Source of the DNA: an uncultured Gammaproteobacteria bacterium
GTDB taxonomy: Bacteria; Patescibacteriota; Microgenomatia; UBA1406; GWC2-37-13
Assembly (NCBI GenBank): GCA_964485585.1
Contig: CAZAJT010000001.1
Coordinates: 150 to 64,149, forward strand
Length of the DNA: 64,000 bases
Reading direction: 5' to 3'
The position numbers and the translations under genes were made by a program. Positions 1 through 64,000 of this stretch are shown one piece after another. Positions within the stretch are counted from its first letter, which is position 1. Each line of letters opens with the position of its first letter. The notes beneath the pieces are model-generated. The model had not been told where the DNA came from. It worked only from the letters and a program-made list of their open reading frames with translations, and searched no databases.

Positions 1-1
1 A

Positions 2-475
2 AAAGTAAGATCGGTAACAGAAAATGATAAAGAATGGATTAATGATATAACAATAAGAGAATGGGGATCTGATTTTATTATTGCTGATCACAAAATTTAT
101 AGACCTAAAGACTTATCAGGTATAATCATTGAAGAAAATGATGAAAAATTGGGGCTTTTAACCTACATTATAGAAAATAACGAATGTAAAATAATTTCCC
201 TCAACAGTCTTAAACAAAATAAGGGAGTTGGCACAATACTATTGGATGAGTTAAAACGAACTGCTAAAGAAAAAGGAGCTATTAGGATATTGATAGAAAC
301 TACTAACGATAATCTTAATGCTCTAAGGTTTTATCAAAAAAGAGGTTTCCAAATAATTGCCGTTTATCCTAATGCAATAGATGAAGCGCGGAAGAAAAAA
401 CCTCAGATTCCTCTTATTGGAGAAAATAATATTCCATTAAGAGATGTTCTTGAACTGGAATTTAAATTGCAGTAA
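2..475 (+). CDS. GNAT-family N-acetyltransferase, 5'-partial (frame open to window edge)
   Basis: The frame of ORF 149-475 stays open back to nt 2 (KVRSVTENDKEWINDITIREWGSDF...). It carries the acetyl-CoA motif QNKGVGTILLDEL and the C-terminal LRFYQKRGF signature typical of GNAT enzymes. Confidence 0.8.
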   Translation, partial: KVRSVTENDKEWINDITIREWGSDFIIADHKIYRPKDLSGIIIEENDEKLGLLTYIIENNECKIISLNSLKQNKGVGTILLDELKRTAKEKGAIRILIETTNDNLNALRFYQKRGFQIIAVYPNAIDEARKKKPQIPLIGENNIPLRDVLELEFKLQ

Positions 476-479
476 TAAT

Positions 480-554
480 TTCCAACATATTCAACCAACT
501 TGGACTCGCTTCCCAATGATCAAAACCACCTAGAGGCTAATACGCGGTTGGAAC
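480..554 (+). repeat. attC-like repeat R1 (integron-cassette-type boundary)
   Basis: It begins TTCCAAC (480-486) just after the GNAT stop and ends GTTGGAA(C) (547-554). The termini are exact reverse complements. It is alignable over its whole length with the repeats at 1911, 2391 and 3937. Confidence 0.55.
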
Positions 555-612
555 GCTTACATCCTTTCTCTGTTATAATATATTTAGAGCTTGAAGATAA
601 GGAATTTCACCT

Positions 613-1883
613 ATGGAAATACTTTTTATTCTGTCACTTATTGTATTGAATGGTATTTTTGCTATGGCTGAAATAGCTATAGTTACAGCAAGAAAAAGCC
701 GTCTTCAACACAAGGCAAATGAAGGAGATAAAAATGCGAAAATTGCTCTTGATTTGGCAAATAATCCTAATCGTCTATTATCCACAATACAAATAGGCAT
801 TACATCTATAGGTATTTTTGCCGGTGTATTTGGTGGAGCGACAATCGCAGAATCTTTATCAAAACAATTTGATGTTTTACCCTTTCTTAATCCTTACAGT
901 AATGCTTTAGCATTTACTATAGTAGTTGTTGTTATTACTTATCTCACGCTTGTAATTGGAGAATTAGTTCCTAAACGATTGGCTTTAAGTAATCCTGAAA
1001 AAGTAGCATCCTTTATAGCGGGCCCCATGAATTTTTTATCTAATTTTTCTTCACCTCTAGTTACTCTTTTAAGTATATCTACTGATTAAAAGAAGCGCCA
1101 ATTAGCGAAGAAGAAATCAGAGCGCTTATAAAAGAAGGGGCAAGAATAGGCATACTAAAACTAGCCGAAAAGGATATTTTGGAGAGGACATTTAAAGTTG
1201 CTGATAAAAAAGTTAACAAACTTATGACGCCTCGTACTGATATTGTCTGGATAGACATTGATGATGCATTTAAGACTATTCGAAATAAAATAGTATCCGA
1301 TACTCACTCTTATTACCCCGTCTGTCGTGGTTCTTTAGATAAAGTAATAGGTATCCTCAGAACAGAAGACATTTTATCTAATTTTCTAGTTGAAGGAAAA
1401 ATAAATTTAAATGATATGTTGCTTAAACCGCTTTTTGTTCCTGAAAGTACGGACACTTTGCACGTTCTGGAACAGTTTAAAAAAACAGGTGTCCACATGG
1501 CACTGATAGTTGATGAATATGGTAGCATACAAGGTTTAGTATGGCTGCAGGATATACTTGAAGCAATCGTAGGAGAGATACCAAAAGCAGAAAAAGAAGA
1601 AGAAAAAGATATTGTGAAACGGGAAGACGGCTCCTATCTGGTAGATGGATTAGTTACCATTGATGAGTTTAAAGATTACTTTAAAATGAAAAAAATACTT
1701 GGTGAAAAGTCTAATAATTTCCATTCTATTGGAGGATTGATAATGACTAAAGTAGGGAGAATACCAATTGTGGGTGATAGTTTTGAATTAGAGCCATTCC
1801 GTTTTGAAGTAATAGATATGGATGGTAATAGGGTAGATAAAGTTTTAGTAGTACCTTTAAGTAAAATCAAGAATAAGCATTAA
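613..1883 (+). pseudogene. CNNM/TlyC/CorC-type hemolysin-family protein (DUF21 + 2xCBS + CorC_HlyC), split by an internal deletion/frameshift
   Basis: ORF 613-1089 is the DUF21 membrane half (..GELVPKRLALSNPEK..LLSISTD*). A different frame, open from 1086, encodes the usual continuation LKEAPISEEEIRALIKEGARIGIL..LMTPRTDIVWIDIDD plus the CBS and CorC domains. The roughly 10-15 aa normally joining the two parts are missing. Confidence 0.75.
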
Positions 1884-1910
1884 ACAATACATATCCTTTC
1901 TTGTAATAAT

Positions 1911-1995
1911 TTCCAACATACTCAACCAGCATGGACTCGGCTCTTAGCTTTACTCTTCTATATCAAACTATTGCAACAGACTAGTGAATTCGGAC
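1911..1995 (+). repeat. attC-like repeat R2 (right end degenerate)
   Basis: GTAATAATTTCCAACATACTCAACCAGCATGGACTCGG is near-identical to the left part of R1. The right end reads TTCGGAC instead of GTTGGAAC. Confidence 0.5.
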
Positions 1996-2013
1996 TTTTG
2001 GTATACTTCAGAT

Positions 2014-2385
2014 ATGAAATTCTACGTTGCGGGGAGATTTAGTGACAAAGAGAAGATAAGAGAAATTAACAACCTTATTCTAAGTAAGTGGCATGAACTT
2101 TCTGGTGACTGAACCAATCACGTAGGTTCTGATGATTATGTAAAGACTGCTGAACGATCAAAAAATTATGCAATTGAGGATATTAACGCTGTATTGAGTT
2201 GTGATATTTTTGTTTTACTACTTAATGAGAAAGGCGGAACAGGTAGTTCTACGGAATTAGGTGTGGCGCTTGCCCTAAATAAAAAAATCTATGCTGTTGG
2301 GAATCATATTGGAAATAATATGTTTAATTTTCACCCATCCGTAATTCATAAGAGAACAATAGCGGAAGTTCTAGAAAATTTATAG
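2014..2385 (+). pseudogene. nucleoside 2-deoxyribosyltransferase-like protein interrupted by an in-frame TGA (2110-2112)
   Basis: ATG 2014 gives MKFYVAGRFSDKEKIREINNLILSKWHELSGD-TGA-TNHVGSDDY.., in the same frame as track ORF 2194-2385 (..GGTGSSTELGVALALNKKIYAV..). The N-terminal MKxYxAG and the TELG motif fit the NDT-like fold family. Confidence 0.6.
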
Positions 2386-2390
2386 TAGTT

Positions 2391-2464
2391 TTCCACATAT
2401 TCAACCAGCCTGGACACATGCCCTAAGGCTCCAAACTACATAAAGGCCAGTATACGGTTGGAAC
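2391..2464 (+). repeat. attC-like repeat R3
   Basis: TTCCA-CATATTCAACCAGCCTGGAC ... ACGGTTGGAAC. It starts 6 nt after the stop codon at 2383-2385. Confidence 0.55.
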
Positions 2465-2485
2465 TTTTGATATACTTTCATAAAC

Positions 2486-2950
2486 ATGGTTATTCGTGAA
2501 CTTTTATCTTCTGATATTGAATCAATAAATAAGATTGCAAAATCTTTACATCCAAAATGGTTTACGTCAGATGCTCTCAAAAATATCTCGATTGATGTTC
2601 AGATAGATAAATGTTACGTTGCTGAATCAAATAATAATATAGTTGGCTTCATAATTTTTTCGTCTCAAGATGGAGAAGTTAGGATAAATTGGCTTGGAGT
2701 CAATCCAGATTTTCATAGAGAAGGTACAGGAAGTAAGTTATTAGAAAGGGTCATTAATTTTGTAAAAGAAATCGGTTCAAAAAAGATTATTGTAGAAACT
2801 GTAGTTGAACAAATCCCAAAAGATGGTAGCTATGATGAAACAATGAAGTTTTATATGAAACAAGGATTTATGATCTTCAAAAAGTATCCTGAAGAACATT
2901 TTAAAGAGTTCACTTTTACAAAAGGCCTTCTTGAAAAACAAATTAAGTAA
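2486..2950 (+). CDS. GNAT-family N-acetyltransferase
   Basis: Carries ..WLGVNPDFHREGTGSKLLERV.. (R-x-x-G-x-G/A motif) and ..FYMKQGF.., at a typical 154-aa size. Confidence 0.85.
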   Translation: MVIRELLSSDIESINKIAKSLHPKWFTSDALKNISIDVQIDKCYVAESNNNIVGFIIFSSQDGEVRINWLGVNPDFHREGTGSKLLERVINFVKEIGSKKIIVETVVEQIPKDGSYDETMKFYMKQGFMIFKKYPEEHFKEFTFTKGLLEKQIK

Positions 2951-3038
2951 TTTTACTAACACCTATCGTGGCGATTACTTTCTTTCTTGGAACCATATGA
3001 AAGTATGATGCAAAATTCTTCCATTCCAACATCATTTA

Positions 3039-3311
3039 TTGGTAAAATATGACATGACAGTTAATAGAATTATTAAGAATAAGCCGTATCTCGCTTGGTA
3101 CGTAAAAGATCCGGAGAAGCTTTCGGAAGAATCAGTTTTAGAACATGTGTTAAATTATGGTAACTGGGATGATGTGCAGCAATTTATCAAAATTAAAGGT
3201 AAGGATAAAACAACTGAGCTTTTCAAAAAGACACTAACAAATAAAAGGACGAATTATTCTCCGGCAATTCAGTCCTTTTTTTCCCGTTATTTTAACAATA
3301 AAAATGCATAA
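3039..3311 (+). CDS. small hypothetical protein, putative partner (antitoxin-like) of the downstream AbiEii-type nucleotidyltransferase
   Basis: A 90-aa ORF (TTG 3039, or ATG 3054) whose stop overlaps the next start by 8 nt. I recognised no domain; the functional guess rests on context only. Confidence 0.45.
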   Translation: MVKYDMTVNRIIKNKPYLAWYVKDPEKLSEESVLEHVLNYGNWDDVQQFIKIKGKDKTTELFKKTLTNKRTNYSPAIQSFFSRYFNNKNA

Positions 3312-3912
3312 AAATATACTCAATGCCGATCAGGAACAATTATTATCTTTTATAAAATCATTTTTACCAGATTTTTATCTTGTCGGTGGAACTGCAATCG
3401 CCCTTTATCTCGGTCATAGAAGGTCTATTGATTTTGATTTGTTCACGGATAATACATTTGATCCGATGAAAATACGTAATAAAATACTAATAGATAAAAC
3501 TATTGAATATACTTTTTCTCAAGGTAGTGGTGAATTAACAGTTCTCATCGATAAAGTGAGAGTAACTTTTTTTCATTATCCTTTCAAAATTCAAAGAAAT
3601 ATAACATTTGAACAAACTTTAAAACTTCCCGACCTAATTACCCTTGGAGCCATGAAAGCATTCGCTCTTGGAAGGCGAGCAAAATGGAAGGATTATGTTG
3701 ATCTTTATTTCATTTTTCAAAATCATTCATTTCAGGAACTTATTAGTAAAACAAACAGTATTTTTAAAGAAGAATTTAATGAAAAATTATTCCGGACTCA
3801 ACTTGGGTATTTTGAAGACGTTGATTATACTGAACAGATTGAATATATCACGGGGTATGAAAAAAAAGACAGCGATATAAAACAATTCCTTGAGAAAATA
3901 AGCCTATCTTGA
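3304..3912 (+). CDS. nucleotidyltransferase AbiEii/AbiGii toxin-family protein
   Basis: FYLVGGTAIALYLGHRRSIDFDLF matches the hallmark GGTAL..HR.S.DiDlf NTase motif of the type IV TA toxin family. Confidence 0.7.
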   Translation: MHKNILNADQEQLLSFIKSFLPDFYLVGGTAIALYLGHRRSIDFDLFTDNTFDPMKIRNKILIDKTIEYTFSQGSGELTVLIDKVRVTFFHYPFKIQRNITFEQTLKLPDLITLGAMKAFALGRRAKWKDYVDLYFIFQNHSFQELISKTNSIFKEEFNEKLFRTQLGYFEDVDYTEQIEYITGYEKKDSDIKQFLEKISLS

Positions 3913-3936
3913 GAAACTGGTAATGGACATAAAAAG

Positions 3937-4011
3937 TCCTAACATATTCAACTAGCCTGGATTCGCTTCCTTTTGGTCTAAACTACAATAAGGTAATAGA
4001 ACGGTTGGAAC
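3937..4011 (+). repeat. attC-like repeat R4
   Basis: TCCTAACATATTCAACTAGCCTGGATTCGC ... AACTACAATAAGG ... ACGGTTGGAAC. It is homologous to R1-R3. Confidence 0.55.
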
Positions 4012-4029
4012 TTTTGATATACTTTCTTT

Positions 4030-4896
4030 ATGAATATTCCAGTTAAGAAACTCCAAAACGGTTTTAGATTACCAGTTTTAGGATTTGGGACTTGGACAAT
4101 TGGTGGAAAGAGAGAAAAAGATACAACAAATGACGAAATTAATATTTTAGGTATAAAAAATGCAATAAATTCAGGATTAACTCATATTGATACCGCTGAA
4201 ATGTACGCTGCTGGGCATGCGGAAGAAATTGTTGGAATAGCCATAAAAGAATTTCCTAGAAAAAAGTTATTCATTACCACTAAAGTAGCACCTGATCATC
4301 TTAAATATGATGATTTATTTAGAGCTTGTGAGAATAGTTTGAAAAGGCTTCAAACTGACTATTTAGATTTGTATCTTATTCATTCTCCTAATGATGAAGT
4401 TCCAATTAATGAGACCATGAAGGCATTAAATAAATTAAAAGATCAGGGTTTGATTAAAAATATTGGTGTTAGTAATTTTAAAACTTCTAGATTAAAAAAA
4501 GCTCAGCAAACTTCAGTTAGTCCCATTGTTACCAATCAAGTTTTTTATAATTTGATTGTTCGTCAACCTGAAACTGATGGATTAATTGAATATTGCCAAA
4601 AAAATGATATTTTAATAACAGCATTTAGACCAGTTGATAGGGGTTTATTAACCCAATCTAATAATCAGATATTTGCCGAAATATGTAATAAATACCAAAA
4701 AACTCCTGCGCAAATGGCTATAAATTGGTTAATATCACAGGATAATGTCGTTACAATTTCGAAAATGAGTAATCGAAAACATTTAGAAGAAAATCTTAAA
4801 GCTTTAAATTGGAAAATGGAGCAAATTGATATTAAAAAGTTAAGAGATGAATTCCCCAATCAGCAAAAAGATACTTCTGAAACACCATTGAGATGA
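4030..4896 (+). CDS. aldo/keto reductase
   Basis: LGFGTW..G, HIDTAEMY, DYLDLYLIHSP and GVSNF are classic AKR signatures. Confidence 0.9.
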   Translation: MNIPVKKLQNGFRLPVLGFGTWTIGGKREKDTTNDEINILGIKNAINSGLTHIDTAEMYAAGHAEEIVGIAIKEFPRKKLFITTKVAPDHLKYDDLFRACENSLKRLQTDYLDLYLIHSPNDEVPINETMKALNKLKDQGLIKNIGVSNFKTSRLKKAQQTSVSPIVTNQVFYNLIVRQPETDGLIEYCQKNDILITAFRPVDRGLLTQSNNQIFAEICNKYQKTPAQMAINWLISQDNVVTISKMSNRKHLEENLKALNWKMEQIDIKKLRDEFPNQQKDTSETPLR

Positions 4897-4915
4897 GAAG
4901 GCTCAATACAAAAGG

Positions 4916-4996
4916 TCACATAACCTATTCAGCTGGTCTGGACTAGAAAGCGAGATGATAGAACAATCCATCAGGAGACCTTTAACGGGAATTGGC
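4916..4996 (+). repeat. attC-like repeat R5, strongly degenerate (last of the array)
   Basis: TCACATAACCTATTCAGCTGGTCTGGACTAG aligns, with indels, to the left half of R1-R4. The right end AACGGGAATTGGCG is only a remnant of ACGGTTGGAAC. Confidence 0.35.
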
Positions 4997-5055
4997 GTAA
5001 TGACAATTAAGGTTCTCATGTCTAACTCTTCATTACAATCTGCTATCATAAGAAT

Positions 5056-5640
5056 ATGTCTCAGAGTAAATGGTGGAGTTTGTATCTGATAGCAGGTCTT
5101 GTTATTCTATCATTGCAGTCGTACATCGCATTTCCTCGCAGTCCTCTTCTTTTATTGCAAGATTTGATAATACCATCTGTAATAGTGATAACTTCTATTT
5201 TTGTCCTATTTAAACCAAAAGCACTCAATCTACTCTTCATTGGACTTTTATACATGTTTTTAACAATGATCTTTTTGTTCGTCGACTCAAAAATGAAACC
5301 TTATGGAACAGCAACGTTTTTGTTCGGGACGTGGCTTCTAGTTGATTATGTAAATTTAAAAAAGTTTAACCAAAGCATCGTAACCAATATGGTAAATCCT
5401 CAGTCAAAGATAGGAAAGGGAGTGTTTTTCTCAACATTCATATTTGGGTTGATCACTGAGTATACTAATCTTCCATTTGAAATTTGGACATATAATATTC
5501 CTCTGCCTTCACTTACCAACTTCGGAATTCCTGCTCTCATTGCTGCATTTGGATGGACTCCTTGGACGCTCTCAATCTTATCGATCTTTTACTATTTTAT
5601 TTTGAACGAACAAAAAATGACTCAGTCGAATACTAAATAA
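5056..5640 (+). CDS. hypothetical polytopic membrane protein
   Basis: A 194-aa ORF with about 6 hydrophobic segments. No domain recognised. Confidence 0.55.
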   Translation: MSQSKWWSLYLIAGLVILSLQSYIAFPRSPLLLLQDLIIPSVIVITSIFVLFKPKALNLLFIGLLYMFLTMIFLFVDSKMKPYGTATFLFGTWLLVDYVNLKKFNQSIVTNMVNPQSKIGKGVFFSTFIFGLITEYTNLPFEIWTYNIPLPSLTNFGIPALIAAFGWTPWTLSILSIFYYFILNEQKMTQSNTK

Positions 5641-5667
5641 GACTGTAGTTACGCATATGAATAAATT

Positions 5668-6042
5668 ATGGAAGAAACGAAAAATGTTACCGGTTTGGAT
5701 ATAGAGCTCATTAAGAAACTATTGACTGGTGATTTTACCGGAATTCCCATTGATCAGCTAAAACAGGTGTTTTCTCCCACCTTTGCCGCAGAAGCAGTCC
5801 ATACCTTAGCAAAAGAGCTGAGAAACGATAATTTTGGCAATGCCGCTCATCTCTATATCAGAGAAAGACAGGGAGGTAAATCTCCAGCACAGATTTTCGC
5901 CCTGATGAATGGCGGGCAGCTTCCAGAGCTTGATTTCGCAACTTCAATCAAAGGGGTTGGTCTCCAATATGCACGCGGCTCACTCTTCATGGCTTACGAG
6001 GAAGCCTATCAACGTTATCTTCTCTCAACGAAACTCAAATAA
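5668..6042 (+). CDS. hypothetical protein
   Basis: A 124-aa ORF 27 nt downstream of the previous gene. No recognisable motif. Confidence 0.45.
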   Translation: MEETKNVTGLDIELIKKLLTGDFTGIPIDQLKQVFSPTFAAEAVHTLAKELRNDNFGNAAHLYIRERQGGKSPAQIFALMNGGQLPELDFATSIKGVGLQYARGSLFMAYEEAYQRYLLSTKLK

Positions 6043-6074
6043 TAATCGTCTTTTTTTGCTACTATTAATACAGT

Positions 6075-7136
6075 ATGACTTTGACAGAGATGTCCTATTA
6101 TAGTAGAAGGCTGCTGCCCTTTGCCATTATCGGTGTTCTCGTATTTCTGATCTTTTATTATGCAATTCAGGTATTTTTTCTCTACATAGAGAGTCAGAAG
6201 CCCAAGCAGATCCTTATTGAGGATGAATTTGGAAAAATCAAAAGACCGATAGTTAAGAATGCTTTCACGGGAACTAATTTTACCTACACTCTTGATACCG
6301 TAGAAGGTCAACCCATAACCGCAACCGACAGCGCGCAGGTATTCTTCTTTCCCCCATCAACCGCGCGATTTGGATTTCGAGATAAAATCTACGTAGTGGC
6401 AAAGACACTCGGATTTAATACCGAGCTTACCAAGCATACACTTGATGGTACCCAAGCAATTTTTACCGAGCCAAACCAACGACTTTCCATAGATATCACC
6501 AATTTTAATTTTACGTACGAATATGAAATCGCGCAGGATGAAGACGTACTCAAAAACACTACTATTCCGCGGCCAGAAGATATCGAGGAGAAAGCGATGG
6601 ATTTCTTACGTACCATAAGTCGATATCCTGAAGAACTCGCAAAAGGAAAGCTCAACATTATTTATCATGTGTATGATAGAGAAAATAATCGACTGACTTC
6701 TACGTCACGACCTCAGGATGCGAATGTAGTTGAGGTAGATTTTTACCGACCTGATATTGAGGCACAACCACAAAGTATTGCGGTAGTTGCACCAAAGTAC
6801 TTCAATAGTCAGAATTATGTCATTATGGTATTTGGCGAGAACGGGTTTAAGGTACTCAAAGCACAAGTACAATTTTTCGAGAAATCTGATGGTACTGTTG
6901 GAATCTATCCATTGAAAACCGGCGATCAGGCATATGAGGCGCTTCGCGCCGGAAAGGGAATTGTTGTTTCACGCGCAGAAAACGCTCCTACAAACATTAC
7001 TATCAAAAAGATGTTTTTAGGCTACTATGATCCAGATACGTATCAAGAATATCTTCAGCCGATATATGTATTTTTGGGAGAACACGAATTTGTAGGATAT
7101 GTACCGGCGGTAAGAGACGATTATGTCATAGAGTGA
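6075..7136 (+). CDS. hypothetical N-terminally membrane-anchored protein
   Basis: A 353-aa ORF with a single N-terminal TM segment (LLPFAIIGVLVFLIFYYAIQVFFLY). No domain recognised. Confidence 0.6.
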   Translation: MTLTEMSYYSRRLLPFAIIGVLVFLIFYYAIQVFFLYIESQKPKQILIEDEFGKIKRPIVKNAFTGTNFTYTLDTVEGQPITATDSAQVFFFPPSTARFGFRDKIYVVAKTLGFNTELTKHTLDGTQAIFTEPNQRLSIDITNFNFTYEYEIAQDEDVLKNTTIPRPEDIEEKAMDFLRTISRYPEELAKGKLNIIYHVYDRENNRLTSTSRPQDANVVEVDFYRPDIEAQPQSIAVVAPKYFNSQNYVIMVFGENGFKVLKAQVQFFEKSDGTVGIYPLKTGDQAYEALRAGKGIVVSRAENAPTNITIKKMFLGYYDPDTYQEYLQPIYVFLGEHEFVGYVPAVRDDYVIE

Positions 7137-7137
7137 A

Positions 7138-7195
7138 TTATGAGTTATGCGTTCTGTGTTCTGAGTACTCATAAGTCACGACTCCAAACTCATAG
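7138..7195. repeat. heptad-periodic imperfect hairpin (GTTNTGN words)
   Basis: TTATGAG TTATGCG TTCTGTG TTCTGAG T | ACTCATA AGTCACG ACTCCAA ACTCATA. It lies between convergent genes and overlaps the last codons of the carboxypeptidase gene. Confidence 0.6.
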
Positions 7196-8092
7196 CTTTA
7201 TGTATTCAACATTCCCATTCAGCCACTTCACCACTGCTTTGGTATCGGCAAAACGGTCTCTACTTTTCAGTATGGTAATAATGTATTGGTATCCGTTTGA
7301 TTTATAGAGGCTGATAAGGTTCTCCCCGGCGTTATCAGTGTAGCCTGTTTTCAATCCGCCGATACCATGGACTTCTCCCAACAGTTTATTCACATTTGAT
7401 AGCCGATGAAAATTGATAAATTGGCTATCTGCGACGGTAATATCACGGGTTGAAACAATTTTACTCAACATTTTATTCTTCAATAATTCACGGGCAGCAA
7501 GCGTCATATCAAATGGGGTGGTATATTGTTCATAATCATCCAGACCTGCGGGGTTTTTAAAATGAGTATTGTTCATTCCGAGTTGTTTCGCTTTCTGATT
7601 CATCGCTTCAATGAATTTTTCATAACCATAGTGATCGGCGAGCGCATACGCTGCGTCATTCCCAGAATGTACAAGAATACCATAGAGGAGGTTTTCCACC
7701 GTAATTTTTTCTCCCACGGTGAGACCCATTGTTTGTCCTTCGGTAATAACACGGTTTACCGTAACAATGTTATCGGGATCAAAAAGATCATAGGTAACCA
7801 GAGCAGTGATCACTTTTGTTGTAGATGCGGGGAGAAACTGCTGCTGCATATTCCTTTCATACAATGGGGTAAACGATGGGATATCAACAATATATATGCC
7901 TTCTGCGGTAAGATCAGGGTATGTTGATGTTTTCACAACCGGTACTGGTTGATGAAATATTTTAGCAACTTGCTTTGTACTGAGAAAGATTGGGCGATGA
8001 TAGGCAAACATATGAAAATAACTGCTATCGCCAGGGTAAAAGAGAAAAAGCAGGGTGAAAAAAAAGAAAAGGAAATAGAAACGTAGTTTCAT
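7190..8092 (-). CDS. D-alanyl-D-alanine carboxypeptidase (peptidase S11, PBP5/6-like)
   Basis: Carries SxxK (PASTTKV), SxN (HSGND) and KTG (LKTGYT) motifs plus an N-terminal signal/anchor. Confidence 0.85.
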   Translation of the reverse strand: MKLRFYFLFFFFTLLFLFYPGDSSYFHMFAYHRPIFLSTKQVAKIFHQPVPVVKTSTYPDLTAEGIYIVDIPSFTPLYERNMQQQFLPASTTKVITALVTYDLFDPDNIVTVNRVITEGQTMGLTVGEKITVENLLYGILVHSGNDAAYALADHYGYEKFIEAMNQKAKQLGMNNTHFKNPAGLDDYEQYTTPFDMTLAARELLKNKMLSKIVSTRDITVADSQFINFHRLSNVNKLLGEVHGIGGLKTGYTDNAGENLISLYKSNGYQYIITILKSRDRFADTKAVVKWLNGNVEYIKL

Positions 8093-8100
8093 AATTTAAA

Positions 8101-8160
8101 GTTCTGAGTTATGCGTTATGAGTTATGAGCACTCAGAACCCAGAATCCATAACCCATAAC
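8101..8160. repeat. heptad-periodic imperfect hairpin, same word family as 7138-7195
   Basis: GTTCTGA GTTATGC GTTATGA GTTATGA G .. CTCAGAACCCAGAATCCATAACCCATAAC. About 22 of 29 arm positions pair. It shares GAGTTATGCGTT and GTTCTGAGT with the copy at 7138. Confidence 0.6.
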
Positions 8161-8164
8161 TAAA

Positions 8165-9559
8165 CTAGATGTTTTTTATAGAAATCCCTAACTCATTTAA
8201 TTGTTTTTCTGTTACTTCTGAAGGAGCGTCCATGATGGAGGTCTTTCCGCCTGAAGTAGCCGGGAACGGAATCACTTCCCGTACTGATTGCTCACCGAAG
8301 AGAACCATGAGAAATCGGTCAATACCGGGAGCAATACCACCGTGGGGTGGTACACCATAGGTAAATGCGGTCAACATATGTTCGAACTGTTTTCTCTGCT
8401 CTGGTGCAAATCCGATGAGTTCAAAAATTTTGTTTTGCACATTCGGATCATGGATGCGGATACTTCCTCCTCCCACTTCATATCCGTTGAGTACCATATC
8501 ATGTTGTAGACCACGTACTCTCATCGGTTCAGCGTCCAGTAACGGAATGTCATCCGGATGGGGTGCGGTAAACATATGATGAGACGGTGCAAACTGAGCT
8601 TTCCCTGCGCCATGGAAATAATCTTTTGCCGATTGCTCGGTGAAGAGAGGAAAATCAACAATCCACGCAAACGCGAGTTCATTCTTGTCGTTTTTATCTT
8701 TCCGTAGATCGGGTCTGTCGCTTCCATATTTTTCCTGCGATTCCCGATGAGGTATTCGAGGCCAGGGAGTTTGAGTAATGTACTTCTCAGGAAATAGTTC
8801 TTTAATGAGAGCAGCGAATAATTCTTCAGTGAACGAAAGAATGTCGTCTTGGTTGACGAATGACATTTCGAGATCAAGTTGGGTGAATTCGCCATAGGCT
8901 CTGTCAGCGCGGGGATCTTCATCGCGGAAACAGCGGGCGATCTGAAAATATTTTTCTATACCCGCAACCATCAATAACTGTTTGTATTGTTGTGGCGATT
9001 GCGGAAGCGCATAAAATTTTCCTTTCTGGAGTCGAGATGGAACCAAAAAATCGCGAGCTCCCTCAGGAGTAGTTTTCGTTAGAATAGGTGTGTCAACCTC
9101 GACAAAACCTTTTACCGTTAAATAATTTCTGATAAACATAATCACGTTTGCCCGCATCATGAGGTTTTGCGTCATCCGTTGTCTTCGCAGGTCAAGATAT
9201 CGGTATTTGAGCCGTATTTCTTCATCAATTTCATACCCGTCAGTGTTAATTGGAATAGGAAGCGGTTGAGATTGAGAGAGCGTTTGTACTTCGCGTGCTT
9301 CAACCTCAATGGTTCCTGTTTTTATCTTTGGATTTACAAGGTTTTGGGGTCGTTCTTTTACGATACCTTTGATGCAAATGACATCTTCAGCGTTGAGCTC
9401 TCTCAGTATTTCTCCGCCAACGATCTGCACAATACCTGTTCTATCTCGCAGATCAATAAACACAACGCTTTTATGGTCGCGTTTCGAGTCAACCCAACCG
9501 TAGAGTTTGACTTCTTCTCTGACTTTATTAATGGTGTCTGCTACGGATAATTGTTTCAT
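8165..9559 (-). CDS. aspS: aspartyl-tRNA synthetase, bacterial-type but lacking the GAD insertion domain
   Basis: LPQSPQQYKQLLMVAGIEKYFQIARCFRDEDPRADR (motif 2 region) and GGGSIRIHD..GFDR-like motif 3. The start is taken at MKQLSV because the longer track ORF runs into the upstream repeat. Confidence 0.9.
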   Translation of the reverse strand: MKQLSVADTINKVREEVKLYGWVDSKRDHKSVVFIDLRDRTGIVQIVGGEILRELNAEDVICIKGIVKERPQNLVNPKIKTGTIEVEAREVQTLSQSQPLPIPINTDGYEIDEEIRLKYRYLDLRRQRMTQNLMMRANVIMFIRNYLTVKGFVEVDTPILTKTTPEGARDFLVPSRLQKGKFYALPQSPQQYKQLLMVAGIEKYFQIARCFRDEDPRADRAYGEFTQLDLEMSFVNQDDILSFTEELFAALIKELFPEKYITQTPWPRIPHRESQEKYGSDRPDLRKDKNDKNELAFAWIVDFPLFTEQSAKDYFHGAGKAQFAPSHHMFTAPHPDDIPLLDAEPMRVRGLQHDMVLNGYEVGGGSIRIHDPNVQNKIFELIGFAPEQRKQFEHMLTAFTYGVPPHGGIAPGIDRFLMVLFGEQSVREVIPFPATSGGKTSIMDAPSEVTEKQLNELGISIKNI

Positions 9560-9570
9560 ATACTGGTTGC

Positions 9571-9648
9571 AATATCTCAAATCGCAAATCGCAAATCGCA
9601 AATCTACAGTTTAAATCTAAAATCTTAATAATCTAGATTTGAGATTAT
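9571..9648. repeat. tandem ATCNNAA heptads closed by a 10-bp inverted repeat
   Basis: ATCTCAA ATCGCAA ATCGCAA ATCGCAA ATCTACA ... The arm ATCTCAAATC (9574-9583) is the exact reverse complement of GATTTGAGAT (9637-9646). Confidence 0.65.
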
Positions 9649-9680
9649 ATGCTAGCAATTATATTATGATTCTCTATGTA

Positions 9681-11366
9681 TCACAAGGAGTTGTGCCAAT
9701 GGATGAGTTTTCCCCGCAACCGTTCAGCGCCGTTCCAACGATCAATTTCTACCTTGTATACAATATCAATTGGTAGGCTTGGAGAGAGTTTGTTGAAATC
9801 CGAAGCTCGGGAGAACGCGATTAATTCAAGCGGAAAAGAATCTCCACCGGGTTCTCTCACGATCATTTTTAAATGTTCGCTCCGTTTCCCAAAAATCTGC
9901 GCATTAATAAGGAGAGCGTTGCTAAAAAAAACAGGCTGTGGGTTGCCAATACCAAATGGTTGCATCTTTTCAATCTGTTGCACCAGCTTGCGAGAGACTT
10001 TGGCAATGGGCAGTTTTACATCCGCCTCAATCACTTTAATGAGTTCATCATCGCGAATGATCGCTGCCGCCCTTTTTTGAGCTTCTGTTATGAAATTACT
10101 CAATTGAGCCGTATCAATAGTAAAGCCGGACGCTTGTGTATGGCCGCCGACATCAATAAGGTAGTCCTTCAGACCTTTTAAGAAATTTGTTATATGAAAT
10201 GAAGGAATCGAGCGGGCTGATCCCTTCAGAAATCCATCAACTTCTGTCATCACGATTGTTGGTCGAAAATACCGTTCTGTTATTTTTGAAGCAATAAGAC
10301 CGATAATTCCTTCGTGCCAGTGTTTTGAGGTAAGGATGATTATTTTTCCCAGCGGATCGATTGCAACTATTTTCTCAGCTTCCTCAAGGGCTTTTTTTAC
10401 CAGCTCTTGTCGTTGTTGATTGGTTCTCCCAATGTCCGCTGCCAATGTCTCAGCCTTTTTTCTGTCGGTGGTGCAGAGTAATCGAAGAGCATCGATTGCA
10501 TGTTCGAGTCGTCCTACCGCGTTAATACGGGGTCCGATAATGAATCCGACCTCATACGGAGTGATTGCTTTTCCTGCAATACCGGCTTCTTGCAAGATAC
10601 ATTGAATACCGGCGCGTGAAATCTTTGGAAATGCTGCAAGGCCGTATTTGACAATACTGCGCGCAGGTCCGACAAGGGGTACTAAGTCGGCAATTGTTCC
10701 AATGGAAGCGAGCGCAAGATAGTCTGTAGCGAAGTGAGAGGTGAGACGTTGGAAGTTAGAAGGAGAGATGTGTGACGAGAAGTGTTCAAAGAGCGCTTTG
10801 GAAAAAAAATAGGAAACGCTTGATCCTGAAAGTTGAGGAAGATGAAATACTGCAAGCGCATCATCCGGTGGTGTTTCGGATTTCAGATGATGATCAGTTA
10901 CTATAATTGGAATCCCGAGTGATTTAGCATACGTTATTTTCTCAGCAGCTGTAATTCCATGGTCAACACTGATGATTAATGAAGGGTTGTACTCTTTTTT
11001 CACGTGGTCTATTCCCTTCACCGAGAAACCATATCCTTCTAATTTTCGATGGGGAACATAGGGAATCGCGTCAAAACCCATAAGATGCAATGTTTCCCAC
11101 AAAATCGCCCCCCCCGTAATCCCATCGGCATCATAATCAGTATAGACGACCACTTTTTGTTTATTTTCCCGTATTCTTTCAAGAATGTTGAGAGCGGCTG
11201 CAAGCTCTTTTTTAAACCCAAAATTATTTAAGGAAAGAGTAATAGGAGATGGTGGGTTTTGAAACTCTGCAATATTTTCTATTTTTCTGTCTTCCAATAT
11301 GTACTGGAGAATTTGCGTTTCATTGAGATCGTCGTCTTTAATTTCTCGCTTGAACACGATTTTCAT
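9681..11366 (-). CDS. recJ: single-stranded-DNA-specific exonuclease RecJ
   Basis: DHH-family motifs (VYTDYDADGITGG, VTDHH) and a 560-aa size. ATG 11366 overlaps the upstream stop as ATGA. Confidence 0.9.
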   Translation of the reverse strand: MKIVFKREIKDDDLNETQILQYILEDRKIENIAEFQNPPSPITLSLNNFGFKKELAAALNILERIRENKQKVVVYTDYDADGITGGAILWETLHLMGFDAIPYVPHRKLEGYGFSVKGIDHVKKEYNPSLIISVDHGITAAEKITYAKSLGIPIIVTDHHLKSETPPDDALAVFHLPQLSGSSVSYFFSKALFEHFSSHISPSNFQRLTSHFATDYLALASIGTIADLVPLVGPARSIVKYGLAAFPKISRAGIQCILQEAGIAGKAITPYEVGFIIGPRINAVGRLEHAIDALRLLCTTDRKKAETLAADIGRTNQQRQELVKKALEEAEKIVAIDPLGKIIILTSKHWHEGIIGLIASKITERYFRPTIVMTEVDGFLKGSARSIPSFHITNFLKGLKDYLIDVGGHTQASGFTIDTAQLSNFITEAQKRAAAIIRDDELIKVIEADVKLPIAKVSRKLVQQIEKMQPFGIGNPQPVFFSNALLINAQIFGKRSEHLKMIVREPGGDSFPLELIAFSRASDFNKLSPSLPIDIVYKVEIDRWNGAERLRGKLIHWHNSL

Positions 11367-12259
11367 ACATGTTTCCAACCGAGCTCCCGTTTTATTTTTT
11401 CGACAGTTTTTTCATAGTCCGTTTTCTCAAGTTGGTTATTCAGTATACAATATTTCTTGTTGCTTAATCCAACACAACCAAAGCATTCTTCACAGTTTCT
11501 TAAGTACGATGAATAATGACAATTTATACAATCACTGGTTGATTGGAGGTGAGTGCAGTTATAACAACCATTACAATCAATCATTTCATAACATAGTTCC
11601 ATACCAGCACCTGAAAAAAACATATCCCAACAGTGTGTAGTTCGAACGCCGCCGAGGAACACATATCCTGAATCCTCAAGTGAATAGGTGTTAAATCCCC
11701 AATATACATTTTTTGATCCATAGAGATAATCTCCATAGGGGCAGTTAATGTTTTGATGTTGAAAACTTTGAGGTATAGGTAGTTTGCGCTTTAGATTGGT
11801 AAACTTTTCCATTAAAACCGAGGGTTTTTCTTTTTTAAACTCTTGCACTTTTTTGAAATATTCTTCCTTTGTGTATTGTTTGTTAAAGATACAGTATTCC
11901 TTAAATGACAAACCCGCGCAGCCAAAACAATTTGTACAACTAACGCATAAGAAACAATAATTGCAGTCAATACATTCATTGCAATTTTGAATGTAGGTGC
12001 ATTTGTAGCATTTGTTGGAGTCCACCGATTGGTAGCAGAGCTCTGATTGGGTGCAAAAATCACAGTCAGCCAGGTAGTTTCCCCAGCAGCTTGTACAATG
12101 TACAGAATCTTCTATTAAAGCGCAATCAAAACAATAGGAAGATTTTTTACTTTGATACACGTAATCAACATATGAACAATTTTCGGTGAATTGCCCAACA
12201 TGAACAGCTGGTACCGGGACAGATTTTTTTAAAAGTTCATATTTTTGCAAGAAATCCAT
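11363..12259 (-). CDS. cysteine-rich repeat protein of unknown function
   Basis: A 298-aa ORF with two blocks of dense CxxC ladders (NCNECIDCNYCFLCVSCTNCFGCAGLSFKEYCIFN; DCNGCYNCTH..CINCH..NCEECFGCVGLSNKKYCILN). No known domain recognised. Confidence 0.7.
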   Translation of the reverse strand: MDFLQKYELLKKSVPVPAVHVGQFTENCSYVDYVYQSKKSSYCFDCALIEDSVHCTSCWGNYLADCDFCTQSELCYQSVDSNKCYKCTYIQNCNECIDCNYCFLCVSCTNCFGCAGLSFKEYCIFNKQYTKEEYFKKVQEFKKEKPSVLMEKFTNLKRKLPIPQSFQHQNINCPYGDYLYGSKNVYWGFNTYSLEDSGYVFLGGVRTTHCWDMFFSGAGMELCYEMIDCNGCYNCTHLQSTSDCINCHYSSYLRNCEECFGCVGLSNKKYCILNNQLEKTDYEKTVEKIKRELGWKHV

Positions 12260-12262
12260 AGC

Positions 12263-12538
12263 TTATTTTGTTAGATCAACATCGCTGCGGAAATGAGCGT
12301 AACATTTTAGGCAGTACACCGTAAGTCCTTTTTTTGGATTGTGGGTTGTTACCATTTCTTGGCCGCATTTGGCACAAGGGTACTTATAGAATTTTCGTTC
12401 ATTTCTTTGCGCCTCACGAAGTTTTTGTCGACAGAAAGGACAACGATCGGGTTTTGGCAAGCCCATTTTGTCGTAAAATTCCTGCTCCTGTGGAATAATT
12501 TTGAATTCCTTTTTACATTGTATACAGATTTGCGACAT
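12263..12538 (-). CDS. zinc-ribbon protein (4 x CxxC) of unknown function
   Basis: A 91-aa ORF with CIQC..CPFC..CAKC..CLKC. It lies 3 nt upstream of the Cys-rich gene on the same strand. Confidence 0.65.
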   Translation of the reverse strand: MSQICIQCKKEFKIIPQEQEFYDKMGLPKPDRCPFCRQKLREAQRNERKFYKYPCAKCGQEMVTTHNPKKGLTVYCLKCYAHFRSDVDLTK

Positions 12539-12580
12539 ATGTTTTACCTAGAAGTTATCTCTAAACCCACGGATATGGAT

Positions 12581-12672
12581 TGTCATTGCGAGCCAAACAT
12601 ACTATGGCGAAGCAATCTCATAAATAAATGGGATTGCCGCGTCTCAGCCATTGGCTGATCCTCGCAATGACA
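12581..12672. repeat. nested-hairpin MITE/REP-like element, copy A
   Basis: The outer inverted repeat is TGTCATTGCGAG (12581-12592) / CTCGCAATGACA (12661-12672). The inner stem is GCGAAGCAATCTC / GGGATTGCCGC. Confidence 0.8.
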
Positions 12673-12733
12673 TACACTTAGGTATTGAAATGAGTTCTAG
12701 ACTGAATTTTACCACGAATTGTTTTATATGTAG

Positions 12734-13720
12734 TTATTCAATGAGTTTCTCTTGTTTAGTTGAAGTAGGTAAAGTGCGGGTTGAGGAGAGTTTTTGTCCG
12801 AGTGATGTAAAAATTTTCGATACGTGTGATGACTGATTGTATGCATTTGAGATGTGTCTTTGTAATATTGAAAGCGCATCATCAGCTTTTTCGTAATCTT
12901 TTTTTATTGAAGAGAGTATGGTGAGGATTTCTTTTGCCTGAGACTGGATTCGTTGACCTTCAAACGACATCAATATGGCTTTCATATAGGCATAAAAGCA
13001 GAGCGGGGATACGGGGAGTGTACGTTTTCTCGCTGCGTATTCAAGAAGTTCCTGATTGGTAAGGATTTCGTAGTATATTGTCTCAGATGGGATATAGATA
13101 ATCGCATAATCGACGGTTCCTTCCGACACCAATATATATTTTTTTGCGATGTCTTCGATATGTTTTTTCACATCCTGCGTAAACTGTTTTTTTAATTTAT
13201 TTTTTTCCTCCTCTTGTATCTGAGAGTGCATCTTTCGAAAATTCTCCATCGGAAACTTAGAATCAATAGGTATAATGCCTTGCGAGGTTTTAATTATCGC
13301 ATCAACTCGATCTCCGCTCTTAAAACTGTATTGAAGCACATATGATTCCGGCGGAAAGTACTGCGCAAGGAGATCTTTGAGAATATTTTCTCCAATAGTT
13401 CCTCGAAGTTTTGGTGAAGAAAGAAATTGTTGCAATTCTCGCATCGATCTACCGATTTCAGAAAACTCACCAATACTTTTCTGTACGTGTCCAATAATAA
13501 CGGCTGCATTATCCAATCTGCTATTAAATAACTGCATGTTTTTGGTTAGTTTTTCGTCTACTATCTGCGATGAAGTTTCTACTCTTCTCCCCAATTCTTT
13601 CAACCACTCGATGAGTTCACCGGAGGTATTCATATTTTTTTCTATCCTGTTCAGCCATATTCGTACAATTAAGAGAATGATGAAAGCGAGTATGATGAAG
13701 CCGATGAGGATTTCAAGCAC
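12734..13720 (-). CDS. rmuC: DNA recombination protein RmuC
   Basis: An N-terminal TM plus coiled coil, then LRGTIGENILKDLL..YVLQYSF..DRVDAIIKT..IIPIDSKFPMENF, which fits the RmuC nuclease-like core. Confidence 0.8.
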   Translation of the reverse strand: MLEILIGFIILAFIILLIVRIWLNRIEKNMNTSGELIEWLKELGRRVETSSQIVDEKLTKNMQLFNSRLDNAAVIIGHVQKSIGEFSEIGRSMRELQQFLSSPKLRGTIGENILKDLLAQYFPPESYVLQYSFKSGDRVDAIIKTSQGIIPIDSKFPMENFRKMHSQIQEEEKNKLKKQFTQDVKKHIEDIAKKYILVSEGTVDYAIIYIPSETIYYEILTNQELLEYAARKRTLPVSPLCFYAYMKAILMSFEGQRIQSQAKEILTILSSIKKDYEKADDALSILQRHISNAYNQSSHVSKIFTSLGQKLSSTRTLPTSTKQEKLIE

Positions 13721-13734
13721 AGAATACTAGTATA

Positions 13735-14727
13735 TCACAGAAGACCGGTGCCTCGGAATATCTTTGGTTTCAGCCAATCTTGTGCGTTTTCTCCAGTTTG
13801 CTGGCTTTCTGTATTTTCTTTTTCTACTTCTTCAATCGGTTTTGCCTGCTCAAACGACTGATTTTGCTTTCCCGCAGGATGCTGTATCTGGACCTCACGC
13901 TGGGGGGAAGAGATAGGTTGAGGAGCATAATGTTTTTTTGGTGCAAATGCGGCTTGAGGTTGTTGGGGGAAAGATGCGATCCCCGGCTTCTTGATCTGCT
14001 TTTTCAGAGCGCCAAGCCGGAGAAGATATGCGGCAGTTTCAAATGTATCAGCGTTTACTGAAAACGAAGAAAAATTATTCGTTGCCGCAACGAGACCGGC
14101 ATAGAGATTCGTTGCAATATCTTTATCAATTTCTCCATCGATTTCTTTCAAAAAACGTACAGCAAGTTCACTCGTAGACGAGCTCGTTTTATTGACAATA
14201 TTAATCATTCCGTAGAAATCGTTTACCAGATGTCTGTCAATATTAATAATAGTTTTACCCTGGAATTGTTCTCTGTTTTCAAGAAAGATCTTACCTAAAG
14301 TGTTGAGATTGGGAGTATCAATCGTGATGATGAAATCGAGTGCGCCGCCTGAATAAGAGAACTTTACCTGAGACGGATCTAATTTTTGTTTTCCGGCGCG
14401 GGGAGTGACGATAAGATTAAATACGTCTGCTTGAATATTGTAGTCGACTTTGTCGATTGACCCATCAATGTAAGGGAATGCTATAACCAAATTATCTCCC
14501 GGTACTACGAGCTCTCTTTGAATCTTATCTGCGGCAACAAGATCGCTTTTTGGCGCTGTTTCGCATACCAAAGTAATTGTTTTCCCAATCTTTGTCAACA
14601 CAAGATAGATTGCGGTAGCAGCAGCTATAGCATCGGCGCTGGGGTTGGTCGGTAGAACAATAGCGCCGGACATTGATTTCTGGATTACTTCACTGAGTCG
14701 GGATAGGTTATTTTCGTCAGGTTGCAT
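13735..14727 (-). CDS. DHH/DHHA1 (NrnA-like) protein with substituted catalytic motifs and a Q/P-rich tail
   Basis: The architecture follows NrnA, but NPDGDxxGS reads NPSADAIAA, IDHH reads IDRH and DTGxF reads ATNNF. The start is taken at MQPDENN (ATG 14727), 5 nt after the infB stop. Confidence 0.6.
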   Translation of the reverse strand: MQPDENNLSRLSEVIQKSMSGAIVLPTNPSADAIAAATAIYLVLTKIGKTITLVCETAPKSDLVAADKIQRELVVPGDNLVIAFPYIDGSIDKVDYNIQADVFNLIVTPRAGKQKLDPSQVKFSYSGGALDFIITIDTPNLNTLGKIFLENREQFQGKTIINIDRHLVNDFYGMINIVNKTSSSTSELAVRFLKEIDGEIDKDIATNLYAGLVAATNNFSSFSVNADTFETAAYLLRLGALKKQIKKPGIASFPQQPQAAFAPKKHYAPQPISSPQREVQIQHPAGKQNQSFEQAKPIEEVEKENTESQQTGENAQDWLKPKIFRGTGLL

Positions 14728-14731
14728 AATA

Positions 14732-16177
14732 CTATAAGACAGATTGTACCACATCCCCTACGTTAGTGTCAAGCGGCGGATTCATGACAATTCCTGCTTC
14801 CTGGTCTTTCTTTACCTCAGAGACAGCTTTTGCCCGTTGTTTTAATGAGACCAGCTTTGTTTTCCCTATAAGATTTTTTCCTCTGAACACTTCAAGATTG
14901 TCACCAAGGTTGAGTTTTCCTTTCGTTACGGTTATGCCGTATACGTTTTCACCCTCTATCAGGAAAGTGGCGAGGATTTTTGCCTCCCCTTTCAAAGTTT
15001 TCTCGCGTAATTCCTTCTCTTTTAGTAAATCTGCTACCTCTCCGAGTTCTTCTAGGAGTTTGTAGATAATATTATAGGTTCTAATCACAATTTTTTCCTG
15101 TTTTGCAACCTCATTTACCTCGTCCCCGAGATATACTGAAAAACCAATAATGATTGATTGTGTTGTTTTGGCAAGAAAAACATCCGAGTGGTTAATATTT
15201 CCAACGCTACTCATAACGATTTTCACATGGGGATTATTACCGAGAGTGTTGATAATGGCGTCTAATGAGCCTTGAGAATCTGCTTTTACTATGAGTGATA
15301 ATTTTTTGTCTTCTGGTTTTTGCAGGAGATTGTCCATAGTGATCATTTTCAGCTCATGCGGTTGGACTTCTTGTTTTAATGTCTGTTGTGGTGTCGAGGT
15401 GATCTTCATCCCCACTGCAGGCATGGTTTTGAATCCCAAAACCTCTATCGGCATTGAAGGTTGAGCAACAGTTACGACATCACCGAGGTCATTCACCATC
15501 GATCTCACCCGCGCTTTTGATTCTCCCGCATAGATGGTGTCGCCGACTCGCAATATGCCATCTTTTACTATGATGCTTACGACAATACCCCGCTCATCTT
15601 TTTTAGTTTCAATAATATGCGCAAGCGGCGGTGTTGCCGGATCATATACGAGTTTGAGGTCTGCGGCGATAAGGAGTAATAGTTCAAGCAATTCTGATAC
15701 ATGGCTACCGGTTTTTGCAGATATTTCAATAGTTGGTACCGTGCCACCCTTATCTTCGACAATCACCTCATGTTTCACCAGATCGTTTTTTACTTTCGAA
15801 GGATTTGCGTCGGGGAGGTCTATTTTATTAATTGCTACAACAAATGGTATTTGAGCGCTCTTGATGTGAGATATGGATTCTATTGTTTGTGGTTTGAGTG
15901 AATCTTTCGCATCGATGAGAAGGATTGCGATATCGGCGATCGTTGCGCCTCGCGCCCGAAGCATCGAGAACGCTTCATGTCCGGGTGTATCGATAAAGGT
16001 GATGCGATTCGTGGTGTATCCTTTGACTGGTACCGTAATGGCATATGCGCCGATTCGCTGCGTTATACCACCATGTTCCTTTTCAGCGATACGACTTTTA
16101 CGAATGTAGTCGAGCAATGTGGTCTTTCCGTGATCAACGTGGCCTAATATAGTGACTACTGGTGGTCTTGGTTTCAT
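14732..16177 (-). CDS. infB: translation initiation factor IF-2, minimal form starting at the G domain
   Basis: [35 protein letters not shown]. It is 481 aa with no N-terminal extension. Confidence 0.92.
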   Translation of the reverse strand: MKPRPPVVTILGHVDHGKTTLLDYIRKSRIAEKEHGGITQRIGAYAITVPVKGYTTNRITFIDTPGHEAFSMLRARGATIADIAILLIDAKDSLKPQTIESISHIKSAQIPFVVAINKIDLPDANPSKVKNDLVKHEVIVEDKGGTVPTIEISAKTGSHVSELLELLLLIAADLKLVYDPATPPLAHIIETKKDERGIVVSIIVKDGILRVGDTIYAGESKARVRSMVNDLGDVVTVAQPSMPIEVLGFKTMPAVGMKITSTPQQTLKQEVQPHELKMITMDNLLQKPEDKKLSLIVKADSQGSLDAIINTLGNNPHVKIVMSSVGNINHSDVFLAKTTQSIIIGFSVYLGDEVNEVAKQEKIVIRTYNIIYKLLEELGEVADLLKEKELREKTLKGEAKILATFLIEGENVYGITVTKGKLNLGDNLEVFRGKNLIGKTKLVSLKQRAKAVSEVKKDQEAGIVMNPPLDTNVGDVVQSVL

Positions 16178-16216
16178 AATTGAAAAGGGTTAAGCGGTAA
16201 GGGTTAAAGGGAAGTT

Positions 16217-17257
16217 TTACGCTTCGCCCTTATCGTTTTCAACCGACTCCTTAACTTCTGTTTCCACGTGCTCATCTGGGATGGGTGGAGGAGCTGGTTT
16301 CTTTTGAGAAGCGGCCTGTACAATATCTATTTCGTAACTAGTCAGCTTTGATGCAAGGTTGACGTTAATACCGTTTTTACCAATTGCAAGGGGAGCTTGT
16401 GATTCATCAACGTTTACTGTAGCTTTTTTTGCCTCTTCATCAAGATGAACGTCGAGAATCTTTGCCGGTGAGAGCGCTGCGGTGAGAAAGATTTTTATAT
16501 CGCTATTCCATTGAATAATATCAATCTTCTCCTGACCTCCGAGTTCGTCAGTGACGGTTTGCACCCGCACCCCCTTTTGACCAACGCATGCGCCAACCGG
16601 GTCAACGCCACCCTGACTGCTAAAAACTGCGAGTTTTGCCCGCTCACCTGGCTCACGTACGATTATTTTAATTTCTACCGTGCCATTACTTATTTCAGGC
16701 ACCTCGCGTTTAAATAGCTCTGCGATTAATTGTGGATCGTTTCGAGAAAGAATGATACGAGAATAACCGTGCTTATCTTCATTAATATCTTTAAGAAAAA
16801 ATAGTAAGGAAGTATTTACCGCATACTTTTCATTTCTGATTTGTTCTTCTCGGGGAAGTACCGCCTCGGTTTTCCCAATATCAACATACGCACTATAGCC
16901 ATCGTATCGTATAACCCTGCCACGGATTAGTTGTCCTATTTGGGATTTGTAGTGTGCGATGACTGTTTTTTTTTCAGCCTCTCGTATTTTCTGAAGAATC
17001 ACTTGTCGCGCCGTTTGTGCAGCTATTCTTCCAAATCCCGCAGGTGTAATATCTTGACCGTCTTTGAGGATCTTGGTTTCGCCAGTTTCTTTATTAATTT
17101 TCACTTCTACATCTTCTTCAAACATCTCTGGATACTCTTTCTTGAATGCTGCGATTATGGCAGCTTCAATAGATTGAATGACGTCGTCAGCCGAGATGCC
17201 CCTTTCAGTTGCAACCTGATTTAAGGCTAATGCAAATTCGCTTCTGATAATACTCAT
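16217..17257 (-). CDS. nusA: transcription termination/antitermination factor NusA
   Basis: It has the N-terminal domain, S1 (GRVIRYDGYSAYVDIG) and two KH domains (GACVGQKGVRVQ, AIGKNGINVNLA), and lies directly upstream of infB. Confidence 0.92.
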   Translation of the reverse strand: MSIIRSEFALALNQVATERGISADDVIQSIEAAIIAAFKKEYPEMFEEDVEVKINKETGETKILKDGQDITPAGFGRIAAQTARQVILQKIREAEKKTVIAHYKSQIGQLIRGRVIRYDGYSAYVDIGKTEAVLPREEQIRNEKYAVNTSLLFFLKDINEDKHGYSRIILSRNDPQLIAELFKREVPEISNGTVEIKIIVREPGERAKLAVFSSQGGVDPVGACVGQKGVRVQTVTDELGGQEKIDIIQWNSDIKIFLTAALSPAKILDVHLDEEAKKATVNVDESQAPLAIGKNGINVNLASKLTSYEIDIVQAASQKKPAPPPIPDEHVETEVKESVENDKGEA

Positions 17258-17326
17258 GGATTAATTCTATCATAAAAGCCGTTAAATTCAATGAAGCGTT
17301 AATAGGGTGTAGTCGCAATATTTTGT

Positions 17327-18028
17327 TTATTCTTCTTTGACTTCTTTCGCTTGTTCTGCAGGTGCGGTAGGGGTTTCTCCTTCTTGCTCTTCTTCAGGTT
17401 TTTCTATAACTTCAGGCGCAGCTACTGCTGTTTCCGGTGTAATACTCTCTTCTTTATGAGCTATGATAGATACGATGATGGTTTCCGGATCTTGCTTAAT
17501 TTCATAATCTGGTGATTTCGGTAGATCTGCAATTTTGATATCTTGTCCAAGTTCTTGAATACGAGCAACATCAATGGTGATATGTTGGGGAATATTTTGA
17601 GGAAGTGCTTCGACAGTAAGATGTTCATGCTGTTTGAGCAGCACCCCTCCCAGTTGTGTAACCGCAACAGATTCTCCAACAATCTCAATCGGGACTTCTG
17701 TCTCAATTTTCTGTTTTAAGTCTATTTTTCTGAAATCCACATGAAGAATTTGATTCGTGACTGGATGATACTGTACGCTACGAATCAGTGTTGGGATAGA
17801 CTGAGAGTCAAGGTTGAGGTATATAATGCCTGTTTCGTGGGCAATTTTATATGCTTGGATAAAATCTTTGAAGGGTGTACTGATCGAGATTGAAGTGAAT
17901 CCCGTGCCAAAAATATTTGCTGGAATCAAAGCGTTCTTTCTTAACTGTTTTACCTTCTTGCCAACAATATCTCGCTTTTGAACGCTTAGCGTCACAGGTT
18001 CTTCCTTACTTTTTTTCTGTCGTGGCAT
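17327..18028 (-). CDS. rplY: 50S ribosomal protein L25/general stress protein Ctc
   Basis: RKNALIPANIFG..HPVTNQILHVDF plus a long acidic C-terminal tail, typical of the Ctc form. Confidence 0.8.
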   Translation of the reverse strand: MPRQKKSKEEPVTLSVQKRDIVGKKVKQLRKNALIPANIFGTGFTSISISTPFKDFIQAYKIAHETGIIYLNLDSQSIPTLIRSVQYHPVTNQILHVDFRKIDLKQKIETEVPIEIVGESVAVTQLGGVLLKQHEHLTVEALPQNIPQHITIDVARIQELGQDIKIADLPKSPDYEIKQDPETIIVSIIAHKEESITPETAVAAPEVIEKPEEEQEGETPTAPAEQAKEVKEE

Positions 18029-18029
18029 A

Positions 18030-20297
18030 CTATTCTTTTACTAAATCAATAAAAAATATTTTGTCTGCCGATAGAACCGTATTATATATGATTGCGTTCC
18101 CTTTCACAAGTGGAGAAAAGTTTTGATTCGTAATGAAAATATTATTCGGTAGGGTAATTTTTAAGTTGAGATCCGAGTTTGGCGAACCAATCTGTTTTTG
18201 TACGATGAGTTGATACGCTCCTTGACCTGATCGTATTGATGGGGGTAGCTGATAGGTAAGAGATACCGTTGTCTCCGACTGTGGCTTTATTTCAATATAC
18301 ATCCCCAGAGTTTTATAAAGATCTGTCCGTTCGTCAAATTCTTCTACTAATGTATCGTTTTTTGTAATATTTTTTATGCTGGCTGTTTTTGGCAGGACAA
18401 TCTGAAAATAGTTTTTATAGGTTCCCCCGGGAAACACTGCGTTGGGCGAATCGTTTTTGAACACAATAGTTAATAGATTTTTAATACTGCTGTCGGAATT
18501 CAGTCTTATTTCTAAATTATAGGTTCTTGTAACAAAAAAGTTTGCTTTGTTTACCCCAAGATTCGCGTCTACCGGAAACAGATAATCTACCGTGCAATTC
18601 TTTGAAGAAGATGCGCAGGTCGGTACGATCATTTCTCCCGACCAGTACAGCGAATTAACAGTTTCCTGGAGATTCTGATCTTCAAAATAGAGAGCGGCTT
18701 GCTTTTCATCCAAGGTTTTTCTTAATGCTTGAAGCACCTGTGGCAGCTGCGTCTGTTCAAGGCTGATCAGTATCTGATTCACGACAGATGAGAGGAATTG
18801 TTTTTTTTGTAAAGAACCGGGAAAGAAATCTTTCTCAGCGTAGAGTTGAGCCTTCAGGTAAAAGTTATCTTTATTGATCGTTTCTCTAAAATCGGGAATG
18901 TACAGACTGCCAATAGCAGATAATAGATTTTGTATTGCGCTTGTGGTGATAATGATTCCCCCGTCAAACCGGGAAGTTTCGAATTCCTTACTCAGGAAAT
19001 TAACTGCCTCGAGGTAGTTTGTCCGAAAATCTGGAGAAAACGCCGAGTCTCTCAAAAACCAATGAGGTTGATTGAGGTACTTTATAATAGCTTTTGGTGG
19101 CGTTATATGTACCTTTAACTGTCCATCCGCGTCATACACATCGTATACCTGCAATTTCTGCACGGTCAGGTCTTTCACCGTAAGTATGCCGAATGATCCG
19201 ATAAATCCCCCACCCGGGCGTATCTCCATATTATTTGCAAAAAGCAGTAAATATTGTTTTTCCGAATCTTTGGCGAGAATCTGATTGGCAAATGGGATAA
19301 ATTTTCTGAAAGTATTTATGAGCTCTGAAGTATCTTTCACCATTTTTTTTTGTTTCCTTAGACTACTATTCCATTCGGGTAGTTTTTGATATACAATAGA
19401 GAGATTTTCTTCAATGCTATCGATCTCCTTGGAGAGTTTGGTTACGCTATGAAGAATCTGTTCTTTTTCCTCGATCGTTTTATCTTTTTTTAAAGCGAGA
19501 GAAAGCAGGAGGGATCCGTCTTTTGAAAGCTGCTGAGCATGATAAAACGCTTTCGACGCTCGTTTGTTTGCCTCAATAAGGTTGTCAGGAAAAATAACGA
19601 TGCCAAATAATAGGAGGGTCGGTCGTGCAAACATATAGAGGCTTTCACTGACTGCGAGCGCACTCTGCGCTTTTTTGGCAGCAGCAGTGGCAGCATCTAT
19701 TTGTCCATTTTTTAGTATCTTATTCGCTGCGCGAATATTGAACAGTGTCGCATACAAAAGCGGAAAGATAAATAATGAATGAAGCGTGAAAATAAAGAAT
19801 ACAATCGTAAACACGATTGTTCTTGTTTGAAAAAAACTCCACGACCGACGTGATGTGTTTTTTTTCTGCAGCTTTACAGTCTCAATCAAATGCATTGATA
19901 ATAAAACTTCCGTAGTTCGCGCAAATGAAAACCATAGTATTCTTTCAATCTCATTACTCGTAATTGCTTCAGGATGCTTAATACTGATTACTTTTATAGT
20001 AGTTCTCGCATGCGTCTGGATATAATTAGTCAGATGGAGTGCTTTAGCGTGGTTATCCACCACTATGAATACAATCTTTTTCCCCGTTTGATCTATAAGG
20101 GTATTAATGAAGTGAGGGTTGTTCACAACATAAAAAACATCAAACTGATTTACAGTTTCTGGTAGATGAGGAGAAACGAATACCTCATTGTCAAACTTCT
20201 TAAGCTGATTTTTTAATTCTTCGAGGAAGAAATAGTGGCTATTACCGACTATAAGTATTTGCTGTTTTTTTTTTAGCATTTCGGTTTTTAACTTCAT
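18030..20297 (-). CDS. DUF4012-domain membrane protein
   Basis: The LLLFANNMEIRPGGGFIGSFGILTV motif is characteristic of DUF4012. It is 755 aa with an internal TM region. Confidence 0.7.
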   Translation of the reverse strand: MKLKTEMLKKKQQILIVGNSHYFFLEELKNQLKKFDNEVFVSPHLPETVNQFDVFYVVNNPHFINTLIDQTGKKIVFIVVDNHAKALHLTNYIQTHARTTIKVISIKHPEAITSNEIERILWFSFARTTEVLLSMHLIETVKLQKKNTSRRSWSFFQTRTIVFTIVFFIFTLHSLFIFPLLYATLFNIRAANKILKNGQIDAATAAAKKAQSALAVSESLYMFARPTLLLFGIVIFPDNLIEANKRASKAFYHAQQLSKDGSLLLSLALKKDKTIEEKEQILHSVTKLSKEIDSIEENLSIVYQKLPEWNSSLRKQKKMVKDTSELINTFRKFIPFANQILAKDSEKQYLLLFANNMEIRPGGGFIGSFGILTVKDLTVQKLQVYDVYDADGQLKVHITPPKAIIKYLNQPHWFLRDSAFSPDFRTNYLEAVNFLSKEFETSRFDGGIIITTSAIQNLLSAIGSLYIPDFRETINKDNFYLKAQLYAEKDFFPGSLQKKQFLSSVVNQILISLEQTQLPQVLQALRKTLDEKQAALYFEDQNLQETVNSLYWSGEMIVPTCASSSKNCTVDYLFPVDANLGVNKANFFVTRTYNLEIRLNSDSSIKNLLTIVFKNDSPNAVFPGGTYKNYFQIVLPKTASIKNITKNDTLVEEFDERTDLYKTLGMYIEIKPQSETTVSLTYQLPPSIRSGQGAYQLIVQKQIGSPNSDLNLKITLPNNIFITNQNFSPLVKGNAIIYNTVLSADKIFFIDLVKE

Positions 20298-20324
20298 AGG
20301 TTGATTATATTGTATAATTAAGAA

Positions 20325-20807
20325 ATGACAAAAAAAATCTACGGTTATAATGAGTTGCTACTTCTCACTATAAAACAATCATCAAAAAAATTAGTGCTTG
20401 TCGGTGGATGCTTCGACATTTTTCACTATGGACATCTGAGATTCTTATATGAAGCAAGGCGGGTCGGTGATGCATTAGTTGTTGCGCTTGAATCAGATGA
20501 CTTCATTCGTATCCGCAAACAGCGAGAACCTATACATACGCAAGAACAACGAGCAGAGATTCTAGCCTCTCTAGATATAGTAGATTTCATAGTGCTCCTC
20601 CCATTTTTTAGTGGATATTCGGACTATTTAGCCTTTATTCAACAAATCAAACCATCTATTATTGCAGTGACCGATCAAGATCCAAATAGAGAAGAAAAAC
20701 AACGCCAGGCTGAAAGTGTCGGTGCAAAGCTCGAAGTCGTTTGTCCGCTTATTCTTACTCCATCAACTACTTCTATTATTCGCTATGCGTCTATTTTTAG
20801 CAATTAA
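20325..20807 (+). CDS. cytidylyl/adenylyltransferase-family protein (HxGH nucleotidyltransferase)
   Basis: VLVGGCFDIFHYGHLRFLYEARRVGDALVVALESD resembles the RfaE-II/TagD/RibL-type fold. Confidence 0.75.
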   Translation: MTKKIYGYNELLLLTIKQSSKKLVLVGGCFDIFHYGHLRFLYEARRVGDALVVALESDDFIRIRKQREPIHTQEQRAEILASLDIVDFIVLLPFFSGYSDYLAFIQQIKPSIIAVTDQDPNREEKQRQAESVGAKLEVVCPLILTPSTTSIIRYASIFSN

Positions 20808-21318
20808 TTTGCCTGAAAAAGTAAAACGTAGTTTAGATTTACAGATTGCAGATATTAAAAGGGAGTATAGGGCATTCAACTGGATTCCGTCTGAAAACTA
20901 TCACATCACGCTCCATTTTTTTGGCGACGTTGCTCCCGCGGCACGCATCGCCCATATACTGGAAGAACTACTTTATGATATGAAATCATTTTATCTCTAT
21001 TCTCATATTTGTGATCTTTTCATGAATCACAAAATCACTCTTTATGTTGGTTTCAGAAGAGATAGAAATCTTGAGATCGCCGTACATACAATTAAGGATT
21101 ACTTTAATAGTAAAGATACTAATAAGTTTGTGCCGCATCTTACGATAGCCCGCTACAAAATACCTTCAAAACAGCAGTATTTATTACTGAAAAAGAAGCT
21201 TCATGCTGTTCCCGTAGAGCTGGAGTTTGCTGTGAAAAAACTGACTCTTTTTGAGACTATTGCGACAACGAAAAAACCTACATATACAAGGGTTGCAGAA
21301 TTTACACTGGTACAATAA
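20785..21318 (+). CDS. thpR: RNA 2',3'-cyclic phosphodiesterase (2H/LigT family)
   Basis: MRLFLAINLP.. with two HxT/S motifs (YHITLHFFG, VPHLTIARYK). The longer track ORF start at 20716 overlaps the previous gene and is unlikely. Confidence 0.8.
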   Translation: MRLFLAINLPEKVKRSLDLQIADIKREYRAFNWIPSENYHITLHFFGDVAPAARIAHILEELLYDMKSFYLYSHICDLFMNHKITLYVGFRRDRNLEIAVHTIKDYFNSKDTNKFVPHLTIARYKIPSKQQYLLLKKKLHAVPVELEFAVKKLTLFETIATTKKPTYTRVAEFTLVQ

Positions 21319-21336
21319 ATAATCTCGAGCTATATT

Positions 21337-21416
21337 TGTCATCCCGAACGCAGTGAGGGATCCCCTTACCAATACGTTAGCCTTAATAGGATTTCTCACT
21401 CCGCTCGGAATGACAC
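21337..21416. repeat. nested-hairpin MITE/REP-like element, copy B
   Basis: TGTCATCCCGAACGCAGTGAGGGATCCCC ... GGATTTCTCACTCCGCTCGGAATGACA. It is embedded in a further perfect 13-bp inverted repeat, AAATAATCTCGAG (21317-21329) / CTCGAGATTATTT (21424-21436). Confidence 0.75.
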
Positions 21417-21456
21417 TGTGTAGTCTCGAGATTATTTATTATGGTTTTTTGTTAAA

Positions 21457-21600
21457 TTATGCTGCTACGAATTTCGTCATACCGGTTCCACAATCCGGAC
21501 AGGTTGCCCTCAGCATTGGTTTACCATTTTTCGCTGTTTCCTTTCTCGTATTTTCAACCTCTTTTTTCGCTCGGCATTTTACACAATACATAGTTGTCAT
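21457..21600 (-). CDS. small zinc-ribbon protein (DUF5679-like), absent from the ORF track
   Basis: The minus strand reads GGGAGGTGATTTACT-ATG, then MTTMYCVKCRAKKEVENTRKETAKNGKPMLRATCPDCGTGMTKFVAA*. It has a strong SD, two CxxC pairs, and resembles the DUF5679 pattern. Confidence 0.7.
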   Translation of the reverse strand: MTTMYCVKCRAKKEVENTRKETAKNGKPMLRATCPDCGTGMTKFVAA

Positions 21601-21633
21601 AGTAAATCACCTCCCTTCACCGACAATTATTAA

Positions 21634-21858
21634 TCATTGCATTCTCAAGATCCGAAAAATATAATTACCCATACTAACAAAATAAAGGAGAATTTCAATA
21701 GCAAATAGTATTATAATAATCAAGAGACTTCTTTTTAAATCATGCGCAAAGAAGTTTTTTCCCGTGCTGTTTAATGGAACAGATTGTGTAGTCTGAAGCA
21801 ATTTTGCTTTTTTTCTCATCTGAGTTTTCATTTTATCTCTTTTTGTTTTAGCAGGCAT
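21634..21858 (-). CDS. small basic N-terminus + single-TM protein
   Basis: A 74-aa ORF reading MPAKTKRDKMKTQMRKKAK.. followed by LLIIIILFAIEILLYFV. Confidence 0.45.
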   Translation of the reverse strand: MPAKTKRDKMKTQMRKKAKLLQTTQSVPLNSTGKNFFAHDLKRSLLIIIILFAIEILLYFVSMGNYIFRILRMQ

Positions 21859-21881
21859 AGAATCTTATCATTCTAACCATA

Positions 21882-21910
21882 TTGACAGTGTTTTGTAAAG
21901 AGGTTACAAT
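21882..21910 (+). promoter_or_regulatory. sigma70-type promoter of the DUF4446 gene
   Basis: TTGACA (21882-21887), a 17-nt spacer, then TACAAT (21905-21910). The ATG at 21919 is only 8 nt further. Confidence 0.6.
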
Positions 21911-21918
21911 GATGAGCA

Positions 21919-22374
21919 ATGTATGGTTATACACTTGGGGCCATTGTTTTTTTGTGGCTTTTATTTTTAAGCTTTTTGGTATATAAGGCCCGGAGCCACT
22001 ATTATACTTTAAGTCAACGCACAAAACGCCAGAGCATTGACGACATTCTAGATGCGATTTTGGAACGCTCGGCAAAACTTGAGAAGGAGATCGAACACAC
22101 CAAGAAAATGATTGATCAAATACAAGAAGATTCACAGTGTCATTTTCGGAAGCTGGGAATAGTAAGATTCAACCCGTTTGGTAGAACAAGTAGTGATCAA
22201 AGTTTTGTTATCGCTCTCCTCGATAAGACAGATAGAGGAGTTACCATCAATTTTATTTACACTCATGAGGGAATAAGGGTATATGCAAAAACAATAAAAG
22301 ATGGGAAAGGTGAAAAGTACGTCTTATCAGAAGAAGAACAAAAAGCGATCAAACATGCCCACACTATTCTGTAA
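21919..22374 (+). CDS. DUF4446-family protein
   Basis: An N-terminal TM, a coiled coil, then LGIVRFNPFGRTSSDQSFVIALLDKTDRGVTINFIYTHEGIRVYAK..LSEEEQKAI. Confidence 0.65.
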   Translation: MYGYTLGAIVFLWLLFLSFLVYKARSHYYTLSQRTKRQSIDDILDAILERSAKLEKEIEHTKKMIDQIQEDSQCHFRKLGIVRFNPFGRTSSDQSFVIALLDKTDRGVTINFIYTHEGIRVYAKTIKDGKGEKYVLSEEEQKAIKHAHTIL

Positions 22375-22486
22375 TTAATGTTAGAATGATGTAATATTTA
22401 CTACACACGGTACGCAAAATATTTTTGCACTGGTGTAGTTAACAAGAGAATAGTGTTTTTTTGTTATTAGAAATTAATTTAAGAGT

Positions 22487-23638
22487 ATGTTGAATAATAA
22501 ACTAGCATATGGACTGGCAGTTGTGCTCCTTGCAATTTCTTTTTATGGCTCTTATTCGTTTTTTCTCACTAGTAAAAGCAAGGAACCGATGTCGCCCCTT
22601 ACGAAACAACCTACAACCGCAGAGATTGATGTAAATGAGCCAAAAACTGAAGAGTGTCCGATGAATGGACAACTATTTTCAAAATCCCAAAAGAAAATAT
22701 GGGAGAAACGCAGACCCCTTGGAATTATGATTGAAAATTCAACTGACGCACGTCCCCAATCAGGATTATCATCTGCTGACATAATCTACGAGATAGTGGC
22801 GGAGGGTGGTATTACGAGATTTCTTACAATATTTTATTGTCAAGACGCTAAGTTTGTAGGACCGGTTCGTTCTGCACGGATTTACTTTCTCACATTGCTT
22901 CAAGAATACGGTCAGCATCCTCTCTATGCGCATGTGGGGGGGGCAAATACAGATGGTCCGGCAGACGCTTTAGGTCAAATTGAAGCGCTGGGTTGGGCTG
23001 GATTTAATGACTTAAATCAATTTTCCGTCCCATTTCCAAACTTCTGGAGAGACTATGATCGGTTGCCAAATCGTGCCACTGAACATACCGTGTATACCGC
23101 AACCTCTAAGCTATGGTCGTATGCAAAGTCTAAACGCGATCTTACCGAGGTAGATAGCAAAAATAAACCATGGGATGCGCTCTTTAAAAAATGGCAATTC
23201 AAGGATGATGCGAAATTAGGTAATCGGGGAGAAGATGGTGGTAAAGTGAGCTTTGGTTTCTGGACAGCGTTTGCCAACGATTATGCGGTAACATGGACGT
23301 ATAATAGGACGAACAATACGTACACGAGAGAAAATGGCGGCGTTTTGCATCTCGATAAGAATACCGGGAAAGCGTTGGAATCAAAAAACGTTATCGTAAT
23401 CTTTTCAGAGGAGTCACCGGCGAATGATGGATATCCGGGAGGTCATTTACTCTACGAATTGACTGGGAAAGGTGATGCGATTGTATTTAAGAATGGGGTA
23501 GCAACAAAAGTAACATGGAATAAGAAAAACGAAAAGTCACGGATGATTTTTACCGATCTTTCGGGAGACCCGGTTTCTTTTGTGCGTGGGCAGATATTCG
23601 TTGAGGTTTTGCCAACAGAAAACAAAGTGACGTACTAA
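22487..23638 (+). CDS. DUF3048-domain protein (secreted/anchored)
   Basis: RPLGIMIENSTDARPQSGLSSADIIYEIVAEGGITRFLTIF is the DUF3048 signature. Confidence 0.7.
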   Translation: MLNNKLAYGLAVVLLAISFYGSYSFFLTSKSKEPMSPLTKQPTTAEIDVNEPKTEECPMNGQLFSKSQKKIWEKRRPLGIMIENSTDARPQSGLSSADIIYEIVAEGGITRFLTIFYCQDAKFVGPVRSARIYFLTLLQEYGQHPLYAHVGGANTDGPADALGQIEALGWAGFNDLNQFSVPFPNFWRDYDRLPNRATEHTVYTATSKLWSYAKSKRDLTEVDSKNKPWDALFKKWQFKDDAKLGNRGEDGGKVSFGFWTAFANDYAVTWTYNRTNNTYTRENGGVLHLDKNTGKALESKNVIVIFSEESPANDGYPGGHLLYELTGKGDAIVFKNGVATKVTWNKKNEKSRMIFTDLSGDPVSFVRGQIFVEVLPTENKVTY

Positions 23639-23640
23639 TT

Positions 23641-24216
23641 ATGCTTGAACACATCATTCCGTCAAAGACGAGGAGGAAGATTCTTGAGCTCTTCTTTCAT
23701 CATCCTCATGATAGTTATTACTTAAGAAAAATAGTGCGAGACGTATCAGAAGAAGTTAACGCAGTGAAAAGGGAGTTGGATATATTGTTTGAAGAAAAAG
23801 TTTTACAACGAGAAAAAAGACTTAATAAAGTGTTCTATACATTAGATAAGCACTTTCCTTATTATGAAGAATTCTTGAGAATTTTCAGTAAGACAAATAC
23901 GCTTGCTAAAGCAATCTATAAGGTTCTTCCTAAGCTTGGTAAGGTGAAATTCATAGCGCTTTCATCAAAATTCGTAAAGAAGATTCCTATAAAAGAAGAT
24001 GAGATATACCTTCTCTGCGTTGGTGTTGTTGTACTGCCAGAGCTTGCATCAATCGTAGACAACGTTGAGGAAGGATTTGGAAGAGAGATCAATTATACGG
24101 TTATGAACGAAGAAGAATTTGCATATAGGAAAAAAGGCAATGACCCTTTTTTATGGAGATTTTTAAGGTACCCGAAAATAATGCTAGTTGGCGCTGAAGA
24201 GGAATTAATGAAATGA
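23641..24216 (+). CDS. winged-helix (ArsR-like) transcriptional regulator-like protein
   Basis: The N-terminus KTRRKILELFFHHPHDSYYLRKIVRDVSEEVNAVKRELDIL is wHTH-like. The remainder is unassigned. Confidence 0.5.
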   Translation: MLEHIIPSKTRRKILELFFHHPHDSYYLRKIVRDVSEEVNAVKRELDILFEEKVLQREKRLNKVFYTLDKHFPYYEEFLRIFSKTNTLAKAIYKVLPKLGKVKFIALSSKFVKKIPIKEDEIYLLCVGVVVLPELASIVDNVEEGFGREINYTVMNEEEFAYRKKGNDPFLWRFLRYPKIMLVGAEEELMK

Positions 24217-25481
24217 AAGGGTTACTTTACCTGCTTGTTCTAATACTTCTGGCTGCTATTATTTGGATAGATTTTCCACAGGATAAAAAGATAGGACAAA
24301 AAGAAATTAAAACGCATCTCGGTCTTGATTTACAAGGTGGCAGCCATCTTCTTTTTGAAGCGGATATTTCAAAACTGTCTCCTCAAGATCGTGAAGAAGC
24401 ACTCAATTCCGCAAAAGATATTATAGAACGAAGGGTAAATTTTTTTGGGGTGTCTGAACCAACCGTTCAAACCATTACCGCTGGCAAAACATATAGAATT
24501 TCGGTAGATTTACCTGGAATTACGAATACCGATGAAGCGATTCAATTAATTGGACAGACCGCACAGTTAGAATTTGTTGAGGAGGCGACGGGTGACGCAC
24601 AGCTCGCTACCGCTCCGGCTTTGCTACGACTCACCAAACGGACTGGACTTACCGGCAAAGACGTAAAGAAAGCGGGCGTTTCTTTTGATAATCAGACAGG
24701 TGAACCGCAAGTAGGTTTGTCTTTTAGCTCTGAAGGCACAAAAAAATTTGCAGCTATCACCAGCAGAAATGTAGGAAAACAGGTGGGAATATTCATTGAT
24801 AATTTTCCTATTTCAGCGCCAGTAGTTGAGCAGCCGATTATCGGCGGTGACGCCGTGATTCGAGGAAAATTTACTATTGATGAAGCAAAAAAGCTTGCGA
24901 TTGCAATCAATAGCGGTGCTCTCCCGGTACCAATCAAACTCATTGAGCAAAGAAATATCGGGCCGACCTTAGGAGCAATAGAAGTGAAAAAAAGTGTGTA
25001 TGCGGGGATTGTGGGGCTTATCATGGTGATGTTATTTATGATTCTCTACTATAAAAAACTCGGCTTGGTTGCCTGCATCGCGCTTATTATTTACGGGTTA
25101 CTATCCCTTGCGATTTTTAAATCGATTCCCATTGTTTTGACATTACCGGGAGTAGCCGGATTTATTTTATCAATTGGTATGGCGGTTGACGCTAATATAC
25201 TCATTTTTGAACGGATCAAAGAAGAATTGCGCAAAGGAAGAGATTTTGATATTGCGCTCCGATTAGGTTTTGGGCGGGCAATTGATGCAATTAAAGACGC
25301 GAATATCACGACACTCCTTGTTGCATTTATTTTATTTAATCCGCTCAATTGGAATTTTCTTCCCCAATCTGGATTAGTACGGGGATTTGCATTGACACTT
25401 GCAATTGGAGTATTAATGAGTTTGTTCACGGGGATTTTTATAACAAGGAGACTTATTCGACTGGTTTATAAGGTTACTTAG
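24213..25481 (+). CDS. secD: protein translocase subunit SecD
   Basis: LGLDLQGG, IIERRVN.FGVSEP, GPTLG, and a C-terminal 6-TM domain with AVDANILIFERIKEE. Confidence 0.92.
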   Translation: MKGLLYLLVLILLAAIIWIDFPQDKKIGQKEIKTHLGLDLQGGSHLLFEADISKLSPQDREEALNSAKDIIERRVNFFGVSEPTVQTITAGKTYRISVDLPGITNTDEAIQLIGQTAQLEFVEEATGDAQLATAPALLRLTKRTGLTGKDVKKAGVSFDNQTGEPQVGLSFSSEGTKKFAAITSRNVGKQVGIFIDNFPISAPVVEQPIIGGDAVIRGKFTIDEAKKLAIAINSGALPVPIKLIEQRNIGPTLGAIEVKKSVYAGIVGLIMVMLFMILYYKKLGLVACIALIIYGLLSLAIFKSIPIVLTLPGVAGFILSIGMAVDANILIFERIKEELRKGRDFDIALRLGFGRAIDAIKDANITTLLVAFILFNPLNWNFLPQSGLVRGFALTLAIGVLMSLFTGIFITRRLIRLVYKVT

Positions 25482-25560
25482 TTAGTTGGTTACTTGGTTA
25501 GTTAGTCATAAGATTATTGATACTATCAAGTAACTAAGTAACTAAACAACTAACTAACCC
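25472..25560. repeat. GTTA-word imperfect hairpin between secD and secF
   Basis: The left arm is GGTTACTTAGTTAGTTGGTTACTTGGTTAGTTAGTC (it includes the secD stop) and the right arm is CAAGTAACTAAGTAACTAAACAACTAACTAACCC. About 80 percent of positions pair. Confidence 0.65.
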
Positions 25561-25571
25561 ATTAAAGACAT

Positions 25572-26438
25572 ATGATACATTTTCTAAAATATCGCTGGAT
25601 TTACGCTGTTATCTCTGGTGTTGTTATTGGTGTCGGATTGTTTTCAGTATTAAGATGGGGATTCATATATTCGGTGGACTTCGTTGGTGGTACTTACCTA
25701 CAATATAGCCTGAAAAATCCAATTGCTCTAGAGAAGGTGAAGCAAATTGCCGGTACAAACTCGATTGAGGTTCTATCTGTTGCTTTTGAGAAGAATGTAT
25801 TAATCTTGAGAACAAAAGCGCTCCCTGAAGGAAAAGAGTCGCAATTTCGCAATACACTTGAGAAAGAATCAAAGAATTTGGTGACCCCGCTAAGATCTGA
25901 AACTGTCGGGCCGGTACTGGGAGCTGAGATGATTCGTAAAACGATTGTTGCCGCACTTATTGGGGTCGTTGGCATTCTTCTTTATATGAGCTTTGCTTTT
26001 AAGGGATTTACGTTTGCGATCGCTGCGATTATCGCGCTTCTCCACGACGTACTCGTTGTTGTTGGTTCATACTCATTGCTGTCACACTTCTTTGGTGCAC
26101 AGCTTGATACGTTGTTTGTGACTGCAATGTTAACAACCATGTCTTTTTCAGTCCATGATACAATCGTTATTTTTGATAAAATCCGCGAATACTTTTCCAA
26201 AGAGGGGAAAAGCGAGATCGAGTACTATGCCAATAGAGCGCTTACCGAAACGCTGGTACGGTCAATTAATAATTCCATGACGATCGTGTTTATGCTGTTG
26301 GCATTACTTCTTCTGGGTGGATCAACGATTCGTTTCTTTGTCGCGGCTCTTCTGATCGGCACCATTACCGGTACCTATTCTTCTCCATTTGTTGCTACTC
26401 CAATCGTCGTTTGGTTTGAGAAAATGAAAAAACGATAA
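25572..26438 (+). CDS. secF: protein translocase subunit SecF
   Basis: DFVGGT, VGPVLG, and SVHDTIVIFDKIRE with a 6-TM topology. Confidence 0.92.
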   Translation: MIHFLKYRWIYAVISGVVIGVGLFSVLRWGFIYSVDFVGGTYLQYSLKNPIALEKVKQIAGTNSIEVLSVAFEKNVLILRTKALPEGKESQFRNTLEKESKNLVTPLRSETVGPVLGAEMIRKTIVAALIGVVGILLYMSFAFKGFTFAIAAIIALLHDVLVVVGSYSLLSHFFGAQLDTLFVTAMLTTMSFSVHDTIVIFDKIREYFSKEGKSEIEYYANRALTETLVRSINNSMTIVFMLLALLLLGGSTIRFFVAALLIGTITGTYSSPFVATPIVVWFEKMKKR

Positions 26439-26442
26439 GATT

Positions 26443-27057
26443 ATGCAAGTGTTTACATTCATTGTCGGCCAACTACAGACCAACTGTTATCTTTTGGTTG
26501 AACACAATGAATGTATGGTAATTGATCCCGGTGATGCTGCTGATTTTGTTACCGAACAAATTCAGAGAAGAAATCTTACCCTCCGAGCTCTCATTGCTAC
26601 TCATGGTCATTTTGACCATATCCTTGCCGCAGGAGAGATACAGTTAAGTTTTTCTATTCCTCTCTACATATTTAAAGAAGATTTGTTTTTGGTGCAAAGA
26701 CTAAATGAAACCGCTCAGCATTTTTTAGGATTCGATCCTCAGGCAATGCCTCCCCAGTCTACTGAGTGGTTAACAGGAGGATCGTTGACCATTGATGCGT
26801 TCACTTTTAAGGTTATTCTAACTCCGGGTCATACTCCCGGCAGCTGCTGTTTTTACTTTCCAAACGAGAAAACTATTTTTACCGGTGATACGTTATTTAA
26901 GCAAGGAATCGGCAGATATGATTTCTCCTACAGTGATGGTGCACAATTGCATAAGTCACTGAATACTCTCTTTTCATTGCCCGAAGAAACAAAGGTATAT
27001 TCGGGGCATGGCGCTGAAACAACAATAGGTGCAGAAAAACAGAGAAGATCGTTATGA
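26443..27057 (+). CDS. MBL-fold metallo-hydrolase (glyoxalase II-like)
   Basis: ATHGHFDHI (HxHxDH), TPGHTPG, and a GDTLF..G.GR pattern. Confidence 0.85.
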   Translation: MQVFTFIVGQLQTNCYLLVEHNECMVIDPGDAADFVTEQIQRRNLTLRALIATHGHFDHILAAGEIQLSFSIPLYIFKEDLFLVQRLNETAQHFLGFDPQAMPPQSTEWLTGGSLTIDAFTFKVILTPGHTPGSCCFYFPNEKTIFTGDTLFKQGIGRYDFSYSDGAQLHKSLNTLFSLPEETKVYSGHGAETTIGAEKQRRSL

Positions 27058-28398
27058 GGTTTTCTTTTGGGCAAGTTTTGCAAGCAACTCTTCTTTCTCA
27101 TTTGGTAGTTTTCCTTCGACAACTTGATCAAATAGTTCCTCAAGGATGTTTCCGATTTGCGGTCCCGGTTTGAGAGAAAGTGTTTTCATAACATCATGGC
27201 CATCTATCTTGAGATCCTTCACCGTAAATGGTTGTTTTTGTACTTCTTCGAGTCGTTTTTTAAAGAGCTCCAGTCGCCATGAAGTCTGTTTTGCTCCTGA
27301 GCCAATGCGATCACCTGTTCGTAAGTCCAGCATATCTTGTAGATATTCTTTAGTTACTTGACGGATAAAACGGCGCACTGCTTTATCTGTTTGTAGTTCT
27401 GAAACAGTGAATTGATGATAACGGATGAGCGTAAGCAGTTTATCTTTCTGCTTATTGGAAAGATGCAGTCTGTCAGCGATTTTTTCTGCCATCTGTGTTC
27501 CAACCACTTCATGGTTATGAAACGTAATAATACTGCTTGTTGGGTCTTTACGGTATGTTTTTGATTTGCCAATATCATGGAGAAGCGTGGCAAGGCGCGT
27601 TACCACGTCTTTTGACGGGCAATGTTTCAGTGACATCACTAAATGAGTTCCCACATCGTAGATATGATGTCTTTGGGGACTTTTTTGTTCAACGCTAAAA
27701 CATTCATCCAGTTCTGGAAGAATGTATTTTAAGAGTGTCGTGCTTCGTAAGAAAAACAGTGCGTCTGCTGCGTTAGCTAATGCGATCATCTTCAACAATT
27801 CATCACGAATTCGTTCCCATGCAATGTGAGTGACAAGATGAGCGTTTCTTTTAATAGTATCGAGCGTTTGTTCTTCAATAAGAAATCCCAGTTGTGCGGC
27901 AATGCGTATTGCTCGCAGAAGTCGAAGCGCGTCTTCCTGAAATCGTTTCTCAGGATCGCCGACTGTCACAATGAGTTTCGCCGTGAGATGCTTTTGTCCG
28001 TTGTAAGGGTCAATAATAGTATTTCCATCACACGCAATCGCGTTTATCGTAAAGTCTCTCCGGGCAAGGTCTTCTTCCAGCGTTTGTGCCCATTCGATCT
28101 TTTCCGGATGTCGAAGATCTTTGTATTCGCCTTCTTTCCGAAACGTTGTTACCTCAAAAATCTGTTTGTTTCCACCAACCTCAATTTCTATACCAACCGT
28201 ACCAAACTGATTATTGTAGAATCCATCCGGATAGAGTTTTAAAATCTCTTCAGGAGTAGCATTCGTAGTAAAATCCCAGTCATCAGTGGTGTTTGTGAGC
28301 AGTAAATCCCGTACGGCTCCACCAACCACATAGATTTGATAGCCGCTTTTCCGAAACGTATCCATGAATTGTTTCACCTCATCTGGTAATGTAAACAT
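27052..28398 (-). CDS. cca: CCA-adding tRNA nucleotidyltransferase with HD domain
   Basis: VVGGAVRDLLL..DWDF, RRDFTINA, and a C-terminal LLHDIGK HD motif. Confidence 0.88.
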   Translation of the reverse strand: MFTLPDEVKQFMDTFRKSGYQIYVVGGAVRDLLLTNTTDDWDFTTNATPEEILKLYPDGFYNNQFGTVGIEIEVGGNKQIFEVTTFRKEGEYKDLRHPEKIEWAQTLEEDLARRDFTINAIACDGNTIIDPYNGQKHLTAKLIVTVGDPEKRFQEDALRLLRAIRIAAQLGFLIEEQTLDTIKRNAHLVTHIAWERIRDELLKMIALANAADALFFLRSTTLLKYILPELDECFSVEQKSPQRHHIYDVGTHLVMSLKHCPSKDVVTRLATLLHDIGKSKTYRKDPTSSIITFHNHEVVGTQMAEKIADRLHLSNKQKDKLLTLIRYHQFTVSELQTDKAVRRFIRQVTKEYLQDMLDLRTGDRIGSGAKQTSWRLELFKKRLEEVQKQPFTVKDLKIDGHDVMKTLSLKPGPQIGNILEELFDQVVEGKLPNEKEELLAKLAQKKTS

Positions 28399-28465
28399 TG
28401 GTACTATTATAACGTATATGGGGAGAGTTATGAGTTGGGGTATAATGGATGAGAAAGTTCTTATT

Positions 28466-28984
28466 ATGCAAAAAACTTACGCTTTTATTGATAGTCAGAA
28501 TGTAAACTTAGGTATCCGCTCCCTAGGGTGGAAACTTGATTGGCGTAAGTTCAGACAGTATCTACGGAATAAATATGAAGTGGACAAGGTATATCTTTTT
28601 ATTGGTCAAGTAGCTGGAAATGAATCTTTATATGCCTTTTTGCAAGAGTGTGGGTATATTTTAATCTTCAAACCAACTTTATATCAAAGAAAAAAAGACA
28701 AAACTATTATCAAAGGAAATGTAGATGCTGAATTAGTTCTTCATACTATGATTCAATACAAAAATTATCATAAAGCAATTATTGTTACAGGAGATGGCGA
28801 TTTCCATTGCTTAATTGAGTATTTAGACAAAAAAGGTAAATTGCTTAAAGTTCTGGCCCCAACTAAACACTACTCCAGCTTGTTGCGTAAATTTAACCAG
28901 AAACATTATATTGTGCGTATCGACTTATTAAGAGATTCTTTAGAACAAAAAAAGACTGGCATTCGCGGTCGGTCGAAACCTTAG
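28466..28984 (+). CDS. NYN/LabA-like domain protein
   Basis: AFIDSQNVNLG.., GNVDAELVL, IIVTGDGDFHCL. The start is uncertain (ATG 28445 or 28466); the longer track ORF overlaps cca. Confidence 0.7.
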   Translation: MQKTYAFIDSQNVNLGIRSLGWKLDWRKFRQYLRNKYEVDKVYLFIGQVAGNESLYAFLQECGYILIFKPTLYQRKKDKTIIKGNVDAELVLHTMIQYKNYHKAIIVTGDGDFHCLIEYLDKKGKLLKVLAPTKHYSSLLRKFNQKHYIVRIDLLRDSLEQKKTGIRGRSKP

Positions 28985-29091
28985 GCTAGTCCAGTCATCG
29001 TGATATAAATATCATACTACAATATCCCCAAAATACAAGAACCTACATTCAAGGTAAGAGTTCACACTCTTTGACAAAGTTCGTTAGTGTT

Positions 29092-29175
29092 TGTCATTGC
29101 GAGCGATGAGTTTTGGAGCGAAGCAATCTCATTAATTAAGGGGATTGCTTCGTCGTTTCACTCCTCGCAATGACA
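29092..29175. repeat. nested-hairpin MITE/REP-like element, copy C
   Basis: TGTCATTGCGAG (29092-29103) .. GAGCGAAGCAATCTC / GGGGATTGCTTCG .. CTCGCAATGACA (29164-29175). It is flanked by a further imperfect inverted repeat, TTCACACTCTTTGACAAA (29061-29078) / TTTGTCAAGAAGAGTGAA (29191-29208). Confidence 0.8.
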
Positions 29176-29241
29176 TATTTTAATATAGTTTTGTCAAGAA
29201 GAGTGAATAGTTACCTTTTCTGACATTTTAAAGTAAATACG

Positions 29242-29270
29242 TTTGCATAATTTTATAATCCTGGTACAAT
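29242..29270 (+). promoter_or_regulatory. sigma70-type promoter (extended -10) of the T-box leader
   Basis: TTGCAT (29242-29247), a 17-nt spacer, then TGG-TACAAT (29262-29270). Confidence 0.6.
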
Positions 29271-29276
29271 AATTCT

Positions 29277-29505
29277 ACAATTCGGGATAAAGCGTGACAG
29301 TTTGGTTTCCCGCCAAACGATCCTTCGGTAATCTGGGAGGAACGCTGTGTACGATGAGTACGACGGAAAGACACCGTAGAAATGAATCCAAGGTGTGTCG
29401 GCGAAAAGTCGGAGCACTGATAAGAAGCAAGCAAGGTGGTACCACGAGAGACCTCGTCCTTGTTAAACAGCATACGATGCTGTTTGGCAAAGGCGAGGTT
29501 TTTTT
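29277..29505 (+). promoter_or_regulatory. T-box-type transcription-attenuation leader
   Basis: AAGCAAGGTGGTACCACG (29429-29446) matches the T-box consensus AAnnnGGGUGGnACCGCG in 12 of 14 conserved positions. The antiterminator is CAAGG[TGGTACC]ACGAG-AGAC-CTCGTCCTTG. A competing long terminator stem (29451-29499) is followed by T7. GATGAG (29353-29358) is K-turn-like. Confidence 0.65.
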
Positions 29506-29507
29506 AT

Positions 29508-30536
29508 ATGAAATTCATATCGGTTGAATCGCTGACTCAACTATTGCAGCATCATGGATTTGAAAATTACCTGAGGGATCTTATGAGGGTTTTGAAGCAT
29601 GATTTTGGTCGTTGGCAGTCATTTATTAAGATGCCTCGTCCGGCTATGCATGTTCCTGGCGGCGTACTAGAATTAATGCCAATCTGCGATAATGAGCGGT
29701 ATTACACCTTCAAATACGTCAACTGCCACCCAAAAAATCCACTCATTGGACAACAAACAGTTGTTGCTACCGGACAATTATCACGCATTGATACCGGGTA
29801 TCCGCTGATGTTTTCCGAGATGACGGTACTGACGGCGCTTCGTACTGCTGCAACATCGGCGCTCATTACTGACTTAATGGCGCGTAAGGATGCTCACGTG
29901 TTAGCACTTATTGGTACTGGTGCTCAAAGTGAATTTCAAGTGCGTGGATTACAACTTGTGCGTGATATTAGAGAGGTTCGGTATTTTGATATTGACCCGA
30001 AAGCTATGGATAAGTTTGAAGGTAATATGATAAATCAATCAATAAAACTGGCGCGGTGTGAAAATGCTAAAGAAGCAACGATTGGAGCAAATATTATAAC
30101 TGTTTGCACCGCTTGTAAAGCTCATGTTGATGTGATTAAAAATGAATGGGTCACTGCTGGAGTCCACATAAATGCTCTGGGCGGAGATACTGTTGGTAAA
30201 ACAGAACTGGAATTAAGTATTTTACCACGTTGTCGTATTGTTGTAGAATATTTTGAACAGTCTTTTATTGAAGGAGAAACACAACGATTAAGCAGAGAAA
30301 TGGCAGAAAAGCTCGTGTACGCGCAAGCGCAAGAATTAGTAAACGGCTCGAAAAAAGGTCGCGAAAACGACGAAGAAATAACACTATTCGATTCTGTTGG
30401 TATTGCATTAGAAGACTACTCTGCTTTAAGACTCACCTATGAGCTTGCAGAAAAGTACAGAATAGGTGATGAATATAATTTCACTCCTGTTCTCAAAGAT
30501 CCGAAAAACCTAATATCAGTAGTGAGCTCAGTGTAA
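29508..30536 (+). CDS. ocd: ornithine cyclodeaminase (ornithine -> proline)
   Basis: It has strong by-eye similarity to characterised OCD: DFGRWQSF.K, ELMP..D...YTFKYVN.HP.N, LTALRTAATSA, GTGAQSEFQ, NALGGD..GKTEL, FDSVGIALED. The start is taken at ATG 29508, after the leader terminator. Confidence 0.85.
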   Translation: MKFISVESLTQLLQHHGFENYLRDLMRVLKHDFGRWQSFIKMPRPAMHVPGGVLELMPICDNERYYTFKYVNCHPKNPLIGQQTVVATGQLSRIDTGYPLMFSEMTVLTALRTAATSALITDLMARKDAHVLALIGTGAQSEFQVRGLQLVRDIREVRYFDIDPKAMDKFEGNMINQSIKLARCENAKEATIGANIITVCTACKAHVDVIKNEWVTAGVHINALGGDTVGKTELELSILPRCRIVVEYFEQSFIEGETQRLSREMAEKLVYAQAQELVNGSKKGRENDEEITLFDSVGIALEDYSALRLTYELAEKYRIGDEYNFTPVLKDPKNLISVVSSV

Positions 30537-30554
30537 CAACACATAACCCAGAAC

Positions 30555-31439
30555 TCATGATGCTGGGTTGACCTTCGGTTCTATCAGGCTTTTGAGGATG
30601 TCGAGGTTTTCTTTGTCTGGGCCTTTTTCTTCAAAGCCGGGTGTTTCAATGATAAAGGGCAGATGTTTTGTTTTTTCGTGATTGAGTAACAGCTTGAAGA
30701 CCTCGGTTCCGATTGCGCCCTTACCAATATTTTCATGCCGATCTCTACGAGAACCAAAGGCATCTTTACTGTCATTCAAATGCCAAAGCTCAAGTTTGTT
30801 TAGTCCAATAAACGAATCAAATATTTGAAGAAACTTATCAAGATATTCAATTGTTGAAATATTGTATCCTGCGGCATGGAGATGGCAGGTATCGAAACAT
30901 ACCCGAACCCGTTTATCATTTACATCAACGATAATCCTTGCTATCTCGTCAAGCGTGAGTCCAACCTTGCGGGTACCTGAGTTCTCGATGATGAACAATG
31001 TGTCATCCGGAGAGTTTGCAAGCACTTCTTTTATATTCGCAATGAGTATGTCATATTTCAGCGCTTGTATTTCTTGCGGAATCTCAGATTCATTGTGTTC
31101 ATTATTCTTAAACGAACCAAGATGGATAATGCTTCCTTTTATCCCGAGCTGTGAGGCGGCAGTAAGCTCGGCGATCAGGAGTTGTTTTGAATGCCTGCCA
31201 ACGTGTTCGTTGTTGGCGAGATTAATAAGGTATGAAGCATGAAAAAATATGGGATTAACTTTTAGTTGGGTTTTTAATTCAGTAAACACCTTAATGTCGT
31301 TTTCATCTGGTTTTGGCTTACTCCAATCACGGGGGGGAGTAGAGAAGATTTGTAGACAATTCCCGCCAATCGCCACAATTCTTTCTAACGCTTTGTTGTA
31401 TCCGCCCACAATTGACACATGCGCCCCCAGTTTTGCCAT
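30555..31439 (-). CDS. nfo: deoxyribonuclease IV (endonuclease IV)
   Basis: GAHVS..GG, LQIF..PPR.W, HASYLINLA, CFDTCH..AAGY, HLNDSK...GSR.DRHE.IG.G. Confidence 0.9.
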   Translation of the reverse strand: MAKLGAHVSIVGGYNKALERIVAIGGNCLQIFSTPPRDWSKPKPDENDIKVFTELKTQLKVNPIFFHASYLINLANNEHVGRHSKQLLIAELTAASQLGIKGSIIHLGSFKNNEHNESEIPQEIQALKYDILIANIKEVLANSPDDTLFIIENSGTRKVGLTLDEIARIIVDVNDKRVRVCFDTCHLHAAGYNISTIEYLDKFLQIFDSFIGLNKLELWHLNDSKDAFGSRRDRHENIGKGAIGTEVFKLLLNHEKTKHLPFIIETPGFEEKGPDKENLDILKSLIEPKVNPAS

Positions 31440-31476
31440 TTGAAAACATTATAACAAAGGGTTCAGGGAGAAATGA

Positions 31477-32658
31477 ATGCATATCCTTTATAATTATTCC
31501 ATGGGTATATCTAGGAATATTACGTTGTTCAAGTGGTTTAATTTTTTTACAGACTTTCAGTTGTATGCGCCCATTGAGATATTGTACTTTGCTCAAGTAA
31601 CTGGTTCGTATGTTGCTGGAATGAGTATTTTTTCCATTATGACCATTTCAGCAGCCCTGTCTGAAGTCCCAACTGGTATTTTCTCTGATTTCATTGGTAG
31701 GAAAAGGACGATAGTATTGGGGGCACTATCTGCGGTGGTATATACAGTCTTTTATGCTATTGGAGGTTCTTACATTATGCTTGCTATTGGTGCAATGCTT
31801 GAGGGTTTGTCTCGTTCATTTTATAGTGGAAATAACGATGCGTTGCTTCATAATACCGTGACCGAAAGTGGCGAAGAACACAAATTCCATGAGTATCTTG
31901 GTAAAACAAAAGCGATGTTTCAGATCGCGCTCGCCGTTTCGGCTGTTTTTGGTAGTTTCATCGCTCATATCTCTTTCTCGTTAGTACTTTGGTTAACCGT
32001 TATTCCTCAGCTTATTTGTTTGTTTCTCAGCTTTCAGTTTATAGAGTCAAAGAACTATCGCTCAGAGAGCGGAAATATCTATCTTCATTTACGCGAAGCA
32101 ATGCAGCTATTTGTTAAAAATAAGAAACTACGCCTCCTGAGTATTGCGTCTGCTGTGCGGGAAGGTATGGGTGAGGCTACCTATCAATTTCAATCGGCAT
32201 TTTATGTCATGGTTTGGCCAATCTGGGCATTGGGCTTTGCCAAGATGATCTCAAATGTTCTTGCTTCGACAAGTTTTTATTACAGTGGTAAACTCATTGA
32301 TAGATTGGGACCGCTGCGGATTCTTATTGCTGGAAATCTTTACGCACGTATTGTAAATGTAATTGCGTTGGTCACATCATCAACGATTTCACCTGCCTTA
32401 ATGTCAACAAATTCGTTATTTTATGGAGCATCAAACGTATCTATGAACTCTCTCCTTCAGAAGGAGTTTACTCCCCATCAACGAGCGACGATGGGTTCGC
32501 TCAACTCGTTTTTCGGAAGCATTTCTTTTGCAATTCTTGCATTTTTGTTTGGAGGACTTGCAGATGTGGTTGGAGTCGTTAATGCATTTCTGATAGCACA
32601 AATCATTAATTTACTCCCGATAGCAATCTATATCAAACTTTTTAAACATTCTCCTTGA
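31477..32658 (+). CDS. MFS transporter
   Basis: It has about 12 hydrophobic segments, the G.FSDFIGRKRT loop motif, and a GGGAG SD 6 nt upstream of the ATG. Confidence 0.75.
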   Translation: MHILYNYSMGISRNITLFKWFNFFTDFQLYAPIEILYFAQVTGSYVAGMSIFSIMTISAALSEVPTGIFSDFIGRKRTIVLGALSAVVYTVFYAIGGSYIMLAIGAMLEGLSRSFYSGNNDALLHNTVTESGEEHKFHEYLGKTKAMFQIALAVSAVFGSFIAHISFSLVLWLTVIPQLICLFLSFQFIESKNYRSESGNIYLHLREAMQLFVKNKKLRLLSIASAVREGMGEATYQFQSAFYVMVWPIWALGFAKMISNVLASTSFYYSGKLIDRLGPLRILIAGNLYARIVNVIALVTSSTISPALMSTNSLFYGASNVSMNSLLQKEFTPHQRATMGSLNSFFGSISFAILAFLFGGLADVVGVVNAFLIAQIINLLPIAIYIKLFKHSP

Positions 32659-32691
32659 CAAGGATTAGCAGACTTGTTATATTATTGCTAA
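32655..32691 (+). promoter_or_regulatory. hrcA promoter overlapped by a CIRCE-like operator
   Basis: TTGACA (32655-32660), a 17-nt spacer, then TATATT (32678-32683). TTAGCAGAC-N9-TATTGCTAA (32665-32691) matches the CIRCE consensus TTAGCACTC-N9-GAGTGCTAA in 14 of 18 positions. Confidence 0.7.
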
Positions 32692-33431
32692 TGGAGGATT
32701 TAACACAGAGGCAAGTAGACGTACTTAAAGTGATTATTCAGGAATATACAGAGACTGGCGATCCGGTTGGCTCTGAAATACTTGAAAAAAAATATAAGTT
32801 GGGAGTTTCACCTGCTACTATACGAAACGAAATGGTCGCTCTGGCCAAAAAAGGTTACCTCAAAAAATATCATTTTTCATCCGGCCGAATCCCTTCGGCA
32901 AAAGGATTCCGGTTCTACATTCGTCATCTGATGAAGGAAAAAGAGCTTTCAACTATTGATGAAGTGGCATACAAAAATAGCGTCTGGGATGAACGTGATG
33001 AAACGCATAGACTGTTATCTCAAGCTACCAAAGTATTAGCTCATCGTACTGGTTTACTCTCGTTGACCGCTACGGTAGCCGGCGATTTGTATTATGCCGG
33101 CGTCTCTAATCTTCTCCAGAAGCAGGAGTTTCTGAATCTTGATCTATCAAGGAGTTTATTTGAACTTTTAGATGAGATTCATTACTGGGAAAAGGTACTC
33201 AATCATTGTCTGAAAATAGAGGATGAAGTTTTATACATGCTTGGTGAAGAGGATTTTAACAATCCGCTTTTTGAGCCGTGTGCTTCGGTTTTTGGTGAAT
33301 TTCAGGTAGGAAACACCGTCGGTATTATTGGGGTGGTTGGACCGAAGCGTATGTATTATGATACCATTATACCGCAAATCCGGTATTTCTCACATCTTAT
33401 CGAGGAGATGTTGCAAAATCAAGGTAAATAG
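32691..33431 (+). CDS. hrcA: heat-inducible transcription repressor HrcA (short form)
   Basis: MEDLTQRQVDVLKVIIQEYTETGDPVGSEIL...VSPATIRNEM is the canonical HrcA N-terminus, and it is followed by grpE-dnaK-dnaJ. Confidence 0.85.
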   Translation: MEDLTQRQVDVLKVIIQEYTETGDPVGSEILEKKYKLGVSPATIRNEMVALAKKGYLKKYHFSSGRIPSAKGFRFYIRHLMKEKELSTIDEVAYKNSVWDERDETHRLLSQATKVLAHRTGLLSLTATVAGDLYYAGVSNLLQKQEFLNLDLSRSLFELLDEIHYWEKVLNHCLKIEDEVLYMLGEEDFNNPLFEPCASVFGEFQVGNTVGIIGVVGPKRMYYDTIIPQIRYFSHLIEEMLQNQGK

Positions 33432-33456
33432 TTATTACTAGTTTGCATAATGCAAG

Positions 33457-33939
33457 ATGATGAACGATAAGAAAATTGATAAAAAGGAAGAAGACAAAAA
33501 ACACATCACCGGAAAGCTCAAAGAACTAGAAAAACAGGTCGAAGAATACAAGAATAAATATTTAAGAGTTCTCGCCGACCATCAGAATTTCGAAAGGCGT
33601 GTACGGCAGGAACAGGAGGAAAACGCACAAAGCACACAGGCGCGATTAGTACTCAAGTTATTACCCTTTTTAGACAACCTAGAAAAAGCAGAAGTTTTTG
33701 TGAAAGATTCTGGTTTGCACCTGATCAAAAATAATTTTTATCAGATACTCAAAGAGATGGGTTTGGAAGAGATAGAAGTTTTGGAGAAGGAGTTTGATCC
33801 CGGCGTTGCCGAGGCAGTTGACGTGGTATCGGGCGAGAGAGATAATATTGTAGTTGATGTTGTGAAAAAAGGATATAAATATAATATGAAGTTGTTAAGA
33901 CCAGCGCAGGTTAAAGTAGAAAAAAAAGCAGGTTCGTGA
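33457..33939 (+). CDS. grpE: nucleotide exchange factor GrpE
   Basis: A coiled-coil N-terminus, YLRVLADHQNFERR, and the FDP..AEAV pattern. Confidence 0.9.
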   Translation: MMNDKKIDKKEEDKKHITGKLKELEKQVEEYKNKYLRVLADHQNFERRVRQEQEENAQSTQARLVLKLLPFLDNLEKAEVFVKDSGLHLIKNNFYQILKEMGLEEIEVLEKEFDPGVAEAVDVVSGERDNIVVDVVKKGYKYNMKLLRPAQVKVEKKAGS

Positions 33940-33963
33940 GTTATTAGTTATACTATTTATCGT

Positions 33964-35844
33964 ATGAGTAAAATTGTTGGTATTGATTTAGGGACGACGA
34001 ATTCAGCTGTTGCGGTAATGGAGGCAGGGCAGCCAAAAATAATTCATTCACAGGAAGGAAGAAATGTGATTCCTTCTGTCGTGGATCCTATAAAAAGAAT
34101 TGTCGGAGATGTCGCAAAGCGGCAGACTGTCATTAACCCAAAAAAGACCATTTTTTCTATAAAGCGGTTAATGGGTCGGCGCTTTGCTGATTCTTCAATA
34201 GGATATGACCATAAATGGTTGCCTTACAATATAAAAGAAGGAAAAGATGGGAAAGCAGTAGTAGAAGTCGAAGGCAAAACGTATACTCCAGAAGAAATCT
34301 CCGCAATAATTCTTCAGAAAATCAAATCAGATGCTGAAGCGTATCTTGGTGAAAAAGTTGAAAAAGCAGTAATCACGGTTCCCGCTTATTTCGATGACGC
34401 GCAACGGCAGGCGACCAAACAGGCGGGTGAGATTGCCGGATTAGATGTGGTTCGTATCCTCAATGAACCTACTGCTGCAGCACTCGCGTATGGTTTGGAT
34501 AAAAAACACGCCCACACGATTGCGGTATACGATCTGGGAGGAGGTACATTTGATATTACAATTCTAGAGCTTGGTGAAGGGGTATTTGAAGTAAAATCCA
34601 CCAATGGTGATACCCACTTAGGTGGTGATGATTTTGATAAGGTTATCCTTGATCATATTGCAGACGAGTTTAAAAAAGAGCAAGGTATCGATCTTAAAAA
34701 AGATCCGCAGGCTTTGCAGCGATTACGAGATGCTGCGGAAAAAGCAAAAATCGAGCTTTCATCCTCAATGGAGGCAGAGATCAATCTCCCGTTTATCACC
34801 ATCAAGGATAATCAACCACTCCATTTTGTTATGAAACTCACCCGTTCAAAATTGGAGAGTTTGGTGGCAGATCTTATCGGTAAGACATTCACTCCGGTAA
34901 AAGAGGCTTTGAAAGATGCGAAAATTGATGTTTCGAAGGTCGATGAGGTTGTACTTGTTGGTGGTATGACTCGTATGCCCAAAATTATCGAACGAGTAAA
35001 AGAATTTTTTGGAAAAGATCCCAATCGATCAGTAAATCCCGATGAAGTAGTTGCTGTTGGCGCAGCGATTCAGGCAGGAGTACTTACTGGCGAAACAAAG
35101 GATGTGGTGCTTCTCGACGTAACACCGCTGACTCTCGGCGTTGAAACTCTTGGTGGTGTGATGACGCCTCTTATTAACCGTAATACTACCATACCCACTT
35201 CGAAGAGTGAGATATTTTCCACTGCCGCAGATAACCAGACACAGGTAGAGGTACATATCTTACAAGGTGAACGACCACTTGCCAAGGATAATAAATCACT
35301 GGGGAGATTTATTCTGCAAGGAATCCCGCCTGCACCGCGAGGAGTGCCGCAAATAGAGGTTGTTTTTGATATAGACGCCAATGGTATTCTTACGGTTACC
35401 GCAAAAGACAAAGCTACCGGCAAAAGTCAGAGTATCAAGATAACCGGCTCAACTGGCTTAAGCAAAGAAGAGATTGAGAAAATGAGAGAAGAAGCAGAAA
35501 AACATGCAGATGAAGACAAACAAGAGAAAGAAAAAATAGAGGCGCGTAATAAAGCAGATAATATGATCTATGTTGCGGAAAAGTCATTGAAGGATGCCGG
35601 CGATAAGGCGCCGAAAGAAATAAAAGATGAAGTAGAGCAAAAGATAAAGGCGCTCAAAGATGTTCTTGATAAAGGGACAGTAGGAGATCTCGAGTCAAAG
35701 ACAAAAGACCTCTCTGATTCGCTCCAAAAGATTGGTCAAACTATGTACCAGCAGAAAGCCGAGGAACCTCAGCAAGAGGCAGAAAAAAAAGAGAAAGAGG
35801 AAAAGGAAAAGAAAGATGTTGAGGAAGGCGAAGTTGTTAGCTAA
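33964..35844 (+). CDS. dnaK: molecular chaperone DnaK
   Basis: [27 protein letters not shown]. Confidence 0.97.
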
Positions 35845-35870
35845 TCACTGCTCTGCGAATGGGTCATACA

Positions 35871-35908
35871 CTTGCTACATGATACATGCTACATGATACA
35901 TGTATAAT
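35871..35908 (+). promoter_or_regulatory. 38-nt heptad-repeat promoter module upstream of dnaJ (copy 1)
   Basis: CTT GCTACAT GATACAT GCTACAT GATACAT G TATAAT, with ATG 8 nt downstream. It is 33/38 identical to the reverse complement of 50909-50946. Confidence 0.55.
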
Positions 35909-35916
35909 AATATCCT

Positions 35917-36765
35917 ATGAAAGATTATTACGAAGTGTTGGGAGTCAATAAGAATGCTACTGCGGAAGAGATAAAGAAAGCGTATCGGAAACTCGCGCTT
36001 GAGTGGCATCCTGATCGAAATAAATCCACTGAGGCTGCTGCAAAGTTCAAAGAAATTAATAAAGCGTATGAGGTGCTTGCCGACCAGAAAAAGCGCGAGA
36101 TGTATGATCAACTGGGTCCTGAGGCGTTTGAGAGGACGGGCACAGGTGCAGGTGGAGCCTATCGTCAAGGTCCATTTACCTATACTTATTCATATGGTGG
36201 CCAGAATCCGTTTGAAGGAGTTGATTTCGAAGGATTTTCTGATCCCTTTGAGATCTTCGAACAATTTTTTGGATTCAGATCGCCTTTTGGCAGTCAGAGA
36301 AGACAACGAAGAAACATTTATAGGATAGAAGTTGATTTTAATGAAGCGGTGCATGGGGTAGAAAAAGAAGTCGCCATTGATGGGAAAAATAAAAAGATAA
36401 AAATTCCCGCAGGAGTCGATGATGGCAGTAGGATACGCTTCTCAGACTTTGATTTACTTATTGAGGTGCGGCCGCATCCCTATTTTAAGCGGCAAGGTCA
36501 AGATATTTATTATGGAAAAGCGATATCTTACTCCTTAGCTGCGCTTGGTGGCACTATTGAAGTGCCAACCATTCATAAAAACGTTACCTTGAAGGTGCGT
36601 CCCGGTACTCAATCTGGTACCACTGTACGTCTCCGTAGTCAAGGAGTTCCCTATCCTCATTCTACTCAACGGGGCGACCAGTATGTTATTATTACAGTGC
36701 ATGTGCCCGAAAGAGTTTCTTCAAAAGCAAAAAAACTATTAGAAGAGCTCGCTACTGAATTGTGA
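35917..36765 (+). CDS. dnaJ: DnaJ-family co-chaperone lacking the zinc-finger domain (CbpA-like, type II)
   Basis: J domain [13 protein letters not shown], a G/F-rich region and C-terminal substrate-binding domains. The protein contains no cysteine at all. Confidence 0.85.
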
Positions 36766-37763
36766 ACATTACGACCAATATCGATAATCTTGAAAAGTAC
36801 AAAATAGTATTGAAAGTCGAGGAGACAACCCATCTTTTTTTCAAAAAACACGGATTTGTGAATGTCCACCTCCCGGTATTGTCACCGGCATTAATCCCAG
36901 AATCATATTTGGAAATATTTCAAACAGAGTTCTCCTATCATCAGAAAAGACAAAGGCTATTCTTAACTCCTTCGCCTGAACTATTTTTGAAGCGGCTCCT
37001 TGCTCATGGAATCGGTAATTGCTATTATCTTGGTAAATCATTCCGTAACGCTGAACCCGCTTCAAACTTACATTCATTTGAGTTTTGCTTACTAGAATTT
37101 TATAAAGTAGACGCCAACTATTTAGATATTGCCGATGAATTACTATTGCTTCTTCAAGAGTTGGCAGACAGTCTCTATGTATCGTCAGAAATTAAGTATC
37201 GAGGAAAAAGAATATCGTTATCACGTTGGGAACGTTTATCTGTTGCCGAAGCTTTTCAGAAGTATGCTAACATTTATTCATCTGATCTCTTTGATCCAAA
37301 TACATTGCGAGAAAAGGCACGGCAAAAAGGTTATAAAGTAGATGGGTTTTCCTATGAAGATATTTTTTCCCAGATATATGTGCAAGAAATTGAGCCGCAG
37401 CTTGGCGTGAGGGGATACCCGACACTCCTATATGATTATCCGAAACAATTTGCGGCGTTGGCGAAATTAAATAAGGATAAAAAAACAGCACAGCGATTCG
37501 AATTTTATATCGAAGGGATTGAATTAGGTGATTGTTATAGTGAATTAACCGATTGGAAAGAACAGGAGATGCGTTTTACCGAAGAAGTAGAGAAAAGGAA
37601 GCACGCCAACAAAATTCCACATACAATTGACAAGGGTTTTATCGAGACGTTACAATATGGACTCAATCCGTGTGCCGGAATAGCAATAGGGTTTGATCGA
37701 TTAGCGATGATTTTCGCAGATGCTACCTCCATACACGATCTGCAGCTTATATCAATACAATAA
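36762..37763 (+). CDS. epmA: EF-P lysine aminoacylase EpmA (GenX/PoxA, truncated LysRS paralogue)
   Basis: TSPE-like [42 protein letters not shown] and [13 protein letters not shown] parallel E. coli EpmA. The GTG start overlaps the dnaJ stop (GTGA). Confidence 0.75.
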
Positions 37764-37769
37764 CTAATA

Positions 37770-38351
37770 ATGAGGACAAGCGCTGGCAATCTAAAAAAAG
37801 GTGAATTTATTCTCTATCAAAATGAAGTATGGCAGGTGCAAAAGGCTGATTTCTACTCTCCCGGTAAAGGATCAGCACTCATGAAGACCCGCCTAAAAAA
37901 TGTAATTTCAGGGAAAAATATCGATTACACATTCAAGTCGAATGAGGATGTTGACGAGCTAAATGTTTTGAGTATTGAGATGCAGTACTTATATAAGGAT
38001 GTTGAATATTACTACTTTATGGATGAGCGCAATTATAATCAATACTCAGTCCTCGGTTCGGTAATTGGAGCGGTAGGAAAGTTTTTCAAAGAAGGTAATA
38101 AATATTATGTATACGTGTACAATGATAAAGCCTTAAGTGTGCGGCCTCCTTTGAGTGTTCGATTGCAGGTTATTGAGGCAGAAGAAGCAATAAGAGGAGA
38201 TACTGTTTCTGGAGCAAAAAAACCAGCTCTCATTGAGACAGGAGCACGAATTATGGTTCCTCTCTTTGTGAAGAAAGGAGATGTGATTGTGATCAATCCC
38301 GAAACAGGAGAGTATATTGAGAGAGTAAAGAGTGAAGATGTTAGGTCTTAG
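37770..38351 (+). CDS. efp: elongation factor P
   Basis: LKKGEFILYQNEVWQV....SPGKGSALMKTRLKN, with the conserved loop lysine present. Confidence 0.92.
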   Translation: MRTSAGNLKKGEFILYQNEVWQVQKADFYSPGKGSALMKTRLKNVISGKNIDYTFKSNEDVDELNVLSIEMQYLYKDVEYYYFMDERNYNQYSVLGSVIGAVGKFFKEGNKYYVYVYNDKALSVRPPLSVRLQVIEAEEAIRGDTVSGAKKPALIETGARIMVPLFVKKGDVIVINPETGEYIERVKSEDVRS

Positions 38352-38372
38352 ATGTTGGATATTAGATCTTTT

Positions 38373-38996
38373 TGCATGATATCAGTAGGAACATTATTAA
38401 AAGAAGAGCGGGTAAAAAAGGGATTATCCTTGCGTACTGTTGAAAAATCAATACGGGTACGAGAAAAATTTCTGAAATCTATAGAGGAGAATGATTGGAA
38501 TGCATTTTCCTCAGAGATATACATAACCGGAATATTATCAAATTATGCAAAATTTTTAAGCGTAGATAAACAAAAAGTCATTGCGTTTTTCCGCAGAGAT
38601 TACGAGAGGCGTGATGATTTAAGCTTTAAGAAATCCATCTCTTCTCATCATTTTACTCCCCAGACCAAGCGCCTAGTTTACGGTGGTATAGTAGCGGTAC
38701 TTGCGATCTTTCTTTTCTATTTTGGTTATCAGCTCAAGCAGTTCTTATCTCCCCCCTCTATTACCATTATGGCTCCGATGACCAATCGTTTTCGATCAAT
38801 TGACAATGTTGTTATACGGGGAAAAACCGAAAAAGAAGCAAGTATCACCATATTTGGTGAAAGAATTTATCCAAATAAAGATGGTGTATTTGAATATGTG
38901 TTACCGCTTCATACGGGGAAAAATGAACTTATTATCGAAGTAATTGGCGGAAACGGTAAGAAGAATGTGGTAAGGAAAGAATTTGTTAAGGAGTAA
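38373..38996 (+). CDS. HTH (XRE-type) + single-TM protein, RodZ-like
   Basis: MISVGTLLKEERVKKGLSLRTVEKSIRVREKFLKSIEEN, then a TM segment (VYGGIVAVLAIFLFYFGY) and a C-terminal beta-rich domain. Confidence 0.6.
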   Translation, partial: CMISVGTLLKEERVKKGLSLRTVEKSIRVREKFLKSIEENDWNAFSSEIYITGILSNYAKFLSVDKQKVIAFFRRDYERRDDLSFKKSISSHHFTPQTKRLVYGGIVAVLAIFLFYFGYQLKQFLSPPSITIMAPMTNRFRSIDNVVIRGKTEKEASITIFGERIYPNKDGVFEYVLPLHTGKNELIIEVIGGNGKKNVVRKEFVKE

Positions 38997-40269
38997 ATAT
39001 TTTACGTAAATCTTTTACCGTTCTTATATTTTTAGAAGAATACACCGTTTGAAACGTAAGTCTTCTTGCTTCAGAAATTATTTTTTCTTCAAAGGGGATC
39101 ATGCGTATCTCTCCTAGTAATCCAACCTCTCCAATAAATAATGTTTTTGTGGGTAATGCGACATTTTTAATAGACGATATAATCGCCGCGATGATCCCTA
39201 GGTCAGCGGCAGTTGATTTAATATCAACACCTCCGACTACATTTACATAAATATCAAAAGTATCAAGAGAAAGATTTAAGTTTTTTCTGAGAACAGCAAG
39301 CAAAAGCAACACTTTATTGTAATCCACTCCTTTTACCACCCTTCTTGGTATTGCGAGCATAGTGTTTGATGCAAGTGCCTGAATCTCAAAAAATAATGGA
39401 CGCTTTCCTTCAATGATGCCAACAATTGCTTTTCCCGAAACTTTCTCATTACTCTGGTCCAAAAAGGCGAGAGGATTATCGACCGCTACGAGTCCTTCAT
39501 TCTTCATCTCAAAAATACCGATTTCTTCTGTTGACCCAAACCGATTTTTTTGTGCTCTCAAAACCCGAAAATGTGATACTTTTTCACCTTCGAAAGAAAG
39601 CACCACGTCAACCATATGTTCCAATGTTTTTGGTCCGGCGATGTCGCCTTCTTTTGTGACGTGGCCGACGATAATGATCGGAATATGTTTTGTTTTCGCC
39701 ATCTTAATAAGTTGACTTGTCGTTTCTCTCAACTGAGTTATTGCGCCAGATGGACTATCAATCATCTTAGAGTATATTGTTTGAACGGAATCAACAACGA
39801 CAATATCAATTTTTTTCTCAAGATCTTCAACACCTTCAATAATACCTTCAACCTGTAGCGTATCAGAGAAAAGGAAATGACTCAGATCAGTCTTTAATCG
39901 GCTTGCCCGATCTTTCACCTGTCCTGCGGTTTCTTCTCCGGAAATATACAGAACGGTTAGATTTTGCAGTGATTGTAAGAGTAGGGTTGACTTGCCGATT
40001 CCCGGCTCTCCTGTTAATAGAATCACAGCTCCCGGGATAATCCCTCCACCTACTACTCGATCAAATTCAAATATTCCAGTACTTTTCCTTCCTTTCACAA
40101 TAGACTGTGTTTTGGATAAAGGAGTTATCGATAATTTCGCTACCGACTCTTTGGATTTTCGCTCTTTTCCCCCCCGCTGTTCTTTGAGGGTGTTCCATTG
40201 TCCACAGTCAGGACAACGCCCCATCCATGATGCGGTACCGAATCCACAGTTTGAGCAAACGTATAACAT
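38986..40269 (-). CDS. radA: DNA repair protein RadA/Sms
   Basis: An N-terminal zinc finger (CSNCG..CPDCG), Walker A GEPGIGKST, KNRFG, and a Lon-like C-terminal domain. Confidence 0.92.
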   Translation of the reverse strand: MLYVCSNCGFGTASWMGRCPDCGQWNTLKEQRGGKERKSKESVAKLSITPLSKTQSIVKGRKSTGIFEFDRVVGGGIIPGAVILLTGEPGIGKSTLLLQSLQNLTVLYISGEETAGQVKDRASRLKTDLSHFLFSDTLQVEGIIEGVEDLEKKIDIVVVDSVQTIYSKMIDSPSGAITQLRETTSQLIKMAKTKHIPIIIVGHVTKEGDIAGPKTLEHMVDVVLSFEGEKVSHFRVLRAQKNRFGSTEEIGIFEMKNEGLVAVDNPLAFLDQSNEKVSGKAIVGIIEGKRPLFFEIQALASNTMLAIPRRVVKGVDYNKVLLLLAVLRKNLNLSLDTFDIYVNVVGGVDIKSTAADLGIIAAIISSIKNVALPTKTLFIGEVGLLGEIRMIPFEEKIISEARRLTFQTVYSSKNIRTVKDLRKIFTP

Positions 40270-40293
40270 AGCATTTATGTCCCCGATCTTAAA

Positions 40294-42015
40294 TTACATT
40301 CTCTCGACAACTTCAATTCCCAGAAGATGCAATCCATTTTTCAGAATTTGCGCCGTAGCATTTGTTATTACCAATCGTAACTGTCTTTGTTCATCTTTTG
40401 CCTTGAGAATCGGATATTTCTGATAAAAAAGATTATATCGTTGGGCTAAGCTATAGAGATAGTTACAAATAAGATGAGGGGAGAGCGATTGGGTTGCTTC
40501 AACTACAATTTCTGGAAAGTAAATTACTGTACGAGTTAGCAATAATTCCTCACTGCCTATATTACCTTGAGATAGCGATGTCTGAATACCAGCATCACCC
40601 GCATTTCTTAAGACCGATCGACAACGTGCGTAGGTGTATTGCAGATAGGGACCGGAATTTCCTTCAAACGCCAGCGATTCGTCAAAATCAAAAATGACAT
40701 CTTTTCCGATACTCGATTTCAATAACGAATATTTTACTGCTGCAATCGAGACTTTTTCACTTACAGTATCAATGTCCTCAGGAGATATTTTATTACTTTT
40801 CTCAATAATATTTTTGAGTCTCAGTTTGGTTTCATTAAGCAAAGATTCACCAGTAATAATATTGCCTTTTCTGCTTGACATCTTACCCTCTGGAAGGCGT
40901 ACCATACCATGCGATATGTGTTTGGTTTTTTTTCGTAGCTCAGGATTGAGAAACTCGAGTACCTTCAAAACAACCTGAAAGTATTCATTGATTTCGTTAC
41001 CGGTGACAACAATAGATATATCGTAAGGGAACTGTTCATGTTTCATTGGGGCTAAAGCTAGGTCTTTAGCCTCATACGTTGGTAATCCAAGAGAGTTGAT
41101 AAATACACGAGTATGCAGACCGTATTTTTCACCTCTAAATATAGTTGCGCCGTCACTTTGTTCAAAGAGATCTGCATGCTTTTTTACAATTTGCAATCCT
41201 CGCTCGCCAACTTCCCGTTCAAAAAAGTAGTAATCAAACGATGTTCCGAGTCGTTTGTAAATCGTCTCAAAATATTCCAGACTCCACTGGCGACCCTTCT
41301 GGTACAGTTCCTGAATCTCAGAATCAAGCGCGTAGATCTTTTTATTCAGCAGTTTTGTTTCTTCCTGAACTGTTTCGTCTTTTTCATATTGCTGGGTACC
41401 AAACGCATAGGCTTCTCCCATGAATCTCACCCGTTCTTGGAGATGTTTCCTTTGTAAATCTTCAAGCGAAATATTCTCATCATGCATTTTTCTTTGCATT
41501 CCCCAGATAGATTTTGCCACATGCATCCCAACGTCGCCCTGATAATTTGCCCTCTTCACGTTGGCGCCAACCGCCTCGTGCAGTCGAACGAGCGATTCTC
41601 CTACGATATTGCTATAAAGATGGCCTATATGAAACTCTTTAAAAGGGTTCGGGTCGGTATATTCGACCATGACATTCTCCCCTGCGAATAACTGACTTCT
41701 CCCATAAGAATCCGTAGATTTTAGGATCGAATGAAGTCTCTCCAGTAGAGTCTGTTGGGAAACCCAGAAATTAATAAACCCGGGTTTTATCACATCAATT
41801 TTTTCTATAAGGTTATTATCAGCGGTGTTTTTTTTAATTTCCAAAGCGACCTCAATCGGGTTACGCTTCAACGTTTTAGAAACTTTAAGCGCAATACTTG
41901 TTGAGTAATCGCCAAAATCAGGATTCGCCGGTCGTTCCAACTCAACCTTTTCTTCCGTCACACCGACTCTAACAAGCGCCTCCTGTAATTTTTCTAAGAT
42001 TTTATCTCTAATCAT
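40294..42015 (-). CDS. argS: arginyl-tRNA synthetase
   Basis: NPFKEFHIGHL (HIGH) and MSSRKG (KMSK-like). The start is taken at MIRDKILEKL; the upstream part of the track ORF is a basic low-complexity read-through. Confidence 0.9.
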   Translation of the reverse strand: MIRDKILEKLQEALVRVGVTEEKVELERPANPDFGDYSTSIALKVSKTLKRNPIEVALEIKKNTADNNLIEKIDVIKPGFINFWVSQQTLLERLHSILKSTDSYGRSQLFAGENVMVEYTDPNPFKEFHIGHLYSNIVGESLVRLHEAVGANVKRANYQGDVGMHVAKSIWGMQRKMHDENISLEDLQRKHLQERVRFMGEAYAFGTQQYEKDETVQEETKLLNKKIYALDSEIQELYQKGRQWSLEYFETIYKRLGTSFDYYFFEREVGERGLQIVKKHADLFEQSDGATIFRGEKYGLHTRVFINSLGLPTYEAKDLALAPMKHEQFPYDISIVVTGNEINEYFQVVLKVLEFLNPELRKKTKHISHGMVRLPEGKMSSRKGNIITGESLLNETKLRLKNIIEKSNKISPEDIDTVSEKVSIAAVKYSLLKSSIGKDVIFDFDESLAFEGNSGPYLQYTYARCRSVLRNAGDAGIQTSLSQGNIGSEELLLTRTVIYFPEIVVEATQSLSPHLICNYLYSLAQRYNLFYQKYPILKAKDEQRQLRLVITNATAQILKNGLHLLGIEVVERM

Positions 42016-42085
42016 GTGGTTATTATGATACCATAATGAACCTTGCAATACGAAGAATCGTTTTTTACAATTAATAAGCTTATAT

Positions 42086-42952
42086 ATGGGAAGAAAACTA
42101 TTCTTATTAGGTTTTTTATGCTTGCTTTTTCTCGGATTTGTTGGTTTTAAGTTTATCCTTCTCAATGCTCAGGATACCTTCGGAAAGATCCGTGTTGTTT
42201 CTTCTCCTTCGTCTACGATATTCATTGATAATATTGCGGTTGGAAAAACACCTTATGAAGAAAAAATCAAGATTGGGGAATATCTTGTCAAATTAATTCC
42301 CGAAGCCACTGCTACTCAAACAGCATCATGGCAGGGGAAAGTACGCATCTTCAAAAATGCTCTTTCTTACATCAATAGAGAGCTTGGTCCCACCGATCTC
42401 GCCTCTGCCGGAGAGATACTGACAGTCACAAAAATGGAAAAAACCACGAATCCAAACTACGGGGAAATATTTATAGAAACAGAACCGAGCGGCTCGATTG
42501 TATATCTGGATAATGATGAAAAAGGAGTTTCGCCAGCGATATTAGCAGATGTGGTAAAAGGAGACCACGAATTATCAGTATTTATGCCAGGGTTTTTACG
42601 ACGGACCGAAAAGATTAAAGTAGAACCAGGGTATCGGGTAAACACGCATTTTAAGCTCGCGATCGACCCGAATCAGCAAAAAATTCCTACAGACGAACCG
42701 GCGGAGGAAGCTACTAAAAGCGCTACCCAAAGCTCTACTACTAACAAGTTTCTCATCACTATAAAAGACACGCCAACCGGTTTCCTCCGGGTGCGGGAAG
42801 AGCCATCGATATCTGCTTCAGAATCCGGGAGAGTAAAGCCGGGAGACACCTTTGACTTACTGGATGAAAAAGAAGGGTGGTATAAGATTGTGTTTGAGAA
42901 AAATAAACAAGGGTGGGTATATTCGCAATATGCCGATAAAGAGAAGAAATAA
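42086..42952 (+). CDS. PEGA-domain + SH3b-domain envelope protein
   Basis: Two PEGA-like repeats (VVSSPSSTIFIDNIAVGKTPYE; IETEPSGSIVYLDNDEKGVSP) and a C-terminal GWYKIVFEKNKQGWVYSQY SH3b motif. Confidence 0.65.
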   Translation: MGRKLFLLGFLCLLFLGFVGFKFILLNAQDTFGKIRVVSSPSSTIFIDNIAVGKTPYEEKIKIGEYLVKLIPEATATQTASWQGKVRIFKNALSYINRELGPTDLASAGEILTVTKMEKTTNPNYGEIFIETEPSGSIVYLDNDEKGVSPAILADVVKGDHELSVFMPGFLRRTEKIKVEPGYRVNTHFKLAIDPNQQKIPTDEPAEEATKSATQSSTTNKFLITIKDTPTGFLRVREEPSISASESGRVKPGDTFDLLDEKEGWYKIVFEKNKQGWVYSQYADKEKK

Positions 42953-42957
42953 TTCTT

Positions 42958-44103
42958 CTATCTTTGTCGTCTCCATATCACTTTATTGTAGACAATGTAT
43001 GAGTAAGGAATGACCAAAAGAACAATGATGAAGATCTTATACAGAATCCATGAATGAAAGGGAAAATTTACCGTGGGGAACCGAATGACGTAGTCCCCAA
43101 ACACTTTCAAAGCCAAAAGCATACCAATCCATTGAATAAAGATCGATCCTGATGCAACAATGTTGAATGCCAACAATTTTCGTATATAGGTAAAAATTCC
43201 TCCCGCAATTTTTTTATGAGCAAAACTCCAGAAATTATTGAGCAGAAAGTTGGAGACTATGGTGATTTCTGCACTCATGGCGTTGGCAGTAGGTTTCGCA
43301 ATACCCAACGAATAGATAAAGAAGTATGCAAAAGTGAAATCAATGATGAAACCAACTGATCCAACGATAATAAACTTAACAAATGATGAATGGGTAAAAA
43401 CATAGAGGAGCGTTTGAATAATGGTCTGAAGAGAGTTAATCTTTGATTGGCCATACGTCCTATCTTTAAACCGTATTGGAGTTTCAGCTATGATAGCGTG
43501 TTTCTTGAGAGCAAAGTCTAGGAGTGCAACCTGAAATACATAGCCTGTGTAGTTTCGGATATGAGGAATGGATTCCTTGATAATCCATGATTTAATTGCT
43601 CTATATCCTCCCGTCCAGTCAGTAATTCGTGGCTTGGCAAACAGAATGCGAATGACAATATTCCCGAGCACTGACAAAATTTTGCGGTGTATGCCCCAGT
43701 TGCTGGGAATGGAACCGTATTTTGTGTAACGTGAGCCAAGAACAAAATCAGCTCCTTGTTCAATTTCTTTAAGAAAATCAGGAATTTTCTTAGGATCGTG
43801 AGATAAGTCAGCGTCCATCTCGAAGATTAAATACGGATGCAGTTTTTCTAAAGCGTGATTAAATCCATGTATATACGCTTTCCCTAATCCTTCCCTCCTT
43901 GTTTGAATAAGATGCACTCTCTGGTAGTTTTTCTGAAGCTCTTTAATAGTTGCGATCGTGCTATCTATGGATTCACTGTCTACAACCAGCACGTGTATCT
44001 CCCAATTTTGATTTGCTTTCGTATAAAGGAATATAGATTCTATAAGTTCCTTGATGGTCCCGGATTCGTTGATGGTAGGAAGAATAATAACTGCTTTTTT
44101 CAT
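42958..44103 (-). CDS. GT2 polyprenol-phosphate glycosyltransferase (Dpm1/PpmS-like) fused to a GtrA-like membrane domain
   Basis: ILPTINE, VVDSESIDST, EMDADLSHDP, then a C-terminal 4-TM region with a GtrA-like FxxVGxxGxxIDF pattern. Confidence 0.75.
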   Translation of the reverse strand: MKKAVIILPTINESGTIKELIESIFLYTKANQNWEIHVLVVDSESIDSTIATIKELQKNYQRVHLIQTRREGLGKAYIHGFNHALEKLHPYLIFEMDADLSHDPKKIPDFLKEIEQGADFVLGSRYTKYGSIPSNWGIHRKILSVLGNIVIRILFAKPRITDWTGGYRAIKSWIIKESIPHIRNYTGYVFQVALLDFALKKHAIIAETPIRFKDRTYGQSKINSLQTIIQTLLYVFTHSSFVKFIIVGSVGFIIDFTFAYFFIYSLGIAKPTANAMSAEITIVSNFLLNNFWSFAHKKIAGGIFTYIRKLLAFNIVASGSIFIQWIGMLLALKVFGDYVIRFPTVNFPFHSWILYKIFIIVLLVIPYSYIVYNKVIWRRQR

Positions 44104-45044
44104 GCAAATCGCTCCTTAAAATAGGCAATGGTTTTTTGGAGTCCTTTTTCCAATGATACCTGAGGATTCCATCCTAATAAGCGCTTCGCTTTTGTGATGT
44201 CTGGTTTTCTTTTCTTTGGGTCGTCAGAATCAATAGGCTGAAAGATGATTTTCGACTGCGTTTTCGTCATGATTTGTACAATGCTTGCAAGCTCATTTAT
44301 TGTTTTTTCGTCTGGGTTGCCCACATTAATAACTTCTCCGTCTATGTTTGGTATCTTTGCAAGTAGGACAATAGCGCGTACCATATCATCAACATAACAG
44401 AACGAACGGGTTTGTGTACCGTCTCCGTATACCGTGACTGGCTGATTAGTGATCGATTGCATGATGAAATTTGAAATAACACGTCCGTCATCTTTTTCCA
44501 TATTCGGTCCATACGTATTAAAAATTCTTGCGATTCTTAGCGGCAGGTGATACTTTCGAAAATATGCTATGGTAAGAGCTTCGGCAAATCGTTTTGCCTC
44601 ATCATAACAAGAACGTATCCCAACGGGATTGACGTTTCCCCAATATTCCTCAGTTTGGGGATGTATCAGAGGATCGCCGTAGGCTTCTGAAGTTGAAGCC
44701 TCCACAAAGATAGTGCGGGGAGAATTTTTGCAGAATTCCAATAATTTTTGGGTGCCTAAAGCATTAGTCATCAGTGTTTCTATCGAGTGTTTTTTATACT
44801 GAACAGGAGATGCCGGAGACGCTAAATTATAAACTATGCTGATAGACGGAAGCTGAGAGTAATCAAATTCTGCAATGTCAGCTTTAAAAAAAATGGCACG
44901 ATTGGTTGCAACAAGAGATTTAATGTTTTCTTCAGAGCCAGTAATCAGATTATCTATGATAAATACTGTATCGTTTTGATCACTATGATAGCTGGCAAGA
45001 TTTGATCCGATGAAGCCGGCGCCTCCTGTAATTACTATATTCAT
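44100..45044 (-). CDS. UDP-glucuronate decarboxylase (UDP-xylose synthase)
   Basis: TGGAGFIGS, STSEAYGDPLIHPQTEEYWGNVNPVGIRSCYDEAKR, RIFNTYGPNM..DGRVISNF. Confidence 0.85.
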   Translation of the reverse strand: MNIVITGGAGFIGSNLASYHSDQNDTVFIIDNLITGSEENIKSLVATNRAIFFKADIAEFDYSQLPSISIVYNLASPASPVQYKKHSIETLMTNALGTQKLLEFCKNSPRTIFVEASTSEAYGDPLIHPQTEEYWGNVNPVGIRSCYDEAKRFAEALTIAYFRKYHLPLRIARIFNTYGPNMEKDDGRVISNFIMQSITNQPVTVYGDGTQTRSFCYVDDMVRAIVLLAKIPNIDGEVINVGNPDEKTINELASIVQIMTKTQSKIIFQPIDSDDPKKRKPDITKAKRLLGWNPQVSLEKGLQKTIAYFKERFA

Positions 45045-45049
45045 ACCAT

Positions 45050-46348
45050 TTATCCAACTAGTTTTCTTCCTGTGGAGATATAAGTAAAACCAAGTTTCTT
45101 TACAGAATCAGGCTGATAGATATTCCTTCCGTCTATAATAATAGGGTCTTTCATAAGAGATTTCACTTTCTGCAAGTCGGCCTGCTTAAACTCATTCCAT
45201 TCAGTAAGGATACAGAGAACGTTCGCGTTACTAACGCAGTCATACATGTTGTCTGAATACCGTATCTTTTCTCCGAATAGTTTTCTAATATTTTCTTCTG
45301 CTGCGGCATCATATGTTGCAATCCGATAGCCTCGATTTAGCAGTTCTTGGATAATAAACTGCGAAGAAGCTGCACGGATATCATCGGTGTCCGGTTTAAA
45401 ACTCAATCCCCAAATGGCGATAGATTTTCCTTTGGTGTTGATAAGTATTTTTTCAAGAAAATTTTTTCGAGCATCTTCGTTTATTTTTTCTACCGTCTCC
45501 AACAATGTAGCGTCAATACCAAAACTTTTTCCGGTATGAATGAGAGCGTTTACATCTTTTGGCAAACATGAGCCGCCATAGCCGACGCCGGGGTACATGA
45601 AGATTCTTCCGATTCGTTTATCTAATCCAACCGCATCAAGCACGGTTTCAACATCGGCGCCGGTTTTCTCGCAATAAAAAGATATAAGATTTGCAAACGA
45701 TATCTTTGTAGCAAGCATTGCGTTTGCTGTATACTTAATGAGTTCTGCTGAAGCAAGATCGGTAATCACCCGTTCGCCAGATAAGGGTTTATGAAGCTCA
45801 AGAAGTAAGTTTATTGCTTTTTTGTTGTCTGAGCCAATGACGACTCTATCGGGATGGAGAGTATCTGTAAGAGCGGTGCCTTCACGAAGGAATTCAGGGC
45901 AAGACGCAATGCCAACTTCAGCATTCGAAGGCTTCTTTTTAAGAAGAATTTCTTCAACTTTTTTATTGGTGCCCACGAGTACCGTGCTTTTGCATGATAC
46001 GACAGTAAAGCCTTTTTTTAGATGTTTTCCGATTTGAGTCGCAACCTCAAATACAGCGCTTAAGTCTGCTTCACCATTTTTTGCAGGAGGCGTGCCAACG
46101 GTAATAAAAACAATATCTGATTGCCCAATTGCCTTTTCGTAATTAAGTACAAAATGAAGTCGCTGTGCTCTGAGATTTTTTTCAAGCAGTTCTTTTAATC
46201 CCGGTTCATAGATAATGGGGTCGCCTTGCTTCAACTGTTCAATTTTTTTCTTCGTGTGTCCGATGACCCAGACATCATTACCAAAATCTGCAAATACACA
46301 CGCGGTCACCAATCCCACATATCCATGTCCTATAATTGAAAGCGTCAT
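45050..46348 (-). CDS. ugd: UDP-glucose 6-dehydrogenase
   Basis: IIGHGYVGL, GGSCLPKD (catalytic Cys) and GLSFKPDTDD. Confidence 0.9.
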   Translation of the reverse strand: MTLSIIGHGYVGLVTACVFADFGNDVWVIGHTKKKIEQLKQGDPIIYEPGLKELLEKNLRAQRLHFVLNYEKAIGQSDIVFITVGTPPAKNGEADLSAVFEVATQIGKHLKKGFTVVSCKSTVLVGTNKKVEEILLKKKPSNAEVGIASCPEFLREGTALTDTLHPDRVVIGSDNKKAINLLLELHKPLSGERVITDLASAELIKYTANAMLATKISFANLISFYCEKTGADVETVLDAVGLDKRIGRIFMYPGVGYGGSCLPKDVNALIHTGKSFGIDATLLETVEKINEDARKNFLEKILINTKGKSIAIWGLSFKPDTDDIRAASSQFIIQELLNRGYRIATYDAAAEENIRKLFGEKIRYSDNMYDCVSNANVLCILTEWNEFKQADLQKVKSLMKDPIIIDGRNIYQPDSVKKLGFTYISTGRKLVG

Positions 46349-46379
46349 AAGCTCTTATGATATAAAAAAATAGCCATAA

Positions 46380-47219
46380 TTACAATATCTTATTTTTCAT
46401 GATAGCGAGTCCCTCTGCAAAAGAGCGCATCCGGTGAAAGTTATTTTTTTTGGAGACAATGTGTGAAAGTTTGGGACGAATCAGATTATTTTTGTAATAC
46501 TTTTCAAATGTGGTTTTCTCAATGAGTGATGTATCAAGTTGAAACATTTTTGCTATGAGAAGCGCACTATCAAATGATGAGAGAACCTGTGAGCCGACAA
46601 GGTGAAAAATTTCTGGAGAAAAATGTTTAATAAGATGTTCTAGTCCAAAAGCAATGTCATCAATGTAAGTTGGTGTTATAAGAGAGTCCTCAATCATAGT
46701 AAGTTTTCTCCCTTGCTCTAAGAGGTATTTGAGCGAACGGACAAAATCTTTTTTTTCCGCTGGAGAATTACCATACGGATATGCAATTCGAACTATCATA
46801 CTGTTATTTTTTACCACCTCTTCTCCTTCAAATTTCGTCTGTCCATAATAACCAACGGGATTCGGTCTACTCGTTTCGTCATAAGGCGGATTCGTGCCAT
46901 CAAACACGAAGTCTGTTGAGATGTAGATGAATTTTTTATTTCTGTTAGCGACACACTCAAATAAATTCCTCGTACCTTCAACATTGATTCTGTATGTGAG
47001 TTTACGTTCCTGCTCTGCCTTATCAACATTGGTGTATGCTGCAAGGTGCAGAAGTATATCATATTGAATGCCGTTTAAGAATTTCCAAACACTGTCTCGA
47101 TCGGTAATATCAATTTCTTCTTGCAGAAGCGGCCTGAACTGGATGGTGTCTTGAAGAAGCGCTACTATGCGTGAACCAACTAATCCTGTTGATCCGGTGA
47201 TCGCTATTTTAAGTACCAT
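46380..47219 (-). CDS. rfbD: dTDP-4-dehydrorhamnose reductase (RmlD-like SDR)
   Basis: ITGSTGLVGS, HLAAYTNVDKAE, STDFVFDG, YGQTK. It is adjacent to and overlaps rfbB. Confidence 0.7.
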   Translation of the reverse strand: MVLKIAITGSTGLVGSRIVALLQDTIQFRPLLQEEIDITDRDSVWKFLNGIQYDILLHLAAYTNVDKAEQERKLTYRINVEGTRNLFECVANRNKKFIYISTDFVFDGTNPPYDETSRPNPVGYYGQTKFEGEEVVKNNSMIVRIAYPYGNSPAEKKDFVRSLKYLLEQGRKLTMIEDSLITPTYIDDIAFGLEHLIKHFSPEIFHLVGSQVLSSFDSALLIAKMFQLDTSLIEKTTFEKYYKNNLIRPKLSHIVSKKNNFHRMRSFAEGLAIMKNKIL

Positions 47220-48219
47220 ACTGTTGTTTATAGTAATTTATGTATTCTCCGGACTTTATTCGTTTCCACCAGTTTTCATGAGTTTTGTACCATTCTATTG
47301 TTTTCTTAAGTCCATCTTCCAATGTGTGTCGTGGTTGCCAAGCGAGTTCATTATGCATTTTGCTCCAATCAATTGCGTATCTGCGATCGTGTCCAGGTCG
47401 GTCCTTGACAAACTCGATGAGGTTTTCGTCTTCTCCCATAAGAGTGAGCGTCGCTTTTATCAACTCAAGATTCGAAATCTCGTCGTGCCGTCCACCAATA
47501 AGATAAGTTTTACCAACTTCTCCTTTCTGAATAATACAATCAATAGCTTCACAGTGGTCTTCAACATACAACCAATCTCTTATATAGAGTCCGTCTCCAT
47601 AAATTGGTACTTTTTTCCCTTCGAGAATATTTGTAATTGCAAGTGGTAGTAATTTTTCCGGAAACATATACGGACCATAGTTATTTGAACAGTTTGATAG
47701 CGTATAAGGAAGGTTGTAGGTGGTGCCATAGGCGCGTACCAAATGGTCAGCCGCAGCTTTTGACGCTGAATAGGGACTGCGGGGGTTATAGCAAGTAATT
47801 TCATTAAATTTCTCATCTCGATTGAGCGATAATGCACCAAATACTTCATCGGTTGAAATATGATGAAATCGTCTTACATTGTTTTTTAACGCTGCTTCAA
47901 GAAGAGTGATTGTACCCTCAATGTTTGTTTTAATAAAGGGCGCGGGGTTGAGGATTGAGCGATCAACATGAGATTCTGCCGCAAAATGTACAACGATATC
48001 AATGTCGCGCATAAGCGTATCTACCAGCTTACCATCGCAAATATCTCCTTTTACAAATGTGTAACTGGAGTTATGTTCGATATCCTTGAGGTTTTCTAAG
48101 TTGCCGGCGTAGGTAAGTTTGTCTAGATTCACGACGGAATCATTGGGATATTTTTTGAGCCAGTAGAGCACGAAGTTTGAACCGATAAATCCAGCTCCGC
48201 CAGTCACCAAAAGTCTCAT
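47209..48219 (-). CDS. rfbB: dTDP-glucose 4,6-dehydratase
   Basis: VTGGAGFIGSNF, HFAAESHVDRS, STDEVFG, YSASKAA, and RPGHDRRYAID. Confidence 0.92.
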   Translation of the reverse strand: MRLLVTGGAGFIGSNFVLYWLKKYPNDSVVNLDKLTYAGNLENLKDIEHNSSYTFVKGDICDGKLVDTLMRDIDIVVHFAAESHVDRSILNPAPFIKTNIEGTITLLEAALKNNVRRFHHISTDEVFGALSLNRDEKFNEITCYNPRSPYSASKAAADHLVRAYGTTYNLPYTLSNCSNNYGPYMFPEKLLPLAITNILEGKKVPIYGDGLYIRDWLYVEDHCEAIDCIIQKGEVGKTYLIGGRHDEISNLELIKATLTLMGEDENLIEFVKDRPGHDRRYAIDWSKMHNELAWQPRHTLEDGLKKTIEWYKTHENWWKRIKSGEYINYYKQQYGT

Positions 48220-48270
48220 TCGGATATTGTACCAGAAATAGATCTTGGATCCTAGATCCTAGAACTTATA
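48220..48270 (-). promoter_or_regulatory. rfbB promoter (extended -10) preceded by GATCCTA-type heptads
   Basis: The minus strand reads (AAGTTCT)(AGGATCT)(AGGATCC)(AAGATCT)ATTTC TGG-TACAAT ATCCGA ATG. Only 6 nt separate the -10 box from the start codon. Confidence 0.5.
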
Positions 48271-48283
48271 TCAAAGCCTCCCC

Positions 48284-48368
48284 TGTCATTTCGAACGAAG
48301 CGTTAGCGCAGTGAGAAATCTCTTTTAACCGAGATTTCTCGCCGCACTTCGTTTGGCTCGAAATGACA
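48284..48368. repeat. nested-hairpin MITE/REP-like element, copy D
   Basis: TGTCATTTCGAACGAAGCG..GTGAGAAATCTC TTTTAACC GAGATTTCTCGC..CTTCGTTTGGCTCGAAATGACA. It overlaps the last 14 codons and the stop of the MiaB-like gene. Confidence 0.75.
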
Positions 48369-49512
48369 ATCTAGAGTCATAGGTTTTGCAATGGGTTCTA
48401 GATGTTAGATCATTGTTTATGAGATTTTCGAGAATGAGCCAGCGTTGTTTTTTAACTGAGTGAGGAACATCATCGGGAAGGAGCTTTTTTGCCGCAGTCA
48501 TAGGCCGTTGCGAGTACATAGCTATATAAGCTTTTTCAAATCCTACCTTTTTACAAATCTCAACAGTATTCTGGAACTCTTCGTCAGTTTCCCCGCAAAA
48601 TCCCACAATAATATCAGTGGTAAATTTGACAGTTGAGATCTGTGATTTGAGCTTTGAGATAAGATTAAGGTATTGATCTCTCGTGTACCAACGATTCATT
48701 CTTTGTAACACTTTATTGTCGCCGGACTGAATAGGAAGATGGATAATCCGCGTTATGTTTGGATAGCGTGCAATAACATTAATGAGTTCATCTGAAAAAT
48801 CCCAGGGATTTGATGAGATGAAATCAACGTTCTCAAATCCGAGTTTTGCCACTTCTGCAAGAAGGAGAGGGAACAGCGTTGGGATTCTGTATTTTCCAAG
48901 ATGTTTAACATACACCGGTTTCACATTCTGGACATTTTTTTCTCCCAATATAAGGTCGGTACCGTAGGAGTTTACGTTTTGGCCAAGTAATGTGATTGAT
49001 TGGTATCCTTTTTGTTTCATTTTAGTACATTCTTGAATGATGTCGTCAAACGGCCTGCTGATTTCTCTTCCCCGGGTAAAAGGGACCACGCAGAAGGTAC
49101 AGAAGTTATTACATCCATTTGAGATCGGCACCCATCCGTTTTGCTGATCCTGTCGAAGCGGCTCATGGTCAAATCCAACTTCTTCGATAGGCATAAATTC
49201 GTCGACTTCTGGCATACGCTCACGAATTTTCTGGAGATATTCACCAGTTTTGTCTCGGAATGCAAGTCCAACCATACAACCGGTGACAATGAGCTTAAAT
49301 TGTTTTTTCTCTTTCACCTTGCCAAGGTTGCGAACTAGTCCATATACTCTATCTTCTGCCGATCGTCTGACCATACAGGTATTAATCACAATGTAGTTAG
49401 CAGTCTGTATTGTTTTCGCTTCTTCCATGCCGCGCGCCTGAAAAGATGCGGCAATGCGTTGCGAGTCAGACTTATTTTGCTGACAGCCAAAGGTTTTTAT
49501 AAAATATTTCAT
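48325..49512 (-). CDS. radical-SAM methylthiotransferase (MiaB/RimO family) without a TRAM domain
   Basis: It has the MTTase N-domain cysteines (FGCQQN, NTCMV, TGCM) and the radical-SAM CNNFCTFC motif. The protein ends where TRAM normally begins, and its C-terminus (SFRAKRSAARNLG) is encoded by the repeat element. Confidence 0.75.
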   Translation of the reverse strand: MKYFIKTFGCQQNKSDSQRIAASFQARGMEEAKTIQTANYIVINTCMVRRSAEDRVYGLVRNLGKVKEKKQFKLIVTGCMVGLAFRDKTGEYLQKIRERMPEVDEFMPIEEVGFDHEPLRQDQQNGWVPISNGCNNFCTFCVVPFTRGREISRPFDDIIQECTKMKQKGYQSITLLGQNVNSYGTDLILGEKNVQNVKPVYVKHLGKYRIPTLFPLLLAEVAKLGFENVDFISSNPWDFSDELINVIARYPNITRIIHLPIQSGDNKVLQRMNRWYTRDQYLNLISKLKSQISTVKFTTDIIVGFCGETDEEFQNTVEICKKVGFEKAYIAMYSQRPMTAAKKLLPDDVPHSVKKQRWLILENLINNDLTSRTHCKTYDSRLSFRAKRSAARNLG

Positions 49513-49523
49513 AGGGTAAAGGG

Positions 49524-50591
49524 TTAAGCTACCAGATCTTCTTTCTTGATTCTTTCTATGATAAGGATAAATACGAGAAGCATAATGCCGATTGTCACAA
49601 AAGCGAGGAGTTTCTCTATTCCTTGCAGGTAAAGGCTCACGATACCAAGGATAAATGATACCAGCCAGTAAAATACTGCAATTCTTCTTTTGCCCCAGTG
49701 AATTTCTAATAATTTATGATGAAAATGTCCCCAATCGGCACGAAACGGTGAATGTTTATGCCGAATACGTCGGATGATTGTATATACAGCATCTATCATC
49801 GGTATTGCCAGGATAAGTAATGCAGTGCCGACTTTCCCAAAAGAGAGAATTGAAAGGATTCCAAGAAGAAATCCTGCCAATGCCCCGCCTCCATAACCGG
49901 GCATAATTTTTTGGGGATAAAAATTAAAGGGGAGAAACCCTAAATATGCACCAGCTGTTATAAATGAGAGGAGGGTGACTGCTTGTATACTAATATCGTG
50001 TGCGGTGAACCGTTGGGCGAGAAGTCCCAGGAATATAGCGGTAATACTAACAAATCCGGGAAGTTGCCCATCAACTCCCTTACTCCAGTTTACCATGTTC
50101 ATTATCCATGTTAGCCAAACTACCGCAACCACATCGGCAAACACAAGAATGTTTCTTTGCCCCAAAACATCAAAAGAGAATTGCCATTGGTCAAGGCGAA
50201 TAGCATCGCCAAAAGGATTTGATATGTATGGTATCCCAAGACCGAATGAAATAACTATAATAGATATGATGAGATTGGCAACAAATCGTGAATAGGGAGA
50301 AAGATCGAGCAAATCGTCAAGAACACCAACTATCACAAGAAGAAAGCTGGCAATAAGAATACCAATGATTATTTTATTAAGCGGGAGAAATAGTAAAGAA
50401 CACAGTAGTAACGAAACATAAACCGGAATGCCGCCACCACGAGGGACAATGCCTTCATGGGTATGAGCCGGATGGCTCCTTTTTTTGGAATCAGTTACGA
50501 GACCAAATCTTCTGGCGAGAATGATAACCAGCGGTGTCAGGAAAAACGAGATGAAGAATGAAATAGTAAAAACAGTCACTATTAGCGGCAT
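49524..50591 (-). CDS. GT4 polyprenyl-phosphate HexNAc-1-phosphate transferase (WecA/MraY family)
   Basis: About 10 TM segments, VPRGGGI, VLDDLLDL and NWSKGVDGL motifs. Confidence 0.8.
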   Translation of the reverse strand: MPLIVTVFTISFFISFFLTPLVIILARRFGLVTDSKKRSHPAHTHEGIVPRGGGIPVYVSLLLCSLLFLPLNKIIIGILIASFLLVIVGVLDDLLDLSPYSRFVANLIISIIVISFGLGIPYISNPFGDAIRLDQWQFSFDVLGQRNILVFADVVAVVWLTWIMNMVNWSKGVDGQLPGFVSITAIFLGLLAQRFTAHDISIQAVTLLSFITAGAYLGFLPFNFYPQKIMPGYGGGALAGFLLGILSILSFGKVGTALLILAIPMIDAVYTIIRRIRHKHSPFRADWGHFHHKLLEIHWGKRRIAVFYWLVSFILGIVSLYLQGIEKLLAFVTIGIMLLVFILIIERIKKEDLVA

Positions 50592-50592
50592 A

Positions 50593-50898
50593 TCAAGATA
50601 TATGAAATACTATCTTTAAAAAGATGAATGTAAACCCAATCGTTAGTACATAGTTTGTTGTCACAATAATTCTTCGGATAAGATGATCGGGAAAGAAGAG
50701 TTTGTTGTAAATAAATACGTTGAGGAAAAAGAAAAAATGAAGGAGTAACGGAAGAATGACGATAACCCAGTAATCTACTAATTGATCTTCTCCCCATGGT
50801 TGGGAGTAGATCAGAGGTATCTGGGGAGGGAGCGAATTAAACTTAAGGAGGAATGCTGCGACCATGAGAACATCTGCGAAGATCAGCATATAGATCAT
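50593..50898 (-). CDS. small hypothetical membrane protein
   Basis: An ORF 1 nt upstream of the wecA-like gene with three hydrophobic segments. The start is taken at ATG 50898, downstream of the TATAAT at 50909-50914; the track start 50931 lies inside the promoter module. Confidence 0.5.
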   Translation of the reverse strand: MIYMLIFADVLMVAAFLLKFNSLPPQIPLIYSQPWGEDQLVDYWVIVILPLLLHFFFFLNVFIYNKLFFPDHLIRRIIVTTNYVLTIGFTFIFLKIVFHIS

Positions 50899-50908
50899 AG
50901 ATATCACT

Positions 50909-50946
50909 ATTATACACAGAGCATGTATCATGTATCATGTAGCAAG
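50909..50946 (-). promoter_or_regulatory. 38-nt heptad-repeat promoter module (copy 2)
   Basis: The minus strand reads CTT GCTACAT GATACAT GATACAT GCTCTGT G TATAAT, then 10 nt, then ATG 50898. It is 33/38 identical to 35871-35908. Confidence 0.55.
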
Positions 50947-50951
50947 AATTC

Positions 50952-52283
50952 TTAGTATTCTTTAGGAATTGGGAATTTTCTGCAGAATACATTCACTTCT
51001 TTTTTGATTAAAGGAATGATTTTTGTACTCGCAATAATTCTTTCTCTTGCTTCACGTTTCTTTTCCAGTTCATCAGCAATTCCCAGTTTCTGCTTCGTTA
51101 CCGTAAGATTGTCTACAACCTGATGCATCCAATTTGCAATCCGTTTCATCTCTTTTGCTTTTATACCGCGGCTGGTAATACCAGGAGTACCCAAGCGGAT
51201 TCCTGAAGGATACAGAGGAGGATTTGGATCAAACGGAATTTTATTTGCATTTACTACAATACCTGCCCTTTCCAGTCCTACAGCGCCTGTTTTTCCGAGA
51301 ATTAGTTTATTTCTCAGATCAATAAGAATAAGATGTGAATCTGTCCCTCCGGATACCAAATTGAAGTTGTAATGTTTCAATTCCTGACTGAGTGCCATTG
51401 CGTTACTGACAACTTGTTTTGTATAAGCTCTAAACTGTGTCGTTGAGTCTTCTTTCAATGTCACTCCAATAGCAGCTATGGTATTTATATGAGGTCCACC
51501 TTGAAGACCGGGAATAATAGCTTTATCAATCTTTTTAGCAAGATCGGGATCTTTTTTCAGACCCTTTTCGGTTGTCAAAATCATTGCAGCGCGGGGTCCA
51601 CGGAGCGTCTTATGCGTTGTTGTTGTGATAATATGAGCATAGGGAACCGGTGATGGATATACACCGCCGACTATAAGACCGGCAATATGGGAAATATCTG
51701 CCATAAAATACGCTTCAACCTCATCAGCGATGTGTCCAAACTTTTTCCAATCGATAAATCGCGGGTAGGCGGTATAACCGGCAATAATAATTTTTGGCCG
51801 TTCTTTTTTAGCTAGTTTTAGAATTGATTTGTAATCGAGTATTCCATTTACTCCAACATCATATTCGACTGCTCGAAAATACCTGCTACTTGCGTTACCA
51901 GCTGCCCCATGAGTAAGATGCCCACCACCTGCAAGGGAAAGTCCCATAATGGTGTCACCGGGATTCAAAAGTGCTGTATAAACAGCAAAGTTGGCGGGAG
52001 ATCCGGACAGAGGTTGGACATTTGCAGCGGGGACGTTGAACATTTTTTTTGCCCGCTCTATAACGAGTGTTTCAACCTGATCAACGACTTCCTGTCCCTG
52101 ATAATACCGTTTAAGCGGATAGCCTTCTGCATATTTGTTCCCGAGACAAGAGCCGAGCGCTTCTTCGACCGCCTTCGAGACAATATTTTCAGAAGGTATC
52201 ATCATGAGCGTTTCTGCTTGCCGTTTTTCCTCAAGTTTAATCAGTCTCGCTATCTCCGGATCAGCTTGTCTGAGATATTTCAT
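50952..52283 (-). CDS. glyA: serine hydroxymethyltransferase
   Basis: IPSEN, GYPLKRYYQG, TTTTHKTLRGPR (PLP lysine). The start is taken at MKYLRQADPEI. Confidence 0.95.
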   Translation of the reverse strand: MKYLRQADPEIARLIKLEEKRQAETLMMIPSENIVSKAVEEALGSCLGNKYAEGYPLKRYYQGQEVVDQVETLVIERAKKMFNVPAANVQPLSGSPANFAVYTALLNPGDTIMGLSLAGGGHLTHGAAGNASSRYFRAVEYDVGVNGILDYKSILKLAKKERPKIIIAGYTAYPRFIDWKKFGHIADEVEAYFMADISHIAGLIVGGVYPSPVPYAHIITTTTHKTLRGPRAAMILTTEKGLKKDPDLAKKIDKAIIPGLQGGPHINTIAAIGVTLKEDSTTQFRAYTKQVVSNAMALSQELKHYNFNLVSGGTDSHLILIDLRNKLILGKTGAVGLERAGIVVNANKIPFDPNPPLYPSGIRLGTPGITSRGIKAKEMKRIANWMHQVVDNLTVTKQKLGIADELEKKREARERIIASTKIIPLIKKEVNVFCRKFPIPKEY

Positions 52284-52319
52284 TGCGTTTATCTTAATAA
52301 GGGGATTATTGAAAGTCAA
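52284..52319 (-). promoter_or_regulatory. glyA sigma70-type promoter
   Basis: The minus strand reads TTGACT, a 17-nt spacer, TAAGAT, then AAACGCA, then ATG. Confidence 0.6.
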
Positions 52320-52481
52320 GCAATTCTCTCAACAATTTTCCCTATTATTGTATAATAGGACGAGTAATTATCTAAGTTTAGATACTTTTTTACCTTCGCA
52401 AAAAATATTGAATTATCACCATTTATTGGTTTACCATATAACTTCAGTGGTGGACCATGGATTGATGGAGGCGTTGAAAAC

Positions 52482-52877
52482 GTGCTTGATGGGGTAAACT
52501 GTCAGCGATTAGTACACATGGCATACCAGCTGTGGTTTGGCGTAACAATTCCCAAAGGTATGTGGTCAAAGGAGATATTTGAGGATAATAGTGTATTATT
52601 TAGAACTGTTAATACTGATCGGGAACAACCGTTGCTCGGTGATATTTTCGTATTCCGAAAAGTTAGAGATGATCCCATTACCTATCATTTAGCAGTTCAT
52701 ACTGGAATTACGGATAAAGATTCCGATCCATTGCTGTTGCATGCAAGCCGATTGGCCGATAAAGTTACTATCTGGCCGCTGAGAGAATTTTTACATAACG
52801 ACAGATACCACAGTTTGCAGGCAGTGAAAAGATTGTTGCCTGAGTTTTATTCGCTATTCGTTTCCCCTCAGAGATAA
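52482..52877 (+). CDS. NlpC/P60-family cysteine peptidase-like protein (N-terminus uncertain)
   Basis: ..NCQRLVHMAY.. (Cys) and ..YHLAVHTG..LLHAS (His). The in-frame upstream sequence LPYNFSGGPWIDGG completes the usual Y-x-x-G-G..DCS motif but has no ATG/GTG/TTG before it. Confidence 0.6.
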   Translation: MLDGVNCQRLVHMAYQLWFGVTIPKGMWSKEIFEDNSVLFRTVNTDREQPLLGDIFVFRKVRDDPITYHLAVHTGITDKDSDPLLLHASRLADKVTIWPLREFLHNDRYHSLQAVKRLLPEFYSLFVSPQR

Positions 52878-52919
52878 AATTGCCTTTATTGTGAAATACA
52901 AGATTCAAAAAATAATCTA

Positions 52920-53663
52920 ATGATAGTGACGCCAATTAAAACGAATAAAATTCTTCCTTTTAAGTATGAACTTTTCGAGATTCTTGATCATTATGTGACA
53001 AACATGAAAGAGAAATCAATTCTTGCAATTACCTCTAAGATCGTTTCTCTGTGCGAAGGGAGGGTGGTTAAGATAGGCACCGTAGACAAACAAGCGCTTA
53101 TCAAAAAGGAGTCGGAATTATATCTTCCCTATGAAAACCCTTACCATATAACTCTTACGATAAAGCAAGGGATATTGATACCAACCGCAGGGATAGATGA
53201 GTCAAATGGGTATGGATACTATATTTTGTGGCCGAAAGATGCACAGAAAACAGCAAACGAGGTAAAAGAATATTTACAAAAAAGATTTGCACTTACCCAT
53301 GTAGGCGTAATTATTGTCGATAGTAAAACAACACCGCTTCGATGGGGAACTACCGGCATTGCAATAGCACATAGCGGGTTCGCAGCGTTAAACGATTATA
53401 TAGGAAAGCCTGATATATTTGGAAGAAAACTCAATGTCACAAAAGCAAACATTATGGATTCTTTAGGCGCAACAGCTGTTGCAGTGATGGGAGAAGGCAA
53501 CGAGCAGACTCCGCTGACAACAATAGAAGATGCTGCTTTTGTGAGATTTACGAGAAAAAATCCCACTGAAGAAGAGATCGACGCTCTGAAAATAGAGAGA
53601 AAAGACGATCTTTATGCTCCGCTTCTTACTTGTCCCCAATGGAAAAAAGGAGAGGATGCCTAA
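52920..53663 (+). CDS. CofE-like gamma-glutamyl ligase (F420-0:glutamate ligase / FolC2-type folate ligase family)
   Basis: AITSKIVSLCEGRVV, IPTAGIDESN, VIIVDSKTTPLRWGTTGIAIAHSGF, MGEGNEQTPL. Confidence 0.7.
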   Translation: MIVTPIKTNKILPFKYELFEILDHYVTNMKEKSILAITSKIVSLCEGRVVKIGTVDKQALIKKESELYLPYENPYHITLTIKQGILIPTAGIDESNGYGYYILWPKDAQKTANEVKEYLQKRFALTHVGVIIVDSKTTPLRWGTTGIAIAHSGFAALNDYIGKPDIFGRKLNVTKANIMDSLGATAVAVMGEGNEQTPLTTIEDAAFVRFTRKNPTEEEIDALKIERKDDLYAPLLTCPQWKKGEDA

Positions 53664-54976
53664 TAGAGCGATTGGATGTCATAGTGGGTTTCGTCTCGCA
53701 AGACAAACGCTTTTTTAGGATAAGAAGGAAGACTCGTCACGATCTTATTTTTGGGAATGAGCGCTTTACCAACGTATTGTGGTAATTCTTCATATGTTTT
53801 TCCATAGATGTTTACTCTATTAATCCCAAAGTAGTATTGAGCCGTAAAGAAATCAAGCTCATTTGTAACATATATAACGTCATCTTTTTCTGCAAGCGTT
53901 TTTATTTCGCGCATCATTTTAGCAACATCAGTTTTTACCCGCGACTGTAGTTGAATCTGATTATAGGAATAAGTAAAAGCTATAAGGAGCGCCATAGTCA
54001 TAATGCGCATTCTCCTTGATAATGATTCAAGAGAGAGAATGATCAAAAAAAGCAGCGCTGGTGTAACGAATACCAAATACCTTGGTAAAAGGAGAGGTTT
54101 ATACAATGAGAGGATAAAAATTACTATTGATGGAAAAAATATCCATATGCTTAAAAATTGAAAGAGTCGTCGGTTACCGATGCGTTTATACCCGAAGAAA
54201 AACAAACCAAGAATAATCAAAGAGAACCAAAGTAGTACCGGTATCTCACCCTGTTTCGTGGTCGCAAGGAATCCGAACTCGCGCTCATAACCGGTATAGA
54301 GAAATGAGGGTATGAGGAGAAAATCTTTCAGACTGTACCGCAATATCCAAAATGATTCAGATAAAAATGTTTTTTGCGTTACTACAAATAGTATCCATGG
54401 AACACCAATAAGAATTGGTACCACCATTTTTTTTATCAAAAAAGAAAAGTGGGGTTTTTTGCGCTCAAATAAATATACGGTGATAAGCTGAGTCATTACC
54501 GCAAGTATCATAAAGTAATGAGTATAGAGACCAAGCGTCGTGACAATCTGGTAGAGAAGAATTTTTCGTTGAAAATAGGCATAAAAAGATAGAGTAGCAA
54601 AAAATACAAACATAGTATACATACGGGCCTCAAATGCATAGTAAGTTAACAAAGGGTTTAGTATGAATAAGAGTAGGTACAACAGGCTCTTTTTCTGATC
54701 AAGCTTCAGTATTTCTGTAAGAAACAAATATGATACATAGAGAGTACCCCAGTAAAAAAGAAACGATATACTACGCAATGCTACTTCAGAAGAGCCAAAA
54801 ATGAACATCCAGAATTTAAGAACTATATAGTAGAGTGGAGGATTAAAGTCTTTGGCAGTTGCAACGAGAAGCTGAATGATATTTTGCTGCGCCAATACAT
54901 AGGAGAATGCTTCATCACGCCAGAAGCTTTGAACAAAAAGTTTTAGTGGTGTTTGGGTAAAAAAATATGAGAACAT
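53660..54976 (-). CDS. GT-C (GT39/ArnT/PMT_2-like) membrane glycosyltransferase
   Basis: At least 10 TM segments, the N-terminal FWRDEAFSY motif typical of this family, and a C-terminal soluble domain. Confidence 0.55.
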   Translation of the reverse strand: MFSYFFTQTPLKLFVQSFWRDEAFSYVLAQQNIIQLLVATAKDFNPPLYYIVLKFWMFIFGSSEVALRSISFLFYWGTLYVSYLFLTEILKLDQKKSLLYLLLFILNPLLTYYAFEARMYTMFVFFATLSFYAYFQRKILLYQIVTTLGLYTHYFMILAVMTQLITVYLFERKKPHFSFLIKKMVVPILIGVPWILFVVTQKTFLSESFWILRYSLKDFLLIPSFLYTGYEREFGFLATTKQGEIPVLLWFSLIILGLFFFGYKRIGNRRLFQFLSIWIFFPSIVIFILSLYKPLLLPRYLVFVTPALLFLIILSLESLSRRMRIMTMALLIAFTYSYNQIQLQSRVKTDVAKMMREIKTLAEKDDVIYVTNELDFFTAQYYFGINRVNIYGKTYEELPQYVGKALIPKNKIVTSLPSYPKKAFVLRDETHYDIQSLY

Positions 54977-54995
54977 GTTTATTTCTGTATTGACT

Positions 54996-55095
54996 GTTAC
55001 TTAGTTAGTTGGTTATTTGGTTATTTAGTTACTTGGTACATTCAAACGATGATGCTAACTAACCAAGTAACCAATTAATTAATTAATTAACTAAC
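54996..55095. repeat. GTTA-word imperfect hairpin, second copy of the 25472 family
   Basis: GTTACTTAGTTAGTTGGTTATTTGGTTATTTAGTTACTTGGTAC .. CTAACTAACCAAGTAACCAATTAATTAATTAATTAACTAAC. The first 33 nt differ at only 3 positions from 25474-25506. Confidence 0.65.
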
Positions 55096-55098
55096 TGC

Positions 55099-56577
55099 TC
55101 AGACCTTCTCAGTAACCTTATAAGTAATTTTTTTTCCCAGTAATAATCTGGTATGCGCTTCAAGAGCAGGGAGGGAGGATAAGACAAATGAGACGAGCGG
55201 TAAAAGGTACCACTGAATTATTAGAAAAGGAATACTTACCGGGTTTGTTTTGACCGCGACTTTTTTTCTAAGTTGTATATCAAGATAAATGTAAAGAATA
55301 AGCATCAATGATGCGGTAGTCAATATAAATCCAGAGAGTTGCGGAAGAAGAAAACCCAGCACGGTTCGTTTGAAAACAGGATTTACCAGAGGAGGTATCA
55401 ATGCGCTTAAGGTAAGGATAAAAAATGACGTTGGCCAGAGCAGATGGGTCTCGGCGAGAAACGCCATTTTTTTAAGCTTTGACAAAAAAGGAATATGAGG
55501 AGTATTAAAAAGTTTCCCCCAAGTATACCCAATGTCGCTTGCACCCCATGCCCATCGTTTTTCTTGTTCATATCTATTTTTCAATGTCTTAATAATATTT
55601 CCCGAATAGACGGCGTCGCCATTTATAATCGTATAGAGCGGTAAAGTTTTCACTTTGTCACCAAAAGTAAAAAACGCTTGATAATATATGTGCCAGTCCT
55701 CAGGAATAACATCAACATCCCAATATCCAACCTGTTTAAGAAGCCATAGATTTGTTGAGTATGTCGATATATGGATTAGTTTTTCTTTTTGAGATAAAAA
55801 TGCCAGTCGCAATAATGATGAAAGAGTGGCCTGCATACGAACAAAAAAGGGGAGCCGCCAAAAGTTGTTATAAAGTAGTACTGGCGCCCAGTAAAAATGG
55901 TAGCTGCGGTCCCTATCTTTTAAAAATTCATACGTAAGATAGGAGAAGTAATTTTTCGAAAATATGCTATCCGCGTCACAGATAGTAATAAGAACATGCT
56001 TGAATTCTAAACTTCTTTCTACTGCGTATTGTTCAACCATCCTTACCGCATTTGTTTGATTGCTTGCTTTTCCGGGCACTTCATTCGTTTTCAGAACATG
56101 ATAAGAAGAGATGATGTCTTTGAAATGATCACGGTATTTTAATCGCAACTGTTCATCTTTTTCTTTTGCTTCTGCTTCTCTCATCTCAAACGCGAGGACA
56201 AGAACGAGATTTTTAAATGGATAATCACTTTGAATAATTGCCTCAATAGTAGATTCAAGCTTATGAAGAGGTTCTTTGTAATTGGGGATGACTATAAAGT
56301 GATAAATATCTCTGCTCTTGGTCTTCTGCAGCAATTTTTTATGATAAGGGATTTTCCCATACGAAAGTATCTGAAGATATGAAATTGTAGCATAATAGGC
56401 GGTACCGACGGATTTGTATAAAAAATACAGATCGAAACATATAATAAAATATGCGACTACTGCTGGATGAAATGGAGAAAGCCACAAAGGAAGCGTAATA
56501 AGAAGCCACGTGAGAATCGGAATGCCCACTTCACCTATCTTAAGAAAAAAACGCGATGTAGCCAATCGATCAGTCAT
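55099..56577 (-). CDS. membrane-embedded processive GT2 glycosyltransferase (cellulose/chitin-synthase-like)
   Basis: The DxD motif (ICDADS), the Q-x-x-RW motif (YEQEKRWAWGA), and flanking TM segments. Confidence 0.6.
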   Translation of the reverse strand: MTDRLATSRFFLKIGEVGIPILTWLLITLPLWLSPFHPAVVAYFIICFDLYFLYKSVGTAYYATISYLQILSYGKIPYHKKLLQKTKSRDIYHFIVIPNYKEPLHKLESTIEAIIQSDYPFKNLVLVLAFEMREAEAKEKDEQLRLKYRDHFKDIISSYHVLKTNEVPGKASNQTNAVRMVEQYAVERSLEFKHVLITICDADSIFSKNYFSYLTYEFLKDRDRSYHFYWAPVLLYNNFWRLPFFVRMQATLSSLLRLAFLSQKEKLIHISTYSTNLWLLKQVGYWDVDVIPEDWHIYYQAFFTFGDKVKTLPLYTIINGDAVYSGNIIKTLKNRYEQEKRWAWGASDIGYTWGKLFNTPHIPFLSKLKKMAFLAETHLLWPTSFFILTLSALIPPLVNPVFKRTVLGFLLPQLSGFILTTASLMLILYIYLDIQLRKKVAVKTNPVSIPFLIIQWYLLPLVSFVLSSLPALEAHTRLLLGKKITYKVTEKV

Positions 56578-56596
56578 AGTTCTTATTATACCCTAC

Positions 56597-59536
56597 CTAT
56601 TGCCATGCCTCACAGATCATCTTAAATGAGCAAAAGCTACACCACGGACCCACCCGGGGTTGAAACGTATCGCCTCTAATCTGTTCGACCAGATTGGTAA
56701 TTTGTTTTTTGACAGTATCCATATCATCCTCTGTTTTCTGCATGCTGATACGCTCCATATCCTGAAGATAGTAAAAGGTCAAATGCACATCTTCAAGCTT
56801 TTTCCCATAAAGGCCGGTGTCTATAGCGGCGAGGGCGTATATCGAAAGCTGGAGATTTTTCTTCAACTCCTTTTCTTCCGGTTTTTTCCCAGTCTTATAA
56901 TCGATGATTTCTATGGCGCCATTCTCCTTTTGATCGATACGGTCAATCTTACCGACAATAAATGTTTCATTTGGGAGCTTGATTTTAAAGAATTTTTCAA
57001 GCGCGATGATCGCAATGTCCTTGAGATGAAATGTTTTAAAATACTTCGTGAGCATTTCCTCGCCCTCTTTCCTCATTTTTTTCTCATGGGTTGAAGAAGT
57101 ATAGCCGGCAGGTATCCATGATTGTCGATATATTTCAAGGAGGCGTTTTTGATTGAGGAGTGGGTCGGTAAGATACTCTTGATAGAATTTTTGGAGGGTA
57201 CGATGAATGCTGTCGCCAAATGAAGCTGCAGCTGAGACCATTGTTGGGATTTTTAATAGATACTGATACTTATATTGCAGCGGACAAAGAGTAAATGTTT
57301 CAAGCTGACTGAATGAAAAATTTGAGAGCGTGGGTTTTTTGCGGACGATCGACGATTCTGTATTTTTGAAATCAAATATAGAAAGCTGTATTTTTTCCTC
57401 TTTTTTTAAGCGTTCATATTTATTTACGGTATCTATGCCCACTGTTTCAACGACAAATGGTGAAATTTTTCTCTCTCGTTTTCCTTCTCCGTATGCGCGT
57501 GATACAGATAGGTACACTTGATTTTGTGCTCGGGTGAGGCCCACATAAAATAATCTTCGCTCTTCTTGCAAGTGATAGTCACCCTGAGGGAGAATTTCTT
57601 TAATCAATTCATTGGGAATAGGAAGAGGTTCCTTGCGTTGATACGATGGGAATCTTCCCATAGTTAGATTCACTAAAAAGACTACCGGAAATTCGAGTCC
57701 TTTTGCCCCGTGCAACGTCATTATCTGTACAGCGTCGTACGATGTGTTATCGGTATCCTCTGCAGGAGGAGATTCGCCAAGTTCCAAGCTCATGTCGATG
57801 TAATCTACGACTGCAAAGACCGAGGCGTCTTCATGTTCATTTTCGTAAGATTTGAGTTTGTTAAAAAACTTGGTAACATTTAAAGCAATTTTTTCCTGCA
57901 GGATAGAGGTAACGGTAGTTAATTCTTTCAGATAGCCGGTATCTTCGAGAAAATAATACAATATTTGTCCGGCAGTATTTTTTTTCACCAGACCAAGATG
58001 TCGTCGCATCATACTATACAGTTTGTAAAGCGTTTTTTTTGTCTCCTCGCTGAGAAGCGGTAAAAACTTTCTATATATCTCGTATTCTTCTTTATATAAT
58101 TCTTGGTTTATAAACGATAAATATATCTCGATTGTTTGAAACAATGATACGGAAACTTTCTTTGCGCATGAAAGAAGCAGGTGAATATCTCGGGCATCAA
58201 GTTGAAAAATATCCATGAGTAATACTCTATAAAGTGCCACAGAGTCTTCTATGTTATACAGCACCTTAAGATATGCAATGAGATCTTTTACTTCTGGTTG
58301 TTTAAAGAGCATTCCAGGGCCAAGAAACTTATAGGGTACGCCGTTTCGTATCAATGTTGAAATAAATGGGTCAGCGTGATTGTTTGCCCGCACTAATATT
58401 GCGAAGTCTGAAAAGTGATAACTCTGTTTTTGTTTTAACGCAAGTATGGTTTTTACTACATGTTCCGCTTCATCGTTTCCATTTTCAGCAATAGAGAGAT
58501 GGATTGTGTCGATGTGGTTTCCCCGAGCAGCGATGAGTTTTTTTGATATGTCAAGTTGAGCTTCAAGCGTATCAGGATCATTATTTTTTATGAGTCGGTG
58601 GGAGGCGTCTAAGATATCTTGATAGGAACGATAATTCTTTATAAGGGTAATTTCTTTCGCTCGCTTATAATCTTGCATAAAGGTGAGAATGTTAGAAACC
58701 GATGCGCCACGGAATTTATAGACTGCTTGTGAGTCATCTCCAACCACCGTAAGGTTTGGTTTGAGTTCTGGCGGGCAAAGCAGTTTTAACAAGAGATATT
58801 GAGCAATGTTCGTATCCTGAAATTCATCCACCAGGACGTATTTAAATTGTTGTTGATACTGTTTGAGAAGCGCCGGTCGAGCTCTCAGAAGCTTTAGTAA
58901 GTGGTAGATAAGATCAGAAAAATCAAAATATCCTTCGCGAATTTTTATTTCCTGATAGGTATGATACGCCTGTACAAGTTCAAGAATTTTCTCCTTTTCT
59001 TCAGGAGTTTTCTCAGCGTCTTGTTGTTGGGCGACGAACCACTGCATATATTCTTCCGGACTGATATCCTCATCTCGTATTCGTGAAAAATGCTGCAGGA
59101 GCGCATCTAAAAATTTTTGAGGGTTGCTCAGCGGTCGAAAGTATTTTAAATTGAATAGAAACAGTTTTGATCGCAGAAATAGAATTGTTTCAGCTTGCGT
59201 AAGGAGTTTATATCCGAGATCCAACCCAATATGATACCCATCTTCGCGAAGCGTCCTATCGGCAAACGCATGGAAAGTAGAGATCCACATCTGAAAGTAT
59301 CCATATGGCATTGCTTTGTCTACTCGTTCTTCCATTTCAATTGCCGCCTTTTCGGTGAAGGTAAGCGCAAGTATTTCTTCTGGTCTGGCAAAATTATTTA
59401 AGATGAGATGTTTGATTTTCTCGACAATAACCGTTGTTTTTCCGGTTCCAGGACCTGCGACAATAAGCAGTGGTCCAGCGGTGTGTATAATTGCCTCTTT
59501 TTGTTCTTGATTCAGCTGCGAGAGGAGTTCAGACAT
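56597..59536 (-). CDS. UvrD/PcrA-type helicase fused to a PD-(D/E)XK nuclease with Cas4/AddB-like Fe-S cysteines
   Basis: AGPGTGKT, VDEFQDTN, LHGAKGLEF, LFYVGLTRA. The C-terminus has C..(CPLQYKY) ... IDRID..DYKTGK ... CSFCSFKMIC. Confidence 0.8.
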   Translation of the reverse strand: MSELLSQLNQEQKEAIIHTAGPLLIVAGPGTGKTTVIVEKIKHLILNNFARPEEILALTFTEKAAIEMEERVDKAMPYGYFQMWISTFHAFADRTLREDGYHIGLDLGYKLLTQAETILFLRSKLFLFNLKYFRPLSNPQKFLDALLQHFSRIRDEDISPEEYMQWFVAQQQDAEKTPEEKEKILELVQAYHTYQEIKIREGYFDFSDLIYHLLKLLRARPALLKQYQQQFKYVLVDEFQDTNIAQYLLLKLLCPPELKPNLTVVGDDSQAVYKFRGASVSNILTFMQDYKRAKEITLIKNYRSYQDILDASHRLIKNNDPDTLEAQLDISKKLIAARGNHIDTIHLSIAENGNDEAEHVVKTILALKQKQSYHFSDFAILVRANNHADPFISTLIRNGVPYKFLGPGMLFKQPEVKDLIAYLKVLYNIEDSVALYRVLLMDIFQLDARDIHLLLSCAKKVSVSLFQTIEIYLSFINQELYKEEYEIYRKFLPLLSEETKKTLYKLYSMMRRHLGLVKKNTAGQILYYFLEDTGYLKELTTVTSILQEKIALNVTKFFNKLKSYENEHEDASVFAVVDYIDMSLELGESPPAEDTDNTSYDAVQIMTLHGAKGLEFPVVFLVNLTMGRFPSYQRKEPLPIPNELIKEILPQGDYHLQEERRLFYVGLTRAQNQVYLSVSRAYGEGKRERKISPFVVETVGIDTVNKYERLKKEEKIQLSIFDFKNTESSIVRKKPTLSNFSFSQLETFTLCPLQYKYQYLLKIPTMVSAAASFGDSIHRTLQKFYQEYLTDPLLNQKRLLEIYRQSWIPAGYTSSTHEKKMRKEGEEMLTKYFKTFHLKDIAIIALEKFFKIKLPNETFIVGKIDRIDQKENGAIEIIDYKTGKKPEEKELKKNLQLSIYALAAIDTGLYGKKLEDVHLTFYYLQDMERISMQKTEDDMDTVKKQITNLVEQIRGDTFQPRVGPWCSFCSFKMICEAWQ

Positions 59537-59548
59537 AAAAAAGAGCTG

Positions 59549-60433
59549 CTATTTATGGTGCGGCAACTTGTTCCAATAGGCTTCATATACTGCTGCGCCC
59601 GTGAAAAAAGTAAGTAATACAAGATAGGTGGCAGGAAGAAGTATGAGCTTTACGTTTACTAATCCCAGCGTGTAATTAATAATGAGAGGGATAGTAATCG
59701 CATGCATGCCCAACTGCAATGTTTTCTTAAAAGATAATGCGGGTAAAAACAGTTTCCCTATGGTAAATGCAATAATGCTCGCAATGAGTAAATAGAGTAT
59801 GTTTACCATTACTAAGATAATAGGGAGCCCGATGACGGCAGCAGCAATAACAAAGAAAGTCCACGATTGGAGCACCATCTGGACGTTCTTCTGAATTTCG
59901 GTAATAACAGCTTTGTCGATTTGCGCGGTGATTCCTTTCAACGAAAGCAGTTGATAACCCTCTACATTTTTTAGATTACGTACGGCAAATGTTGATTGAG
60001 TTGCATACATGATGGGTTTATAAGAAGGTATTGTGTTGCCTGAAACCATATGGTCAACCACTAAAAGAATCATTTTTTTTCCTTCATAGTCAAACCACAT
60101 AAAATAGGGGTGTTCAAGATTAGTAGACAATCGTCCATTCCTGATAGTAATTACCAGTGATTGTGGAAAAGACTGGAGACTTTTGGACAGACTCTGTATT
60201 ACCTTCTGTACTCTTAATACAGCGGGATTCTTTATGGTGAAAAAAAAGAGAAACGCAAAATATAAGATTGCAATTAAGATGAGAAAATACCTTACGGAAT
60301 GCACAAACGATGTTTTTAGCAGTTTATGATAATAAGGATGATGAGGAAATGCGCTGTTAATAAAAACAAGAAAAAAGGTCTTGACTTTTCCCATGGTAAG
60401 AATTATCATAGGAGGGTAGCATAAAAAAATCAA
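59549..60433 (-). CDS. hypothetical polytopic membrane protein (DUF1189-like?)
   Basis: A 294-aa ORF with several TM segments. The domain assignment is tentative. Confidence 0.45.
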   Translation of the reverse strand: MIFLCYPPMIILTMGKVKTFFLVFINSAFPHHPYYHKLLKTSFVHSVRYFLILIAILYFAFLFFFTIKNPAVLRVQKVIQSLSKSLQSFPQSLVITIRNGRLSTNLEHPYFMWFDYEGKKMILLVVDHMVSGNTIPSYKPIMYATQSTFAVRNLKNVEGYQLLSLKGITAQIDKAVITEIQKNVQMVLQSWTFFVIAAAVIGLPIILVMVNILYLLIASIIAFTIGKLFLPALSFKKTLQLGMHAITIPLIINYTLGLVNVKLILLPATYLVLLTFFTGAAVYEAYWNKLPHHK

Positions 60434-60492
60434 CTGCTTTATTTTTTTATCGCTTGTGAAATTCTTGATAATTTAAAAGTTATTATTTTATT

Positions 60493-61677
60493 ATGGCAGA
60501 AGGTGTATTTCAACGAACAAAACCTCATTTAAACATTGGTACGATCGGTCATGTTGATCATGGTAAAACTACATTGACTTCTGCCATTCACTACGTGTTG
60601 TCAAAAAAAGGTCTTGCGAAGTTCCTCAGATACGAGGATATAGATAAAGCACCTGAAGAAAAAGCGAGAGGCGTCACTATCAATATTCATCATTCAGAAT
60701 ATGAAACAGAAAAAAGGCATTATGCGCATATTGATGCACCTGGTCATGCAGACTATATTAAAAATATGATTACTGGAGCAGCGCAGATGGATGGCGCTAT
60801 ACTGGTGGTATCTGCTCCTGATGGTCCGATGCCTCAGACAAGAGAACACATTCTGCTTGCCGGTCAGGTAAATGTGCCAGCAATTATAGTCTTTCTTAAC
60901 AAGATTGATATGGTGCAAGATAAAGAAATTGTTGATCTTGTGGAAATGGAAGTACGCGACCTTCTTAAGAAGTATAAGTTTCCTGGTGACGAGGTACCCA
61001 TTATTAAAGGATCCGCGCTCAAAGCTCTTCAGGATGACCCTGCTGCTATACAGGCCATTGAAGAGCTCATGAAAGCGGTTGATGATTATATTCCGGAGCC
61101 AGAGCGACCGATCGATAAGCCGTTTTTAATGCCAGTGGAAGACGTATTTACCATCCAAGGGCGGGGCACCGTGGTTACTGGTAGAGTAGAGAGAGGCTTA
61201 CTAAAAGTAAATGGAGAGATTGAGATAGTGGGTATAAAACCAAATAGAAAGACCGTGGTAACCGGTATTGAAATGTTTAGAAAAACCCTCGACGAGGCAC
61301 GGGCAGGTGATAACACCGGACTTCTTTTGAGAGGAGTTGAAAAAACTGATGTTGAGCGAGGTCAGGTAATAGCAAAGCCTGGCTCAGTTACTCCGCATAC
61401 AGAATTTGAGGCAGAAATCTACGTACTTACAAAAGAAGAGGGAGGTCGCCACACACCATTCTTTAAAGGATATCGTCCCCAATTCTACATAAGAACTACT
61501 GATATTACCGGTGAACTCAATTTACCAGAAGGGGTAGAGATGGTAATGCCAGGAGATAATGTGAAGATCTCGGCAAAGTTGATCTATCCAGTAGCATTGG
61601 AGGAAGGATTGAAGTTCGCTATCCGTGAAGGTGGTCATACCGTTGGAGCCGGCGTTGTGACGAAAGTGCTAAAATAA
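60493..61677 (+). CDS. tuf: elongation factor Tu
   Basis: [31 protein letters not shown]. Confidence 0.98.
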
Positions 61678-61714
61678 TAATAGGAAGCAATAAGTTGGGA
61701 AGCTCTTTTAAAGT

Positions 61715-62023
61715 ATGCCAAAAGGTAGAATCAGAATACGATTGAAAGCGTATGATCATCGGCTAGTTGATGAAACATGCCAGAAAATAGTAGACACCGC
61801 GATAAAGACAGGCGCATCCATAAAAGGCCCCATACCGCTCCCGACAAAAGTTGAGATATGGGCTATAAACAAATCCCCTTTCATTGAAAAAGATGCGCGC
61901 GACCATTTTGGCTTAAAAACACACAAACGACTTCTTGATATTATGAATCCCACAAATCAAACCATAGACTCCCTTATGCACCTCGAGCTCCCCGCCGGCG
62001 TAGAGGTTGAGGTGAAGATGTGA
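61715..62023 (+). CDS. rpsJ: 30S ribosomal protein S10
   Basis: IRIRLKAYDHRLVD......GPIPLPT....W.....PF..K.ARDHF...THKRLLDI. Confidence 0.95.
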   Translation: MPKGRIRIRLKAYDHRLVDETCQKIVDTAIKTGASIKGPIPLPTKVEIWAINKSPFIEKDARDHFGLKTHKRLLDIMNPTNQTIDSLMHLELPAGVEVEVKM

Positions 62024-62071
62024 CAACAGAATGTATTTGACTTTTCAATCAGGCTTTGAAAGAATAATCCT

Positions 62072-62743
62072 ATGGATTCGCAACAACCGCAGATTCCTTC
62101 CCAACCCGCTGCACCCGCGAAGCGAGACAGGCCATCAGCGCCAACTACTATTGAATCGCATAGTCCAAAATCGAAACTTCCGTTTATGGCTATTCTTGTT
62201 ATTCTCTTGTTCCTTGTTGCCGGAAGTAGTTATTACTTCGGAACAAGAAACACACAAATAAATCAATCATTTCAGTTATCTCCTACTCAGACATTAACGG
62301 TTCAACCAACAACTGTTATCGATGAAACAGCAAGTTGGTTAACTTATACCAGCGATGATTTAAAAATAACTTTTAAATATCCTCCTAACCTACAGGTAGA
62401 AAGTAGCAAAAATGAAGTGAAAATCTTTAATTCTAATACTAAAAATACACCTGAATATTCCTTTATAGAATATGTGTTGTATGGTAATACGACTAATCAA
62501 AGTATTGAAGATTATGTTAAAAAAAAAGAAAATATTAGTTCACTAAAATTTTCTAATTTACTAGTTGGAGGATTTGAGGCTAAACGAACTATAGAAATTC
62601 CCAAATCTGACATTAACGATTCTATTTTTATTAAAAAAGGCTATGAAATCTACAAATTTGATTTAAATAATGCTGGTGATGCTGGCAGTATCTCTTCAGA
62701 GAATTTTGAAAAAATCCTTTCCACCTTCAAATTCCTCGACTAA
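62072..62743 (+). CDS. hypothetical membrane-anchored protein inserted between rpsJ and rplC
   Basis: A 223-aa ORF with a P/Q-rich N-terminus, one TM segment (LPFMAILVILLFLVAGSSYYF) and an A+T-rich distal part. No domain recognised. Confidence 0.55.
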   Translation: MDSQQPQIPSQPAAPAKRDRPSAPTTIESHSPKSKLPFMAILVILLFLVAGSSYYFGTRNTQINQSFQLSPTQTLTVQPTTVIDETASWLTYTSDDLKITFKYPPNLQVESSKNEVKIFNSNTKNTPEYSFIEYVLYGNTTNQSIEDYVKKKENISSLKFSNLLVGGFEAKRTIEIPKSDINDSIFIKKGYEIYKFDLNNAGDAGSISSENFEKILSTFKFLD

Positions 62744-62851
62744 CTCTTCCTCAACGACTTAAAGAAAGTATGTGCGAGGCATACCGCCTGCAACCAACGA
62801 GGTTGCGAGTAGGTTGTTGCAACAATCTTTCACACGGAGGTGCGTATTCTA

Positions 62852-62880
62852 TTGACAAATATCTTCAGATACTCTACAGT
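62852..62880 (+). promoter_or_regulatory. sigma70-type promoter of the 48-aa membrane-protein gene
   Basis: TTGACA (62852-62857), a 17-nt spacer, then TACAGT (62875-62880). Confidence 0.5.
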
Positions 62881-62907
62881 AAAGTTAAGGTAAATTATTT
62901 TCCATCT

Positions 62908-63054
62908 ATGAGGAAAAAAAGGAAAATTGCAAGAAAAACCAGGTCATATGCGCGTCCCCCTCAAGCTCATTTCGAATATTTCTTCAGTAACCCGGTTCTT
63001 CTCATAGCGGTTATTTTCGGAGCACTATTTGTGACACTTTACCTGTTTCAATAA
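62908..63054 (+). CDS. 48-aa basic N-terminus + single-TM protein
   Basis: MRKKRKIARKTRSYARPPQAHFEYFFSNPVLLIAVIFGALFVTLYLFQ. This internal ATG of track ORF 62770-63054 lies downstream of a good promoter. Confidence 0.45.
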   Translation: MRKKRKIARKTRSYARPPQAHFEYFFSNPVLLIAVIFGALFVTLYLFQ

Positions 63055-63076
63055 ACTACAGCAAATTAACTTCATA

Positions 63077-63198
63077 TTGACCAATGGACTTATATGGTAT
63101 ATAATCTATTTCAATGGTGATTTTCTTTACCGAGAAAATTAACTAGTAGCTCTTTCCGGATTGGCAATTAGAAAGCCCCCAATCTGGGGCTATTTTTT
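63077..63198 (+). promoter_or_regulatory. rplC promoter plus leader with alternative terminator/antiterminator structures
   Basis: TTGACC (63077-63082), a 15-nt spacer, then TGG-TATAAT (63095-63103). The terminator is GCCCC-CAATCT-GGGGC (63173-63188) followed by TA-T8. CCGGATTGG (63154-63162) can pair with CCAATCTGG (63177-63185), which excludes the terminator. Confidence 0.55.
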
Positions 63199-63210
63199 TT
63201 GAGTAAAACT

Positions 63211-63891
63211 ATGGTAGGGTTTAGTTTGGGTGAAAAAATACATCAGTCACAAACATTCACAGAGGATGGAAGGAGAGTTCCAGTAACTCATATTCTCACA
63301 TCACCCTGTTATGTTCTCAATGTCAAATGGCCATCTATTGATGGCTATTTTGCTATCACCCTTGGTTTTGGCAAGGCAAAAAATGTCAAAAAATCAATCA
63401 AGGGACAACTAGACAAAGCGGGGATTAAAACCCCGCTGCGTTTTTTAAAGGAGATTCGTCTCGAGCGCTACAAAGACGTTGTCACTCCGGTTGAAGGGAA
63501 TGGTAAAAAAGGTATTGCCGTTGGTGAAACAAAGATAATTATTGGTGAGGAATTGAGACCTGTAACCCTTTTTACGAAGGGTGATAAAGTGAACATTACT
63601 GGCACTTCGAAAGGAAAGGGTTTTCAGGGAGTTGTGCGCAGACACAAATTTGCGGGTGGCCCGAAAACGCACGGACAGTCAGACCGCCATCGCGCTCCTG
63701 GTTCTATTGGGGCAACGACAACTCCAGGTCGGGTATACAAAGGAAAACGGATGGCTGGTCGCATGGGAGGAGATACCGTAACGGTACGAAATTTAGAGAT
63801 TGTAGGCGTAACCGATGATGCATTAATCGTAAAGGGATTGGTACCAGGTACAAAACACAACCTTCTCGAAATCACAACGTCTACGAGTTAG
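63211..63891 (+). CDS. rplC: 50S ribosomal protein L3
   Basis: FTEDGRRVPVTHI, GTSKGKGFQGVVRRHKFAGGPKTHGQSDRHRAPGSIG. The start is taken at ATG 63211 (the track uses TTG 63199, inside the terminator T-run). Confidence 0.93.
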   Translation: MVGFSLGEKIHQSQTFTEDGRRVPVTHILTSPCYVLNVKWPSIDGYFAITLGFGKAKNVKKSIKGQLDKAGIKTPLRFLKEIRLERYKDVVTPVEGNGKKGIAVGETKIIIGEELRPVTLFTKGDKVNITGTSKGKGFQGVVRRHKFAGGPKTHGQSDRHRAPGSIGATTTPGRVYKGKRMAGRMGGDTVTVRNLEIVGVTDDALIVKGLVPGTKHNLLEITTSTS

Positions 63892-63900
63892 CACTTATTT

Positions 63901-64000
63901 ATGTCACCTATTAAAGAAACAAGTACGCCAGCTCAGAAGAGATCCGTGAAAAAAAAGTCTCCAAAGACGACCGATGGATTAATGATTTCAATATATGATA
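63901..64000 (+). CDS. rplD: 50S ribosomal protein L4, 5' fragment (runs off the window)
   Basis: ATG lies 10 nt after the rplC stop, with an open frame MSPIKETSTPAQKRSVKKKSPKTTDGLMISIYD. The assignment rests on conserved rplC-rplD order only. Confidence 0.5.
   Translation, partial: MSPIKETSTPAQKRSVKKKSPKTTDGLMISIYD

Follow-up and report, generated by a model that had tools for sequence, protein, structure and literature searches.

How do unrelated genes come to stand one behind the other, separated by copies of a single repeat, in the tiny genome of a member of the CPR? The 64-kb stretch of Candidatus Roizmanbacteria DNA analysed here (the window) raises this question at its low-GC end, where the repeats between unrelated single-gene modules are altered ends of a tRNA-Tyr gene. 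On balance, we lean towards the view that positions 1 to ~6040 belong to an accessory-gene island, built up as small cassettes with their own promoters integrated one after another, site-specifically, at the 3′ end of tRNA-Tyr(GUA). The array is best read as integron-like in its logic without being an integron, and resembles an integron-style gene-capture platform that is built differently and housed in a tiny CPR genome.

A low-GC array of co-oriented cassettes

The array is one low-GC locus (GC 0.32-0.34 across 1-6000, vs ~0.40 in the rest of the window) of co-oriented, unrelated accessory-gene cassettes with recombination-site-like repeats between them. Four good copies of the repeat and a degenerate fifth, all in the same orientation, lie within 1-5000, and every copy starts 0-20 nt after the stop codon of a + strand gene. 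A 21-nt core pattern matched four times vs none expected from 100 shuffles, and a full-length repeat model run over the whole 64 kb found no further copies, leaving the other 59 kb without any. In the following list, each junction is divided into a P arm, which ends with the core, and a P′ arm.

1..475, + strand: cassette gene 1, GNAT acetyltransferase (Pfam PF00583, E=1e-12)
472..555, + strand: junction R1; P arm 472-505, core TTGGAC 500-505
506-555, + strand: P′ arm of R1, ending GGTTGGAAC at 546-554
571..579, + strand: extended −10 promoter-like TGTTATAAT of the CNNM cassette; ATG 613, 33-nt leader with AAGGAA
613..1883, + strand: cassette gene 2, CNNM/CBS/CorC_HlyC transporter-type (Pfam)
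1903..1996, + strand: junction R2; P arm 1903-1936, core ATGGAC 1931-1936; P′ arm of subtype C, ending AATTCGGAC at 1987-1995
1999..2007, + strand: extended −10 TGGTATACT, 6 nt before ATG 2014
2014..2385, + strand: cassette gene 3, nucleoside 2-deoxyribosyltransferase-like (Pfam Nuc_deoxyrib_tr), with an in-frame TGA at 2110-2112
2382..2465, + strand: junction R3; P arm 2382-2415, core CTGGAC 2410-2415; P′ arm ending GGTTGGAAC at 2456-2464
2468..2476, + strand: extended −10 TGATATACT, 9 nt before ATG 2486
2486..2950, + strand: cassette gene 4, second GNAT acetyltransferase (Pfam)
2951..3048, + strand: decayed junction(s) between the second GNAT gene and the toxin pair, read directly from the sequence; pieces CTTGGAAC 2986-2993, ATTCCAACATCATT ~3020-3033 and extended −10 TGGTAAAAT 3040-3048
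3054..3912, + strand: cassette 5, DUF6922-like small gene (to 3311) and AbiEii-family nucleotidyltransferase toxin (3304-3912) (Pfam)
3929..4012, + strand: junction R4; P arm 3929-3962, core CTGGAT 3957-3962; P′ arm ending GGTTGGAAC at 4003-4011
4015..4023, + strand: extended −10 TGATATACT, 6 nt before ATG 4030
4030..4896, + strand: cassette gene 6, aldo-keto reductase (Pfam; MBI4004661.1, Candidatus Roizmanbacteria bacterium)
4916..5049, + strand: junction R5, divergent (E=0.53 with the repeat model); P arm 4916-4943, core CTGGAC 4938-4943; right arm atypical, with extended −10-like TGCTATCAT at 5041..5049
5056-5640 and 5668-6042, + strand: two hypothetical ORFs of low GC

The preliminary description of this DNA had already noted the co-oriented homologous repeats (including the divergent one from 4916), their position shortly after + strand stop codons, the A+T-rich composition, the kinds of genes present and the decay of two of them, and on all these points our analysis agrees. 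The two decayed genes are the CNNM gene, which a 29-nt deletion after 1087 has split and which is intact in the Logan contig L068, and the Nuc_deoxyrib_tr gene with its in-frame TGA. That the array runs past the left edge also proved correct: in the 360 nt of left flank recovered beyond the window, L068 has one more complete copy (rep0), 120 nt from the edge, followed by a promoter and the ATG of GNAT gene 1. This ATG is 8 nt left of the window, and the full 160-aa form of the protein (P0001) is 100% identical. To the right, the island is longer than 4996 nt, since R5 is followed by the promoter-ATG architecture (5041-5056) and by low GC to ~6040; the two hypothetical ORFs, which have no homologues in the related loci, are probably the last cassette(s). 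The contexts of R2-R4 were found again at ~100% identity in GCA_016198825.1 and two Logan contigs (L001-L003), and those of rep0 and R1 in L068, so that the array is independent of this one assembly.

Anatomy of the junction repeat

The conserved unit is longer than first described, with TAATAA added at its left and an extended −10 promoter at its right. Its first part is a pseudo 3′ end of tRNA-Tyr (GGTTCYAAC...CCTGGAC), its second an arm of 50-60 nt and its third the promoter, 4-11 nt before the next ATG. The pseudo-tRNA part matches the T-loop-to-acceptor sequence of the tRNA apart from a 5-nt insertion: save for this insertion, class-2 blocks (GGTTCTAACGTCCTCCACTCCCCTGGAC) are identical to the tRNA-Tyr 3′ end (GGTTCGAA-----TCCTCCCCCCTGGAC), and class-1 blocks, the window type, have the same length and boxes. 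Since all pseudo-tRNA blocks have the same 5-nt insertion, they point to one evolving att family rather than to independent tRNA duplications.

The promoter pattern TGnTAnnnT is present at 28 of the 47 unique junctions vs 2.9 in shuffles, with a distance of 4-11 nt between −10 and ATG in 21/26; on the + strand of window positions 1-5200 it occurs six times, each time upstream of a cassette or ORF start. Each cassette carries its own predicted promoter, whose position would make most cassette mRNAs leaderless.

A promoter inside the repeat, an intergenic site right after stop codons and hairpin insertions in some copies would also suit a generic intergenic element that plays no part in moving genes, such as a REP/MITE-like selfish repeat or a terminator/insulator-plus-promoter module. 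We regard this as very improbable. The repeat is confined to one end of the window, its orientation is always that of the flanking genes, no target duplications were seen at the repeats, and neither an Rfam family nor a stable RNA/DNA fold was found for it; the tRNA-Tyr anchoring and cassette reassortment described below would also be left unexplained.

The repeats compared with attC sites

The repeats had initially been taken for attC sites with exactly complementary termini, TTCCAAC and GTTGGAA. This complementarity holds for R1 only; it is imperfect in R3 (TTTCCAC) and R4 (TCCTAAC), and the end of R2 reads ATTCGGA. Type-A junctions do have 8-bp inverted termini (GTTCCAAC...GTTGGAAC) near RYYYAAC/GTTRRRY, the GGTTGGAAC end of one P′ arm subtype being an inverted copy of the P-arm box. 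These termini, together with co-oriented cassettes that include toxin-antitoxin and GNAT genes, would be compatible with a canonical integron array, either a CALIN or one with intI off the left edge, in which attC sites, folded as single strands, are recombined by IntI at G|TT of GTTGGAA. However, the R-prime box is missing from subtypes B and C. Of 13 copies that were folded, the five in the window on both strands, 12 were no more stable than shuffled sequences (z −0.8 to +1.4), whereas the attC(aadA1) control reached −18.3/−18.8 kcal/mol (z −4.6/−3.7). Only rep0 folds well, on its bottom strand (dG −15.4, z −3.3), which favours the integron reading. Pairing is restricted to the terminal 8-bp box, by invariance and not covariation; the inner L-box-like pairs fail. 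Neither a verified IntI1 query nor a catalytic-motif scan revealed an IntI-like protein in the window or related loci, and no tyrosine recombinase of any kind was found in the window, where the lack of an integrase had been noted before, or in about 60 related loci; farther left on the contig, past the 360 nt recovered, an integrase could still lie. Adding the cassette-borne promoters, the tRNA-Tyr linkage and the homology boundaries discussed below, we conclude that the repeats are not attC sites and consider the integron reading largely refuted, with hardly any probability left to it.

Linkage to tRNA-Tyr in related loci

Although the search pattern used to collect the related loci does not itself match the tRNA, 12 dereplicated loci contain a tRNA-Tyr(GUA) gene, with a co-oriented junction 0.3-2.7 kb downstream in 10 of them; other tRNAs number only four across all loci. 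In several loci, an ordinary P′ arm, then a promoter and a gene directly follow the tRNA, whose ...CCCCTGGAC end stands in for the pseudo-tRNA block (in L007, TCGCTTCCCAGCACTCCAAACAACTATAAGGCAATAGTACTGTTAGAAC + TGCTATAAT, set against R1 and R4 of the window). Another locus (L046) has a bare tRNA-Tyr 3′ fragment, then promoter and gene. The arrays are anchored precisely at the last 9 nt of the tRNA, and their visible upstream end in relatives is the tRNA-Tyr gene, not the intI/attI that had been expected at the left. The copies are clustered, in at least 13 independent co-oriented arrays with up to seven junctions in 7.2 kb. The window fits less well: its 64 kb contain no tRNA gene and hence no tRNA-Tyr, its array is inverted relative to the conserved neighbour genes, and upstream of rep0, the leftmost junction, L068 has a divergent gene and no tRNA.

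Homology boundaries and cassette reassortment

The same cassettes were found again between different neighbours in related genomes. The preliminary description had anticipated such variation at G|TTGGAA; the reshuffling is there, but homology ends ~50 nt earlier, at the mid-repeat CTGGAC core. Where two loci have just the upstream gene in common (window vs L069, L026/L036 vs L055, L045 vs L033), the P arm is kept (similarity 0.63-1.0) and the P′ arm is at background (0.13-0.15). Homologues of the GNAT (L069) and CNNM (L071) genes have the upstream P′ arm and promoter in common with the window, as well as the downstream P arm; similarity ends directly behind GGAC. L054 and L062 have one cassette in common, with 99.3% identity as far as the core and different cassettes upstream of it. 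The DUF6922/AbiEii pair also stands behind other neighbours in L030 and L051, at 74% nt identity with homology limited to the cassette, and with a full junction upstream vs the decayed 2951-3048 in the window; a point against the preferred reading is that its P′ arms show hardly any similarity (0.20) in these two loci. A further exception is L028 vs L042, which still have 24 nt in common past the core. At one conserved locus, next to the genes for a 35x-aa membrane protein, a carboxypeptidase and AspRS, entirely different cassettes are present in the window, L069 and L047.

A possible mechanism and its alternatives

It is tempting to see in each 85-95-nt junction a hybrid att site made up of P arm, core, P′ arm and promoter. 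The P arm, (A)TAAGTTCYAAC-N13-CCTGGAC, would move with the upstream gene, and the P′ arm, next to the promoter, with the downstream gene; crossover would occur at the 6-9-nt core C(C)CCTGGAC, common to the real tRNA. A free cassette would be a circle with P-core-P′, and its integration would keep the tRNA intact and presumably push older cassettes distally. The recombinase, probably a tyrosine-type integrase encoded elsewhere, would have to act in trans because the cassettes encode none. Linkage, the pseudo-tRNA blocks, clustering, promoter enrichment, boundaries at the core and exchange of cassettes at one locus all favour this scheme. Against it, a search of the window and of ~0.4 Mb of related loci yielded no recombinase for the cassettes, the only finds being IS transposases and, 8.5 kb away from a solitary repeat, a single large serine recombinase, and no circular cassette contigs and no phage or plasmid with the site were found. 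All of this evidence is comparative and comes from metagenome assemblies.

Alternatively, there may be no dedicated recombinase: cassettes in DNA taken up by the cell could be swapped in by RecA-dependent recombination, with the junctions as short homology anchors. The minimal mobile elements of Neisseria are a parallel case, and the resemblance to tRNA-Tyr would go back to an old duplication. The lack of a recombinase, the 27-35 nt of near-identical sequence common to junctions and the scatter of boundaries from −17 to +24 nt around the core would agree with such swaps. We nevertheless find them unlikely. Between genomes with only 60-84% identity in their genes, the P arm is far more strictly conserved than the low-GC DNA around it, which would better fit a protein-binding site; orientation is strictly uniform and anchoring at the tRNA end precise. 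Moreover, homology tracts at the junctions would probably not exceed the length that RecA usually needs for efficient exchange.

More doubtful still is that tandem integrase-carrying islands or prophages at tRNA-Tyr have eroded, in the manner of tycheposons or of ICE/CIME accretion, leaving cargo and partial-tRNA repeats whose cassettes are immobile today. Tandem integration leaves precisely such traces, a tRNA anchor and partial-tRNA repeats (10.1101/2020.12.28.424599), and two cassette genes of the window are decayed. Yet not one integrase fragment was found in at least 13 arrays and about 60 loci, the modules are uniformly of one or two genes with the same promoter-ATG architecture, all pseudo-tRNA blocks share one insertion, and the same cassette occurs between junctions of different arrays, in one pair nearly unchanged.

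Comparison with known systems

Under the preferred reading of serial integration at tRNA-Tyr, the array shares with integrons and CALINs a single locus of co-oriented, mostly single-gene accessory cassettes without their own recombinase, toxin-antitoxin pairs and acetyltransferases among them, a conserved recombination-site-like repeat whose inverted terminal boxes resemble RYYYAAC/GTTRRRY, and complete differences in cassette content between related genomes (Cury et al., 2016; PMC4889954). It differs in that the junctions lack the attC hairpin fold, crossover maps to a mid-repeat core, each cassette has its own predicted promoter, no IntI was found in the window or related loci, and the primary site would be the tRNA-Tyr 3′ end rather than attI next to intI.

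The tycheposons of Prochlorococcus are likewise seeded at a tRNA 3′ end, with partial tRNA copies between elements, in streamlined genomes with few classical mobile elements, and newcomers push older elements deeper into the island, as proposed here (Hackl et al., 10.1101/2020.12.28.424599). They are, however, multi-kb elements with tyrosine recombinases and replication modules (10.1101/2020.12.28.424599), whereas the units described here measure 0.4-1.5 kb, contain no integrase or replication gene, and are joined by elaborate 85-95-nt junctions that include a promoter and a pseudo-tRNA arm modified by 5 extra nt. Repeated integration at one small-RNA gene is also known from the ssrA-specific islands of Dehalococcoides and from CIMEs formed by site-specific accretion, where some units without an integration module would similarly need a recombinase in trans (McMurdie et al., 2011; PMC3146451). 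The ssrA-specific islands are ~10 kb or more, and about half have an integration module adjoining the site (PMC3146451). In contrast, no such module was seen in any array here.

At the tyrT locus of Escherichia coli, distal 178-bp repeats each start with the last ~19 nt of tRNA-Tyr. There too, the 3′ end of tRNA-Tyr recurs behind its gene, but in tandem duplications of one unit, whereas the junctions described here lie between unrelated genes.

An array of unrelated genes separated by co-oriented repeats

The window derives from a Candidatus Roizmanbacteria MAG, and its first 5 kb carry on the + strand four well-conserved copies of a repeat and a divergent fifth. A decayed junction lies on the same strand.

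Repeat copies (junctions) in the window
472-555, + strand, R1, well conserved
1903-1996, + strand, R2, well conserved
2382-2465, + strand, R3, well conserved
3929-4012, + strand, R4, well conserved
from 4916, + strand, R5, divergent
2951-3048, + strand, decayed junction

A 21-nt core pattern matched four times in the window, against zero matches expected from shuffles, and a profile of the full repeat recovered no copies beyond R1-R5 over the 64 kb. Every copy starts 0-20 nt past the stop codon of a + strand gene. According to Pfam, the genes of the array encode a GNAT, a split CNNM/CBS/CorC protein, a nucleoside deoxyribosyltransferase-like protein, a second GNAT, a DUF6922-like protein with an AbiEii toxin, and an aldo-keto reductase. 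GC content is 0.32-0.34 up to 6 kb, compared with about 0.40 across the remaining window. The preliminary description, which had reported co-oriented repeats between unrelated genes in an A+T-rich segment, was thus accurate in these respects, the gene names included, and it was right to suspect a platform for gene capture; the array of cassettes is real. The observation can be relied upon because shuffles give no such repeats, because the genes match Pfam families and because the junctions recur in independent contigs: the contexts of R2-R4 are found at ~100% identity in GCA_016198825.1 and in two Logan contigs, and a third Logan contig (L068) reproduces that of R1 together with that of rep0, another complete copy situated just outside the left edge of the window. 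Exact-protein look-ups for a leftward extension yielded two contigs alone, one of 2 kb from Logan and one of 23.9 kb from GCA_016198825.1. The conserved unit is wider than first delimited, reaching leftward to TAATAA and rightward into a promoter, and the island probably extends to about position 6040.

Repeats of the REP or MITE type occur as many genome-dispersed copies, in either orientation and often with target-site duplications. A dispersed repeat of this kind is very unlikely here, given that there are zero copies between 5.1 and 64 kb of the window and that the strand is uniform within arrays.

The CNNM gene (613-1883) is split by a 29-nt deletion at 1087-1088 relative to the otherwise identical L068 (SRR4343428), in which the gene is intact; the deletion reflects either variation in the population or an error in assembly. 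The deoxyribosyltransferase-like gene contains an in-frame TGA at 2110-2112.

Comparison with attC sites

The preliminary description had interpreted the repeats as attC sites of an integron. As a single strand, attC forms a hairpin with an R box, an unpaired central spacer, an L box with extrahelical bases and a variable terminal structure, and its ends carry the inverse core RYYYAAC and the core GTTRRRY. The boxes GTTCCAAC...GTTGGAAC of type-A junctions (the forms of the junction being distinguished by their right arm) fit each of these motifs at 6/7 positions. An alignment of 11 full-length type-A copies confirmed that the terminal boxes GTTCCAAC and GTTGGAAC are complementary, owing to the near invariance of both, and the inner pairs that an L box needs are mostly mismatched. 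Exactly complementary termini were claimed for all intact copies and occur in R1 only; the right-hand box GTTGGAAC is absent from subtypes B and C and from R2.

On folding, R1-R5 (both strands) and five related junctions (bottom strand) had z values of -0.8 to +1.4, no better than shuffles, unlike the attC(aadA1) site of R100, our control in the same folding tool (-18.3/-18.8 kcal/mol, z -4.6/-3.7). The sole good folder among the six related junctions analysed on the bottom strand was rep0, with a z of -3.3. Rfam scans, run at gathering thresholds over the whole window and permissively over positions 1-5200, detected nothing at the repeats.

Cassette boundaries and promoters

IntI crossover takes place at G|TT of the core site, and the whole attC consequently moves with the upstream ORF. 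We examined the boundary of the cassettes in related loci (denoted by L numbers) from genomes and metagenomes, dividing each junction into a left arm or block, the core CTGGAC, a right arm and an extended -10 promoter. The DUF6922/AbiEii pair recurs at ~74% nucleotide identity in L030 and L051 next to different neighbours, and the homology is confined to the cassette. A GNAT homologue in L069 (84% amino acid identity) has the upstream promoter and right arm as well as the downstream left block in common with the window, the homology being lost directly after GGAC, and the CNNM gene of the complete genome CP066689.1 (L071) displays the same boundary pattern. When the upstream gene alone was common to two junctions, the left arm scored 0.63-1.0 and the right arm remained at a background of 0.13-0.15. 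Finally, a cassette common to L054 and L062 is 99.3% identical as far as the core, and the upstream cassettes and left arms differ. From sequence comparison, the left arm goes with the gene upstream of it, and the right arm and promoter with the gene downstream. The predicted variation at cassette level does exist, as cassettes recur behind differing neighbours, but the homology breaks at the CTGGAC core. Because the recurrences of genes break there, we place the crossover at or near C(C)CCTGGAC, a stretch shared with tRNA-Tyr, rather than at GTTGGAA. The crossover is not placed to the exact base, since one pair (L028/L042) has 24 nt in common past the core. An assembly fork between L036 and L067 was discarded as a cassette polymorphism; it falls where an IS3-type transposase gene ends and reflects an IS insertion.

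Cassettes of integrons are generally promoterless and expressed from Pc. An extended -10 element (TGnTAnnnT, with at least 5/6 matches to TATAAT) follows 28 of the 47 unique junctions, compared with 2.9 in shuffles, and in 21/26 cases it ends 4-11 nt ahead of the next ATG. The + strand of window positions 1-5200 has six such motifs, and each precedes the start of a cassette or ORF. The proximity of the -10 element to the ATG suggests that most cassettes would be transcribed into leaderless or near-leaderless mRNAs. A simple -35/-10 scanner detected no enrichment, because the promoters are of the extended -10 type.

Search for a recombinase

In complete integrons, IntI, a tyrosine recombinase with an IntI-specific insertion, is encoded beside the array; a CALIN is by definition devoid of it. 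An integrase had been anticipated to the left of the window, where 360 nt of flank were recovered. Phmmer with IntI1 (a query 100% identical to intI1 of R100) gave zero matches at E<=10 among the 793 ORFs of the window and L001-L067, and a scan of 667 ORFs, later loci included, for the catalytic motifs HxxRH/box II found none in CPR loci. No serine, IS110 or rve-type recombinases were detected in the window, and no integrase was found beside the 12 tRNA-Tyr genes described below or within any array. Recombinase-type finds in the loci were limited to IS3-type, IS110 and Mutator transposases and one large serine recombinase located 8.5 kb away from a lone repeat.

The array does not show the defining features of an integron: IntI was not found in the loci searched, the repeats other than rep0 have no stable attC fold, the boundary falls in mid-repeat at CTGGAC, and the cassettes bring their own promoters. 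This case cautions that attC-like termini recognized by eye are insufficient to call an integron.

Related loci and the link to tRNA-Tyr

Scanned once each with the left-block pattern, GTDB genomes and JGI metagenomes yielded about 60 loci. Once chance hits were removed, the true matches were all low-GC CPR-like contigs, many of them labelled Roizmanbacteria. Co-oriented arrays of the repeat are present in at least 13 independent loci, with a maximum of seven copies in 7.2 kb, and all copies of an array lie on one strand, with a single weak exception in L067. Conservation of the repeat in Gammaproteobacteria, Thiotrichaceae or other phyla was rejected, as ~35 chance matches are expected and the true-match contigs with a Gammaproteobacteria label are probably misbinned. 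Four GTDB MAG contigs labelled Gammaproteobacteria (CAYHIW010000015.1, L007; CAYYYW010000006.1, L011; CAZITH010000180.1, L015; CAZXWS010000058.1, L022) are 99-100% identical or syntenic to CPR/Roizmanbacteria-like groundwater contigs, and are for this reason probably misbinned. A consensus search of plasmids and three scans of viral contigs returned chance hits only, and no circular contigs were found among the related loci.

The pattern used to fetch the loci matches no tRNA. Among the dereplicated loci, ARAGORN identified 12 with a tRNA-Tyr(GUA) gene, and in the whole locus set only four other tRNAs. A co-oriented junction lies 0.3-2.7 kb downstream of tRNA-Tyr in 10 of these 12 loci. As in tRNA-targeting islands built by tandem accretion, the arrays of these relatives start at the 3' end of a tRNA and share its orientation, and their direct repeats are partial copies of that end. 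Islands of this kind also hold an integrase gene, in the element or beside the tRNA, and excise as circles that leave an empty site; among the related loci, neither an integrase at these positions nor a circular contig was found. In several loci, the last bases of tRNA-Tyr (...CCCCTGGAC) are followed by an ordinary right arm, promoter and gene, and in L007 this right arm can be aligned with the right arms of R1 and R4 base for base. In other loci, a hairpin-flanked GIY-YIG cassette comes after the tRNA instead, and L046 contains a bare tRNA-Tyr 3' fragment with a promoter and a gene behind it. Left blocks of class 2 (GGTTCTAACGTCCTCCACTCCCCTGGAC) correspond to the tRNA-Tyr 3' end GGTTCGAA-TCCTCCCCCCTGGAC with one 5-nt insertion, and those of class 1, found in the window (AGTTCCAACATATTCAACCAGCCTGGAC), match them in length and keep the two boxes. 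By its sequence, the left block can be identified as an altered copy of the tRNA-Tyr 3' end. A role in RNA, as a tRNA-like minihelix or a processing signal, was rejected for want of self-complementarity and of any Rfam tRNA match.

A proposed tRNA-anchored mini-cassette island

The array fits the description of a tRNA-Tyr-anchored mini-cassette island better than that of an integron. The junctions would be hybrid att sites, formed as small circular cassettes integrated one after another, each site-specifically, at the tRNA-Tyr 3' end; each circle would contain in order a right arm, a promoter, a gene, a left arm and the core. Crossover would occur 3' of the 5-nt insertion, since the tRNA would otherwise be damaged, and this fits the placement of the core. 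One may speculate that the GTTCCAAC box and its inverted copy GGTTGGAAC are arm-type binding sites.

Tandem accretion at tRNA genes is known from tycheposon islands (10.1101/2020.12.28.424599), and the ssrA islands of Dehalococcoides follow the same logic (PMC3146451). Here, this logic would be combined with the lack of a cassette-borne recombinase, and the size of the units resembles that of integron cassettes. We found no description of such a tRNA-Tyr mini-cassette island in the searchable literature. It is conceivable, if on balance rather doubtful, that Roizmanbacteria and related CPR possess a second, independently evolved cassette system, in which a dedicated trans-acting recombinase, possibly of an unrecognised family, inserts and shuffles circular cassettes of 0.4-1.5 kb at tRNA-Tyr, with a pseudo-tRNA att site and a leaderless promoter in each cassette and the tRNA end as the equivalent of attI. 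Such a recombinase, if found, would raise the interest of the island, adding to the site-specific recombination toolbox a new att-site/enzyme pair with cassette-sized substrates and built-in promoters.

CPR genomes measure about 1 Mb, and to our knowledge the gain and loss of accessory genes in these bacteria are poorly understood. Our comparison points to a tRNA gene as the probable seat of a compact cassette platform that recurs in many groundwater populations. By gathering toxin-antitoxin, acetyltransferase, transporter and other accessory genes, this platform would offer a testable mechanism of gene flux in CPR.

Departures of the window from related loci

ARAGORN found no tRNA gene in the whole 64-kb window, in which the array is inverted relative to conserved genes for a 353-aa membrane protein, a carboxypeptidase and AspRS. 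In L069 and L047, tRNA-Tyr lies between these genes and the array; it is absent from that boundary in the window (regions compared: window 4916-7136, L069 4219-5481, L047 1853-4021), its position being filled by two ORFs (5056-6042) that have no homologues in the related loci.

The leftmost junction, rep0, is head-to-head with a divergent gene. At its outer end (L068 200-260, some 120-170 nt to the left of window position 1), the left arm of rep0 is fused to this gene's promoter and its start, which resembles a right arm (ACTCGGTTTAG...TATGTATAAT); the gene encodes a small membrane protein with no homologue in the protein index. The fusion is not the expected product of a simple inversion at the core.

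Other features of the related arrays

Small genes for GIY-YIG nucleases (about 95-105 aa) make up the most frequent cassette type of the arrays, and one of them is typically the first gene past tRNA-Tyr; they also adjoin tRNA-Ser and tRNA-Lys. Two perfect hairpins lie ahead of these genes, and a block with greater resemblance to the tRNA (GAAGTTTTAACGAAGGATACCCTCCCCCTGGAC) comes after them. We rejected the nuclease as the mover of cassettes: it falls outside the known classes of conservative recombinases, does not occur in the window and is one of the cassettes itself.

GIY-YIG nuclease genes, hairpin insertions and transposase genes in related loci
L069 5609-5926, GIY-YIG gene
L013 2160-2453 and 4791-5120, GIY-YIG genes
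L028 2818-3111, GIY-YIG gene
L071 2196-2477 and 20049-20288, GIY-YIG genes (also in L033, L045 and L057)
L047 5876-5960, hairpin insertion in pseudo-tRNA arm
L071 4520-4545 and 5950-5975, hairpin insertions in pseudo-tRNA arm
L036 3724-4575, transposase insertion
L023 6647-7483, transposase insertion
L052 2841-3611, transposase insertion
L032 282-1220, transposase insertion
L044 2511-3548, transposase insertion

The transposase genes (IS3-type rve, IS110-family and Mutator-family) lie inside or head several arrays, one Mutator gene being directly downstream of tRNA-Tyr. Between ATATTCAA and CCAGCCTGGAC, the pseudo-tRNA arm accepts inserted hairpins of 23-45 nt, which may be terminators or variable-arm-like inserts. 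The short motif TTTTACTAA(A)AC is found past the terminal junctions in two related arrays (L069 at ~12690, L071 at ~5990) and occurs in the window at 2951-2963, directly past the stop codon of the second GNAT; it may represent the original tRNA-distal flank.

Follow-up and report, generated by a model that had tools for sequence, protein, structure and literature searches.

A very probable proline-tRNA-sensing T-box riboswitch of reduced form in the ornithine cyclodeaminase leader of a Microgenomates-type, CPR-like bacterium

The leader of the ornithine cyclodeaminase gene (ocd) is very probably a proline-tRNA-sensing T-box riboswitch, in a stripped-down form common to Microgenomates-type, CPR-like bacteria. 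It is a variant of the T-box type, with the specifier in the apical loop of Stem I and an intrinsic terminator at its end, and this reduced form is missed by the standard T-box models. Judging from its sequence, we consider it highly likely that the segment 29277–29507 of the window (the whole 64-kb stretch of DNA analysed) works as a proline-specific T-box riboswitch of reduced architecture. A T-box upstream of ocd had been proposed in a preliminary description of this DNA and is supported by the T-box core, by covariation and by the agreement between codon and gene. Seen directly in the leaders were the sequence elements, the covariation, the match of codon to gene and of bulge to discriminator base, and a conserved pair of hairpins that exclude each other. 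From these, tRNA binding, charge sensing and transcription termination by the ocd leader are predicted. The positions of the features are collected in Table 1.

Table 1 Features of the ocd gene and its leader (positions within the window).
Feature	Details	Position	Strand	Basis
Promoter, sigma-70-type	-35 TTGCAT (29243-48), extended -10 TGgTACAAT (29262-70)	29243..29270	+	promoter scan
5' decoding domain, whole	predicted to bind the tRNA anticodon	29289..29424	+	covariance model R1
P1, Stem I basal helix	AGCGU (29291-95) with ACGCU (29342-46)	29291..29346	+	covariation
Short Stem I hairpin	GUUUGG / 7-nt apical loop UUUCCCG (29306-12) / CCAAAC	29300..29318	+	RNAalifold
Hairpin B, optional insert	UCCUUC / GGUAAUCUG / GGAGGA	29321..29341	+	MFE fold
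Stem II hairpin	UGUAC / loop GAUGA (29353-57) / GUACG	29348..29362	+	covariation
IIA/B pseudoknot with F-box	IIA ACGG (29363-66) with CCGU (29374-77); F-box-like CCGUAG (29374-79); IIB loop bases 29369-71 with UCC (29387-89)	29363..29389	+	covariation and Rfam mapping
Helix D	GUGUGUC (29393-99) with GGAGCAC (29411-17)	29393..29417	+	RNAalifold and covariation
Purine-rich linker	GAUAAGAAGCAAG	29419..29431	+	lies from helix D to antiterminator
T-box sequence	AAGCAAGGUGGUACCACG	29429-29446	+	seen as in the preliminary description
Antiterminator	A1 CAAGG (29432-36) with CCUUG (29458-62); 7-nt bulge UGGUACC (29437-43); A2 ACGAG (29444-48) with CUCGU (29453-57), loop AGAC	29432..29462	+	RF00230 match
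Intrinsic terminator	29451-73 with 29477-99, loop ACG, U-run 29499-29505	29451..29505	+	MFE fold
ocd, regulated gene	ornithine cyclodeaminase, 342 aa	29508..30536	+	Pfam and NCBIfam

The product of the regulated gene matched PF02423 (285 bits, Pfam) and, at the equivalog level, NF005762 (415 bits, with 350 as the cutoff; NCBIfam), which confirms its earlier naming as ornithine cyclodeaminase. Its closest relatives were 79–82% identical, and the named ones mostly carry CPR-lineage names. A CCA-adding enzyme is encoded in the neighborhood; its named relatives are from Roizmanbacteria and Microgenomates, supporting a CPR origin. No tRNA genes were found within the 64-kb window.

The promoter was found where it had been placed before, with 9 of 12 matches plus the TG extension. 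Its spacer, given previously as 17 nt, has this length in the register of the promoter scan, with TTTGCA as the -35 box; otherwise 16 nt separate the -35 box from TACAAT. The sister leaders have TTGACA...TATAAT-like boxes at an equal distance 5' of the AAAGCG anchor. Transcription probably starts near 29277, and the ocd mRNA leader would run from there to 29507. Its fold had an energy of -80.6 kcal/mol (z = -4.3 versus shuffles).

We found 26 related leaders, on contigs mostly labeled as Microgenomates. They share P1, the short Stem I hairpin, Stem II, the IIA/B pseudoknot with F-box and helix D, as recognized by covariation. A metagenome scan with the pseudoknot motif ACGGAR-N4-6-ACCGTAAAA gave at least 120 matches, nearly all of them due to chance; the real leaders among the matches listed were L141, L142, L169, L174, L176 and L177.

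The 3' part of the ocd leader carries the T-box sequence, an antiterminator whose bulge is UGGUACC, and an overlapping terminator followed by seven U's, all at the places described earlier. By itself, the antiterminator structure had an energy of -9.4 kcal/mol. The minimum free energy of the region 29428–29510, in the terminator fold, was -38.1 kcal/mol, with 22 pairs and one mismatch in the terminator stem. Positions 29451–62 are common to both structures, and comprise two A2 loop bases and the 3' strands of A2 and A1. An antiterminator core of the same kind was present in 25 leaders, and all 25 also had an equivalent terminator hairpin (-20 to -39 kcal/mol) with a U-run, the alternative between the two structures thus being kept throughout; its loss from orthologous leaders, named in the preliminary description as a refutation, was therefore not seen. 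In four leaders, T-runs lie inside the terminator loops.

The Rfam T-box model RF00230, suggested earlier as a check, recognized the 3' part of the ocd leader: positions 29429–29461 aligned to model positions 183–216 with a posterior probability near 1 (24.9 bits, E = 0.0011 on a 411-nt region). The match remained partial, however, and below the gathering score of 93 bits. Seven relatives scored 31–53 bits with all 219 model positions aligned, also below the gathering score.

The position of the terminator hairpin raises the question whether the switch acts wholly or partly on translation, with the hairpin in the role that the sequestrator has in actinobacterial ileS T-boxes. We consider this unlikely. 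The geometry would allow it, as the hairpin ends 9 nt before the ATG, which follows the U-run by 2 nt, and holds a GAGGU (29495–99) that the terminator fold ties up in pairs and the antiterminator fold leaves open. An equally tight arrangement of U-run and start codon was found in L004, L005 and L016, and the known T-boxes with a short Stem I are translational. However, an SD-like motif was found for only 5 of the 46 long ORFs of the window, compared to 14% of random positions. The preliminary description had noted no SD for ocd, which is a fair statement: GAGGU exists, but the genome hardly uses SDs. Moreover, GAGG is dictated in any case by the conserved CCUCG of the antiterminator, to which it is complementary. 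On these two grounds, dual control with GAGGU as a hidden SD was dropped. Every leader has 5–8 U's directly 3' of the hairpin. In L002, L003, L006, L007, L009, L010 and L022 the start codon lies ~25–70 nt past the U-run, where the hairpin cannot occlude it, and in L001, L011, L014 and L015 it lies 12–27 nt past. The SD, too, is well downstream in many relatives.

In the transcriptional T-box that we favor, the 5' domain would decode the tRNA. A covariance model (R1) built from 18 relatives, with the window leader left out, matched this domain over its full length with 80.1 bits (E = 6.6e-15), and this was the single match in the 64-kb window. In alignment A3, 94.3% of the cells pair, compared to 74.5% when shuffled and 29–38% when slid, and both sides change in 20 of the 25 pairs. 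RNAalifold, unaided, recovered three of the helices. Pseudoknot pairs were counted by a register-anchored method, with fields parsed by hand; MAFFT puts the 7-nt and the 8-nt loops into different columns. Fixed registers anchored the counts for P1, IIB and helix D.

For the three core pairs of P1, all but one of the 69 cells were canonical, with UGC/GCA, GGC/GCC or UAC/GUA in place of AGC/GCU. P1 closes a three-way junction around the specifier hairpin and hairpin B. Compensatory changes were detected by RNAalifold in the 6-bp stem of the Stem I hairpin, which was 98% canonical, and the four closing pairs of Stem II were canonical in 95 of 95 cells, with 4–6 pair types per position; counts of this kind, on hairpin stems, are partly circular. 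IIA was also 98% canonical, with ACGG/CCGU replaced by ACAC/GUGU or ACAG/CUGU. IIB was 94% canonical, versus 57% with shuffled partners, and none of 2000 shuffles reached as high a value; in the window leader it has two pairs and one A-C mismatch. Helix D carries a near-invariant U-G, G-A, U-G motif, followed by an apical extension and a GAAAA loop, and its lower stem covaries (GUG/CAC, GCG/CGC, GUA/UAC, AUG/CAU, AUA/UAU). Hairpin B sits between the Stem I hairpin and the P1 3' strand, and is absent in about half of the leaders. A module like it, YUUCRRUAAAYUCAGR, was found at the same site in L005, L006, L009 and L010, and inside Stem II in L017.

The same elements were located by Rfam in the relative L011. 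There, 74 distal Stem I model positions were deleted, with 6 nt in their place. The bases equivalent to P1 aligned to the Stem I base and K-turn consensus, the equivalent of the Stem II hairpin to Stem II, and ACGG...CCGUAA to IIA and the CCGUUA F-box. Helix D is absent from the Rfam T-box consensus and appeared as an unmodelled insert in the RF00230 alignment. The impression that Stem I is much shorter than in Firmicutes was correct, as it is a 6-bp hairpin with a 7-nt loop. By contrast, the GAUGAG seen previously as K-turn-like (29353–58) is the loop of Stem II, and the Rfam mapping puts the K-turn consensus at the Stem I base. The GAUGA loop of Stem II differs from the GAA...AGUA of the S-turn in RF00230 and class I. 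Relatives with UGAG...GA at the Stem I base fit the K-turn consensus. In the window leader this motif is degenerate, ACAG...GA, with a C instead of a G at position 1b; the strand without the bulge holds an inserted hairpin, resulting in the three-way junction. Between helix D and the antiterminator of the ocd leader we found no Stem III, only the purine-rich linker. After the AUAAG motif, the ocd leader has a linker of 10 nt, and L006, L011 and L015 have one of 9–10 nt. Most relatives do have a Stem III; the other leaders have 23–71 nt after the AUAAG motif, with a Stem III hairpin.

The specifier is CCC (29309–29311) in the apical loop of Stem I, followed by the purine G (29312). This is a proline codon, as had been expected for ocd. 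The Stem I loop was readable in 19 ocd leaders; these loops, and that of a proS leader, have CCC, CCG, CCU or CCA, then a purine. The triplet is CGC, then A, in the leader of an argF operon; CAC, then G, before tRNA-His-hisG-hisD; and UGG, then A, before tRNA-Trp and a TrpB-like gene. The loop triplet thus tracks the downstream gene over four amino acids (Pro, Arg, His, Trp); the loop of a proBA leader was not parsable. The discriminator bases are in agreement with the T-box bulges. The adjacent tRNA-Trp has G73, matching UGGC, and the adjacent tRNA-His has C73, matching UGGG. The UGGU bulge, thought earlier to pair with an ACCA 3' end, fits A73 of CPR tRNA-Pro, the tRNA-Pro genes examined having the anticodon CGG and the discriminator A73. 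For the window leader, the A73 match comes from these other CPR tRNA-Pro genes, and a tRNA-Pro(GGG) with A73 is predicted for its own genome.

The change of the loop with the gene also bears on whether the 5' domain could be a separate small-molecule riboswitch, for example for proline or ornithine, in tandem with a minimal T-box discriminator. Such an arrangement is very improbable. Helix D lies outside the T-box consensus, and L008 and L017 keep the 5' domain, followed by only a terminator-like hairpin and then the ATG, with the T-box core absent. These two leaders show that the domain can persist without a discriminator. Many relatives also carry this first hairpin (T1) with a U-run in addition to the T-box terminator. 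However, the alignment to RF00230 places the 5' domain on Stem I, Stem II and IIA/F-box of the model. A T-box discriminator needs a specifier domain to select its tRNA, and the leader has no other candidate. Finally, the domain is constant except for its apical loop, which follows the amino acid of the genes downstream, and we rejected a separate riboswitch because of this tracking. With respect to T1, its 5' arm complements one strand of helix D in many of the leaders; for a switching of T1 against helix D, we found no logic consistent with tRNA-induced read-through.

The specifier triplets proposed in the preliminary description, AUG (29382–84), UCC (29387–89) or CCA (29388–90) downstream of the K-turn-like GAUGAG, can be practically dismissed, also as part of a specifier-loop-like internal loop. 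GAA-AUG-A and GAA-UCC-A do look like the canonical GAA-NNN-A context, but the triplets fall within the pseudoknot, in the linker that follows Stem IIA and in the IIB 3' strand. In relatives regulating the same gene, this linker reads AAAAAUAAA, AAAAUAC or AAAAGAC. UCC becomes GAC, AAC, UGC or CGC as the IIA loop changes, which is the covariation of a pseudoknot. For ocd, a Met codon (AUG) or a Ser codon (UCC) would be unfit. Both the covariation and the Rfam mapping contradict triplets and K-turn.

For the proline-sensing T-box we propose that the anticodon of tRNA-Pro binds the apical loop of Stem I at CCC. If the tRNA is uncharged, its 3' ACCA would pair with UGGU (29437–40) and stabilize the weak antiterminator, the 22-bp terminator would be blocked and RNA polymerase would read through into ocd. 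Charged tRNA-Pro would give no such stabilization, and transcription would stop at the U-run. Since Ocd converts ornithine to proline, a shortage of proline would turn on its own remedy.

Several observations point against this proposal: the RF00230 score below the gathering level, the lack of a distal Stem I platform, the lack of Stem III, the C at K-turn position 1b, a IIB of two pairs and a mismatch, the anticodon CGG of the CPR tRNA-Pro genes examined, with no tRNA gene in the window itself, and the 5' domains of L008 and L017 that lack a T-box core. Stem III normally buttresses the discriminator, and the distal Stem I platform is said to be needed by transcriptional T-boxes (PMC7583486).

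In the papers open to our search we found no report of this reduced form, of T-boxes together with CPR/Patescibacteria, or of ocd as a T-box target. These leaders would escape standard detection, whether with RF00230 at the gathering score or with the TBDB class II model, which was run on Actinobacteria only. They extend the range of T-boxes to CPR/Patescibacteria. In CPR genomes, which are poorly annotated, the apical-loop triplet offers a simple rule for the amino-acid specificity of regulated operons, and indicates that ocd is the regulated step of proline synthesis in these reduced genomes. A long Stem I, with its fast two-point capture of the tRNA, is considered necessary for transcriptional T-boxes, and the terminator-type leaders found here lack the platform. 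The ocd leader is therefore a natural test of quick tRNA capture during transcription without a platform.

Tentatively, the leaders may form a T-box subclass of their own, so far undescribed, in Microgenomates-type Patescibacteria. This possible subclass would control transcription without contacting the tRNA elbow, a contact treated in reviews as generally required for transcriptional T-boxes (PMC7583486), and would have helix D with its U-G, G-A, U-G motif. In most members, a GC-rich hairpin and U-tract are embedded in Stem III, potentially as a programmed pause or first checkpoint giving the tRNA time to bind. Some of the operons would start with the gene of the cognate tRNA (tRNA-His-hisGD; tRNA-Trp, then the TrpB-like gene).

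Compared to known systems, the ocd leader shares with the class I T-boxes (RF00230; B. subtilis tyrS and the Pro-specific proBA and proI) the T-box sequence, the 7-nt UGGNACC bulge, the A1 and A2 helices and the overlapping intrinsic terminator with U-run. The Stem I base consensus (AAAGCG...GAGCU), Stem II, the IIA/B pseudoknot with F-box (IIB being weak in the window leader) and the purine after the codon are also common to both. In the proBA and proI leaders, uncharged tRNA-Pro induces proline synthesis, as we propose here. In contrast to class I, the 74 distal Stem I positions are gone, and with them the specifier internal loop, the AG bulge and the distal loop that form the tRNA-elbow platform. 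The codon is in the apical loop, helix D is extra, and the target gene is ocd. The ocd leader stays below the class I gathering score, and lacks the long Stem I with elbow platform and Stem III (5'-RRRxG-Stem III-AA).

With the actinobacterial ileS T-boxes (M. tuberculosis, M. smegmatis, N. farcinica; "class II" in TBDB), the new leaders share the short Stem I, the apical-loop specifier and the absence of an elbow platform, a likeness judged from published descriptions. Apical-loop specifiers in short Stem I's have been described (PMC7583486), and the ileS decoding domain, like that of the new leaders, is made up of Stem I, Stem II and the IIA/B pseudoknot (PMC7583486, PMC11297988). However, the ileS T-boxes hide the SD and regulate translation, without a terminator, whereas the new leaders have a strong hairpin and U-run, often far from the start codon. 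The former were described for ileS only, and the latter serve Pro, Arg, His and Trp genes, contain helix D and occur in CPR bacteria. With the minimal T-boxes of the glyQS type, the ocd leader shares transcriptional control and the loss of parts of the standard architecture. The glyQS leader keeps the long Stem I and platform, and is without Stem II and IIA/B (PMC7583486), so that the ocd leader represents the opposite reduction.

The leader of the ornithine cyclodeaminase gene (ocd) is real and is a T-box, as the preliminary description had identified it, and the promoter, T-box sequence, antiterminator and terminator listed there were all present in the leader sequence. The whole leader folded with z = -4.3 relative to shuffles, and the folding energy was -38.1 kcal/mol for the terminator region vs -9.4 for the antiterminator. 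The proposed check against the Rfam T-box model RF00230 held in part: the Rfam search of the whole window gave nothing at gathering score, and relaxed filters recovered a T-box match at 29429-29461 (24.9 bits, E = 0.0011), limited to model positions 183-216 of 219.

Features of the ocd leader and its upstream neighbours, in window positions.
Feature	Position	Strand	Sequence or basis
Promoter	29243-29248 (-35); 29262-29270	+	TTGCAT; TGgTACAAT; scan, 9/12 matches, TG extension
T-box sequence	29429-29446	+	Read from sequence
Antiterminator	29437-29443 (bulge)	+	A1 CAAGG/CCUUG, bulge UGGUACC, A2 ACGAG/CUCGU; read from sequence
Terminator	29451-29473 with 29477-29499	+	Sequence pairing, then seven U's
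ocd ATG	29508	+	Start codon after U-run
CCA-adding enzyme	27052-28398	-	Just upstream of T-box
NYN-domain protein	28364-28984	+	Just upstream of T-box

The ORF at 29508-30536 matched Pfam PF02423 (285 bits) and scored 415 bits on the NCBIfam ornithine cyclodeaminase equivalog, above its cutoff of 350. The closest relatives of Ocd had 79-82% identity, the named ones being mostly CPR (e.g., Levybacteria, Roizmanbacteria, Gottesmanbacteria), and the named relatives of the adjacent CCA-adding enzyme were Roizmanbacteria and Microgenomates. These relatives place the source of the window among Microgenomates-type CPR bacteria. No tRNA genes were found in the 64-kb window. CCA was not encoded in the CPR tRNA-Pro genes examined, which makes the tRNA 3' end read by the T-box dependent on the CCA-adding enzyme; the adjacency of this gene to the T-box is probably coincidental.

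Scanning genomes with Ocd as query gave 73 loci. GGTGGTACC was found in 13 of them, 70-134 nt 5' of ocd, and GGTGGTATC in two more. Because the sister leaders were alike well beyond the T-box core (T-box sequence plus antiterminator), a 5' domain was defined, with a conserved AAAGCG at its start and an AUAAG motif at its end. R1, a covariance model of this domain built from 18 relatives with the window left out, matched 29289-29424 at full length (80.1 bits, E = 6.6e-15), its sole match in the 64 kb. R1 added three leaders (L018, L025 and a second one on L010) and had no match on ocd loci labelled Saccharibacteria, Nomurabacteria or Paceibacterota. When metagenomes were scanned for the pseudoknot motif, most matches were due to chance; among the matches listed were six real leaders, four of them before other genes. 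Several MAGs with non-CPR labels (L003, L004, L008, L010, L017 and L018, Gammaproteobacteria or Pseudomonadales; L007, Methylomirabilota; L014, Sulfotelmatobacter) had ocd genes and T-box leaders with near identity to the ones on contigs of Levybacteria, Woesebacteria and Gottesmanbacteria, and these labels may be wrong.

RNAalifold, unaided, recovered the Stem I hairpin, Stem IIA and helix D, with compensatory changes. In leader alignment A3, 94.3% of the cells of five nested helices were paired, vs 74.5% with shuffled partners and 29-38% when slid by 1-3 columns; 20 of the 25 pairs varied on both sides, and none of 500 shuffles equalled the observed value on any measure. In a register-anchored count over 24 leaders, standard pairs were formed in 99% of cells for P1, the Stem I basal helix, 98% for the Stem I hairpin, 100% for Stem II, 98% for IIA, 94% for the IIB pseudoknot (57% with shuffled partners) and 82% for helix D, which contains a near-invariant U-G, G-A, U-G motif. 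Seven relatives aligned to RF00230 at full length, at only 31-53 bits vs the gathering score of 93. In the best of these (L011, 52.7 bits), AAUGCGUUGAAAGGG...CCCUGGAGC fell on the Stem I base and K-turn consensus, with a 6-nt loop in place of 74 distal model positions, the next hairpin on Stem II, and ACGG...CCGUAA on IIA and the F-box; helix D was an unmodelled insert. The weak points of the window are a degenerate K-turn with hairpin B inserted, an IIB of two pairs only, and the lack of Stem III. A hairpin module (~YUUCRRUAAAYUCAGR) lies at 29321-29341 and at the same site in L005, L006, L009 and L010, and inside Stem II in L017; its position is either the Stem I junction or the Stem II tip, and about half of the leaders miss it. 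In L002, L026 and L141, Stem II is capped by another module, GAGAAAUCY...GGAAUWA.

The Stem I apical loop of the window is UUUCCCG (29306-29312), and across relatives the loop content varied with the downstream gene. Loops before ocd (19 leaders with a readable loop) and proS had CCC, CCG, CCU or CCA followed by a purine (Pro); that before an unknown ORF and ornithine carbamoyltransferase had CGC-A (Arg), that before tRNA-His-hisG-hisD CAC-G (His), and that before tRNA-Trp and a TrpB-like gene UGG-A (Trp). This tally leaves out L177 (proB-proA; same domain, Stem I loop unparsable) and L016 (ocd, 5'-truncated). The bulge UGGU complements A73 of two CPR tRNA-Pro(CGG) genes, which come from genomes other than that of the window, while UGGC and UGGG complement G73 of tRNA-Trp and C73 of tRNA-His, each located 3' of the leader that carries the respective bulge. 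As read from sequence, this agreement with the discriminator base is independent of the loop-codon match, and the two matches together identify CCC at 29309-29311, followed by G 29312, as the specifier. Its third-position C fits the 'C rule' (PMC7583486). The candidate triplets at 29382-29390 of the preliminary description lie within the IIA-IIB linker and were rejected, UCC among them being the IIB 3' strand that covaries with the IIA loop; the K-turn assignment was likewise corrected.

Two operons starting with a cognate tRNA gene were headed by leaders of the same class: leader 4111-4350, tRNA-His 4487-4559, hisG 4594-5232 and hisD 5229-6521 on L010, and leader 535-800 and tRNA-Trp 813-886 on L169. 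With this gene order, uncharged tRNA would induce transcription of its own gene. To our knowledge, tRNA genes are not known as T-box targets.

A1, bulge and A2 were kept in 25/25 leaders with a T-box core, all followed by a hairpin of -20 to -39 kcal/mol that overlaps the A1 and A2 3' strands and ends in 5-8 U's. Roughly 25-70 nt separate the U-run from the start codon further downstream in several relatives; a hairpin so placed cannot sequester the ribosome-binding site, and transcriptional control is the best reading for the class. In the window, the ATG is 2 nt after the U-run and GAGGU lies inside the terminator 3' arm; SD-like motifs preceded 5/46 long ORFs, vs 14% of random positions, so GAGGU was not counted as evidence for translational control. 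A TATAAT-like box stood 6-12 nt ahead of the ATG in many window ORFs (e.g., ATGs 4030, 33964, 35917, + strand), suggesting that mRNAs with no leader or a very short one are widespread. On a Patescibacteria contig (L044:1-689), the 16S rRNA 3' end reads GGAAUAAUUCAAUU where the bacterial consensus is GAUCACCUCCUUU, and the anti-Shine-Dalgarno appears to be missing.

In most sister leaders (L002, L003, L004, L005, L009, L010, L014, L018, L022, L026, L142, L169, L174, L176), Stem III encloses a GC-rich hairpin with 5-8 U's upstream of the core (e.g., L009:2843-2905), and these leaders thus have two successive terminator-like elements. The 5' arm of the GC-rich hairpin shows complementarity, in many cases, to one strand of helix D (GUGUGUC or GGAGCA). 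Equivalents occur at L008:2957-3000 and L017:1375-1416, where the 5' domain and hairpin are followed by an ATG, with no T-box core; the window has no such hairpin. This element may serve as a pause site or a first checkpoint, or be a remnant.

The covarying elements, the codon-gene and bulge-discriminator matches and the conserved, mutually exclusive hairpins are the observed parts of the system. Very probably, uncharged tRNA-Pro would pair through its anticodon with the Stem I loop and through its ACCA end with the bulge, stabilising the antiterminator and allowing read-through into ocd.

Two other loci, L030:2025-2345 (labelled Saccharibacteria) and L044:2701-3010 (Patescibacteria group), had tRNA-Pro(CGG) and a different conserved leader before ocd, with a hairpin CCGGCU-CCUAUUUAGCA-GCCGG (one compensatory change between loci) and a terminator-like GGCCCC...GGGGCUUUCUUUUU. 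This leader had no match to R1 or to the Rfam T-box model and may be a separate proline-responsive one. At 54987-55104 (both strands) and 25464-25569, weak matches to a plant microRNA precursor model (39.7 and 37.7 bits on the two strands vs a gathering score of 99) indicate a long near-perfect palindromic hairpin and are not microRNAs.

In Bacillus, T-boxes specific for Pro are known upstream of proBA and proI; the literature searched gave no account of T-box control of ocd, and no paper naming T-boxes together with CPR, Patescibacteria or Microgenomates. In TBDB, class I leaders were gathered with RF00230 and the class II model was run on Actinobacteria only. The ocd leader represents a wider T-box subclass, apparently undescribed, of Microgenomates-type CPR-like bacteria. 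It differs from class I leaders in lacking the entire distal Stem I (the tRNA-elbow platform), in having the codon in the apical loop and in the added helix D; Stem III is absent in the window, L006, L011 and L015. A specifier in the apical loop is known only from actinobacterial ileS T-boxes with a short Stem I, which are translational (PMC7583486, PMC11297988). Transcriptional T-boxes generally need a long Stem I (PMC7583486), a requirement to which the class described here is an apparent exception.
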